DNA of 38,895 bases, from the IMG/VR virus record IMGVR_UViG_3300032212_000067, positions 1 to 38,895 of that record; one strand, 5' to 3'. This document shows positions 1 through 38,895 of this stretch, one piece after another. This DNA comes from a virus. Its lineage: Duplodnaviria; Caudoviricetes. The first letter of the stretch is position 1. Each line of letters begins with the position of its first letter. The notes under the pieces are model-generated. The model searched no databases and was not told where the DNA came from. It was given only the letters and a program-made list of their open reading frames with translations. Both the position numbers and the translations under genes were made by a program.

Positions 1-77
1 TCAGGAGGACATATTTACGGAAGCATCGAAGAAACTTTAGCCCACTACCAAAAACTAAAACAAGAAATAGAGAAGTT

Positions 78-296
78 ATGAGAGAAATTGTAAAAAATGA
101 ATTAATTGCTTGCACAGATATACTGTACGAATATTATGAAAATAACGGAACAGAGGGAGGGGCTTTAGATACAGCTGCTTTTGAGACGGTAATTAATGGG
201 AAACAAGTTCAGTTTCACGTTAGATTGGTTGATAAAAAAAGAGATTTCCTTCCAGAACATGGAATCCATGAATCCATAATATTAGGTGAGTTATAA
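78..296 (+). CDS. hypothetical phage protein
   Basis: 72-aa ORF, stop overlaps next start (TAATG); no recognised motif. Confidence 0.6.
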   Translation: MREIVKNELIACTDILYEYYENNGTEGGALDTAAFETVINGKQVQFHVRLVDKKRDFLPEHGIHESIILGEL

Positions 297-505
297 TGGA
301 TTACATTGAGCAGCTATTTGAAGAAATGTATGCTAATCAGTACAACAGAAAACATCTTTTAAGCATGAGACAATACTTAGAAGAAAGACCCTATGATTTT
401 GATAATTATATTTATAACGCTTTGTTTGTAACCCTTGAATGGTATATCAACAATAACAATAGTGACGATATAAATCAAGCAATAGAATACATTAAAGATT
501 TATGA
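296..505 (+). CDS. hypothetical phage protein
   Basis: 69-aa ORF coupled to the upstream ORF. Confidence 0.6.
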   Translation: MDYIEQLFEEMYANQYNRKHLLSMRQYLEERPYDFDNYIYNALFVTLEWYINNNNSDDINQAIEYIKDL

Positions 506-539
506 ACACTTACAGCACTAGAATAACAGCTATAGTAAA

Positions 540-1001
540 ATGAAGAGCAAAGAAGAAATTATTAAAAACGCCATTAACATTAGAAGACCTAAAAAGATTA
601 ATGGTATTTACTTTTTAATTAAGTCTAAGCAGATAGTGTACGTTGGTAGTGGCAGCGACATCAGAACAAGAATAGAATCTCATATTCTAGACAAAAAGAA
701 AAAATTTGATTCTTATTACATCTTAGAGAACGATTTAAAAAGGTTAAGCTTGTCGCGTTTAGAGGCGGACTACATCAGAGAGCATAAACCAATATTTAAT
801 AGAACCGCTAATCCTGATTATCATGAAGGCAAAAGACTTGTGTGGTTTAAGTATTTAACCGTAAAACCAAATATAGCCGAGATAAGTAGAGAACTAGATA
901 TTAACTTTCAAATAGTGAATGGAATAATTAAAGAAAACAGGAAGAAAAAAGATGTTTATTTTGAAAGGGTAGTAAAATATTTAGATGAATATAAAAAATA
1001 A
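540..1001 (+). CDS. GIY-YIG nuclease-family protein with C-terminal HTH-like region
   Basis: GIYFL...VYVG...R..SH motif and later Glu (LEADYI); C-terminal IAEISRELDINFQIV is HTH-like. Confidence 0.7.
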   Translation: MKSKEEIIKNAINIRRPKKINGIYFLIKSKQIVYVGSGSDIRTRIESHILDKKKKFDSYYILENDLKRLSLSRLEADYIREHKPIFNRTANPDYHEGKRLVWFKYLTVKPNIAEISRELDINFQIVNGIIKENRKKKDVYFERVVKYLDEYKK

Positions 1002-1024
1002 ATTAGACTTATCTAAAAAATGAT

Positions 1025-1032
1025 TATATTTG
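1025..1032 (+). promoter_or_regulatory. putative Bacteroidota housekeeping -7 box (TATATTTG)
   Basis: Matches TAnnTTTG, 28 nt upstream of the sigma-like ORF; -33 box is poor. Confidence 0.45.
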
Positions 1033-1060
1033 TAATATGTTGAACACTAATTATTTATAG

Positions 1061-1507
1061 TTGTTAGAGGAGTACGTAGGTAAGTATGATAAATATTTAG
1101 CATATGCTTTTTCAATATGCGGATGTAATGACCTTAAAAACGACTTAGTAAATGATATGTTCCTAAAGCTTGATAGGATACTCAAAGAAGATCCTAGCAA
1201 AGAGGTGACGGATGGATATATCTACATGATATTAAAATCTACATACCTAAACCAGGTTAGAGATAATAAAGAGTTTGTTCTTGACGGATATGTTTTTGAG
1301 GCTATAGATGACAAAGAGGTTTTAGAAAAGAGAGTCGAAGTATTAGAAGCTTTAAAAAAGATAAACTATACCACAAGAGAGATAGTATTAAAATCAATGG
1401 AGATGCCAATGCGAGATATAGCTGATTTAATAGGTGTTTCTAAAGGATGTATTCAAGGACATAAAGAAAAAGGAATTAAACAATTAAAAAATATATTAGA
1501 TGCCTAG
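1061..1507 (+). CDS. phage sigma-70/ECF-like sigma factor
   Basis: Region-2-like DLVNDMFLKL...YIYMILKSTYLN and region-4 HTH MRDIADLIGVSKGCI; TTG start. Confidence 0.7.
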   Translation: MLEEYVGKYDKYLAYAFSICGCNDLKNDLVNDMFLKLDRILKEDPSKEVTDGYIYMILKSTYLNQVRDNKEFVLDGYVFEAIDDKEVLEKRVEVLEALKKINYTTREIVLKSMEMPMRDIADLIGVSKGCIQGHKEKGIKQLKNILDA

Positions 1508-1937
1508 ACCAAAAGGTTCAAAGAACAAACCAAAAGAAATTCCTCTAGGGGATGCAATTGCTAAAGTAACAGAAGCAACCGGAATTAAAAAGGTTGTAGA
1601 AACAGTTTCAGAGTTAACAGGTAAAGACTGCGGATGTAATGAAAGGCAAGAACTAGCGAATGCTTATAAACTAACATCTAAGTTTCCTTACATCAATAAG
1701 AATAAAGGATGTATGAATGAAGAGCAAATAAAATACTATGAATACTTTAAGGAAAAGTTTTTTGGAGTAAAAGCTTCTTCAGTTGTTATAAAAGGAGATG
1801 ATTTAAAGGATTTTAACGCGTTTTATAATTCAGTTAATAGAAGTAATATAGTTATGTGTTCTGGGTGTACACTAAATCCTTATATTAGAGTTCTAGATAA
1901 CGTTTACAATGCCAAAGAAGAAACTAAATCAGCTTAA
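1500..1937 (+). CDS. hypothetical protein with Cys motifs
   Basis: Basic N-terminus (PRPKGSKNK), DCGC and CSGC motifs. Confidence 0.7.
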   Translation: MPRPKGSKNKPKEIPLGDAIAKVTEATGIKKVVETVSELTGKDCGCNERQELANAYKLTSKFPYINKNKGCMNEEQIKYYEYFKEKFFGVKASSVVIKGDDLKDFNAFYNSVNRSNIVMCSGCTLNPYIRVLDNVYNAKEETKSA

Positions 1938-2325
1938 AGGAGAGACAACACCTTTTAGAGTTGAAAGAAACGGTCAGTACGTTCTAATTAGAAATGTTGA
2001 CGATATAAGAAAAGGGATATTCTTTGAAACACATAGAACCCTTCATATAGGGGAGAAGTTAATATTAAGCTGGGCCGATAAATTAGATTTAGCTCACATA
2101 GTATTAAATAATAAAGAAGCCTATTACGGAATCATATACCCAAAGCAAAAGAAGTTTGATAAAAAACTTTGGAATATAGATTTAGTAGCTCAAGAACTAG
2201 CGGAGTTCACAAAAATAAGCGTAATAGAAACATGGGGAGTTAATAGTTATGTTATGCTAGTAAGAGACGATGAAGACCCAGACAGAGATAAATTATTTAG
2301 CACAGGATTTAATTGGGAAGAATGA
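1909..2325 (+). CDS. hypothetical phage protein
   Basis: 138-aa ORF in a tightly packed operon. Confidence 0.6.
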   Translation: MPKKKLNQLKGETTPFRVERNGQYVLIRNVDDIRKGIFFETHRTLHIGEKLILSWADKLDLAHIVLNNKEAYYGIIYPKQKKFDKKLWNIDLVAQELAEFTKISVIETWGVNSYVMLVRDDEDPDRDKLFSTGFNWEE

Positions 2326-2579
2326 AAAACCAAACAATGAAAAAACTAATATTACTAACCGCAATCATTTTTATAGGGTGTTCTTCAGAAGACGAAGACA
2401 ACTGCGGATGCCAAAAACTAACATACGAATTAACCCAAGGAGTATTTACACCTCCTAACGGTTTACCAATAACGACGGTAGAAAGAGAATTAATAAGTAC
2501 TGAAGATGTAGTATGTCAAGACGAACAAACAGAAGTAACCCAATCAGAAAATATAGTATTCGATATAGAATGTAATTAA
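2322..2579 (+). CDS. putative lipoprotein
   Basis: MKKLILLTAIIFIG-C signal II followed by SSEDED; start at 2322 (ATGA overlap) or 2337. Confidence 0.7.
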   Translation: MKNQTMKKLILLTAIIFIGCSSEDEDNCGCQKLTYELTQGVFTPPNGLPITTVERELISTEDVVCQDEQTEVTQSENIVFDIECN

Positions 2580-2590
2580 ATAATAGTTAT

Positions 2591-3013
2591 ATGTCCCATC
2601 CTACAAGAATATTTGAAAACCCGCAAGAATTAGAAAAAGCCTTTGAAGATTATAAGGAGGATTTAAAGGAGCAAGCAAATGAATGGTTAAAACTACAATA
2701 TGTAGGTAAGGATGGTGAGCAAAAGTTAGACCCTCAAAAAGTTCCTTATACCTTAGAGGGGTTTAAAAGATACTGCAGAACAAAGCATGGATGTGTAGAG
2801 CAATATTTTACAAATCAAGACAACTATTATGATGACTTCATTGGTATCTGTCGCGCAATAAAGGAAGAGATAAGGGAAAATCAAATTATTGGGGGGATGC
2901 TAAACTTTTATAACCCTTCGATAACACAAAGATTAACAGGGTTGTCTGATAAAGTTCAAAACGAAATAAGCGTTAAAGAAGTTCCTGAAATTGATATGTC
3001 TAAATGGAAGTAA
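2591..3013 (+). CDS. terS: terminase small subunit (P22 gp3-like DNA packaging protein)
   Basis: HPTRIF..P.EL, PYTLEGF, YNPSITQRLTGL; directly precedes the large subunit. Confidence 0.75.
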   Translation: MSHPTRIFENPQELEKAFEDYKEDLKEQANEWLKLQYVGKDGEQKLDPQKVPYTLEGFKRYCRTKHGCVEQYFTNQDNYYDDFIGICRAIKEEIRENQIIGGMLNFYNPSITQRLTGLSDKVQNEISVKEVPEIDMSKWK

Positions 3014-4287
3014 AAACTTCTGAAATAAAACCACCAAATTTAACATCTTACCAAAAAAAGATATTATACTCACCTGCAAGATTTACCATAACAGAAGCTT
3101 CTACAAAAGCAGGTAAAACATTTAGTCATATTTGCTGGCTCTTTATGAAGTCGCATCAATCAGGAATAGACCACGAAGGCAAAAATTACTGGTGGGTAGC
3201 TCCTGTTTTTTCTCAATCAAAAATTGCTTTTAAAAGACTTAGAAGGTATCTGCAAGGTAATAACCTTTATAGGTTTAATGAATCTGATTTAATTATATTT
3301 TGCCCTAACGGAGCTGAAATACATTTTAAGTCCGCTGATAATGCTGACAACCTTTACGGTGAAGATGTTTACGCCGCTGTATTTGACGAAGCTCCGAGAG
3401 CTAAAAAAGAAAGCTGGTATGCTTTGCGCTCAACTTTAACAGCAACAGAAGCTCCTTGTAAGATAATAGGGAACTTTGGGGGTATATCTAATTGGGTTCA
3501 TAAATTAAAAGAAAAAGCTAAAGATGATTCTAATTACGAATACTTTAAAATAACTTGTTGGGATGCAATTAAAGAAGGTATAATTTCAGAAGAGGAAGTT
3601 CTTCAAGCAAAAAGAGATTTACCAGAAAAAATATTCCAAGAACTATACGAAGCGGAAGCAAGCGAAATAGACGGGCAATTAATTTTAAACGATAGTATTT
3701 TAAAACTATTCGGGCACAATCAAATAAAAGACGGAATAAGATATATCACTTGTGACGTTGCTAGGTTAGGAAAGGATAAGACTGTTATAAAAACTTGGAG
3801 TGGGTTTAAGGTTATCAATGTTAAAACAATGGATATTTCTACTATCCCCCAGGTAGTGAATGCAATAAAAAGTATTCAAAGATTGTTCAATGTCAACTTA
3901 AACAATATAGTTGTTGATGAAGATGGTGTAGGAGGTGGAGTAAAAGACTATTTAAACTGTAGGGGATTTGTAAATAACTCTTCTCCTGTCAAAATCAAAG
4001 GAGAGAAAGAAAACTTTTCAAACTTGAAAACTCAATGCTATTGGAAATTAGCCGAAGCGATAAACATGAATTTAATAGATGTTAATTGTGATGAAGAAGT
4101 CCAAAGGTTATTATCAGAAGAGTTAGAGTGGGTTAGATTACCAAAAGAAGTTGACACTTCAAAAATATCTCTACTAAGCAAAGATAAGGTTAAAGAGGGA
4201 TTGGGTCGCTCTCCTGATTATTCTGATGCTTTAATGATGAGAATGTATTTTGAGTTGCAACCAAAAGGAAACTACGATATAAGATAG
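3004..4287 (+). CDS. terL: terminase large subunit
   Basis: Walker A-like STKAGKT, Walker B AVFDEA, RNase H-like CDVARLGKDKT, VDEDGVGGGV, SPDYSDALM. Confidence 0.92.
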   Translation: MEVKTSEIKPPNLTSYQKKILYSPARFTITEASTKAGKTFSHICWLFMKSHQSGIDHEGKNYWWVAPVFSQSKIAFKRLRRYLQGNNLYRFNESDLIIFCPNGAEIHFKSADNADNLYGEDVYAAVFDEAPRAKKESWYALRSTLTATEAPCKIIGNFGGISNWVHKLKEKAKDDSNYEYFKITCWDAIKEGIISEEEVLQAKRDLPEKIFQELYEAEASEIDGQLILNDSILKLFGHNQIKDGIRYITCDVARLGKDKTVIKTWSGFKVINVKTMDISTIPQVVNAIKSIQRLFNVNLNNIVVDEDGVGGGVKDYLNCRGFVNNSSPVKIKGEKENFSNLKTQCYWKLAEAINMNLIDVNCDEEVQRLLSEELEWVRLPKEVDTSKISLLSKDKVKEGLGRSPDYSDALMMRMYFELQPKGNYDIR

Positions 4288-4321
4288 TACAAAACAAAGA
4301 CTTTCGTGTTATACTTACATG
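4285..4321 (+). promoter_or_regulatory. putative phage late promoter, copy 1 (TAGTAC-N15-GTGTT-N8-ATG)
   Basis: Same motif and spacing at 4285, 11064 and 13938. Confidence 0.65.
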
Positions 4322-5002
4322 GAAGTAAAGTTAAATGTACCTACTAGCCTATCAGATATTAAGGTTTCTGATTACCAAAAGTTTATTGAATTATCTAGTG
4401 AGAAGGAAGAAGATTTCTTTATCCTTCAAAAGATGGTGCAAATATTCTGCAACGTACCATTAATTGCGGTCAATAGAATGAGCCGCAATGATTTCTTATC
4501 TATTACTAATATTATTTCTAAAACATTAGTAGAGGAATCAGAACTACAAAGAACATTTACCCTTAACGGTGTTGAATACGGTTTTATGCCTAATCTTTCA
4601 GAGATGGAGTTAGGAGAATGGATTGACGCTGATAGTTATATCGGAAAAATAGAAGAAGCTCACAAGCTATTGGCTGTTCTCTACAGACCTATAACAGTTA
4701 AGAAAAAAGATAAGTACGAAATACAAGAATACGAAGGGAGCGCTAAGTATGCTGAGGAAATGAAGGGGGCAAGCCTAGAGGTTCTTAAAGGTGTGTATGT
4801 TTTTTTTTGGACTTTAGGAAGTCAACTATTGAGAATTACCCCGAAGTATTTAGAGCGACTAATCAAGAAGGACAAGAATCTGCAAGCGGATTTGGAGAGA
4901 AATGGGGTTGGTATCAGCACTTACATAAGCTCGCTCAAGGAGACGTGTTTAAAATTAGAGAAGCTGCTAAACTTCCCATTGGTGAAGCATTCACTTTCCT
5001 AG
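4319..5002 (+). CDS. putative tail assembly chaperone (G-like)
   Basis: 227 aa; T9 run at 4800-4808 with an overlapping -1 frame ORF; function inferred. Confidence 0.55.
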   Translation: MEVKLNVPTSLSDIKVSDYQKFIELSSEKEEDFFILQKMVQIFCNVPLIAVNRMSRNDFLSITNIISKTLVEESELQRTFTLNGVEYGFMPNLSEMELGEWIDADSYIGKIEEAHKLLAVLYRPITVKKKDKYEIQEYEGSAKYAEEMKGASLEVLKGVYVFFWTLGSQLLRITPKYLERLIKKDKNLQADLERNGVGISTYISSLKETCLKLEKLLNFPLVKHSLS

Positions 5003-5055
5003 CTTTTGATAAGGAATACAACGACGAAATGATTAAACAGATTAACAAGAAATGA
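4800..5055 (+). CDS. -1 frameshift extension (GT-like) of the 4319 ORF
   Basis: Open -1 frame from slippery T TTT TTT to 5055 (…WGWYQ…); its stop overlaps the ATG at 5052. Confidence 0.55.
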
Positions 5056-5513
5056 ACGGGTACTACAAAATAACAGACAAAATAAAAGAACTCTTATTAC
5101 AAGACCCGGATGTTAACACAGTAACTAAAGCGAGTGCTGAAGAAATAGATTCTTATAAGTTTACTATGTTTCCTTTGGTTCATTTATCTATTGAGCCTAG
5201 CACTTTTAATTCACAGACAGCAACATTTGTTTTTACCATATCTGCTTTAAGTCAAAGAGAAAAAAGAAAAGAACCAACCTTAGATAAATTTATTAATAAC
5301 GACAATGAAGATGATAACCTAAACGCAATGTTTTATGTGTTGGTTAGATTGTATTTACAGTTATTAAAGTTTGGTGAAGAATTTACTATAACGAATGACC
5401 CCCAAGTAATTCCTAAGATTTATCAGTTTAAAAATTTATTAGACGGGTGGGAAGTAACATTTGAAATAGAGATGCCTTTAGATATTGATGACACAGGATT
5501 AGGAGGATGTTAG
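5052..5513 (+). CDS. putative tail terminator/completion protein
   Basis: 153 aa with FPLVHL and LDGW motifs; context. Confidence 0.5.
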   Translation: MNGYYKITDKIKELLLQDPDVNTVTKASAEEIDSYKFTMFPLVHLSIEPSTFNSQTATFVFTISALSQREKRKEPTLDKFINNDNEDDNLNAMFYVLVRLYLQLLKFGEEFTITNDPQVIPKIYQFKNLLDGWEVTFEIEMPLDIDDTGLGGC

Positions 5514-6010
5514 AAAGAGGACACGTAGAAAGAAGTTTAAAAAAGTTCGGCAAAGAAGTGAGGGCAGATGCTAGGACTAATCTGTTGGGTCGCAATGTTA
5601 GCAAGAGGTTAGCTAATAGTATTGATTACGAATTAGAGGTATTTAAAAACTCTTTTGCTTTCTCTATGAGCATGGAGGATTATGGAGAGTATTTAGATAA
5701 AGGGGTAAGCGGTACGAAAACAAAATATAATACGCCTTACTCTTATAAAGATAAGATGCCACCACCAAAAGCTTTTGACAGGTGGGCAGTTCAAAGAGGT
5801 TTGGCAGGAAGAGATGTAAGCGGAAGGTTTTTATCAAGAAAGAGCTTAACGTTTGCTCTAGCTAAACACAAATTTATGCACGGTCAAGAACCTACTAAGT
5901 TTTTTACTAGAGCATTTGAAAAGAACTTTAGAGAGTTACCAGATGATTTAATTGAGGCTTATGGTCTTGATGTAGAAGATTTATTAAGAACATCATTAAA
6001 TGCAAAATGA
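5507..6010 (+). CDS. putative neck/tail completion protein (HK97 gp10-like)
   Basis: LANSI...YGEYLDKG...G.EPTKFF pattern, basic composition. Confidence 0.5.
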   Translation: MLERGHVERSLKKFGKEVRADARTNLLGRNVSKRLANSIDYELEVFKNSFAFSMSMEDYGEYLDKGVSGTKTKYNTPYSYKDKMPPPKAFDRWAVQRGLAGRDVSGRFLSRKSLTFALAKHKFMHGQEPTKFFTRAFEKNFRELPDDLIEAYGLDVEDLLRTSLNAK

Positions 6011-7050
6011 TATTAACTAGAAGCCCATATTATTACAACCAGGTATTAACATCACAATTTGTTGATGCTATTACTTTAGAGTTGTCTATTCAAAAAAGAA
6101 ACGGAACTGCATTAGAAGAGATTGATAATATAGAATTTACAAAGGCTAGGCCTTCATCTGACAATACAAATCTATTTATAGATGTTTCTCCTAACATCAG
6201 AGATTATTATACTTTTAGCCCTATTTCCTTATCCGAACTACAAACAGGGGGATTAATAGTTTCAAGAGAGGGAGAGGTGTTGGTTTCTGCTGCAACAATA
6301 AAAGAAAGAGATACTTTAGGAACAGACTTCACGGGTAACACGATTATTACAGAATGTACAGACGGTCATGGATATTATTTAGAAGGCCAGAACCCACAAC
6401 CTCCAAGAAAAACCCTTTTATCGCATTCTAATTATAAAATGGATGCTAACGGTTATTTTATAATTCCTTTCTATGAAGTTTCAGAATCGGAAATACTAAC
6501 TATAAACGGAAATGCAGTTGCTCTAGGCTCTAACAATACACTAACCGATAAATATAAATACTTAATTATTCAGGGGTCTAGCTATACAGGAAATATAACT
6601 GTTAATTATGATGGAGAGAGTACAATAATAGAATTGATTACCGAATGTAAATACGAAGTAAAAGAAATACAATTTATAAATAGATTCGGAATGTTAGAAT
6701 CTTTACACTTCTACAAAACAAAAAAAGATTCTATCTCTACCAAGTCAACTAAGTTTAAGAACGCGTATACTAACGGGGTCTCTTACGATGTTTTAAATCA
6801 CCAAATAAAAGAATATAACAAAACCTCCAACAAGTCTACAACAATAGAAACGGGATTCCTAAATGAAGACTACAACCTAACTATGCAAGAGTTAATAGAG
6901 AGCGAGCATGTTTGGCTAAGAGAAGGTAGTGTTATAAGTCCTGTAAATGTAAAAACATCATCATTACAATTTAAGACAAGAATAGTGGATAAATTAATTA
7001 GCTACTCTATAGAATTTGAATACGCATTTGACGAAATAAACAATGTATAG
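6007..7050 (+). CDS. putative tail/baseplate structural protein
   Basis: 347 aa, beta-rich, FINRFG motif; context. Confidence 0.5.
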   Translation: MILTRSPYYYNQVLTSQFVDAITLELSIQKRNGTALEEIDNIEFTKARPSSDNTNLFIDVSPNIRDYYTFSPISLSELQTGGLIVSREGEVLVSAATIKERDTLGTDFTGNTIITECTDGHGYYLEGQNPQPPRKTLLSHSNYKMDANGYFIIPFYEVSESEILTINGNAVALGSNNTLTDKYKYLIIQGSSYTGNITVNYDGESTIIELITECKYEVKEIQFINRFGMLESLHFYKTKKDSISTKSTKFKNAYTNGVSYDVLNHQIKEYNKTSNKSTTIETGFLNEDYNLTMQELIESEHVWLREGSVISPVNVKTSSLQFKTRIVDKLISYSIEFEYAFDEINNV

Positions 7051-9397
7051 ACCTACAATATACATAGAAGGGCAAAGGGTTGATTTATTCGGAGATGAGA
7101 ATATAAATATAAATTCATCTGTTCAGAATATAAATGATATATCTAGGGTATTTAATGATTACTCAGAGTCTTTCACAGTACCAGCTACTCCAAATAATAA
7201 TAAAATATTTAAACATTGGTATAATTACACAATAGACAATGGCTTCGATGCAAGGATAAGACATGATGCAATAATAGAATTACAAACCTTAACATTTAAA
7301 AAGGGAACTATTAGACTAGAAGGAGCAACTATTGAGAATAACAAACCAATGCACTACAAGCTGACTTTCTTTGGTCAGTTGATAGATTTAAAAGAAGTTA
7401 TAGGAGATGACTATTTAAGCGTATTAGATTATACTGAATACAATTTTAATTACTCTTCTGCTAATGTAAAGACGGGCTTAGAAACCGGGTATGTAAATGA
7501 GGATTTTGTTTTCCCTTTAATTAGCACGGACAAACAATGGTTTTACGACTCCGATATAAATAATATAACCGAGCAAGATAGATTAGCAAACATTGCATGG
7601 AATGGTTCTGCAACCCAAGATGTTCATGGTGTAACGTGGACTTCTCTAAGGCCAGCTTTAAAAATAATGAGGATTCTTGAAAAGATAGAGTCTTATTACG
7701 GTATTACTTTTAGTAGAGACTTTTTAGGAAACACAGCAACCGAGGATTTATATTTATGGTTGGCTAATGATGACACGGCAGACACTTTAAATAATTATTT
7801 TAGGGTAGTTGATTACGATGTTTTTAATTCTTTTCAATCAGATAAAGGCTCTTATAACAATTCAACAGGCGCATATATTGTAAGCGACTTTGGAACAACC
7901 TTTATAAGAACTATAAGCGTAAGGGTAGACAGCTCTGACGATAAGGCATACACGGTTCAAGTTATGAATAACGATACCGTAATGAGCGAAAAGTCTGGCT
8001 CAGGAGATATTGATATTGATATTACAACCCCCAACGGGTTAGATAGGGGTTCGCAAGTTTATGTTAGAATAGTAGCGTCTGCAGGAAAGGTAGTAGACTA
8101 CATAAATATAAGGGTTCAAGAACTTTCTGCCGACACCGTTCTTTTTGCTGAAAAAACATCTGGACTAAATATTAGTTCTGTTACCGCGTTTGCAAGCAAC
8201 TTCACCCCTTCAATGAAGGTTATAGATTTTCTAAAGGGAATATTTACTTTATTTAATCTTACAATTGTTCCAATAGATAAAAATAACTTTTCTGTTTACC
8301 AATTAGATGATTGGTATGCCAGAGGAAAGATAATAGATATTACTCCCTACGTTGATACATCTAAAGTAGATGTTGATACTCCTGAAATTTATAAAGAGAT
8401 AAGTTTTAGTTTTCTTGAGCCAGGAACAATATTAGCAGACCAATTTAAAAAAACGAATAACACAGCCTACGGGGATTTAGAAACTAAAATAAAAGATGCA
8501 AGCGGAAATACTTTAGATGGTGGAGAGTTTGAAATCGAAGTTGATTTTGAGCAAATGGTTTATGAAAAACTAATAGATTTAAACACAGGTGAGGAAACAA
8601 ATATAGTTTACGGATTAAGCTTATCAGATTCTTTAGGAGATACTTTGCCGGAATCTCATTTATTATACATAAGGCAAGAAAGTTTAGCTAACAATAATAT
8701 TTCTTTAATAGATGATGTGGGGCAAAAAGTTCAACTATCAGCTAATGTTTTTATGCCTAGTCATGCCAACACCAATAAAGCAAATACAACAACCTTTGGA
8801 AGTGAGATAGATGAGCATGACGGAACACAAATAGAAAACTCATTCTTTGAACTTTACTACAAAGACTACATAACGGATTCTTTCAGTATAAAAAGAAGGT
8901 CTTATAAATTATCTTCTATACTCCCTATTAATTTAATTAACACAATACAATTAAATGATAGATTGGTTATAAACGGGGATAGGTATATTATTAATTCTAT
9001 GAGTACCAACATTACCACTCAGATGGTAGAGTTTGAGTTGTTGAACGATATTTATTTAAGTGATGAATCAACAACTACAGAAGAAGAAACTGTTGACATT
9101 CCTACGATAGACGACCCAGCCCCAGACCCAACAACCGGAACAAGTTTTAGTATTAGCTCAACAGGAGCTTCAACACAAACTGGAGGGTGTGCGCTATCCA
9201 CCGGAATAACCAAGTACTGGAACGGCTCAGAAAATAATCCAACATTAGGAGATACGATATATAACGAAGAGTTATTGACTACTGTATTTAATGGAGGAGA
9301 TACTTATTTTAAAATAAATAACAATCTAGTGATTAACATAACTACCCAAGGAGTGGTTGTTGATGTATTTGATTGTTCAGCACAAGGAAACCAATGA
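7043..9397 (+). CDS. putative tail hub/tip protein
   Basis: 784 aa; N-terminal VDLF.DE....SVQNINDI...YSESFTVPAT pattern; acidic linker then a small C-terminal domain. Confidence 0.55.
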   Translation: MYRPTIYIEGQRVDLFGDENININSSVQNINDISRVFNDYSESFTVPATPNNNKIFKHWYNYTIDNGFDARIRHDAIIELQTLTFKKGTIRLEGATIENNKPMHYKLTFFGQLIDLKEVIGDDYLSVLDYTEYNFNYSSANVKTGLETGYVNEDFVFPLISTDKQWFYDSDINNITEQDRLANIAWNGSATQDVHGVTWTSLRPALKIMRILEKIESYYGITFSRDFLGNTATEDLYLWLANDDTADTLNNYFRVVDYDVFNSFQSDKGSYNNSTGAYIVSDFGTTFIRTISVRVDSSDDKAYTVQVMNNDTVMSEKSGSGDIDIDITTPNGLDRGSQVYVRIVASAGKVVDYINIRVQELSADTVLFAEKTSGLNISSVTAFASNFTPSMKVIDFLKGIFTLFNLTIVPIDKNNFSVYQLDDWYARGKIIDITPYVDTSKVDVDTPEIYKEISFSFLEPGTILADQFKKTNNTAYGDLETKIKDASGNTLDGGEFEIEVDFEQMVYEKLIDLNTGEETNIVYGLSLSDSLGDTLPESHLLYIRQESLANNNISLIDDVGQKVQLSANVFMPSHANTNKANTTTFGSEIDEHDGTQIENSFFELYYKDYITDSFSIKRRSYKLSSILPINLINTIQLNDRLVINGDRYIINSMSTNITTQMVEFELLNDIYLSDESTTTEEETVDIPTIDDPAPDPTTGTSFSISSTGASTQTGGCALSTGITKYWNGSENNPTLGDTIYNEELLTTVFNGGDTYFKINNNLVINITTQGVVVDVFDCSAQGNQ

Positions 9398-9549
9398 TAG
9401 GAATATTATTAGACATGCTTAGGGTAGATGAATTTTATGGAGTTTCTGAAGAAATAGAAACTGCTAAAGGAAAATACTCTATACCTATGGGTTTTAGCGA
9501 TGGAGTTAAACAAGCAAAAAGAAAAGCGAGATGGTCGAAAAAAGCATAA
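9394..9549 (+). CDS. small hypothetical protein (51 aa, not in ORF track)
   Basis: MIGILLDMLRVDEFYGVSEEIETAKGKYSIP...; ATGA overlap with upstream stop, fills the gap exactly. Confidence 0.6.
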   Translation: MIGILLDMLRVDEFYGVSEEIETAKGKYSIPMGFSDGVKQAKRKARWSKKA

Positions 9550-11039
9550 AAATAAAAATAAACGACCAAGAGGTTGAGATTTTAGAGGCCGAATTAAAAA
9601 AATTAAAAAAACAACTTGACGGCTTAGATAAGCCAGCCGAAAAGCTAGATGGTTCTCTTAAAAAAGTAGGAGAAAATGGAGGCGCTATTTCAACGCTTGA
9701 CAGTTTAACGGGAGGCTTAGCTACAAGAATAAGGGATGCTTACGAAGCAAGTAAGCTGTTTAATGTTAGCTTGAAAGCTACTAAAGGAGCTTTAATTGCA
9801 ACAGGCATAGGTGCTTTTGTTGTTGCTTTAGGGCTGATTATTACTTATTGGGATGAGATAGTTGAGTTTGTTACAGAGGCTAATAAAAAACTAGAGGAGC
9901 AAATAAGAATTTTAGAGAGACAAGCTGAAATACTCGAAACGGAATTATCATTACTAGATAAACAACTAGAGCTAAATAAGCTTCAGGGAAAAGAAAACGA
10001 AGAGCTTAGAAAAAAGAAGATAGAATTATTACAAACTCAATTAGCTATTAACGGAGCTGAACTTACTAGTCTTCAAGTGCAGAGGGAGAGGTTACAAAAC
10101 CAAGCGTTAGAAATAACTCTTTTAGAAAGAATTAGAGCAGCCTTGCCAGGTGGAGGGGTTGCGCTTCCTACTATTTCAAAAGAAGAACAAGCTGAGCTAG
10201 ATGAAACACAGGAAAGAATAGATACTTTACAAAAATCTATACTGGACGCCAAAATAGCTTTACAAACAATAAGAAATGGAGGAGATGATTCTAACAAAGA
10301 AAAAAGAGACTCTATAGACAATGTAGAAGATTCTTTAACAAAGGAATTTGAACAAGCTGAGATACGTTTAAAAGTCTTAAAACAAATAGATGAGGAGATT
10401 TTCGACAGTAGAAAACAATTAGAGGATTCCGCTCTAAAAAGCACCGAGGCTTTTATAAACTCAGAAGCAGCATTAAACGCAAAAAGAGCACTACAACAAA
10501 GAGAGACGTCTAAGCTTATCCAGAGACAGCAAATGGAAGAGCTTGAATATCAAAACGAAGTAACACAGGCTAAAGGTGATTTGCTTTTTCAGTTTTCAGA
10601 TTTATTAGCAGTATTCGGAGATGAAAATAAAGAACTTGCTATTGCGTCAATTGTTGTTGAGCAAATAGCATCAGCAGCACAAATAATATCAGCTACAGGA
10701 GTAGCAAACGCAAAGGCGGTGGCAGCATCACCATTAACAGGCGGACAACCTTGGGTAACTATTAATACAATATCCGCAGGTTTGTCTATCGCGACAGGCG
10801 CAGCAGCGGCAGCTAAAGCTATCGCTGAACTTGGAGGCTCAGGAGGTGGAGGAGCAGAATCTTTTGGAGGTCAAAGCACACCCCCGGCTTTTAATGTTGT
10901 AGATAGCAGTTCAGATAATCAACTAAATCAAGCGTTGTTAGAAAACAATAACGAGCCGGTTGAGGCTTTTGTTGTAGACAAGAATGTAACATCATCACAA
11001 GAAGCAAGAAGAAACAAGGTATCTGCTTCATCTTTCTAA
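9531..11039 (+). CDS. tape-measure-like protein
   Basis: Coiled coils, hydrophobic ALIATGIGAFVVALG segment, Ala/Gly-rich C-terminus. Confidence 0.65.
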   Translation: MVEKSIKIKINDQEVEILEAELKKLKKQLDGLDKPAEKLDGSLKKVGENGGAISTLDSLTGGLATRIRDAYEASKLFNVSLKATKGALIATGIGAFVVALGLIITYWDEIVEFVTEANKKLEEQIRILERQAEILETELSLLDKQLELNKLQGKENEELRKKKIELLQTQLAINGAELTSLQVQRERLQNQALEITLLERIRAALPGGGVALPTISKEEQAELDETQERIDTLQKSILDAKIALQTIRNGGDDSNKEKRDSIDNVEDSLTKEFEQAEIRLKVLKQIDEEIFDSRKQLEDSALKSTEAFINSEAALNAKRALQQRETSKLIQRQQMEELEYQNEVTQAKGDLLFQFSDLLAVFGDENKELAIASIVVEQIASAAQIISATGVANAKAVAASPLTGGQPWVTINTISAGLSIATGAAAAAKAIAELGGSGGGGAESFGGQSTPPAFNVVDSSSDNQLNQALLENNNEPVEAFVVDKNVTSSQEARRNKVSASSF

Positions 11040-11063
11040 TTATCAAATAGTTAAGGGTTTAAT

Positions 11064-11100
11064 TAGTACTAAAGCGACTTTGTAGTGTTCTATTTGTATG
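11064..11100 (+). promoter_or_regulatory. putative phage late promoter, copy 2
   Basis: TAGTAC 11064-11069, GTGTT 11085-11089, ATG 11098. Confidence 0.65.
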
Positions 11101-11709
11101 AAGACTTACGAAGTTGTTTTCGATGAAAAGAATGATAAAGGCGTTTACGCTTTGTCTTGTGTTGAGAATCCAGCAATGGAGGATACATGGTTGACACTTT
11201 CTGAGCATCCTAAAGAAATACAATTTTCTGCTATTAATGACGAGAAGCGACTATTACTGGGAGCTGCATTAATTCCAAACAAAAAGGTTTATAGAAATAT
11301 TGATGGGCAAGAATTTAATATAGTATTCACAGAGGATACTATTGAGGCTTGCGCTCATTCTTTTATTAAAAACGGTTTTCAAAATCAATCTACTGAAAAC
11401 CATGAGGTAAAACTTCAGGGTGTTAGTGTTGTCCAGTCTTGGATAGTTGAAGACCCTAAGTTAGATAAATCTAAATCATTCGGTAAGACTTACGAAAAAG
11501 GAACATGGGTAACCATGATGAAGGTTGATAATGATGATGCTTGGGGGAAAGCTAAAAAAGGAGAGTTAAACGGATTTTCTATAGACGGCTTATTTAGTCT
11601 AAAGGAGATGAAATTAAATAGTAATAAACCTAAATCTATTAAGGAAGAAGTTTCAGAAGCTCTAAAGGAATTTTTCTTAGGTGATTTAGAAGAATTAATT
11701 AATAATTAA
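11098..11709 (+). CDS. putative prohead protease (XkdF-like serine protease)
   Basis: EKRLLLGAALIPNK, TENH, GTW..MMKV, GELNGFSIDG. Confidence 0.75.
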   Translation: MKTYEVVFDEKNDKGVYALSCVENPAMEDTWLTLSEHPKEIQFSAINDEKRLLLGAALIPNKKVYRNIDGQEFNIVFTEDTIEACAHSFIKNGFQNQSTENHEVKLQGVSVVQSWIVEDPKLDKSKSFGKTYEKGTWVTMMKVDNDDAWGKAKKGELNGFSIDGLFSLKEMKLNSNKPKSIKEEVSEALKEFFLGDLEELINN

Positions 11710-11721
11710 AATAAAATAGTA

Positions 11722-12393
11722 ATGCCTGAAAACACAAAAATAAAGGATGCTATCACTAATGCTTTAAAAGAGATGTTTTTATCAAAAGATAAAACTCAAG
11801 AAGTCAAGGTTGAAGCTACTGAGGTAAAAGAAATATCTAAGTGGGAAACAGAAGTGGTTAACGAGTCTTTTGAATTAGGAGATAAAGTTGAATACAAACC
11901 ACACGAAGAAGGTGGTGAGCCTCAAGCTGTTTCTGCTGGAGAGTTTGAACTAGAAGACGGTAGAAAAATCTTAACAGATAGTGATGGTGTTATAAGATTC
12001 ATCAAAGAAGCTGAAGTTAAGCAAGAGGAGGAAAAAGAAGAAGAGAAGGAGGAAGAAGCAGAAGAGCCAGTAGTGGAAGATGCTAAAGAAGAAGAGGTTG
12101 AATTAGCAAAGATAGAAGAGTTAAAAGCTGAACTATCTAAATCATTAGAAGAATCTTTTGATGCTAAACTTCAAAAAGCTACAGAATCTTTTGAGGCCAA
12201 GTTAGAAGAAATCAAAAAAGGTTTTCAAGCAGAATTGAAAGTCGAAAAAGATAAAAACGAAAAGCTTGAGGCTAAACTCAAAGAAGAGCCAGCAGAGCCT
12301 AAAATCGTTAAAACAGAATTAAAGGTGGCAGAGCCTAAAACTGCAAAACAAAGATTGTTAAATGTGGCTCTAGAAGCCCGAAATAGTAATTAA
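11722..12393 (+). CDS. putative scaffolding protein
   Basis: Glu/Lys-rich coiled coil between the protease and capsid genes. Confidence 0.6.
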   Translation: MPENTKIKDAITNALKEMFLSKDKTQEVKVEATEVKEISKWETEVVNESFELGDKVEYKPHEEGGEPQAVSAGEFELEDGRKILTDSDGVIRFIKEAEVKQEEEKEEEKEEEAEEPVVEDAKEEEVELAKIEELKAELSKSLEESFDAKLQKATESFEAKLEEIKKGFQAELKVEKDKNEKLEAKLKEEPAEPKIVKTELKVAEPKTAKQRLLNVALEARNSN

Positions 12394-12395
12394 TT

Positions 12396-13328
12396 ATGCC
12401 TACTACTACAACAGTAACTAGTAATTACGCTGGAAAAGAAGCAGGAGCTATCATTGGGGCTTCTTTCAAAGAAGCGGACACCCTTGCAAAAGGATTAGTA
12501 ACAATAGCTCAAAACGTAAACAGTTCATTGAACATGCGAAGAATCCGTTACACAGACGGAACAACAGCTTATTCTTGTGGACATACACCAGCGGGTGCAA
12601 TTGTTCTTGATGAGAGAGTATTGACTCCTGTTAAATTGAAAAATGACTTTAATGTATGTAAGGAAGATTTCCGCGCTACATGGTCAAGTGATTTAATTGG
12701 CGATAGCGCTGCAAACCCTAACATGGCTGCTGATATTCAAGCTGCTATTTTAGCCGAGGTTTTAGCCGCAACTGCTGAAAGAACTGACGGTCTTATTTGG
12801 ACTGGTGATGACGCAAATGCTGACGAGTGGGACGGGTATATCACTCAATTCGGTGCTGACGCTAACGTTGTTAAAGTTGGTAACGGAATAACATCTATCG
12901 CCGCTCCTGTAGACAAATCAAATGTATTGTCTGTTTTTGATACAGCTACTGCCGCTATCCCAGTTTCATTGCGAAGAAAATCCTTAAAGTTTATCGTTTC
13001 TCCTGATGTTGCTGATGCATTCATGAAGAGATTAATTGAAGACGGAACTTCTAACGGTCTTGGCGGAAACGCTAATACAGGAATGGTTTACGGAAGATAT
13101 ACAATTGATATTGTAAACGGTTTACCTGATAACACTATCGTTATCTATGAATCTAAAAACTTAGTATTCGGTACTGGTTTAATCGGAGACCATAACCAAG
13201 TTGCAATCGTTGACGAGGATGAGATTGGTTTACTAACTGGACAAGTTAGAGGTAAGATGGTTTACAATGCAGGTGTAAATTATTACAATAGCGAGGACAT
13301 TGTTTGGTTCTTGACTACTGCTGTATAA
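12396..13328 (+). CDS. major capsid protein
   Basis: 310 aa after protease and scaffold, followed by a terminator; YAGKEAG N-terminus, IWTGD. Confidence 0.75.
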   Translation: MPTTTTVTSNYAGKEAGAIIGASFKEADTLAKGLVTIAQNVNSSLNMRRIRYTDGTTAYSCGHTPAGAIVLDERVLTPVKLKNDFNVCKEDFRATWSSDLIGDSAANPNMAADIQAAILAEVLAATAERTDGLIWTGDDANADEWDGYITQFGADANVVKVGNGITSIAAPVDKSNVLSVFDTATAAIPVSLRRKSLKFIVSPDVADAFMKRLIEDGTSNGLGGNANTGMVYGRYTIDIVNGLPDNTIVIYESKNLVFGTGLIGDHNQVAIVDEDEIGLLTGQVRGKMVYNAGVNYYNSEDIVWFLTTAV

Positions 13329-13349
13329 GTAAATAAATTTAAAATAATT

Positions 13350-13386
13350 AAAGGCAGGTAAATCTTAGGACTTGCTTGCCTTTTTT
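13350..13386 (+). terminator. intrinsic terminator after capsid gene
   Basis: AAAGGCAGGTAA...TTGCTTGCCTTT stem with G-U pairs, then a T-tract. Confidence 0.65.
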
Positions 13387-13400
13387 AATATACAATAATT

Positions 13401-13937
13401 ATGGCATGTGATTTAATGAGTGGCAGAACTGAGCCATGTAAAGATAGTATAGGCGGAATCGTCAAGGCGTATCTTATGGACTATGTAGATGCGGCTTTCA
13501 CGGTTGCATCAGGTCAAGCAACAGCTATTAATGCCTCTATAACAGAAGTTTTTCAATACAAACTTAGAAGCGATACAAATAACGATTTAAACGAGGCTAT
13601 TGTAAGCGATAAGAACAACGGAACAACTATCAATACTCAAACCTTAAATATGAGGTTGGTAAAGCAAGATGCAGCAACTTCTAACCAGGTTAGTTTATTA
13701 GCTTACGCTAGACCTATTGCGGTTGTGGTTGATAGAAATGGAAATCATAAGGTAGTTGGTTTGTCTGAAGGATTAGATTTAACGGGTTCAAATATTCAAT
13801 CCGGTTTGGCAAGAGCTGATTTTAATGGTTATGATTTGACCTTTACAGCAACAGAGGGAACTACAGCACCGTTTTTAGATGCTGCTACAATAACAGCTAT
13901 CGAGGCTTTAGTTAGCTCAACAAATATCAATCCTTAA
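13401..13937 (+). CDS. putative major tail (tube) protein
   Basis: 178 aa, MACDLMSGRTEPCKDSIGG...NGYDLTFT; assignment by size and context. Confidence 0.55.
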   Translation: MACDLMSGRTEPCKDSIGGIVKAYLMDYVDAAFTVASGQATAINASITEVFQYKLRSDTNNDLNEAIVSDKNNGTTINTQTLNMRLVKQDAATSNQVSLLAYARPIAVVVDRNGNHKVVGLSEGLDLTGSNIQSGLARADFNGYDLTFTATEGTTAPFLDAATITAIEALVSSTNINP

Positions 13938-13974
13938 TAGTACAAATTAGGGTATTCTGTGTTATAGTAGTATG
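13938..13974 (+). promoter_or_regulatory. putative phage late promoter, copy 3
   Basis: TAGTAC 13938-13943, GTGTT 13959-13963, ATG 13972. Confidence 0.65.
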
Positions 13975-14271
13975 AAGGTGTTTTTACCAGTATCTACAAC
14001 ACAAGAATTAAAAGTAAGAACGAGAAGAAAGATTTACAATGTAACGCTTTCTATTCGAGATGAAAGTAAAGACACCACTATAGAGCAAACTTTAACAGGT
14101 TCGTTTAGTAGTGGTTTTTTTGTTTTGCCTTTTGCTTATGATTTTGAAGAAGATATGGGGTATGAGATTAGCGTTTTTGATGCTATCGGAATACTATGGA
14201 GAGGTAAAGCATACTGCACCACACAAAATCCACAAGAATATAAATTAAACAACGGAGTAATTACAGCATGA
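13972..14271 (+). CDS. hypothetical structural protein
   Basis: 99 aa, beta-rich, coupled to the portal gene. Confidence 0.6.
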   Translation: MKVFLPVSTTQELKVRTRRKIYNVTLSIRDESKDTTIEQTLTGSFSSGFFVLPFAYDFEEDMGYEISVFDAIGILWRGKAYCTTQNPQEYKLNNGVITA

Positions 14272-15959
14272 AAGAGCCAGTTGTTTTAGAAATGTCTAAA
14301 TACGTTAAGCCTCCTGTTTATGAGCAAATAAATAAGGATTGGGTACTAAACGGTAGAAACAATTCTTTTTGGGATTACATACTTGACAGATATAACGGAA
14401 GCCCTACAAATGCTGCTATTGTTGATGCTTACATTGATAGGGTTTATGGTAAAGGTATTGCTATTGAAAGTGAAGATGTATCTGAGGATGTTTTAAATCA
14501 GATATTGAAAATACTAACACCTAAAGAGGCTAGGAAAGTAGTTTCTGATTATATCATGTTCGGTTCTGCGGTTATGCAGATTCGTTATTCTAAGTCAGAG
14601 GAAACAACAATAGCTAAAGTTGACCACTTAGAACGAAAATATGTAGCTCCTAACAAAATGAACGACAAAGGCGAGGTTGCTTTTTATTGGTTCTGTACAG
14701 ATTGGAGTAAAACAAACACAAATAAACCTAAAAGATTTGATGCTTTTGGAGCTTCAAATAAGAAAACTCAAATAGTCGAGATTAAGCCGTATAAGGCAGG
14801 TAAAGACTATTACGCAGACCCTCCGTATTTATCAGGATTGCAATATGCAGTTTTAGAAGAAGAGATAGCAAACTATAGTGTTAATCACATTATGAACGGT
14901 CTTTCCGCTGGTTACATACTGAATTTTAATGAGGGTGAGCCTGCTGAGGAGATTAAAGAGGAATTAGAAGCTAAGGTTAAGCGTAAAGTATCCGGTAGTA
15001 ATAATGCTGGTAAAGTTATTATATCATTTAACAACAGTAAAGAAACAGCACCAACAGTTGAAGCCCTTCCAACAAATACAAGCCATGAGGAGTGGCAATT
15101 ATGGACGGAGATAGCTAGACAGCAAATAATGGTTGCTCATAGGGTTACATCTCCTATGTTGTTTGGTATTAAAGATAACACGGGCTTAGGAAATAACGCT
15201 AATGAACTAAGAGAATCAACCCTATTACTTCACGAAACAGTTGTAAGACCAAAACAAAACCAGATTACAGAGGTATTTGAAGAAATATTTAAAGTAAACG
15301 GCATTGAAGAGGAATTAAGATTTATACCTCTTGAGGACGAGCAAGAAACAGAAGAATTAGCTAAAGAAAAGTCTGGTCTTGAAATGAACTCTCATTTTTC
15401 TGAAGAATCTAAAGCAGAAGAATTGATTGATTTAGGGGAGGACGAGAATGAGGACGAATGGACTTGTATAATGACTGAGGTTGTTGATTATGACAACGAG
15501 GATATGAAGGATAAGTTCTTGCAATTAGCCTCTACAGGAACAGCAATTCCTAACGCAAAGAGTGAGCAAGATTCTGATTTGTTTAAAGTAAGGTATCAAT
15601 ACGCTCCTTTAGTTGCGGGTAAAGACTCAAGAGATTTTTGTAAGAAGATGGTAAACGCTAAAAAAGTTTATCGTAAAGAGGATATTATAAGAATGGGTAG
15701 TCAATCCGTAAACCCAGGTTTCGGCCCAGGAGGTTCGGATACTTATTCTATATGGTTATACAAAGGAGGGGCTAGATGTTCCCATAAATGGCTTAGAAAA
15801 ACCTATGTAAAAAAAGGAAGAGAAAACGATGTTGATGTAAATAGTCCTTTAGCAGAAGTGATTAGTACAGCAGAGGCTAGGAGAAAAGGAGATAGAACAG
15901 TTAATGCTCCAGAGGTTTCGACGAAGCCAAGGGATATGCCAAATAAGGGTTTTTTATGA
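14268..15959 (+). CDS. portal protein with C-terminal MuF-like extension
   Basis: SPTNAAI...YGKG, SGSNNAGK, IMVAHRVTSPMLFG; acidic linker then SRDFC...KGGARCSHKW. Confidence 0.75.
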   Translation: MKEPVVLEMSKYVKPPVYEQINKDWVLNGRNNSFWDYILDRYNGSPTNAAIVDAYIDRVYGKGIAIESEDVSEDVLNQILKILTPKEARKVVSDYIMFGSAVMQIRYSKSEETTIAKVDHLERKYVAPNKMNDKGEVAFYWFCTDWSKTNTNKPKRFDAFGASNKKTQIVEIKPYKAGKDYYADPPYLSGLQYAVLEEEIANYSVNHIMNGLSAGYILNFNEGEPAEEIKEELEAKVKRKVSGSNNAGKVIISFNNSKETAPTVEALPTNTSHEEWQLWTEIARQQIMVAHRVTSPMLFGIKDNTGLGNNANELRESTLLLHETVVRPKQNQITEVFEEIFKVNGIEEELRFIPLEDEQETEELAKEKSGLEMNSHFSEESKAEELIDLGEDENEDEWTCIMTEVVDYDNEDMKDKFLQLASTGTAIPNAKSEQDSDLFKVRYQYAPLVAGKDSRDFCKKMVNAKKVYRKEDIIRMGSQSVNPGFGPGGSDTYSIWLYKGGARCSHKWLRKTYVKKGRENDVDVNSPLAEVISTAEARRKGDRTVNAPEVSTKPRDMPNKGFL

Positions 15960-16462
15960 AAGAGATTTGGAAAGACGTTGTTGGTTTCGAGAATTGTTAT
16001 GAAGTAAGTAGCAAAGGGGAAATAAGAAGTAAGGACAGATTTGTTAATCATTGGAGGGGCGGAGTAAGATTTTATAAGGGGAAAAATAAAAAATCGCGCA
16101 AAAACAAATATGGATATATGAGATGTAATCTTAAAACAAATGCTGAAAGATTTGATTTTTCTATCCATCAATTGGTTGCAAAAGCTTTTATACCTAATCC
16201 AGAGAATAAAGAGCATGTAAACCATAAGAACGGAATAAAAACAGACAACAGGTTGTCAAACCTTGAGTGGGTTACTCCTCAAGAGAATACCACTCACGCG
16301 GTGTCAAAGAGGTTAATAAAAACTAAGTTAAAGGATTCTGACGCATTGAAAATACATGATTCATTTTTAAGTATTAGAAAGTTAGCCTCATTGTTTGATG
16401 TTAATCCAAAAGTCATATGGAGGATAAAAAACGAAGTTTCATATAAACACCTTTGGAGCTAA
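15956..16462 (+). CDS. NUMOD4-HNH homing endonuclease
   Basis: EIWKDV.GFE..YEVSSKG.IRS (NUMOD4); HQLVAKAF...VNHKNGIKTDNRLSNLEW (HNH). Confidence 0.9.
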   Translation: MKEIWKDVVGFENCYEVSSKGEIRSKDRFVNHWRGGVRFYKGKNKKSRKNKYGYMRCNLKTNAERFDFSIHQLVAKAFIPNPENKEHVNHKNGIKTDNRLSNLEWVTPQENTTHAVSKRLIKTKLKDSDALKIHDSFLSIRKLASLFDVNPKVIWRIKNEVSYKHLWS

Positions 16463-17043
16463 TGGCTACAACACTACTAATAAAACCAATAGACCTAACT
16501 AAAGGAACTCCATTAGGAGGGAATATTGATATTGATTCTTATGTGAGTGTTATAAAAGAGGCTCAGGTATTTGTTATAGAGCCTATTCTTGGAACTAAGC
16601 TTTATAATAAGATTATCGCTGATTTTGTAGCAGAGACTTTAGCGGGTCACTACTTAAAAATACATGAGGATTATGTTAAGCCTATACTAATTCACAAAAC
16701 GGCTGCTGAATATATTTTAATAGCTAGTTACAACGTGGCAAACGGTGGAATATTTAAGCATCAACCAGAAAACGGAACACCAGTAAGTAAAACCGAAGTT
16801 GATTTCCTTTCTAATAAACAGAACTCTAAAGCTGATGTTTATATCGAGCGCTTACAAAGGTATTTGTGTGACAATAATAGCGATATAACTGAATATACAA
16901 GCGCACAGGATAACAATTATGATATTAAGCCAGATAAAGACGTAAGCACTTTTGGCGGATGGTTTTTAGGTAGGGATTATGATAATCCTACTAGTGCAGA
17001 AATAGAGATTTATAAGGATATTCTTTTTGATGAAGGAAAGTAA
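16462..17043 (+). CDS. putative head-tail adaptor
   Basis: Likely start ATG 16462 (TAATG overlap); GNID...AQ...I.PILGTKLY; follows the portal. Confidence 0.55.
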   Translation: MATTLLIKPIDLTKGTPLGGNIDIDSYVSVIKEAQVFVIEPILGTKLYNKIIADFVAETLAGHYLKIHEDYVKPILIHKTAAEYILIASYNVANGGIFKHQPENGTPVSKTEVDFLSNKQNSKADVYIERLQRYLCDNNSDITEYTSAQDNNYDIKPDKDVSTFGGWFLGRDYDNPTSAEIEIYKDILFDEGK

Positions 17044-17137
17044 AAGAAGATTAAAGAGAAAAGCCTCTAAAAAGATAGAGACTTACTTAAAAAAAGAAGA
17101 TGAGCGACTTAATAAGCGGAAGAACAACACCATGTAA
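17030..17137 (+). CDS. possible small basic protein (35 aa)
   Basis: MKESKRRLKRKASKKIETYLKK... bridges the 17043-17100 gap. Confidence 0.3.
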   Translation: MKESKRRLKRKASKKIETYLKKEDERLNKRKNNTM

Positions 17138-17738
17138 GGATAATCTAGGAGGTATAGATAAAATATACCTAATGGATTACATCTATTATGGTATAAACCT
17201 ACTAGGTGGTTACAAGTCAATGACGCTTAGTTCTTTTCCGGTAACTAAAATATTTGAGTACAAATCAAATAACATCTCTGTTTCTGAAAACGGAATTGAA
17301 GGGATAAGTCAGAGAATTAGTTTTTTCATGCCTAAGCAAGACCTTCCTACAACTCAGCTAATTAGTTTATTAAGTAATAAGAGGCTAAGGGCTATAACTA
17401 TTGATTATAAAGGAAGAGCAAAAATATACGGTTTAAAAAATGGACTTGATTGCGATGTAAATATAACATCAGGGGCTTCTAAGCAAGATAGAAATGGCTA
17501 TGAGATAAAATTAGATGGATTAGAACAATACGCTTCGCATTTTATATCTGATTTACAAAGCACAGGATTTTTTGAAGATGGTATTGATTTTGGATGTATT
17601 CTAGCATCAAGCGCTAATACTTCTTCTGGTTTAGGATTAATAAGCTCATGTAATTCGATAACAAATCAAGTTTTTACTGATTCAATATTAACAAGCTCAA
17701 GTGTTTTAGCGAGCACCTCTGAATTAACAAGTTTATAA
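17100..17738 (+). CDS. paralog of the 13401 putative tail tube protein
   Basis: SGRTTPCKDNLGGI..YLMDY and NGY motifs shared with the 13401 protein. Confidence 0.65.
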   Translation: MSDLISGRTTPCKDNLGGIDKIYLMDYIYYGINLLGGYKSMTLSSFPVTKIFEYKSNNISVSENGIEGISQRISFFMPKQDLPTTQLISLLSNKRLRAITIDYKGRAKIYGLKNGLDCDVNITSGASKQDRNGYEIKLDGLEQYASHFISDLQSTGFFEDGIDFGCILASSANTSSGLGLISSCNSITNQVFTDSILTSSSVLASTSELTSL

Positions 17739-18421
17739 TGGCATTAACAACTATAAATAACGGAGCTTTTGAAAATGACCCCTCTGCGGAAACAATAAGA
17801 AGTGGTTTCGAGAAAGTAAACACTCAATTTACAGAGATATTCGCTAAAATACCTTTAGAGTTAGCTAGTAGTCAAGGATTAATATTAAAAGTAAAAGCTG
17901 ATGAAACGGGGTTTGAGTTAGTTTCTGCTGGAGGGTCTGGGGATATGCTAGGGTCTAATAACCTAAGTGATGTAGTTAACGTGTCCACAGCAAGAACAAA
18001 CCTAGGATTAGGAGACGCCTCTACTAGTGATGTTACAGATTTTGCCACGTCAGCCCAAGGCGTTAAAGCAGATTCTGCAATACAGAGTATAGGTGCTGGA
18101 ACAGGGGTTTCAGTTGACGCAACAGACCCTTTAAATCCAATAGTAAATGCAAACGCAGTAGTTCCAACATCTTTAAGTTTTGCTCCATTAACGGGGATTC
18201 TAACATTAGCACTAGCAGGAGGAACAGATATAACAATTGATTTATCGGACTATACAGTATTAAAAATAGATGGATACCAGGTTGAAAAAGGAGCTGGAAA
18301 CACTAACCCAACAACGATAGAGGATGATGATAAGGGGTTTGGTTTTGATGGTGACACTTTCCACGCATGGAAACAAGTAAGTGGAGTAAAAGAAGATATG
18401 ATAACAGGTTCAATATTTTAA
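17738..18421 (+). CDS. tail fibre-like protein
   Basis: NNLSDV...ARTNLGLG and FATSAQG.KADSAIQ fibre motifs. Confidence 0.55.
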   Translation: MALTTINNGAFENDPSAETIRSGFEKVNTQFTEIFAKIPLELASSQGLILKVKADETGFELVSAGGSGDMLGSNNLSDVVNVSTARTNLGLGDASTSDVTDFATSAQGVKADSAIQSIGAGTGVSVDATDPLNPIVNANAVVPTSLSFAPLTGILTLALAGGTDITIDLSDYTVLKIDGYQVEKGAGNTNPTTIEDDDKGFGFDGDTFHAWKQVSGVKEDMITGSIF

Positions 18422-18619
18422 ATGGAACAATATATACCATACATAGCATTAGGTCTTTCAGGATTAGCGATTTACTTATCTCTTAAAAAAGAGAGTGTGG
18501 TTACTTATAAAACTGATTTAGACGATGTAAAAAGAATTGATGAATTAGAAAAAGATTTCACAGAAGTTAAAAACGTGGTTGAAGACCATCAAGATATATT
18601 AAGAAATAGTAAGGCATGA
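18422..18619 (+). CDS. small membrane-anchored coiled-coil protein
   Basis: N-terminal hydrophobic helix plus heptad region. Confidence 0.55.
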   Translation: MEQYIPYIALGLSGLAIYLSLKKESVVTYKTDLDDVKRIDELEKDFTEVKNVVEDHQDILRNSKA

Positions 18620-21105
18620 AAAAGATATTATTTACAATAACGGTTTTATTATCGGTTTACGCTAAATCTCAAGTTTTAGGTGCTGATATGTTAAACTTAG
18701 GTACAAAAACAACCGCAGAAATGAACGCTATAACTGTTGCTCAAGGGCGGCAAGTAGGTTCTTATGTGGACAATTCAGATACGGGTTCTTTATGGCGTTA
18801 CAACGGCACTGCTTGGGTAGACCAAGCTGTTTCAGGCGGAGGCGGTTCTGATGATGATATAACCGCAGTAAGTTTTGACGGAACTAATTTAACGGTAACA
18901 GAGGGGGCAACTTCCTTTAGCGCTGATATATCTGGTGTTGATACTCAATTAAATCAAACAGAAGTAGGGGCATTTGCCACGGCAGAGGGTTTTATTACAA
19001 CCTACACAGAAACAGACCCAACAGTTAATCAAGCTTTAATAGAAGGGTTTGGATTTGTAACGGGTGCGCATACGGTTAATACTGATGACCAAACAGCAAC
19101 AGAGGTAACGAACACGGCTGTTAATGGTAATACAAACGTTCAAGCTGTATTAGATGACCACGAAACTAGAATAGATGCTTTAGTAGGCGGTGGTTCTGAT
19201 GGAGCAATAACAGACTTAACTTTAAACGGAACAACCTTAGAGGTTACAGGAACGGGAACGGCAGAGAATGTAGATGTAGATTTATCTTCTTTACAAGATG
19301 GATTTGAGGCTAATACAAATGATTTTGTAAGTGCTGGAAATGTATCGGGAACAGACTTAACATTAACCATAGCAAATCAAACAAATCCGGTTATTGATTT
19401 AAGCCCTTTCTTATTAGAAACTAATTCAGCTCTAGTTAAACTTGATGAGGGTAACGGATTTGGTTTTGTAAGAGTTGGAAGAACAGCAAACAATTACGGC
19501 AACGTAGGAGAAAACGCAATTGATTTTAGCACAAGCACAAGTTTTAGTACAACTAATGGCGCTACTGGAAATGAATCTTTTGCTAATGGTGAAAATGTAA
19601 TAGCAAGTGGAGATTCTTCTTTTTCAAACGGTGTAAGCTCAACAGCTTCCGGTACTGGTTCTTTTGCGAATGGATTAAATGCAAACGCAACAGCAAACTA
19701 TGCCCTAGCTCTAGGTTTTGATGTTACGGCCTCTGGAGTTTATTCTTTTGCAAGGGGTGATAATGTAACGTCTGCTGGTCAAAATTCATTTGCTAGTGGT
19801 ACTTATGTTAATTCACCTTCTTACGCAGAATCGACTTTAGGATACAATGCGACAACTTATACACCTGGTTCAGCAACAACTATAGTGAGTACTGATAGAT
19901 TATTTACGTTAGGAAACGGAGCGAGTCCAGGAAGCACAAGCGATGCTTTAATTGTATTAAAAGATGGAACTATTACAGCACCTTCTTTAAGTACGGCAGA
20001 AATAACAACAGCAGGAAATTCGGCATTAATCACTAAAGAGTATGCAGATGCTAACTATAGCGGAGGCGGCTCTACACTAACACAGGAAGAAGTCGAAGAT
20101 TATGTAGGTGGAATGGTAGTTGCTACAAATGACGGTCTAAACTATACAGATGCTTCAGGGGCTTTAACGGTTGATAATTCTGAATTAGACGCTTCAGTTA
20201 TTCCTAATGTTCCTAGTGGAAACTTAACATCACCAACCATACAAGGCGCTTTAAATGAATTACAAAGTGAAGTGGATGCTTTTTCTGTTAGTTCTAATAG
20301 TGATGTATTAACTTTTTCTGATGAAGCAGACGGATATACATTCTTAGCAACTGATTTTGATAGTGGGCGCAAAATGTTTGAAAACTTTAGCGCAACTGAT
20401 GAAGAATACGTATTAGATGATGTTGCATCAGTAGGTGAAAAAGTAGTAATAAGTCAAAAAGGAACGGGTAAAATACAAGTTGCAGAAGGTACGGCTAGTT
20501 TGCCTTTAGGAGAATTTCAAACAAAAGATAATCAAACCCATTTAACACTATACAAGGCTAGTGATAATAACTATTATGTAATTGGTGATTGGGATACTTA
20601 TACAAGCACGCCTGCTGGAAATCCTAACTTATTTGATGGAGGAGCAACAAACCCAGGAGGTTTAGAAGCTAATGGAGTAGGTAACTGGCAGTCTGATGAA
20701 GTTGCTAATACAACTATAGTAGCATCAACAGCTCAAGTAAATGAAGGCACTTATAGTTTAGCAGTAACTCAAAATAGTGAAGGGGCTAATAACGGTGATT
20801 CTCAAGCATCAATAACTCTTGTAGGTGTTGCAGAAGGTACTTATGATTTTAGTATGGATTATTATGTTCCGGTAGGTGTTGATGATTTTAGAATAACAGT
20901 AGACAACCCAGGAACAGGATTAACATATATGGGTAATACAATTAGTGATGGTACTGGAGCTTGGTTAACCAAAACAGGAACGGTTACAATACCACCTGGA
21001 GGACAAGATGTGAGGGTATTTTATAGAGTTTCTAATGTGTATCCAACAGCTAACACATTGCCGGCTACTATTTACGCTGACAACTTAACATTGATTTTGC
21101 AATAA
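18616..21105 (+). CDS. adhesin/fibre-like protein with signal peptide, YadA-like head repeats and C-terminal CBM-like domain
   Basis: MKKILFTITVLLSVYAKS-Q; 14-aa ASGxxSFAxG repeats; NLFDGG...YADNLTL jelly-roll-like end. Confidence 0.65.
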   Translation: MKKILFTITVLLSVYAKSQVLGADMLNLGTKTTAEMNAITVAQGRQVGSYVDNSDTGSLWRYNGTAWVDQAVSGGGGSDDDITAVSFDGTNLTVTEGATSFSADISGVDTQLNQTEVGAFATAEGFITTYTETDPTVNQALIEGFGFVTGAHTVNTDDQTATEVTNTAVNGNTNVQAVLDDHETRIDALVGGGSDGAITDLTLNGTTLEVTGTGTAENVDVDLSSLQDGFEANTNDFVSAGNVSGTDLTLTIANQTNPVIDLSPFLLETNSALVKLDEGNGFGFVRVGRTANNYGNVGENAIDFSTSTSFSTTNGATGNESFANGENVIASGDSSFSNGVSSTASGTGSFANGLNANATANYALALGFDVTASGVYSFARGDNVTSAGQNSFASGTYVNSPSYAESTLGYNATTYTPGSATTIVSTDRLFTLGNGASPGSTSDALIVLKDGTITAPSLSTAEITTAGNSALITKEYADANYSGGGSTLTQEEVEDYVGGMVVATNDGLNYTDASGALTVDNSELDASVIPNVPSGNLTSPTIQGALNELQSEVDAFSVSSNSDVLTFSDEADGYTFLATDFDSGRKMFENFSATDEEYVLDDVASVGEKVVISQKGTGKIQVAEGTASLPLGEFQTKDNQTHLTLYKASDNNYYVIGDWDTYTSTPAGNPNLFDGGATNPGGLEANGVGNWQSDEVANTTIVASTAQVNEGTYSLAVTQNSEGANNGDSQASITLVGVAEGTYDFSMDYYVPVGVDDFRITVDNPGTGLTYMGNTISDGTGAWLTKTGTVTIPPGGQDVRVFYRVSNVYPTANTLPATIYADNLTLILQ

Positions 21106-22920
21106 ATGAAAAAGCTTTTATTCTTATTACTGCCATTTATAGCATTAGCTCAAGCTCCAGAGATTGGAGGGCAAGCCATATTCTACCCTACACAATGGAA
21201 TACTTATACTCAAAGAGTTTTAGATGGGTATACAATACCGGGTAGAAGTTATGATGAGGGCGCAAAGATTATAGCTCAATCTGCAATATTCTACAACGAA
21301 GTAACTGGTGGAAACTTTGCAGAAGCGGGTAGGTGGGGCAACTTTCATAATACAACAGCGAGAATACCAAGAAATAATGGAGATGGTATTTACGAACCCC
21401 ATTCTTACAGGTCTACAGTAACAGGTGGTGAAAGTTGGTATCCTAGAAATACAGAGAACGAAAGCGAGTTAATAAATTACGCTGCTTTAATGATGTTGAT
21501 TTGTCATAAGGCAGATGAAAACTTTGTAGATGGTACTACTTATTCTTTGGTAAATGCTTCAAGAGAGATTACATGGAATGGCTCTTTACAAACCCTTACA
21601 AGTGTTAGAGACCAATTAGCAAGTGTTATACTAGATGAATTAATATGGTTAGCTGATAGCGATTCTCACGACGCCAGTAATGGCGGTTCTTTAGATGGTA
21701 CTTCTACTTACTATGACGGAACAACGAGGCCATCAAGAACAAACGCAACACATGGAACGTTTGAAAGATTCTTTTTTAGCCCCACAAGTCAATTTGATTC
21801 TACAAACGGAGCGAGGACTTCAAGCCCTTGGTGGATTTCATTTGCTAAGTTATCTAAGTTGTCTCATTGCTTTGGTGCATTAAAAGAGGTTTATAGCTCT
21901 AACGCTACGTTTATAGCTAATGAAGATAAAATAGCATACTGGTTTAAAGATTGGGTAGCTTTTGGCTATGAAAATATGAGCTTTGTAATTGATGATACTT
22001 TAGGCTCAACATGGAGAAACTTTAACGACGATTACCAAGGCGGTGGCTCTTTGTTAAGTACTGCCGGAGGATTTCAAGCAGCTTACTATACAAACAATGA
22101 TGGAACGGGAGCGGTATTCCCTCCTTATGGTGGTTTATGGGATTTATTTAACAATAGAGAGAATGACCATTGGGAGTACATACATAACTACGCAACTTAT
22201 TTTGGTGATACTTTCTTGCTTGATTATATGGAAGATTGGTGGAAAGCTCACATGATAACCTATGTAGATGAAAACGGAACTCTAATGGAGTTTTATAGAG
22301 GTGACGGAAACCCTACACATCAATACCCGCATATTATACAGGTACAATTAGCTTCAATGGCTCATGTTCATGGAGTAGCTGCGGTTAATGAGTTCACTAA
22401 TGTTACAGACCCTAGAAAATATTACGACTTTATAACTACTGATGGTAGTGATGATGTATACGCTACAAATCCGGCTTACAATACAACAGATGGTGTAACA
22501 GGAAAAGGCCTAGAAAGTGTATTAAACTTTATTGCTGAAACATGGCAAGCCCCTGCAAATGGAGGATTAAGAAATGCTATTTATTCTCAAGGCGGTAATG
22601 GGTATCCAAGTATAAAAACAAACACAAATAGTATCGCTCCAGGTTTAGGTAATCTTTATTATGATACGGCTTTATTAGAAGCTGCGAATATTAGGGATGG
22701 GAGTTTAGGATTTACAGATGGATATACAGACCACGGAAGCGGAGCGTTTAGCGGTGAATGGGGTCAAGCTTGGTTTATTGCTGGAGCAATGGGGGGACAA
22801 TTAGCCACTTATGATTTAGGAGGAATAGCAGAAACAGACATCGCAGCCTTTGAAGCTGGGGGCGGAGGAACTACCCCTGTCACAAGCAAAAAAAGAGAAG
22901 AGAACGTTACAATTAATTAG
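21106..22920 (+). CDS. secreted-type protein, possible polysaccharide lyase/depolymerase
   Basis: MKKLLFLLLPFIALA-Q signal peptide; aromatic-rich helical core with NNREN and EFYRGD..H.Y; function speculative. Confidence 0.45.
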   Translation: MKKLLFLLLPFIALAQAPEIGGQAIFYPTQWNTYTQRVLDGYTIPGRSYDEGAKIIAQSAIFYNEVTGGNFAEAGRWGNFHNTTARIPRNNGDGIYEPHSYRSTVTGGESWYPRNTENESELINYAALMMLICHKADENFVDGTTYSLVNASREITWNGSLQTLTSVRDQLASVILDELIWLADSDSHDASNGGSLDGTSTYYDGTTRPSRTNATHGTFERFFFSPTSQFDSTNGARTSSPWWISFAKLSKLSHCFGALKEVYSSNATFIANEDKIAYWFKDWVAFGYENMSFVIDDTLGSTWRNFNDDYQGGGSLLSTAGGFQAAYYTNNDGTGAVFPPYGGLWDLFNNRENDHWEYIHNYATYFGDTFLLDYMEDWWKAHMITYVDENGTLMEFYRGDGNPTHQYPHIIQVQLASMAHVHGVAAVNEFTNVTDPRKYYDFITTDGSDDVYATNPAYNTTDGVTGKGLESVLNFIAETWQAPANGGLRNAIYSQGGNGYPSIKTNTNSIAPGLGNLYYDTALLEAANIRDGSLGFTDGYTDHGSGAFSGEWGQAWFIAGAMGGQLATYDLGGIAETDIAAFEAGGGGTTPVTSKKREENVTIN

Positions 22921-22922
22921 AT

Positions 22923-23183
22923 ATGAGTTTTATAGAAAAGTACAAAAGTGGTTTAGCATTATTCATAGGAACAATCTGTTTGTTCGTAGCCTTGTTCTTA
23001 CCAGGAAGATATGCTTTAAGTGCTGAAATGCATAAAGAATTTGATTCGGTTTGGGATGTATGGACTTCTATAAACTGGATATTCCTTGTATTAGGTATAA
23101 TCTTCTTGTGGGGTGAAATAGTAAAGGTAGCTAAGTCAGTAGGTGACGGAGTTGGAAATGTAATTGATAAAAAGACTTCATGA
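22923..23183 (+). CDS. small membrane protein (2 TM; holin candidate)
   Basis: Two hydrophobic segments, charged C-terminus. Confidence 0.55.
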   Translation: MSFIEKYKSGLALFIGTICLFVALFLPGRYALSAEMHKEFDSVWDVWTSINWIFLVLGIIFLWGEIVKVAKSVGDGVGNVIDKKTS

Positions 23184-23398
23184 TGCCTTACAAAGCAATG
23201 ATAGAACCAACAGCGATAACAACAGGCTTAGTGAGTTTAGGGTATTCTTTAACAGCTTCTAATATTCTAGGAGGTATTAGTAGTGTTGTTATTATCATTT
23301 ACTTTTTATCAATGCTCTATTATAAGATAGTTAAACCTTATCACAATGGAAAGTGGGGGTCATATTTTAAATCAATAATAAAAAAGTTTACAAAATGA
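23180..23398 (+). CDS. small membrane protein (holin candidate)
   Basis: Hydrophobic core, basic C-terminus. Confidence 0.55.
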   Translation: MMPYKAMIEPTAITTGLVSLGYSLTASNILGGISSVVIIIYFLSMLYYKIVKPYHNGKWGSYFKSIIKKFTK

Positions 23399-23631
23399 AA
23401 GTAATTAAACAATTTTTCGCAGCAGCAATCGCATTTTTAACTAGCACAGGATTTGCTTATTTAGGATATGGCGGTGGAGCTATAGGTGTTTTTGTGTTTT
23501 TCCCTAAGACATGGTTCTGGGGTTCAATCTTTGGTTTATTCATTGGATTGTTTTGCATGAAAAATGCTGAACTATTAAAGCCTTGGGCTAACAAGCAGAT
23601 TGAGGACATTAAAGATAAATTAGGATTATAA
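23395..23631 (+). CDS. small membrane protein
   Basis: 2-3 hydrophobic segments. Confidence 0.55.
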   Translation: MKVIKQFFAAAIAFLTSTGFAYLGYGGGAIGVFVFFPKTWFWGSIFGLFIGLFCMKNAELLKPWANKQIEDIKDKLGL

Positions 23632-23970
23632 ATGGCTTGTGCGGCAACATACGATATTACTTGTACTAAAAAAGGAGATACTTGGAAGGGTAGAACCTTC
23701 ACTTATGATAGAGACGGAGTTGTGCAAGATTTAACGGCTTATGCAATAGCTATGCAAGTTAAAACTCCAGGCGGTGAGATATTGCTTGATTTGTCAATAG
23801 GTAGTGGTATTACTTTAACCGATGCTGTTAACGGGGTTTTTACAATAGACCCGGTTATAACGCCTAATGCAACGGGAGTTAATTATTACGATATACAGTT
23901 TACAAACGCTGGCATTGTAAGCACATATGTAGAGGGTAAATTTATTATAAAATCCGATATAACTAGGTGA
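23632..23970 (+). CDS. BppU-N-like baseplate/fibre adaptor domain protein
   Basis: KGDTW...DLTAYAIAMQVK...YYDIQFT...EGKF..KSDIT. Confidence 0.55.
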   Translation: MACAATYDITCTKKGDTWKGRTFTYDRDGVVQDLTAYAIAMQVKTPGGEILLDLSIGSGITLTDAVNGVFTIDPVITPNATGVNYYDIQFTNAGIVSTYVEGKFIIKSDITR

Positions 23971-24197
23971 GCGAAACCGTAAACATAACTGTACAAGAAA
24001 CGGTTGAGAATGTAACCGTAACGGTAAATGAAGTTACTGAAGAAGTTAATATTTCTGTTAGTGAGACAACGGAGCAAGTTAATTTAAATGTAAGCGAAAA
24101 CGCAACCGTAGTTATTCCCCCTTCTTTTGAGCAAAGGGTAAATGATTTGGAAAACGAAGAACATATATTATTTAACACTTTACCATTATTACCATAA
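23967..24197 (+). CDS. low-complexity Val/Glu/Thr repeat protein
   Basis: About 11-aa repeats E.VN(I/V/L).V.E; GTG start; ends LPLLP. Confidence 0.55.
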   Translation: MSETVNITVQETVENVTVTVNEVTEEVNISVSETTEQVNLNVSENATVVIPPSFEQRVNDLENEEHILFNTLPLLP

Positions 24198-24209
24198 AAA
24201 TATTTAGAA

Positions 24210-24743
24210 ATGGCATTACAAAATACAGATTTATTTATTGTTGAGCGTTCAGGCGTTCAATACCAAATGACAGCAAATCAGATAGCTGATTTTGTTGGGG
24301 CAGTTAGAGATTATACAGTTGCTGATATTTCAGCTAGAGACGCATTAACGGGGCTTAGTGTTGGTGACAGGGTTTTTGTTACTGATGCAAGCTCAGAAGC
24401 TGATGTAGATACTGGTTGGGCTATCTATAGATTAGCGTCAACTTCTCCTGATGTATATGAAAAAATACAAGAACAAGAGAGTATGGATATAACGGTATCC
24501 GCTGCAACTAATTTAGGCACAACTATAACCGCTGCAAGTATCACTGTTACTAACGATACAGGTACTGATGCTGTTATTCCTTTAGCCGACGGAACAAATG
24601 CAGGTCTTATGCCTCCAGCCGCTTTTACAGCAATACATGACCCTGCGAGTGCTGGATTAACAGCAGGAACAAACCCGGTCGTAGTAAACGGGGGAACTCA
24701 AGAAGTTACATTTAATATAACACAATTAGACGCTCTACCATAA
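24210..24743 (+). CDS. tail fibre-associated protein
   Basis: VADISARDAL...GDRVFVTDAS and IPLADGTNAGLM fibre motifs. Confidence 0.55.
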   Translation: MALQNTDLFIVERSGVQYQMTANQIADFVGAVRDYTVADISARDALTGLSVGDRVFVTDASSEADVDTGWAIYRLASTSPDVYEKIQEQESMDITVSAATNLGTTITAASITVTNDTGTDAVIPLADGTNAGLMPPAAFTAIHDPASAGLTAGTNPVVVNGGTQEVTFNITQLDALP

Positions 24744-26789
24744 ATGGCAGTACAAAGCACAGATGAATTAGCATTATCAAGATTAGGAATAGTTGGAAAA
24801 GCAACTGCTCAAGAAATTGCAGACTTATCTACAGGTGTTAATTCGTCCTCTCAATCTGAAACTTTTGAAGAATCAGCAGCTCTATCTACAGCAACTGGTT
24901 CTGGTTTTCAGTGGGGTGTTGGTAATGGTGATGAAATAGGGCAAAACGGAGGTGTTCCAATTGCTTTTGATGGCTCAATTAGAAAATTATTCTTGTACAT
25001 AGTAGAAGGAAGCGCAACAGTGGAGCTCTACGTAAATGGAAATGCTTCAGGACAAGTAATTACAGCCTCTGGAGCTAATGACAAAACGGTAATAACTGTT
25101 TCTGTACCCGTTTCGGAAGGGGATTTAATAAACTTTAGAACTACGGTAGCTTCTGGAAACACAAATGGTGGAAATGTTGGTTTTTTAGCTAATGCTACTG
25201 GCGCTCCTGATTCATTTTCTATAAATGAAGCATCAGATGTTGATGTCTCAGGAATATCAAACGGACAAACTATTCAATGGAATCAAACTAATTTAGAATT
25301 TGAAAATGTAGATTTCCCTAATACCGGAGTTGATTCTGATGAAGTTGGGGCAATTGCAGCAGGTTCTACTTTAGGTTTACAACAATCTTTGTTAGCTAAT
25401 GCAGGGCAACCGGGCCTAACCGTATTAGCTGTGGGGCAAACCAATACAGGTAAGGTTCAAGGAACTTCTTTAGGTGATGGTAATGTTATAGAGGTCTATG
25501 CAAATGGCGCAGATTATTCTTCAGGAACTGTTTTGTATCGAGAATTTATGGCTTTGGGTGAGCCTATTGTTTTTACTGGCTTATCTAACGGTTCTATTAT
25601 AACAAGCACACAAGGTTTTTATGGTGTTTCTGAAAATTTTTCAGGCAGTTTAGAATCTCCTATGCCTTTACTTAGTTACGGACTTTCATTTAAAGAGACT
25701 TTTCTATATGCATTTAGAAATTCTCAAACATACAGCACAACACCTGGTCAAGTTAATAATGCTGGTAGGGTAAATGTTGTAAACGGCCCTTTAGCTAGTG
25801 TAGTTAAATTTACTGATGGTACTGGTGTAACGGTACAGGGTCAAGAAAATATAGAGCTAGACCCTTGGGAATTTGTTCAATTAAACACTTCAGGAAATCA
25901 AGAGTATATCGTTTCTAGCACTAACAATGTCATGGCTTGTATCTATGCCGATGATGGGTTCTACGATATGAGGTTAGCAATGCCCTTGACTAATGATGGT
26001 ATCACATGGCCTAGAAGTGGTTTTATATCTGCTCCTTATAATAATACTCAGGTTGAATTTTTTACAAGAGATAATGTAACGGGCTTTATAAACTCAACCG
26101 CAGGTACAGGAGTAAGTCCTGGTAGTCCAATTGATTTTGATGCAGCAGTAGGCGTGGGTACTGGAGCAAGTGATGCTGATTATGAACCAGACGGGGCTAC
26201 AAGAGTTTTAGCAGTAGGCTTAATATCGGCATATTCGGGAGCGGATAGCGCAGGGCTTGAGGCTTCACCGCTTATGCCAACAAGCGCTATGAGTCAAGTT
26301 GTAGCACAACCTCAAAGTATCGATGATAGTGGTGACGGTGGAAATTCGGGCATAGCTATAGCGAGTCCATATGAGGGTACTGCTAAAATTTACGAGTGGA
26401 ATGATGTTACTAAGTCATTAGACCTAGCTTATACGTGTCCACTTACAAGAAACGGAGTAACAATAACGAGCAAACAAGACCAAAATCACCCAGCAGCAGG
26501 TGGAGTTGCGAATGATACGGGATACGTAACTTTAGTTGGAGATTTATCACCAGGCGTAATTATTGCTGATGTGCCTATAACTGTTATTGTACAATCTAAC
26601 GTTTCAAATCAAACAACAATAAGGAGTCAAAACGGAACTACTGCAACTACTATTATTAATGAAGATGACGAAACCCTTATGTTAGGTTGGACACCAGCAA
26701 CGCTAAAAGCGGAAATAACAGAGGGAGCAGATGGAATATTATATAAAAGAGTAATAACAGGAGGAACAGAAAGCTGGGTCGTGGCTTAG
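24744..26789 (+). CDS. large beta-rich tail fibre/receptor-binding candidate
   Basis: 681 aa, G/S/T/N-rich, INEASDVD...NGQTIQWN fibre repeat. Confidence 0.55.
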   Translation: MAVQSTDELALSRLGIVGKATAQEIADLSTGVNSSSQSETFEESAALSTATGSGFQWGVGNGDEIGQNGGVPIAFDGSIRKLFLYIVEGSATVELYVNGNASGQVITASGANDKTVITVSVPVSEGDLINFRTTVASGNTNGGNVGFLANATGAPDSFSINEASDVDVSGISNGQTIQWNQTNLEFENVDFPNTGVDSDEVGAIAAGSTLGLQQSLLANAGQPGLTVLAVGQTNTGKVQGTSLGDGNVIEVYANGADYSSGTVLYREFMALGEPIVFTGLSNGSIITSTQGFYGVSENFSGSLESPMPLLSYGLSFKETFLYAFRNSQTYSTTPGQVNNAGRVNVVNGPLASVVKFTDGTGVTVQGQENIELDPWEFVQLNTSGNQEYIVSSTNNVMACIYADDGFYDMRLAMPLTNDGITWPRSGFISAPYNNTQVEFFTRDNVTGFINSTAGTGVSPGSPIDFDAAVGVGTGASDADYEPDGATRVLAVGLISAYSGADSAGLEASPLMPTSAMSQVVAQPQSIDDSGDGGNSGIAIASPYEGTAKIYEWNDVTKSLDLAYTCPLTRNGVTITSKQDQNHPAAGGVANDTGYVTLVGDLSPGVIIADVPITVIVQSNVSNQTTIRSQNGTTATTIINEDDETLMLGWTPATLKAEITEGADGILYKRVITGGTESWVVA

Positions 26790-26811
26790 TTTCTCACTCA
26801 CAAAATTTAAC

Positions 26812-27207
26812 ATGAGAATATCAGATTTCTGTATAGTTGACAAGCCAACACCATTAGATGTAATTGATAAAATAGAAGAGTTTCATTTACAGCCTTTAAG
26901 GATGGTTAACGCTTGCGCTGATTTTAATGTTTTTGTTTCTGCTAACTCAGGTTACAGACCAAGAGCATATGAGTTAAGCAAAGGGCGAAAAGGAAACTCA
27001 CAACATTGTTTTTACGGCAAGGGAGCGGTAGATGTTACTTGTGAAGACTTTAAGGAAAACAAGGATAAACTATTAGAGGTGCTAATAGAAGAAACTGAAT
27101 ATACAAGATTTGCTATTTATAACACTTTCATACACGTGGATTACGCGCACCAAGTAGAAAACAGGTGGGTATTCAATAGTAGATGGGAGCGAATTAGAGA
27201 AGTATGA
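26812..27207 (+). CDS. peptidase M15A endolysin
   Basis: SGYR, SQH..GKGAVD, FIHVD Zn-ligand motifs. Confidence 0.85.
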   Translation: MRISDFCIVDKPTPLDVIDKIEEFHLQPLRMVNACADFNVFVSANSGYRPRAYELSKGRKGNSQHCFYGKGAVDVTCEDFKENKDKLLEVLIEETEYTRFAIYNTFIHVDYAHQVENRWVFNSRWERIREV

Positions 27208-27437
27208 CACCTTTAGAAGATTCATTCCAAGACATACTATTACCGGAAAACTTCATCAATAACTTTACAGATGAAGAACATTTCAAAGAATGGTGTCGAG
27301 GTGGAATAATCAACGATTTAAAGGAGATGTTAAAAGTATTTGAAGAGCATGAGATGTATGAGTATGCAAGACATATTCAAGATGTAATTGATGAGAAAGT
27401 AAATAAAATGTTAGATGGACTCGGTTTCACAGATTAA
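27204..27437 (+). CDS. hypothetical protein
   Basis: 77 aa, acidic, coupled to the endolysin gene. Confidence 0.55.
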   Translation: MTPLEDSFQDILLPENFINNFTDEEHFKEWCRGGIINDLKEMLKVFEEHEMYEYARHIQDVIDEKVNKMLDGLGFTD

Positions 27438-27648
27438 CAAAATACTAGGTTACAAAACCTATTCAGAAAAAAGAAAAGTGGATGCATTATTAGAAATGGA
27501 TGCCACTAACTACACTAACTTAGGAACTGATTCTACTAAAGAAGAACGGGAACAAGTAAAGAAAAATTCTAAATTAATTTACAAAGCGATTAAAACTGTA
27601 GAGTGGCATTTGGGGGCTGCCTTATTATACGCAATGGACTCTAAATAG
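27415..27648 (+). CDS. hypothetical protein
   Basis: 77-aa ORF in operon. Confidence 0.6.
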   Translation: MDSVSQINKILGYKTYSEKRKVDALLEMDATNYTNLGTDSTKEEREQVKKNSKLIYKAIKTVEWHLGAALLYAMDSK

Positions 27649-27673
27649 AGTTCTCATAAATTATAAATCTCCT

Positions 27674-28951
27674 ATGGTTAGTTACGATGATTATTTTGAA
27701 GAATTTCTTACCCTTTATGAATCTGACCCTGAAATATCAGGTGATAAAATGGCGGTTTCAAGATTTATTAAACACAAGTACGGAACTGAATTACAAGACA
27801 AATCCGTAAACGCAATTAGAAAAGCCTTATCTGAAAGGCTAGACCGGCACTATGCAGATATTGAGATAGTTGCTGAAAATGTAAAGTTTAAGAAAGAAAA
27901 GCAAAAAGCGCAAGATAAGAACAGAATAGCCAATAAGTCCTTTAGAGAACACGCTAGGTTAGAAAACGCACTACAGGAGTTTTCAAAGGCGCAAAAACAG
28001 GTTTATAAGGATTTTGGGAAAGAGCTTTCTACTATAAAACTAAAACCTACTCTTAAACCAAACAAAGGAGGGACTGGAGTAATGCAGATTACAGACCTTC
28101 ATGGTAACGAGCTTGTCGATTTGCCCCATAACAAATACGATTTTAACGTACTTTCAAAAAGGCTAAGATTATATGTACAAACCTGCTTATTGGATTTTAA
28201 GTTAAAAGGATACAAGGATGTTATAATGCTTTTTACTGGCGACCTTTTAAACTCAGACCGAAGGCTAGACGAATTATTAAATCAAGCCACGAATAGAGCA
28301 AAGGCAACTGGATTAATGCGATATATCATTACTCAAGCAATTATTGAGGTAAGAAACGCAGGGCATAACGTAAAGGTCATATCCGTACTAGGAAACGAAA
28401 GTAGAACAGGTAAAGAAATGCCGTTTAGCAATGAAGGGTTAAGCGATAACTACGATTTAATGATTATGGACGGAGTTAAAGATGTTATAGAGGCATCTGG
28501 TATTTCTGGTATTCAATTTTTAGATATTGATAAAGTAGAATGCGTTGTAAATATAGACGGCAACAAATGGCTAGTAGCTCACAACGTCAATAGGTCAGTA
28601 GATAATCAAAAGAATGCACAATCTGCAATAGGCAGAATGTCATTAAATGACCAAAAAATTAGATTTATAATAGGCGGTCATATACACGCAACTCATGTGA
28701 CGGACATTTCAGCACGTTCAGCCTCTATGGTAGGGGCTAATAGTTATTCTGAAAATGCATTAAACCTAGCGGGCAGGGCTGCTCAAAATTATTATCTATG
28801 TAGAAATGGAAGAATAACAACGGTTGTAGTCGATTTACAAGATGCTGAAGATATAGAAGGTTATGATATTATTCATAAACTAGAAGCTTACAACGCAAAA
28901 AGCGTTTCCAAGCTTAGAACCCCCAAGGTAATACACGAAATAGTAGTATAA
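27674..28951 (+). CDS. calcineurin-like metallophosphoesterase with N-terminal helical region
   Basis: TDLH, GDLL, GNE, AHN, GHIH motifs. Confidence 0.8.
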   Translation: MVSYDDYFEEFLTLYESDPEISGDKMAVSRFIKHKYGTELQDKSVNAIRKALSERLDRHYADIEIVAENVKFKKEKQKAQDKNRIANKSFREHARLENALQEFSKAQKQVYKDFGKELSTIKLKPTLKPNKGGTGVMQITDLHGNELVDLPHNKYDFNVLSKRLRLYVQTCLLDFKLKGYKDVIMLFTGDLLNSDRRLDELLNQATNRAKATGLMRYIITQAIIEVRNAGHNVKVISVLGNESRTGKEMPFSNEGLSDNYDLMIMDGVKDVIEASGISGIQFLDIDKVECVVNIDGNKWLVAHNVNRSVDNQKNAQSAIGRMSLNDQKIRFIIGGHIHATHVTDISARSASMVGANSYSENALNLAGRAAQNYYLCRNGRITTVVVDLQDAEDIEGYDIIHKLEAYNAKSVSKLRTPKVIHEIVV

Positions 28952-28974
28952 GGACTGATATAAAATAACACAAA

Positions 28975-29175
28975 ATGACAGTAAAAATTAAATTAAAAGA
29001 CACAACCACTCCGGTTTTTTACAATGGGGTGTTATCACATTTCTTAGAAGGAAATACATTAGCTCTTCTATTTGAAGACGGCTCTGTTCGTAATTTTCCC
29101 TTTATTCATATATGGTATTATGAGACAAAGCAAGAAAGGCTAAAAACCGAATCCCCAGAAGAGCAAAAACAATAA
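28975..29175 (+). CDS. hypothetical protein
   Basis: 66-aa ORF with an A-rich leader. Confidence 0.5.
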   Translation: MTVKIKLKDTTTPVFYNGVLSHFLEGNTLALLFEDGSVRNFPFIHIWYYETKQERLKTESPEEQKQ

Positions 29176-29230
29176 ACAGCACAAGTCCTATTCCTAATGT
29201 GTTTATGATGGCAATTTAAAAAAAAGACAA

Positions 29231-29575
29231 ATGAACTTTAAGAACTTATCAGAGAATTTAATAATAGTAATTGTTTCGGCATCATTAGGTGGTGTTATAG
29301 GATATACGGCTTCGACTAAAGCAAATAAGCAAGTAGTAACTCAATTAACGCCTACTATAGAAAAGGCTATTGATAAAGAAACTATAAAGAATGAGATTAA
29401 AAATGAAATTAAAATAGATAAGATTAAAAAATCTGATTCTATAAGAATAGTTTTAGACCCTACTAATAATCAAAAACCAATAAATGTAATTGGGGGTTGT
29501 TTTCACAAAGATAGTAGTGTTGTAGCCAACAAACATCTAACTAGAAAGCAAAAGAAAAGATTAGGTATTAAATAG
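29231..29575 (+). CDS. membrane-anchored protein (spanin-like candidate)
   Basis: N-terminal TM helix; last + strand gene. Confidence 0.45.
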   Translation: MNFKNLSENLIIVIVSASLGGVIGYTASTKANKQVVTQLTPTIEKAIDKETIKNEIKNEIKIDKIKKSDSIRIVLDPTNNQKPINVIGGCFHKDSSVVANKHLTRKQKKRLGIK

Positions 29576-29852
29576 CACTTAAAACACCCCTAGCAATTTT
29601 AACGGCTGCTTCTATTGATTGTTCATTTACACCATCCATAAAGCAAAGCCCATAAGCGGTATTAGAATCACAAATCAAGTCATTTCCCCTTTTGTAGAAA
29701 GTTCCGTCTAGTATTCTGTTATTTACTATGATGTTAAGATTTCCCATTATTCTATTAGTAGTTCTATTACGATACTTACCGAAACAATCAGCCAAAATAT
29801 AAGCCCGTTCTTGTCTTCTCCGTCTTTCATACCATGTCTTCAAAACTATCAT
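29568..29852 (-). CDS. hypothetical protein
   Basis: 94 aa, convergent with the late operon. Confidence 0.5.
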   Translation of the reverse strand: MIVLKTWYERRRRQERAYILADCFGKYRNRTTNRIMGNLNIIVNNRILDGTFYKRGNDLICDSNTAYGLCFMDGVNEQSIEAAVKIARGVLSAI

Positions 29853-29980
29853 TAATCACCTTTTGAATATCAGAAGGGATGTCTACCACTAAACCTATGG
29901 ATTCTTCAAAATTGAAATTAATATCCTTTTTTCCATTCTGAATAAGCCAATCATTAATTATATTGTTCTTATTGTATAAA

Positions 29981-30214
29981 CTAAAATTGAATTATAAAAT
30001 GCTTTCCTATCATCTTTAAATAAGGGTCGTTATTAGCTCTTAATCTAGCCTCCACTCCCTGAGGGCTTATCTTATTTATTTTTGCATATTCAGCCTTTGA
30101 AATGAACTTGTATTTTGTAACTAAAATTTTAGTCATTTCAAGTTCTTCAGTCATTGTAAATCTACCGCTGTCTATTGCTTTCTTGAATCTCTTAATGTTT
30201 TCAGTACTTTCCAT
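29981..30214 (-). CDS. small HTH-like (excisionase/MerR-type) DNA-binding candidate
   Basis: ISKAEYAKINKISPQGVEARLR followed by a beta-wing-like KMIGKHFII. Confidence 0.45.
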   Translation of the reverse strand: MESTENIKRFKKAIDSGRFTMTEELEMTKILVTKYKFISKAEYAKINKISPQGVEARLRANNDPYLKMIGKHFIIQF

Positions 30215-30303
30215 AGGTTTAATTTTGTAAGTAACGATATACCGTAGTTATGTACAAGCGCAATATCTGTACGCACTCAAAACGGTTATTTGCGCCAGTA
30301 CAT

Positions 30304-30711
30304 AACAATGCGTATAAAACATAGCTATGTAAGTGCTTAACCGTTTATTTAGTGCATATCTACCCATAATTAAATTATAAGGTTTGTACTCGTTCCATAA
30401 TATCGGTAACGTCTTGGTCGTTTTGATGCCCTAAAACATCGTCAGTTATAGGCGTGTTGTAAGTTAAAGAACCTTTATACATTACAGCTACTTCCCATAA
30501 GTTTGGGTATCCGTAAGAGCCATTAAATTTAACAACACTTACACCGTAATCATTATCAAAGTCCATTCTTGCTTGCACGCCATTACCTATTGGATGCGAT
30601 TTAAATTCTAAGTCTTTAAAAGTTTTCATTCTATTTTAATTTAATTATTAATTTCTGTTTTTATTCAAAAGTTTGTGCTTCGTAAACGCTACGTTTCATA
30701 CGCTAACCGTT
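30304..30711. repeat. A module enclosing an 84-aa gene
   Basis: AAC-aat-GCGTATAAAACATAGC ... GCTACGTTTCATACGC-taacc-GTT (14/16). Confidence 0.85.
30375..30629 (-). CDS. hypothetical phage protein
   Basis: F.NDYGVSVV...SYG...LWEVAV...TPITDDVLG; inside an A module. Confidence 0.75.
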   Translation of the reverse strand: MKTFKDLEFKSHPIGNGVQARMDFDNDYGVSVVKFNGSYGYPNLWEVAVMYKGSLTYNTPITDDVLGHQNDQDVTDIMERVQTL

Positions 30712-30712
30712 A

Positions 30713-31048
30713 TCAAAAATAATTTACTACTATCCACATCCAAATAAAGTGCATTACTTGGTCTACTACAAAATGACCCCAGGGCAAAGAGTTTTGCTTT
30801 AATTCGGTTTGAAACGAACCCATAGTTTTACACCACCATCCTACAAATGCAGTTCTATCTTGCAACCAATGTTGTACAGCTATCAAAGCTAATTGCAACC
30901 AACTTAATTCAGTCAATAAAAATGGGGTCATATAAAGCAAAACGTGCAGTGTGCATATCCAACTATTTTTCTTCTTTCCAACTGCTTGCCAGTCATTTTG
31001 TAGCAGAAAGTCGCCTATGAAGTGAGCGAGAACGTAAGGTAAATTCAT
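30713..31048 (-). CDS. DUF3307-like membrane protein
   Basis: AHFIGDFLLQ, H, H..QD, DQVMH motifs. Confidence 0.75.
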   Translation of the reverse strand: MNLPYVLAHFIGDFLLQNDWQAVGKKKNSWICTLHVLLYMTPFLLTELSWLQLALIAVQHWLQDRTAFVGWWCKTMGSFQTELKQNSLPWGHFVVDQVMHFIWMWIVVNYF

Positions 31049-31084
31049 CCGTAAATTACATTTGCTAACACCATATAAAATTAA

Positions 31085-31225
31085 TTACTTGGTGTTGGTT
31101 AATTTATTAAGTTTTTGCTCTAAAAAATTTAGATATTTAAAAGTGTTTTCTACAATCTCTTGTCTTTCCCCAGAGCTGGTTGCTTCCCAATAGTTTTTTA
31201 GAGTTAAATTTTTCGGCTTTTTCAT
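31085..31225 (-). CDS. small hypothetical protein (46 aa, not in ORF track)
   Basis: MKKPKNLTLKNYWEATSSGERQEIVENTFKYLNFLEQKLNKLTNTK; fills the loop of A module 31067-31282. Confidence 0.55.
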   Translation of the reverse strand: MKKPKNLTLKNYWEATSSGERQEIVENTFKYLNFLEQKLNKLTNTK

Positions 31226-31389
31226 TGTGTGTTTATTAATGTTTGAGTTTATCTTCCGTAACTAATCTTATATTTTAACGTTAATAGTTAATATTTGGCG
31301 TGTTCGTCGCTGTACTTTCAAACCTTTCGACTAAAACAAGGCGTTTATATTCCTTGTTGCGCTGGTACGATACGCCAAAAACTAACAAT

Positions 31390-32304
31390 AACACCGTATA
31401 TACGTAAAAAAGTAAAAGCCTTTGCGCTCTTCTTTAGCTTGTTTGCGCAAAAAGGTCGCCTTGTCTATTTTCATAGTTCGTTATTAATACTTCAGTTCGT
31501 CTGTTTTTTAAGTTATTACGTTCACCAATTACAATGATATTTAAACCACGTTTTTCTGCTTGTTCAATAATGAATGGTTGATTAAATTCACTTATTGCAA
31601 ATAAACATTTAGATTCTACCAACAAATCAAATAAATCAATACTATCTTGTTCTTTAAAACTATCGCTATAATTATCTTTAGTTTCTAAATAAGGTGGGTC
31701 GCAATAGATTAGTGTTTGTGCTTCTTGGTTTCTGCCATCTTGTATAAATCCTATTTTTTTTACAACTTCTCTAAAATCGCAATTCATTATTTTAACAGAA
31801 CTTAATTTATCAAATGTTAAGTCTATATTATCAATTAAATTTTGTTTTGGATTATCAGTTGTTCCCATTCTTAAACTTCCACCATTACCATGTAAAGTGC
31901 AATTACTAATAAACAAGAATCTTATTGCTTTTAAAATATTGTCTTGTTCTTGATTTTCCTTCCAGTAAGTTAAAATTTGTTGGTCTAAAGGTGTTTTTAT
32001 AAACTTCTCAACTAATTCGTTCTTATTGTTTTTTACTGTTAGCCATAAATTAAAAACATCAGAATCTAAATCATTTAGAAAGTTATATTTAACCATTGGC
32101 TTATTAAAGAACATTCCACCTGCACCAAAAAAAGGCTCAATATAAATTTTATGTGGAGGAAAATGCTTTTGTATTTCCTTTGCAATTTTCTTCTTGTTTC
32201 CTAATCTTCTTAAAATCATATTTTCTTACTGTTATAAATATTTGGGTTTTGCAAACCCATTGCCATCTTCTTTTTTTACTTTTCTACGTATATACGAATA
32301 CGTT
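31390..32304. repeat. A module enclosing the adenine methyltransferase
   Basis: GTATATACGTAAAAAAGTAAAA / TTTTACTTTTCTACGTATATAC (21/22) about 900 bp apart. Confidence 0.9.
31434..32219 (-). CDS. DNA adenine methyltransferase (Dam/D12 class)
   Basis: GNK, YIEPFFGAGG, NDLD, YCDPPY, EVLITNY. Confidence 0.92.
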   Translation of the reverse strand: MILRRLGNKKKIAKEIQKHFPPHKIYIEPFFGAGGMFFNKPMVKYNFLNDLDSDVFNLWLTVKNNKNELVEKFIKTPLDQQILTYWKENQEQDNILKAIRFLFISNCTLHGNGGSLRMGTTDNPKQNLIDNIDLTFDKLSSVKIMNCDFREVVKKIGFIQDGRNQEAQTLIYCDPPYLETKDNYSDSFKEQDSIDLFDLLVESKCLFAISEFNQPFIIEQAEKRGLNIIVIGERNNLKNRRTEVLITNYENRQGDLFAQTS

Positions 32305-32441
32305 ATGTGTAATGGTGGTTTAAGTTTGTTGCAGTTCGTTTCACAATCCTCATTGCCAACGTATTTTCGCTAGACTAGACTAGTGCATTAAAACCACCAC
32401 TACAAGCGCAAAAAAGCGCACATAACAAAGTGTATAATTAA

Positions 32442-32726
32442 TTAAAAAAGGTCTGTGATTACTCTATCAACAGAAGGTTTTAATAATTTAAACATTTCAG
32501 CCTTATTTGGGTCAACGTCTTTTTCCTCTACTGTAAACCAGAACAAAACCGCTAATGTTATTCCTACTTTGTCCGCAATTTTTTCTAAAACTTCGGTACT
32601 TGGTTTTTTCTTGTTATTTTCAATTCCAGATAAATAACTTTGTGTTATTCCTACAAGTTCACAAAATTGCTTTTGGTTTAAGCCTTTGTTCTTTCTTACT
32701 GTTTTTACTGCTTTTCCTATGTTCAT
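32442..32726 (-). CDS. XRE-family HTH regulator
   Basis: IGKAVKTVRKNKGLNQKQFCELVGITQSYLSGIENNKKKPS. Confidence 0.9.
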   Translation of the reverse strand: MNIGKAVKTVRKNKGLNQKQFCELVGITQSYLSGIENNKKKPSTEVLEKIADKVGITLAVLFWFTVEEKDVDPNKAEMFKLLKPSVDRVITDLF

Positions 32727-32752
32727 TATATAAAAATGTTTAAATTATTAAC

Positions 32753-32783
32753 CAAAGGTAATATATTATTTCCAATGGCACAA
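32753..32783 (-). promoter_or_regulatory. Bacteroidota housekeeping-type promoter for the XRE gene
   Basis: - strand TTG (32783-32781), N20, TACCTTTG (32760-32753). Confidence 0.6.
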
Positions 32784-32993
32784 GTTTTAACCCATTTTTT
32801 TAACTAATCATACACAACAACGTTCACGGGCATAACCTCAGCACGGCAACCTCAACTCACTAACGTTCGACTTCGGTAGCCTTAGCTTCACATACGAGAA
32901 ACAAAACTACTTTCATCCGTTTTCCTTATTTCTCTAATGCCCGTGAACGAAGCGCAGATACAGAAAAAAGGGGCGAGCAATGCTACGCATTGA

Positions 32994-33623
32994 CTAAAAA
33001 TCAACTAACTCATACTGTAAAATAAGTTCCTTTATAACTCTATCAACTTTCTGACAATTATCAGTTATTTGAAACATCGCAGGCTCATTGTAAAGGTTGT
33101 CAACCGTAAATGGAACACCTAAAACCTCACTAGAGTCTTTTTCAAATCCTCTCTCTTCAACAATCCAAATAGAACCTTTATCACAACTCATAGTATGAAA
33201 GTCGAAAGTTCCTAAGTGAAGTTTAGAGCCGACAGGTAGCCTACATTCTTTCGCCTTTACCTCAACTTCCTTGACGTAATTCAAGCCATTACCACCATTT
33301 AAAACACTCTTGTAATTAAACAATGACATAATTAACCCACCACTATACAAAGCGTTTGAATCTGAATTTGTTTCAGCGGTATGATGTGTAATATTTCCTT
33401 TTAACGTAGTTATAGTTACGGGGTATCTATGAGTATGGTACTGCACATCAAAAGGCTTTAATTTCTTGTGAGCAATAAAAATCCTTGTCAATTTGCCAAA
33501 CTCTGTACCATCTATTACTAAAGAAAAAACGCCTTTTGCATGAACATTTCTCATTGAAAATTTTAGGCTTTCGTTGTTTGGCTTATTCATCTTTTCCAAG
33601 ATGGTTTTTAAAAATTCTTTCAT
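32994..33623 (-). CDS. hypothetical protein, possible cupin fold
   Basis: YHTHRY...LKG...FHTM...WIVEE pattern. Confidence 0.6.
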   Translation of the reverse strand: MKEFLKTILEKMNKPNNESLKFSMRNVHAKGVFSLVIDGTEFGKLTRIFIAHKKLKPFDVQYHTHRYPVTITTLKGNITHHTAETNSDSNALYSGGLIMSLFNYKSVLNGGNGLNYVKEVEVKAKECRLPVGSKLHLGTFDFHTMSCDKGSIWIVEERGFEKDSSEVLGVPFTVDNLYNEPAMFQITDNCQKVDRVIKELILQYELVDF

Positions 33624-33829
33624 AATCAGTATTTAAGTGAGCATACTTGCCCGTTTAGTTTCTAATTGTATGTGCGTTACGACCCGTGAACACTAGATAT
33701 TTTTCCATTGCCTACGGCAAGCCCCTTTTTTCTGTCTGTCGCCTTTCGTACTTTCCGCAATACAAATGAATTTGATTGCTCTCGTACACGGCAACAGAAC
33801 ATATCTGCGCTTCGTTGTAAGTAATAAAA

Positions 33830-34132
33830 TCACTTTACTACTTTTATTTTTATAACATTGGTAAACATTTCATTTACTTGTTCAATATCATTCACCTTTA
33901 CTATTTTGGTTTCTTTAGTGCTATAATCGTCTAATAGTGCGTGTCCGCTATCGTGCCATTTTAAGTAAGTAACAGAAACAGTGATTTTACTACTCACAAC
34001 ACTGTATATACTTAATTGCTTTAATAGATAATCTACAAACTCATCGCTATAAGTACCGCTTGGTAACATTTGCCCATTCCCATCATAAATGCTATTTCCT
34101 GTTTCTAATTCGTATTTGTGTTTAAAGTCCAT
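33830..34132 (-). CDS. chimeric A/B-module protein
   Basis: Crosses junction 33998-34000 (LSIYS-V-VSS). Confidence 0.7.
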   Translation of the reverse strand: MDFKHKYELETGNSIYDGNGQMLPSGTYSDEFVDYLLKQLSIYSVVSSKITVSVTYLKWHDSGHALLDDYSTKETKIVKVNDIEQVNEMFTNVIKIKVVK

Positions 34133-34292
34133 TACTGTCTATTTAATTTATTACTAATTTCACGCAACTAAGCATATACTTTAACGTTGTAGTTAACCCT
34201 TCGGGTCGGCTGAAAAGCCTTAACCACAACACTGTATAACACCCATACTAAAGGTAGTTGCCTAATCGATGTTAGGTGCTTATCATCAATAA

Positions 34293-34613
34293 TTAAACAT
34301 TTTTTGCCAACGCTCTTTTAAACTCTCTCATTAATTGTCGCCATTCATTTAATTTTTCATCATCTGCTTTATCAAAGTTTTTTATATCATTTTCATATTT
34401 CCATTCCAGACCAGTCAGTGCATCTTCAAAGGCGTTTAAGAAGTCTTTAGAATAAGCAATCAATATTGCATTATGATACGCTTCTACTTCACCGCCAACA
34501 CCAGGCCATACAGTTGTATTGCACACTGTAGCATTTTCGTTTCCTATTCCATATTGCTTCATAGGTCTTCTACTTACAATATTCCATTTGCCTTTAGTTC
34601 CTTTAAATTCCAT
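34293..34613 (-). CDS. hypothetical phage protein
   Basis: MEFKGTKGKW...NAILIA motif; inside A module 34228-34697. Confidence 0.75.
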   Translation of the reverse strand: MEFKGTKGKWNIVSRRPMKQYGIGNENATVCNTTVWPGVGGEVEAYHNAILIAYSKDFLNAFEDALTGLEWKYENDIKNFDKADDEKLNEWRQLMREFKRALAKNV

Positions 34614-34707
34614 CGCTTAAAATGTTTAATTATTTAGATTCGTTTTTTAATTTGAAAGTCGTTTTGTGTTTGCCGTACGGGTGTTATACTAAACGTTGTG
34701 TGTAATA

Positions 34708-34917
34708 CTAACAACTACCATATCTAAAACTCCCAAATCCTTCACCATCGTATTCTTCATCTATAAAGAATCCAAGTTTATCAAGTTCTTCAATATCTTC
34801 CTTGCTTACTAACTCAGGGTTTATGTCTACATAAAAGTAGTCGTGTTCACAATGGCTTGGATTTCTTGGATTGCCATATTTTAAAAGGATTTGTAATGCT
34901 TTTATTAAATCTTCCAT
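34708..34917 (-). CDS. hypothetical protein
   Basis: Likely start MEDLIKALQILLKYGN at 34917; PSHCEHD; frame is open back to the junction GTT at 34959. Confidence 0.7.
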   Translation of the reverse strand: MEDLIKALQILLKYGNPRNPSHCEHDYFYVDINPELVSKEDIEELDKLGFFIDEEYDGEGFGSFRYGSC

Positions 34918-34956
34918 CTTTCTATTTAGTTTGCGGCTTAATACCGTACTACACAC

Positions 34957-35044
34957 AACAATGTATATAGTTTATAAGCCTAATTAATATTCGTTTTTAA
35001 TTGTAAATTTCTGCTATGGCTTACAAAACCATATACTCAACGTT
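34957..35044. repeat. empty 88-bp attC-sized A module
   Basis: AAC-aat-GTATATAGTTTATAAGCC ... GGCTTACAAAACCATATAC-tcaac-GTT. Confidence 0.8.
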
Positions 35045-35054
35045 GTAGATAATA

Positions 35055-35342
35055 TTACTTTTTATTCATTTCTTCTTGTAGTTTTTTACCAATTTCTTGC
35101 AACCTTTCAACTCTTTGTTTATCCCAAAGTAATAGCCTAACATTTGTTTTTTTACCGTTTACATAAGTATCTACATATCCTTTATCATCTACTTCACCAC
35201 AAGTAATACTATCAACAACAAAAGGTATAGTGCATTGCTCTATCTCGTTTATCAAGTCTTGCTTGTCGTGCCAAGTACTTATATGGTCTTGGTCGTTATC
35301 AAACCGCCAATATTGGTTTATCAAATTAATTATTTTTCTCAT
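35055..35342 (-). CDS. chimeric A/B-module protein
   Basis: Crosses junction 35217-35219 (CTIPF-V-VDS). Confidence 0.7.
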   Translation of the reverse strand: MRKIINLINQYWRFDNDQDHISTWHDKQDLINEIEQCTIPFVVDSITCGEVDDKGYVDTYVNGKKTNVRLLLWDKQRVERLQEIGKKLQEEMNKK

Positions 35343-35399
35343 CAGTATATATTTATTAAAATCTGTTCTTAATTCCGCAACACACCATACCTAAACACG

Positions 35400-35912
35400 T
35401 TATATGCAATTATTTAAAATTGCCACCGCACCGTCAACCATATTGTCAGTTAATCCTATTTCGCTGTTTGTATTAAGGTAGTGGGCTTTTTGTTCTAATA
35501 ACATATCAGTATCATCATCAAGTATCACGTAAGTAAAATCCTTTCCCAGCTCTTTTCTTTCCCAATTCTTTCCGTTGTCAGAATGTATGTGCGTATCTAT
35601 CCATTGTTTTATCTCAACACCTCTTGGTATAGATAGGTGTATTCCTGTTCCTTTTTCAAGGTATTGATAGGCTCTAATTGTTACGCCTATCAAGCTATCA
35701 TTATACAAGAAACCTTCATTTTTCATATGTTCTTTAGTCCTTTCTAAAGTCGCATATCGCCAAGAAGAAGATAAAACAATTTTAGCCTGTGTTTGGTCAA
35801 GTATTTTACCAAGTAACTTTTGTTTCTCATCAGACAAAGCCCACAATCCATCTTTTAAACAGCTCGGCACTGCTAAAACGCCATCTATGTCTAAGAATAT
35901 AATTTTTTCCAT
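35400..35912 (-). CDS. HAD-domain phosphatase (Swiss Army Knife RNA-repair-like HAD family)
   Basis: FLDIDGVL, IVLSSSWR, RGVEIKQW, YVILDDD; likely start ATG 35912. Confidence 0.85.
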   Translation of the reverse strand: MEKIIFLDIDGVLAVPSCLKDGLWALSDEKQKLLGKILDQTQAKIVLSSSWRYATLERTKEHMKNEGFLYNDSLIGVTIRAYQYLEKGTGIHLSIPRGVEIKQWIDTHIHSDNGKNWERKELGKDFTYVILDDDTDMLLEQKAHYLNTNSEIGLTDNMVDGAVAILNNCI

Positions 35913-35990
35913 CGCTAAAATTTTAAATAACAGTTCGCTTCGCCATATAACAACGGCTAAATCAGCATTGAAAAGCAGTTTAGCCAAACG

Positions 35991-36287
35991 TTAGTGTGCA
36001 TAGTCTTTACATTCTATTGGCATATCCAGTTCAGCGGTGTTTGTTATTCCATCCCAATGGTTCATGCTACACCAAAATTCTGGGTATGGTTGGTCATGTT
36101 GCGGGCTTTCATAGTGCATATTTTTACATTTTCCGCAACTACGCACACTAACACTATCTATAGCTAATTGCGCTTCGAGGTCGTTTATTAACTCTAGGGT
36201 TTTAGTTATTAGAATTTCTTCACGTTCTGTTGTGAATTTTGGTTTTTCAGTTCCAGTTAATTTGTATAATAATTCTTCTCTTGTCAT
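35991..36287 (-). CDS. chimeric A/B-module protein, Cys-rich C-terminus
   Basis: Crosses junction 36150-36152 (LAIDS-V-SVRSCGKC). Confidence 0.7.
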   Translation of the reverse strand: MTREELLYKLTGTEKPKFTTEREEILITKTLELINDLEAQLAIDSVSVRSCGKCKNMHYESPQHDQPYPEFWCSMNHWDGITNTAELDMPIECKDYAH

Positions 36288-36422
36288 AATTTATTAAGGT
36301 TTGTGATTAATCGGCAACTAGCCATAGATTTAACGTTGTAGGTAATGGCGCATACGTGTTACTCACTCATACGCTTTAGGTGCGCCACTACCCACAACAC
36401 GGTATATAATTAAAAAATAATA

Positions 36423-36614
36423 CTACTCTTCGTCAAGTATTACAACTTCATCACGCGAAAGAACTTCACCGTTTGGCTCTTCCATAAAGTTTATTTCCTG
36501 TTTGCTAACGGAGTTTAAAAGTCCGTATGTAAATTCAGTTTTTCGCTCTGCCATAAATACTTCCATATTTTCAGGGTATTGGCTTAATGTTTCTATCAGT
36601 TTTTTTACTGTCAT
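36423..36614 (-). CDS. hypothetical phage protein
   Basis: MTVKKLIETLSQYPENMEV N-terminus; inside an A module. Confidence 0.75.
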   Translation of the reverse strand: MTVKKLIETLSQYPENMEVFMAERKTEFTYGLLNSVSKQEINFMEEPNGEVLSRDEVVILDEE

Positions 36615-36678
36615 AATTTTAGTTTTTTAATCCGTATTATTTTCAAATCATATACCATCAACGTTGTAGTGCATTGTG

Positions 36679-36942
36679 CTAATAGCTAAAGTATTTACCG
36701 CATTTGCATTTTATTTGCCTGTCTGTGATGAATGTCAAATCTTTAAATTTATGTTCGCACAACGTACCCTTCGGCACAACAACAACGGGTATATCCAAAT
36801 TATTTACTTGCTCTTGTGCAAACGATACAATTTTGTGAGCCGTGTCAAATCTATTTCCAATAATTTTCCCTTCAATAATTTCTAAATTATCGTCTAATAT
36901 AGATAAAGCTTTATTAAATAGAATTTCGTATTCAGTAGTCAT
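36679..36942 (-). CDS. chimeric A/B-module protein (MTTEY N-terminus, variant 1)
   Basis: Crosses junction 36781-36783; C-terminus CEH...CKCG. Confidence 0.75.
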   Translation of the reverse strand: MTTEYEILFNKALSILDDNLEIIEGKIIGNRFDTAHKIVSFAQEQVNNLDIPVVVVPKGTLCEHKFKDLTFITDRQIKCKCGKYFSY

Positions 36943-36992
36943 AATCTTGTATTTTTTAATCCGTAAATAATCAGTACATACCCTCGAACGTT
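36781..36992. repeat. 212-bp A module, copy 1
   Basis: Direct repeat of 38517-38728, 15 differences by manual count. Confidence 0.95.
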
Positions 36993-37004
36993 GTAGAACA
37001 TAAC

Positions 37005-37241
37005 TTACTCAGTTTGTTTTGCATCCCAACAAGGGTAGCATAATCCAACATTTAAGTCGTGTGTCTTTCTTCCGCATTTACAGGTAAGTGACGGCTCTAC
37101 AACATTGGGTATAGATAATACCTCAAGTTCGTACATTATAATAGCGTTTTCATCTATTGCTCTTATCTTATCTTCAATCTGTTTTCTTTGCTCAAGAAGT
37201 TGTTTTACTTCTTTATCTTCTGTAATATTTGTCCAGTCCAT
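37005..37241 (-). CDS. chimeric A/B-module protein, Cys-rich C-terminus
   Basis: Crosses junction 37101-37103 (LSIPN-V-VEP); CKCG...CYPC. Confidence 0.7.
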   Translation of the reverse strand: MDWTNITEDKEVKQLLEQRKQIEDKIRAIDENAIIMYELEVLSIPNVVEPSLTCKCGRKTHDLNVGLCYPCWDAKQTE

Positions 37242-37291
37242 TTTTATAAAGTTTCAGGTCAATAAATCGGTACTATCCATACCCTTGTCCG

Positions 37292-37936
37292 TTAGCCACA
37301 AGCTGATACGTCCTCGCTTTTAATGAAGTTTCCCCATTGTTCAGCCATAGCTTTTGCAATTCCGCTAAAAGTTTTACTGCTTTCCTTTTGGCTTATGTTC
37401 TTAAATTGGTATTTCTGTCCTCGTTTCTTACCACCTGTATTACTTGGTAAGTACGGCTTATAGTCGCTTACTATTTCGGTTGGGCTTAATAGTGGTAAAT
37501 TTTTAAGCCACAGCAGGGTTCTTTTGCTATAAGGGTGTCCGTACTCGTAGGGTTGTACCGCTTGGCTTTGTTTAGGTAATCCAACTACTTTTAATGGTGT
37601 TGGGTTCTCAACCGCAATATAAGGTATTGGAGCGTTCAATAGTTTCATAAACAAATCCTTCGCTTCCATTGCTTTATTAAATCGTTCTTGGCTTAAATTC
37701 CCTGCTGTTGGGTACATCCATCTTGCACCTGCTCTACTAATATAAGTACAAGGTGGGTGTGCTATCATTAAGTCATATTTACCACTATACGCTTCCGCAA
37801 CTGCATCGCCCTTTATATGCCATTCAGGTTTATCGCCACTACATTCTTGTATGTCACAGCTATAAGCCTCAAATCCTAATTCTCGGAAAGCCTTACAAAC
37901 TTCTTGGCTCTCTTCACAAGCTATTAATATTTTCAT
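37292..37936 (-). CDS. phage C5 DNA cytosine methyltransferase-like protein
   Basis: ILIACEES, DLMIAHPPC, VENP, K.TLLWL, GIAKAMAEQWG. Confidence 0.75.
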   Translation of the reverse strand: MKILIACEESQEVCKAFRELGFEAYSCDIQECSGDKPEWHIKGDAVAEAYSGKYDLMIAHPPCTYISRAGARWMYPTAGNLSQERFNKAMEAKDLFMKLLNAPIPYIAVENPTPLKVVGLPKQSQAVQPYEYGHPYSKRTLLWLKNLPLLSPTEIVSDYKPYLPSNTGGKKRGQKYQFKNISQKESSKTFSGIAKAMAEQWGNFIKSEDVSACG

Positions 37937-38122
37937 TTTATTTAATTTTAGTTCTTAATTTACCGCAGCCAGATGGCTAACAACGGCTATATGTCCATAT
38001 TCCTATCGTCATACGGCACATAACCAAACCGTTGTAAAACATTAAAACGATTTTACAACACGCTATATAAATAATGCTTGGTTTCGTGCTATAATTAAAG
38101 TTTAATGCTTTTAATTCCATAA

Positions 38123-38326
38123 TTAATATTTAAAAAATTGGTATTTAGGTTTAAATTTAAAAATACTTTCTGCTGTTCTTATTATCCAAACTCGGTAATA
38201 CCTTAGTGCTTCTTCTTTAGTCTTTCCGTTTGGGTCTAAGTAGTTTCCAGTATCAACATAATATTTACCATTCCTTTCAAAGAACTTTATTTTTCGTCTG
38301 CATTTTTTAAGAAGTTTCGTTTTCAT
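38123..38326 (-). CDS. small basic hypothetical protein
   Basis: 67 aa inside A module 38057-38406. Confidence 0.65.
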   Translation of the reverse strand: MKTKLLKKCRRKIKFFERNGKYYVDTGNYLDPNGKTKEEALRYYRVWIIRTAESIFKFKPKYQFFKY

Positions 38327-38414
38327 TTTTAAATATTAATTATTAGTTCTGTACTTAATTCAAAGGTTAGTACATTTTATCCGCACTATTCATATAGCAA
38401 TTCGTTAGTAACAA

Positions 38415-38678
38415 TTATAATTGCTGTCCTATTTTATCGTGAAAGCAGTTGCAATTTTTACACCTAAATATTGGCTCTTTAACTATGTTAGTGCTGTTGC
38501 AATTAGAACAATTACTAACAACGGGTATATCCAAATTATTTACTTGCTCTTGTGCAAACGAAATAATTTTATGAGCTGTTGCAAATCTATTTCCGATAAT
38601 TTTTCCACCTATAATTTCTAAGTTTTCATCTAATATAGATAGAGCTTTATTAAATAGAATTTCGTATTCAGTAGTCAT
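38415..38678 (-). CDS. chimeric A/B-module protein (MTTEY N-terminus, variant 2)
   Basis: Crosses junction 38517-38519; C-terminus CSNC...CKNC. Confidence 0.75.
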   Translation of the reverse strand: MTTEYEILFNKALSILDENLEIIGGKIIGNRFATAHKIISFAQEQVNNLDIPVVSNCSNCNSTNIVKEPIFRCKNCNCFHDKIGQQL

Positions 38679-38728
38679 AATCTTGTATTTTTTAATCCGT
38701 AAATAATCAGTACATACCCTCGAACGTT
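38517..38728. repeat. 212-bp A module, copy 2
   Basis: Direct repeat of 36781-36992. Confidence 0.95.
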
Positions 38729-38809
38729 ACCTGCCATAATAAATAAAAAAATAGGCGCTCACTCGGTCGTCTGTGTAGGTGCAAAACGTTTCATACACTC
38801 GTGTATAAA

Positions 38810-38895
38810 TCATATTACACTTAACCAATTATCGTATATCCTACTTGCTATCTGCGCTATCATTACAGGTGGCACACTCATTCCAATCATATATG
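38810..38895 (-). CDS. C-terminal fragment of a C5 cytosine methyltransferase (cut by window edge)
   Basis: YMIGMSVPPVMIAQIASRIYDNWLSVI-stop resembles motif X (GNAVPP). Confidence 0.7.
   Translation of the reverse strand, partial: YMIGMSVPPVMIAQIASRIYDNWLSVI

Follow-up and report, generated by a model that had tools for sequence, protein, structure and literature searches.

Seventeen small gene cassettes linked by hairpin-like DNA sites in the right arm of a Bacteroidota-type phage contig

Integrons are the closest described system to the family of arrays to which the locus presented here belongs. In both, a tyrosine recombinase stands beside a non-hairpin docking site, attI in integrons, at which new cassettes enter; cassettes are bounded by GTT; core ends are complementary; structure is conserved rather than sequence; and the bottom strand folds better. 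When integron sites lose their extrahelical bases, strand choice is partly removed, and use of the top strand shifts the crossover to the AAC box (PMC2727003). In virulent phages, Qi et al. 2023 reported CALINs, integrase-less clusters with DNA methyltransferases; in the part of that article available to us, HattCI/IntegronFinder flagged sites in Polaribacter phage P12002L, two of them were cloned as ordinary attC, and no account is given of an enzyme, an attI-like site, inverted genes or loop cargo (PMC9892861). P12002L carries the same site family as the present array, with 10 or more sites on one strand in our scan, and the second cloned site joins a left arm of this family to a non-GTT end. 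Our literature search retrieved no description of the system beyond these two sites and no biochemical assay of its recombinases, and the papers describing phages Freya and Ingeline may mention the variable region. IS1111-attC elements are known to insert into attC sites. Group IIC-attC introns are reported likewise to place extra DNA inside a recombination hairpin (PMC3001079). Unlike in these two cases, the inserts described below are unrelated small genes without reverse transcriptase or transposase, and the repeats that flank them vary case by case. Finally, simple Xer-like/integron-like tyrosine recombinases (PMC8138268) are two-domain enzymes like those of the present arrays, but only the latter adjoin cassette arrays.

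The window, by which we mean the whole stretch analysed (38,895 nt, IMG/VR record IMGVR_UViG_3300032212_000067), carries in its right arm a row of 17 small gene cassettes (Table 1). The initial annotation had described hairpin modules reading AAC…GTT (A) that alternate with modules reading GTT…AAC (B), stems of differing sequence that each pair with their own partner, and self-complementary B ends, and all these features were recovered. The 17 A modules span 30304-38728 and the 17 B modules start at 30247. The region 30201-38895 contains 15 AAC…CGTT stems with a score of at least 8.5, whereas 12 block shuffles gave 0-1 each and the opposite strand gave none; the 29.5-kb structural arm holds one at a cut-off of 9. 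The mean stem score is 11.0 with the own partner and 3.4 for cross pairs. Likewise, a B end agrees with its own partner at 6.5 of 9 positions versus 2.9, a level reached in none of 100,000 permutations.

The unit running from GTT to GTT usually carries one bottom-strand gene, placed between hairpins, across AAC or wholly in a loop. Sites measure 44-915 nt in the window. Only six hairpins enclose a whole gene (seven by a symmetric parse of A5), six others contain the 5′ portion of a gene reading on through AAC, and A2 has a short ORF. The annotated figure of 13 of 17 hairpins with coding sequence stands if A5 is taken as the site 33689-33816, of usual length and spacing but with a weak stem, and becomes 14 with the annotation's own A5 (32946-33816), which is symmetric and perfect. 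Among the cargo, the HTH regulator, the HAD_SAK_2 protein and the two DNA methyltransferases are probable early host-adaptation genes.

Table 1. Coordinates of the cassettes and associated features in the window
Feature	Position	Strand	Content
attI-like terminal site	30236-30249	+	GATATAC-CGTA-GTT; right half-site without hairpin partner
Cassette 1	30247-30711	+	Empty B0 and hairpin A1 (30304-30711); 84-aa gene in loop (30375-30629, -)
Cassette 1 inner inverted repeat	30366-77/30637-48		
Cassette 2	30709-31282	+	B1 with DUF3307 gene (30713-31048, -; Pfam) and A2 (31067-31282) with 46-aa ORF
Cassette 3	31280-32304	+	Empty B2 and A3 (31390-32304, 23-bp stem); gene in loop
Dam-family adenine methyltransferase in A3 loop	31434-32219	-	Pfam
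Cassette 4	32302-32824	+	Empty B3 and A4 (32424-32824); XRE-type HTH gene in loop (32442-32726, -)
Cassette 4 inner repeat, 18 bp	32480-97/32734-51		Left inner arm is native coding sequence
Cassette 5	32822-33816	+	209-aa gene (32994-33623, -); 128-nt site 33689-33816
Reverse-complement copy (exact, 24 nt) of cassette 5 circle junction	32938-32961		
Cassette 6	33814-34188	+	B5 and A6 (33998-34188); 100-aa gene begins in loop, reads through AAC
Cassette 7	34186-34697	+	Empty B6 and A7 (34228-34697); 106-aa gene in loop
Cassette 7 inner repeat, 16 bp	34288-303/34619-34		
Cassette 8	34695-35044	+	69-aa gene in B7 and short hairpin A8 (34957-35044)
Cassette 9	35042-35401	+	B8 and A9 (35217-35401); 95-aa gene reads through AAC
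Cassette 10	35399-35992	+	HAD_SAK_2 gene in B9 (35400-35912, -; Pfam) and 44-nt hairpin A10 (35949-35992)
Cassette 11	35990-36337	+	B10 and A11 (36150-36337); 98-aa gene reads through AAC
Cassette 12	36335-36665	+	Empty B11 and A12 (36396-36665); 63-aa gene in loop
Cassette 13	36663-36992	+	B12 and A13 (36781-36992); 87-aa gene reads through AAC
Cassette 14	36990-37293	+	B13 and A14 (37101-37293); 78-aa gene reads through AAC
Cassette 15	37291-38033	+	DNA methyltransferase gene in B14 (37292-37936, -; phrog_757) and 55-nt hairpin A15 (37979-38033)
Cassette 16	38031-38406	+	29-nt blank B15 and A16 (38057-38406); 67-aa gene in loop
Cassette 16 inner repeat, 18 bp	38119-36/38326-43		
Cassette 17	38404-38728	+	B16 and A17 (38517-38728); 87-aa gene
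18th cassette, start only	38726-38895	+	Cut by contig end

The proposal that this is a phage cassette-shuffling system is supported by related phages, in which gains, losses and changes of neighbour break at GTT and partners change at AAC. Near-identical Freya isolates differ by whole blocks that come and go exactly at GTT, beside the phage's own short tyrosine recombinase. Compared with Freya_10, Freya_2, 5 and 9 are missing blocks that begin at the attI GTT and stop at a later GTT. Freya_6 carries a new 472-nt unit, made of a B segment and a hairpin, at the attI GTT, adjoining the recombinase; for Freya_6, 8 and 9 the comparison covers record starts only, the loss in Freya_8 is deduced from length, and some differences could reflect choices made in assembly, since the start and end of the records fall within the variable region. 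For cassette 15, identity begins at GTT in all five closest relatives, with unrelated neighbours. Across 97 site clusters (leaving out 89 intervals whose B ends are not complementary, mostly missed sites, and for each junction type one near-identical pair; L271, the window's own contig, is excluded from all counts), of the pairs with at least 85% identity on one side of a GTT, 1/63 and 1/21 reach 70% on the other.

At AAC, the same comparison gives 1/57 and 2/13 pairs. Single cassettes or parts of them recur in other phages: A2 is common to phage phi12:1 from AAC to GTT (88%) with differing neighbours, the B1 end precedes a different hairpin in L323, B7 is common to L033 from near GTT and A8 to L029, and phage Panino has the arms of A13. 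Freya_10 also carries cassette 1, with compensating arm changes. Of 393 hairpins, 104 have a bottom-strand ORF of at least 70 aa crossing AAC, and 5 have one crossing GTT. Within the window, A13 and A17 are 93% identical exactly from AAC to GTT, a duplication with about double depth in run X1, and the cassette 17 protein has the N-terminus of the cassette 13 protein, for which no relatives were found, and a different C-terminus. The X1 contig graph also permits the 1,736-nt stretch between A13 and A17 as a separate circle. As judged from these alignments, hairpins change partners at AAC, swapping protein C-termini.

Altogether, we propose, with a probability of roughly 0.8, that the array is built of gene cassettes whose gain, loss and reordering in related phages take place exactly at GTT. 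The reaction would likely resemble that of integrons, with a short tyrosine recombinase cutting sites folded from single strands. The basic mobile unit would extend from GTT to GTT, as a B segment with the hairpin that follows it. Once such a unit is excised as a circle, its B ends would pair and the folded bottom strand would form a two-ended stem around AAC/GTT; either of its loops could hold cargo, so that the one gene of a cassette may lie in B, may span AAC or may sit inside the hairpin. Entry of new cassettes would take place at the attI-like site, as in the Freya isolates, which differ exactly there. Partner change at AAC would probably come from recombination of the top strand, because the sites have none of the extrahelical bases by which integrons enforce strand choice. 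The enzyme acting on this phage would be provided by its host, by another phage infecting the same cell or by genome sequence missing from the contig. No viral record with a longer assembly of the right end was found; a contig of run X1 extends about 3.8 kb past it, and the cluster of the A4 protein includes a 49,764-nt contig. The contigs of run X1 (depth about 11) contained no excised circle or rearranged joint, and no RNA dataset was among the listed holders of the sequence. A joint 30703-30247 in X2 was rejected as a circle, the site's own symmetry explaining it, and short X2/X3 joints across loops, whose middles are unread, were set aside.

While exchange at GTT would be site-specific in either case, partner change at AAC and loop loading could instead be the work of ordinary recombination in the phage, or of template switching, at translation-start regions and at the conserved AT-rich arms, an explanation that we consider possible, if short of probable. 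Arms are indeed similar across cassettes, the left arm of A2 differs from that of phi12:1 inside the stem, and at AAC the other side averages 56-60% identity against a background of 51%, so some linkage remains; short hairpins shared at AAC could be shared families and not movers. This explanation is at odds with the edges that fall at AAC itself in A13/A17, L290/L048, L292/L323 and P12002L versus S.

The content of the loops bears on the same question. The A16 shell recurs with nine other cargo genes, the cassette 1 shell with other genes in L202, L302 and L327, and the blank 29-nt B of B15 type recurs widely, a recombinase lying within 1.3 kb in only 5 of 22 terminal blank-B contexts. Loop genes with homologues outside cassettes (the A3 methyltransferase in L009, without sites; the cassette 5 gene in L272 and L273, its DNA giving no match in cultured phages) fit ordinary recombination, as does the loading point, which coincides with the CATAATT start-codon region of ordinary sites of about 123 nt. 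Many loaded loops, however, contain a third inverted repeat about 62 nt from both ends, and this fixed offset and the matching of each repeat to its own partner only argue against it. No inner repeat was found in A3, A12 or the read-through hairpins. In a test of loop-flank origin against standard 112-132-nt sites, 11 flanks were long enough and three exceeded the shuffle maximum (A1 right, A16 left and right); neither the A1 nor the A16 shell was found in unloaded form. We entertain, as a rather doubtful extension, that the hairpin loop is where cassettes are made. A blank chassis (29-nt blank B and a site of about 124 nt) would capture phage genes at its centre by templated fold-back synthesis, leaving the inner repeat about 62 nt from each end, and crossovers at GTT and AAC would then give a three-level system of capture, shuffling and protein rebuilding.

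Regarding structure, the stems run without bulges and with no extrahelical bases in the L box, in agreement with the initial annotation. Pairing is ungapped with at most two non-wobble mismatches in the first 12 bp in 13 of 17 stems; of the other four positions checked, A5, A10 and A15 have 3-4. Among stem mismatches, 320 of 419 are A·C on the top strand (G·T on the bottom strand), at fixed positions. The bottom strand is predicted to be more stable in 16 of 17 sites (DNA parameters) and the circle form to beat the linear form in 16 of 17, A2 and A15 folding poorly as whole modules. In phages, the folding, G·T-compatible strand is also the mRNA strand, and the inner repeats pair the region 5′ of the start codon with the end of the gene. 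The stems could therefore be RNA signals, for processing or for closing gene 5′/3′ ends to time translation, with mosaicism due to ordinary recombination at gene borders. We find this very improbable: host cassette genes lie on the other strand, yet the mismatch bias stays as in phages (102 of 131 still A·C), and block edges are exact at GTT, starting at the attI-like site beside the recombinase. Moreover, promoter and terminator scans stayed at chance level (terminator-like sites, 6 versus 4.4±2.2), and an Rfam scan of 28000-38895 returned no family for the array and two chance-level matches, both outside it. The inner repeat may have an additional RNA role.

The initial annotation had suggested seeking a recombinase beyond the window or in the host. 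One was found in related phages and in Flavobacteriaceae chromosomes, but none in this partial contig by PF00589, PHROGs or Pfam; an unrelated 77-aa ORF sits where the recombinase usually stands. Sites similar to the attI-like site adjoin the recombinase in phage loci L133, L182, L177, L005 and L202 and also occur in the host loci. A short recombinase stands beside the first site in 5 of 44 clusters, plus Freya and Ingeline. Among 41 genomes sampled from one family, 24 carry this recombinase type, with arrays behind it in most loci examined, and recombinase, attI-like site and matching hairpin sites occur together in 14 of 19 Flavobacteriaceae loci. There, the top strand carries 55 of 59 cassette ORFs, the usual integron orientation, opposite to that of phage cassettes (209 of 213 on the bottom strand), as had been noted for the window. 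The array-adjacent enzymes score 96-214 bits against TIGR02249, in two stretches (cut-off 265). That of Ingeline aligns end to end with XerA, and with 2A3V over residues 8-175 only; the best structural relatives by sequence are XerA proteins, then VchIntIA. The hosts' XerC/XerD are distinct and were found separately. The candidate enzyme is a short IntI-related tyrosine recombinase.

The modal site length of about 123 nt is close to that of sedentary integron sites (120-129 nt in the accessible portion of PMC5371416). The present sites nevertheless differ from attC by the absence of extrahelical bases with fixed G·T wobbles, by spacers of 2-3 and 4-7 nt versus a central spacer of 5 and 6 nt, and by lengths up to about 1,300 nt versus 57-141 nt. 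Unlike the integron integrase, the enzyme lacks the IntI catalytic-domain insertion, and in hosts it points towards the array. Phage genes often start in or lie wholly inside the hairpin, when an integron cassette gene is on the top strand and ends before the site, and frequent partner change at AAC is also unlike integrons. The array would work like an integron yet falls outside integrons by its extrahelical bases, spacers and IntI insertion. That it is a classical CALIN, with ordinary attC sites moved by host IntI, is already largely refuted and most improbable: despite the AAC…GTT cores, bottom-strand folding, complementary cassette ends and flagged P12002L sites, there are no bulged bases, spacer asymmetry is 2-4 in 221 of 226 sites (detector allowing 1-4) versus 1 in attCaadA7, neighbouring enzymes fall below the IntI cut-off, IntI1 is unable to delete a cassette whose two sites lack extrahelical bases, and P12002L_attC1, a clean site of this family, is in the available text of PMC9892861 the only one of six that IntI1 did not integrate.

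Integron surveys, in the sections at our disposal, report almost no integrons in Bacteroidetes (PMC9024848), and the same sites are used by many phages. If it were a second integron chemistry that does without extrahelical bases and the IntI insertion, the system would illustrate how recombination of single strands is able to evolve, and it can be tested in the cultured phage-host pairs of Freya and Ingeline. The integron literature, as far as the consulted part of PMC4792948 goes, has no reliable model of cassette origin; the occurrence of one shell with many unrelated genes, repeats that look fresh and a loading point at a fixed place bear on this question. If capture in the loop were true, it would offer a visible route of cassette genesis, with proteins reassembled out of N- and C-terminal halves. 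New small phage proteins can also arise by exchange within reading frames.

We show that the sites of the array are real: the right arm carries 17 AAC…GTT hairpins (A1 to A17) with intervening GTT…AAC segments (B0 to B16), as the initial annotation stated. Strong stems number 15 in the array against 0-1 in each of 12 shuffles, and the opposite strand has none. Pairing of hairpin arms scores 11.0 with the arm's own partner versus 3.4 with other partners, and B ends match their own at 6.5 of 9 positions, compared with 3.2 for the flank across the same hairpin and 2.9 for other segments. The fifth hairpin (A5) is better parsed as a 128-nt site than in the original way. The window also contains the circle junction of cassette 5 as an exact 24-nt reverse complement, and no other cassette has a perfect circle-junction match longer than 10 nt. 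This copy belongs to a patchwork inverted copy of the cassette 5 site, a hint that a template switch took place on a circular form.

Features of the array and elsewhere in the window
Feature	Coordinates	Strand	Content
attI-like docking site	30236-30249		
A5, revised	33689-33816		128-nt site
Junction copy	32938-32961		exact 24-nt reverse complement, cassette 5
Patchwork inverted copy	32938-32983		24 nt circle junction + 14 nt site loop, cassette 5
Blank B15, with loop word	38031-38059		CATTAAAACG
Small ORF at A1	30247-30367	-	~40 codons, read by eye; begins just behind A1 loop gene, via AAC into empty B0
Small ORF at A16	37977-38120		47 aa, comparable
Arm comparison	37979-38033		versus L033-L037
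Arm comparison	30247-30711		versus L128
Other genes	540-1001, 1061-1507, 15956-16462, 27674-28951		GIY-YIG and HNH endonucleases, sigma-factor-like gene, metallophosphoesterase-type exonuclease
Main gene in B		bottom	cassettes 2, 5, 8, 10, 15
Main gene across AAC		bottom	cassettes 6, 9, 11, 13, 14, 17
Main gene entirely in loop, B empty		bottom	cassettes 1, 3, 4, 7, 12, 16

Read from GTT to GTT, as a B segment and the next hairpin, each cassette of the window holds one main bottom-strand gene; cassette 2 has an additional 46-aa ORF. This orientation, described from the outset as opposite to that of usual cassettes, also prevails in other phages, where the bottom strand encodes 209 of 213 cassette ORFs. 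These counts, like the following ones, exclude 89 intervals whose ends are not complementary. Of the 213 ORFs, 27 lie in loops, 25 of them preceded by a B of at most 150 nt. ORFs of at least 70 aa extend over the AAC in 104 of 393 hairpins, but over the GTT in 5 of 393.

The cassette-shuffling reading proposed initially is borne out by related phages, in which units are exchanged exactly at GTT and hairpins change partners at AAC. Breakpoints had been expected at AAC/GTT, and edges indeed fall at GTT in the Freya isolates, as does the start of cassette 15 in its close relatives. Relative to Freya_10, stretches of 4,100, 3,198 and 307 nt are missing from the phages Freya_2, 5 and 9, all beginning at the terminal GTT and ending at a later one; in Freya_6 a new B-plus-hairpin unit of 472 nt stands at the terminal GTT, and the length shortfall of Freya_8 equals one GTT-to-GTT block. 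This is the clearest case, with assembly effects possible because the Freya records open within the variable region. Between phages P12002L and P12002S, several difference edges are at GTT and one at AAC. Identity is kept across GTT in 1/63 and 1/21 pairs (97 site clusters). The methyltransferase unit of cassette 15 starts at GTT with differing neighbours in all five relatives of more than 88% DNA identity, and ends in the next GTT region in three, at AAC in one and just before AAC in one. Among 75 further methyltransferase loci, most of the 28 examined are without such ends, and in several the gene is framed elsewhere. Framing at other positions, sometimes from inside a hairpin (L048, L049, L052, L053, L057, L058, L062 and L042), suggests that this family was captured independently and repeatedly. 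The site that precedes cassette 15 in L036, near 5245, is a non-hairpin GGT-GTT and resembles the terminal sites found in Freya and Ingeline.

Partner change at AAC is seen within the window itself: the 93% identity of A13 and A17 begins exactly at AAC and ends exactly at GTT, and the encoded proteins have a common N-terminus and two C-termini. A 195-nt hairpin in L290 and L048 follows the same pattern, A2 is common to the window and phage phi12:1 with different neighbours, and a different hairpin follows the end of B1 in L323. Identity is kept across AAC in 1/57 and 2/13 pairs, with means slightly above background. Ordinary recombination within the arms is a rival explanation of these changes. 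In integrons, according to the available text of PMC2727003, the AAC box becomes the crossover point when the top strand recombines, and strand choice is weaker once extrahelical bases are lost; partner change at AAC likely arises by top-strand recombination here too.

The loops serve as a cargo slot, and many long hairpins contain inner repeats. The blank 29-nt B15 has an estimated 210 matching viral stretches; in 69 distinct contexts, a hairpin comes next in 56 and its loop holds a whole gene in 40 (38 families). The A16 shell recurs with other genes nine times and the A1 shell three times (one common to both), and homologues of the cassette 3 and cassette 5 genes exist outside cassettes. 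No whole gene in a loop was seen among 59 host cassettes. A perfect inner inverted repeat of at least 11 bp, absent from the initial annotation, occurs in 25 of 54 long hairpins versus 0 of 162 shuffles; 15 of the 25 sit about 62 nt from both hairpin ends, and of 8 variable positions in these arms, 7.6 agree with the arm's own partner versus 3.8. In the window they are found in A1, A7 and A16, and in A4 at other offsets. Because the left inner arm of A4 is coding sequence conserved at the protein level (10/10 homologues retrieved of 45), the arm before the gene was likely copied from it or selected to match. Loops may be loaded by templated gene capture; an RNA role of the inner repeats is possible.

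Unloaded loops of about 125 nt follow a 29-nt blank B in L196, L277, L322 and L133; their repeated TCGAACC (bottom strand GGTTCGA) resembles tRNA T-arms, a possible small-RNA cargo. The loop word CATTAAAACG is shared by blank B segments and the shortest hairpins, where it lies in the loop (the window, L003, L033, L286), hinting at a common origin of the two module types.

Stems are ungapped, in keeping with the reported scarcity of extrahelical bases, and 320 of 419 mismatches, in 226 sites, are A·C when read on the top strand and hence G·T on the other; their positions are fixed. With A5 as initially parsed, the bottom strand is predicted to be more stable at 16/17 window sites, as is the circle form versus the linear form (16/17), and the stem forms within the whole module at a predicted probability of at least 0.8 in 15/17, the 915-nt module included. 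Host cassette genes are on the top strand (55/59), yet the mismatch bias is retained (102/131), an argument for folding of DNA and not of mRNA. In both arm comparisons, arms evolve much faster than the enclosed loops or genes, with changes compensated on both sides. Site lengths cluster near 45, 85, 123 and 187 nt (host loci L253-L269 and phage clusters); 124 and 187 nt are about two and three times 62, the inner-repeat offset.

A recombinase is associated with the arrays. Within one flavobacterial family, 24 of 41 genomes encode an IntI-related enzyme; in the host loci examined (18 of 25 recombinase matches and one earlier locus), sites lie downstream of it in 14/19, preceded by a GATATA…GTT half-site, and all of these sites but one (84 against 1) use the top strand. 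A 260-280-aa bottom-strand recombinase adjoins the first site in 5 of 44 phage clusters, and one of this size does so in Freya and Ingeline. Scores of these array-adjacent enzymes stay under the IntI cut-off, and their sequences have no IntI insertion. They probably act on single-stranded DNA, with excised circles as putative intermediates. In the window the docking site is present and a search for a recombinase found none; the enzyme serving this phage would be encoded elsewhere. Although the window is the entire record, that record is partial, since a contig of sequencing run X1 runs ~3.8 kb beyond its end.

The genome is that of a tailed phage. Its morphogenesis genes occupy the + strand up to ~29.6 kb, beyond which small genes lie on the - strand. 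Its terminase is closest to that of Flavobacterium phage 11b (37%), and the cassettes have matches in Polaribacter, Cellulophaga and Maribacter phages; the host is therefore probably a flavobacterium.

Integrase-less attC clusters (CALINs) in phages, P12002L among them, are described in the available text of Qi et al. 2023 (PMC9892861), where P12002L attC1 is the only one of six sites that IntI1 did not integrate. The geometry of attC1 is that of the window sites, placing them in one site family. Our literature search, with subscription journals and bioRxiv supplements outside its scope, found no description of the cassette system. Tested for membership, it falls outside integrons on both enzyme and sites. 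Altogether, these phages carry a system that is integron-like in its working and set apart from integrons by its enzyme and its sites.

What the first reader, a model, noticed from the sequence alone, without database searches (positions are those of the whole stretch)
33830..38678. In-frame combinatorial fusion of protein halves across module junctions
Seen: six ORFs (33830-34132, 35055-35342, 35991-36287, 36679-36942, 37005-37241, 38415-38678) start inside an A loop, read through the left arm (LSIYSV, CTIPFV, LAIDSV, LDIPVV, LSIPNV, LDIPVV) and end in the adjacent B module. In all six the junction GTT is an in-frame Val codon, checked from coordinates. N-halves are short and look helical; four of six C-halves are Cys-rich, Zn-ribbon-like. 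Inference: a fixed frame lets any N-module join any C-module, giving domain-level shuffling that could diversify host-takeover or anti-defence effectors.
Basis: partly seen in the sequence, partly recalled or inferred. Interest (0 to 1): 0.9.

Follow-up and report, generated by a model that had tools for sequence, protein, structure and literature searches.

The report
Phage proteins built from swappable halves
Six small genes of this phage each start inside a DNA segment predicted to fold as a hairpin and finish in the next segment, and relatives carry the same front and back halves in many other in-frame pairings, which is likely produced by an integron-like recombinase and would be a natural way of mixing protein parts, although what the proteins do is unknown.

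Summary
Confirmed. On the minus strand this Flavobacteriia-type phage has 14 attC-like hairpin modules (A) alternating with modules whose own ends are complementary (B). Six ORFs start in an A loop, cross GTT as an in-frame Val and stop at the far end of B. In related viral arrays 60 of 68 such ORFs use this frame, 7 a second register, 1 the third. The halves really are reassorted: one A is duplicated in the window with two unrelated tails; none of 38 and none of 11 database homologs of two window proteins keeps both halves; 0 of 30 N-homolog pairs share a tail. Both halves show coding selection. 'Any N with any C' is too strong: most B modules are whole genes, and productive joins are filtered (45 of 52 versus 69 of 285). 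No evidence for an effector role. Likely mechanism: a short XerA-like recombinase lacking the IntI insertion, supplied in trans, crossing over in the AAC/GTT core; the GTT-side exchange is inferred. The scan noted this system before in at least six other genomes; I found no paper describing it.

The parts
33830..34132 (-). Fusion ORF 1, 100 aa: 44-aa N-half in A, 56-aa beta-beta-alpha-beta C-domain in B; junction GTT at 34000-33998
   Evidence: halves found separately in 8 and 30 other proteins; models
33998..34189 (-). A hairpin module holding N-half 1
   Evidence: a contig of run X2 matches 33998-34178 and then goes on unlike the window
33814..34000 (-). B module holding C-half 1 (GTTGTGAGTAGT ... 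ATTACTTACAAC)
   Evidence: orthologous B with the same end behind an unrelated N-half in L461
35055..35342 (-). Fusion ORF 2, 95 aa (41 + 54); junction GTT at 35219; A 35217-35402, B 35042-35219
   Evidence: 5 N-only and 6 C-only homologs
35991..36287 (-). Fusion ORF 3, 98 aa (45 + 53, Cys-rich tail); junction GTT at 36152; A 36150-36338, B 35990-36152
   Evidence: tail found with an unrelated N-half in P0004
36679..36942 (-). Fusion ORF 4, 87 aa (53 + 34); junction GTT at 36783; A 36781-36993, B 36663-36783
   Evidence: A is a 93% copy of 38517-38728
37005..37241 (-). Fusion ORF 5, 78 aa (46 + 32, Cys-rich tail); junction GTT at 37103; A 37101-37294, B 36990-37103
   Evidence: no phage homolog by tblastn
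38415..38678 (-). Fusion ORF 6, 87 aa (53 + 34); junction GTT at 38519; A 38517-38729, B 38404-38519; same N-half as ORF 4, unrelated tail
30304..38729 (-). Whole array: 14 detected A hairpins (YAAC, 5-7 nt, stem, loop, stem, 3 nt, GTTR) plus degenerate ones at 35993-35951 and 33817-33691; other A loops or B modules hold whole genes (two DNA methyltransferases, HAD domain, DUF3307)
30235..30258 (-). attI-like terminal site: B end, YAAC, 4-nt spacer, GTATATCG, with no hairpin partner; no recombinase gene follows
   Evidence: same 4-nt form ends 15 of 36 viral arrays examined

Best explanation
The array is an integron-like cassette system in which two kinds of DNA module alternate and are exchanged separately, and because one exchange point (the GTT core) lies inside genes at a nearly constant codon position, front halves and back halves of small proteins are found in many combinations; the exchanges are likely made by a short XerA-like tyrosine recombinase supplied in trans. 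Shown: module anatomy, frame bias, reassorted halves, coding selection on both halves, breakpoints at the AAC core and at or just after the GTT core. Inferred: (1) the coding strand folds into the attC-like hairpin and is cut at AA|C, which moves an A plus its downstream B as one cassette and keeps the fusion intact; (2) less often the opposite strand is recombined at its own AA|C, which is G|TT on the coding strand, and this joins an A to a new B; the stems mostly lack an extrahelical base, the feature that enforces one-strand use in integrons; (3) the 3-nt spacer plus GTT keeps the register, and selection keeps joins that give a full-length protein; (4) the A loop supplies the translation start and a helical N-half, the B module a small independently folding domain.
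For: Anatomy: B ends pair with each other (mean 8.9 of 12 in viruses, 10.2 in chromosomes) better than across a hairpin (6.5, 6.3). Folding strand: with a detector that gives no credit for wobble, stems show 474 G.T against 19 A.C juxtapositions on the long-spacer strand; that strand carries the genes in phages (245 of 253 B ORFs) and the opposite strand carries them in Flavobacteriales chromosomal arrays (121 of 128). Breakpoints: among 116 A-homolog pairs 109 differ on both sides, 6 keep only the downstream B, 0 only the upstream B, 1 both; identity falls to background right before AAC, stays 0.78-0.86 in the spacer before GTT (random 0.3) and drops after GTT; in 30 coding pairs 17 have unrelated B arms (0-2 of 6 matches). 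Reassortment: in-window duplicate, present in the assembly graph at double depth (run X1, possibly the source sample); as in the summary; four N-halves nearly identical to each other (P0047, P0048, P0052, P0055) carry four different tails. Coding selection: N-half duplicate 8 synonymous to 7 non-synonymous changes, X2 variant 6 to 3; tail pair L061/L395 8 to 5 with one second-position change, with identical B arms and unrelated A modules; the open frame from GTT ends at the B end in 37 of 58 cases in frame 0 against 4 and 1. Recombinase: a 266-aa PF00589 + PF13495 protein has at least one hairpin upstream on the same strand in 33 of 34 loci and none downstream; it is closer to archaeal XerA than to IntI4 and has about 35 residues where IntI4 has about 83. 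No bulge in the first 13 stem pairs in 12 of 13 window and 343 of 398 viral hairpins; deleting such bases lets the top strand recombine in IntI1 assays (PMC5027507, passages).
Against: No recombination was observed directly; contigs cannot show excised circles. The record has no tyrosine recombinase, though a 49.8-kb contig with the same proteins exists that I could not read. The strong G.T bias argues that the non-coding strand folds worse, which counts against step 2. Linkage after GTT is only partly lost: 9 of 30 coding pairs and 39 of 65 non-coding pairs keep a related B arm (4 or more of 6; random about 11%) while the body differs, for example L066/L086, so a second process replaces cargo inside B. 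Some pairs are inherited together: L324/L343, L019/L051, L122/L359, and P0020/P0024 share both families. Exact duplicates were removed before the 0-of-30 count, and the library merges relatives above 50% identity, which hides close pair-keeping homologs. No RNA or protein evidence of expression.
Confidence: 0.62

Rival explanations
1. Same DNA system, but the fusion is only a way to be translated: the A loop gives a start codon and a dispensable leader, and function lies in one half alone. New pairings would then change expression, stability or location, not activity. This does not exclude the best explanation's DNA mechanism.
For: The tail of ORF 1 occurs as a 51-63-aa protein on its own in 8 of 30 homologs (their DNA context not seen) and folds alone (pLDDT 87); the full model has a weak linker and pTM 0.46. 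A cytosine methyltransferase in L324/L343 hangs on a 14-aa leader from the A loop. N-halves also end right after the arm (P0009; P12002L gp42).
Against: The N-halves of about 45 aa are conserved families under purifying selection, more than a leader needs; coding A modules are nearly always followed by a long open tail (45 of 52), which suggests the joined product matters.
Confidence: 0.45
2. The recombinase cuts only at AA|C, so A plus B is the one mobile cassette; new N/C pairs come from another route, either replacement of the cargo between the two 12-nt arms of B (cassette formation) or microhomology-driven recombination between similar arms by a phage annealing protein.
For: Coding-strand folding bias; downstream B kept in 6 pairs and upstream B in 0; B arms kept with unrelated bodies in about half of non-coding and about a quarter of coding pairs, with similarity fading over 12-18 nt.
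Against: In most coding pairs and in the window's own duplicate identity runs through the spacer to GTT and ends within 3 nt, and orthologous B modules keep both arms while the A changes (L061/L395, window/L461). Crossovers spread along a 20-nt arm would erode identity before GTT, which is not seen.
Confidence: 0.28
3. The tails are accidental read-through into non-coding DNA and the Val frame is a by-product of stop codons in the arm.
For: 7 of 52 coding A modules have tails under 20 aa; tails are short and mostly without family hits.
Against: Arms are often open in the other frames; tails fill their module in frame 0 only, form conserved protein families and change mostly synonymously.
Confidence: 0.03

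Closest known systems
Integron cassette arrays and CALINs, including phage CALINs (Qi et al. 2023, PMC9892861; abstract, section 3.4, passages and P12002L supplement rows seen)
   Same: Hairpin sites with AAC/GTT core, cassettes with complementary ends, G.T-rich folding strand, attI-like end site, tyrosine recombinase next to the array in many relatives. The paper's P12002L_attC1 is a short A hairpin of this family.
   Different: Genes lie on the folding strand; spacer 5-7 versus 3 nt; mostly no extrahelical base; loops up to 900 nt hold genes or gene halves; ORFs cross the core in frame; the recombinase lacks the IntI insertion. attC1 was the one site of six that IntI1 did not recombine; attC2, which did, lies on the opposite strand at the array end and does not have this family's left arm. 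The paper does not mention fusions across sites in the parts I read.
Synthetic attC sites embedded in coding sequence (Nivina et al. 2020, PMC7439510; passages seen)
   Same: An attC-type site is read as a peptide linker between two domains and proposed for module shuffling.
   Different: Engineered, whole site is the linker, uses IntI1; here one arm is the linker, the N-half sits in the loop, and it is natural.
Shufflons (Rci/sfx, PilV C-terminal variants; PMC5430464 and bioRxiv 2024.10.25.620183, search listing and start of abstract only; details recalled)
   Same: A tyrosine recombinase site inside a gene joins one protein part to alternative others in frame.
   Different: Shufflons invert a fixed local set of segments behind one constant N-terminus; here modules are all in one orientation, both halves vary, and the pool is spread over many phage genomes.
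CTXphi attP / Acinetobacter pdif modules (recalled, no call)
   Same: Xer-type enzymes on a folded single strand with unequal spacers (CTXphi); two module types bounded by inverted half-sites (pdif).
   Different: Those use host XerCD and conserved dif arms; here arms vary and a dedicated short recombinase is linked to the arrays. Not tested.

Membership tests
Integron (classical) | IntI integrase with the IntI-specific insertion | tested here: not met
   None in the record. Linked phage enzyme is 266 aa, about 48 residues shorter than IntI4 over that region. A chromosomal array-linked enzyme (L190) scores 196 against TIGR02249, cut-off 265, and passes NF040815.
Integron (classical) | attC hairpin with AAC/GTT core and stabler, G.T-rich bottom strand | tested here: met
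Integron (classical) | Extrahelical bases in the L-box stem | tested here: not met
   No bulge in the first 13 pairs in 12 of 13 window, 343 of 398 viral, 171 of 193 chromosomal hairpins (simple test, bulges further out not scored)
Integron (classical) | Cassette ends complementary (GTTRRRY ... RYYYAAC) | tested here: met
Integron (classical) | Cassette genes on the top (non-folding) strand | tested here: not met
   245 of 253 viral B ORFs on the folding strand; met in chromosomal arrays, 121 of 128
Integron (classical) | attI site at the array head | tested here: inconclusive
   Conserved non-hairpin end site with 4-nt spacer at 30235-30258 and in 15 of 36 arrays; function not tested
Integron (classical) | Sites recombined by an integron integrase | not testable with these tools
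   One family member (P12002L_attC1) failed with IntI1 in PMC9892861
Shufflon | Inverted segments flipped behind one constant N-terminus | tested here: not met
   All hairpins on one strand (14 versus 0; 957 versus 2 over 443 sequences); both halves vary
Shufflon | Recombination site inside a reading frame with kept register | tested here: met
Known structured RNA / Rfam attC families | Match to a covariance model | tested here: not met
   0 matches at E up to 5 in 29500-38895
Host-takeover or anti-defence proteins | Sequence or fold match to a characterised family | tested here: inconclusive
   No PHROG or above-cut-off Pfam hit for six proteins; best Z 4.7 for the ORF 1 tail

The most novel reading that the evidence does not exclude
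Bacteroidota phages share a population-wide, recombinase-driven library of protein halves: helical N-halves act as address or assembly tags and B-encoded domains (often Zn-binding) as payloads, the same enzyme cuts both strands of a nearly symmetric hairpin so that it can either move a whole gene or re-pair its halves, and new pairings give new host-directed activities. This would be a natural domain-shuffling machine, a prokaryotic counterpart of same-phase exon shuffling.
Probability: 0.3. Interest if true: 0.93.

Novelty: new variant of a known kind. Interest (0 to 1): 0.78.

Why it matters
It shows a route by which phages make new small proteins by recombination rather than by point mutation, and it explains a large class of unannotated 'LxIxxVS' hypothetical proteins in Bacteroidota phages as chimeras whose halves should be searched separately. 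It points to an integron-like system in Flavobacteriales chromosomes and phages that standard integron criteria miss (short or non-IntI recombinase, few extrahelical bases). It is testable now: the cultured Polaribacter phage P12002L carries three such fusions (gp37, gp59, gp60), and the 266-aa recombinase can be cloned. It also bears on the open question of how cassettes are made, since cargo is replaced between retained arms.

Tried and rejected
No relatives of the ORF 6 N-half in viral contigs or the 90% protein set beyond the window's own two copies; the metagenome scan with ORF 4 returned only the window's own record. ORF 5 has no tblastn hit in cultured phages; ORF 3 has only weak 30% hits in Vibrio phages, not followed. 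Rfam: nothing. ESM Atlas: no usable hit for the ORF 1 tail. Foldseek and VIA-align on that tail: nothing significant; weak likeness to ribosomal eL20/LX, T7 Gp2, phage p56 and RNAP epsilon at Z 3.3-4.7 is a common small fold and is not counted. The first motif scan was mostly chance matches (at most 1 hairpin per strand in 14 loci); the scan aimed at coding junctions gave 17 loci of which about 5 looked real, and they were not added to the counts. No RNA holder listed. Joints in runs X2 and X3 come from other phages with similar arms and were not taken as excision evidence. Considered and dropped: swap of hairpin heads by a second strand exchange at the L-box side of the spacer (the spacer travels with A, not B); assembly artefact for the duplicate; Maribacter phage Panino region gave no hairpin above threshold. 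Literature searches with no paper describing this system: 0 papers; listings only, none on topic by title or abstract start; subscription journals are not covered.
Full report
Setting. The window is a 38.9-kb virus record with terminase, portal, capsid and tail-like genes on the plus strand and a block of small genes on the minus strand from about 29.5 kb (gene names here are my reading of the translations). Its DNA hits are mostly Flavobacterium, Cellulophaga and Maribacter phages, and the repeat motif occurs mainly in Flavobacteriales chromosomes, so the host is inferred to be a flavobacterium.

Anatomy. On the minus (coding) strand the block is an alternation of two module types. A modules run YAAC, 5-7 nt, a stem arm, a loop, the complementary arm, 3 nt, GTTR. 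My detector finds 14 on the minus strand and none on the plus strand; its earlier version found 13 in the real region and 0-1 in each of 20 shuffles. B modules run from that GTT to the next YAAC and have complementary 12-nt ends. The array ends at 30235-30258 in a non-hairpin site with a 4-nt spacer, a form that ends 15 of 36 viral arrays examined. Five motif scans gave 442 loci, of which those with two or more hairpins yielded 473 viral (window included) and 198 chromosomal unique sites. In chromosomes A is a 120-130-nt non-coding repeat with one gene per B on the opposite strand, next to a 355-399-aa tyrosine recombinase in four loci: a sedentary-integron layout. In phages the genes are on the folding strand (245 of 253), and A loops come in sizes near 45, 85, 120, 190 nt and longer.

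The observation. All six ORFs are as described; GTT is a Val codon in 6 of 6, and each tail ends within 12 nt of the end of its B module. Across viral sites, ORFs with at least 22 residues before and 20 after GTT use frame 0 in 60 of 68, frame 2 in 7, frame 1 in 1; loci picked by the recombinase give 15, 0 and 1. The frame-2 class has its own linker (AINYT-x-x|C) and can use the same N and C families as frame 0 (P0020 versus P0024). Chromosomal A modules show no such bias. Fusions occur in 41 of 115 viral loci with arrays (some loci overlap on one contig) and in cultured phage P12002L (gp37, gp59 with an HNH N-part and a Cys-rich tail, gp60).

Are the halves reassorted? Yes. (a) 36781-36992 and 38517-38728 are 93% identical, bounded exactly by AAC and GTT, with different modules on both sides. 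(b) Of 40 hits to ORF 1 among 50%-identity representatives, one is the query and one 676-aa hit was left out; of the other 38, 8 match only the N-half and 30 only the tail. Eleven of the 30 carry the LxIxx|V linker at the same place, 2 the frame-2 linker, 8 are the tail alone. (c) Of 11 other hits to ORF 2 in the 90% set, 5 share only the N-half, each with a different tail, and 6 share only the tail. (d) The tail of ORF 3 occurs behind an unrelated N-half. (e) In L461 the B module of ORF 1, with the same end, follows another N-half; a contig in run X2 matches the A of ORF 1 up to the T of GTT and then diverges. (f) Among 82 fusions from loci, 0 of 30 N-homolog pairs share a tail and the one tail-homolog pair has different N-halves. 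Limits: exact duplicates were removed first, identity clustering hides close pair-keeping relatives, and some pairs are kept (L324/L343, L122/L359, L019/L051). For ORF 5 and for the tails of ORFs 4 and 6 I found no full homolog.

Are the tails real coding sequence? The frame-0 reading from GTT ends at the B end in 37 of 58 cases after a coding A, against 4 and 1 for the other frames. Tail families are conserved, changes are mostly synonymous, and the ORF 1 tail folds alone as a beta-beta-alpha-beta domain (pLDDT 87). The full protein models as two helices, a weak linker and that domain (pTM 0.46; its alignment mixed N-only and C-only homologs, so it cannot show an interface).

Not any with any. 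Frame 0 stays open for 20 codons after 45 of 52 coding A modules but after only 69 of 285 non-coding ones. Most B modules carry a whole gene whose ATG follows the arm. Random joining would therefore usually give a truncated product; what survives is filtered, by selection or by module class.

Mechanism. G.T pairs outnumber A.C 474 to 19 on the coding strand, so that strand is the equivalent of the integron bottom strand, where cleavage is in AAC (PMC5027507, passages). A cut at AA|C moves A with its downstream B. The data fit: identity of A homologs to upstream DNA is at background immediately before AAC, and no pair keeps only the upstream module. That reaction cannot re-pair halves. Re-pairing needs a crossover at the GTT side. 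In coding pairs identity usually runs through the 3-nt spacer and stops at GTT, which is where recombination of the opposite strand at its own AA|C would cut. The stems mostly lack an extrahelical base, and removing such bases allows top-strand recombination with IntI1. The enzyme linked to these arrays is a 266-aa XerA-like protein without the IntI insertion, and integron integrases retain ancestral two-strand activities (PMC4792948, abstract). This record encodes no such enzyme, so it would act in trans, from the host's chromosomal system, another phage, or the unread part of the genome. Against a single mechanism: a quarter of coding pairs and more than half of non-coding pairs keep the 12-nt B arms with unrelated cargo, so a second process works inside B. 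I put the two-strand recombinase model at about 0.6.

Function. Unknown by homology. The most economical reading is that A supplies translation start plus a helical N-part and B a small domain, often Cys-rich; a 14-aa A-encoded leader on a methyltransferase shows the leader-only end of that range. Whether combinations create new activities is untested.

Comparison and novelty. It works like an integron cassette array but fails three defining tests (IntI insertion, extrahelical bases, gene polarity). The one family member assayed in print, P12002L_attC1, was not recombined by IntI1 (PMC9892861). In-frame domain exchange by a site-specific recombinase is known from shufflons, and attC-as-linker has been engineered (PMC7439510), but I found no paper on natural attC-like hairpins that hold the front half of a gene (searches; open-access library only; bioRxiv supplements not seen). 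Earlier notes of this scan report the same system in other genomes; I took two leads from them (the Qi paper, the attI-like end and short recombinase) and tested them here. Verdict: real, reproducible, a new variant of a known kind; interest 0.78.

Noticed in passing
window 30235-30258 (-): Non-hairpin end site with a 4-nt spacer (attI-like) closes the array; in relatives the short recombinase follows, here a 77-aa ORF (29981-30214) does.
   Followed up: partly
window 31392-32305 (-): An A hairpin with a 913-nt loop holds a whole DNA methyltransferase gene (31434-32219); a second methyltransferase (37292-37936) fills a B module.
   Followed up: partly
window 34230-34205, 36398-36335, 38059-38031, 30306-30247: Empty or near-empty B modules (about 29-64 nt) that are only the two arms, sometimes with an inner palindrome; possible scars of cargo loss or spare acceptor units.
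   Followed up: no
window 32804-32940: Degenerate arm-like sequences upstream of the HTH gene 32442-32726 that the detector did not pair; possibly a decayed module.
   Followed up: no
L178-L201, L246-L248 and other genome-contig loci: Flavobacteriales chromosomes carry long arrays of 120-130-nt repeats with one gene per cassette and a 355-399-aa XerA-like recombinase nearby; about 6200 stored stretches estimated to hold the motif. Looks like an unrecognised sedentary integron class.
   Followed up: partly
L464-L517: A 266-aa phage tyrosine recombinase family sits downstream of hairpin arrays on the same strand in 33 of 34 loci with enough flank.
   Followed up: yes
L463 (P12002L) 40062-40502: HNH endonuclease gp59 is itself a fusion: HNH part in an A loop plus a 30-aa Cys-rich tail in B.
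   Followed up: partly
L066/L086, L062/L075/L110: Near-identical A modules and identical 12-nt B arms enclose unrelated genes, with similarity ending at the arm or at the ATG; a possible trace of how cassettes are made.
   Followed up: partly
window 15956-16462 (+): HNH/NUMOD4-like endonuclease ORF overlapping the end of the portal-like gene (read from the translation only).
   Followed up: no
whole record: The same proteins are on record on a 49,764-nt contig, so about 11 kb of the phage, including the rest of the array, is missing from this record although it is rated complete.
   Followed up: no
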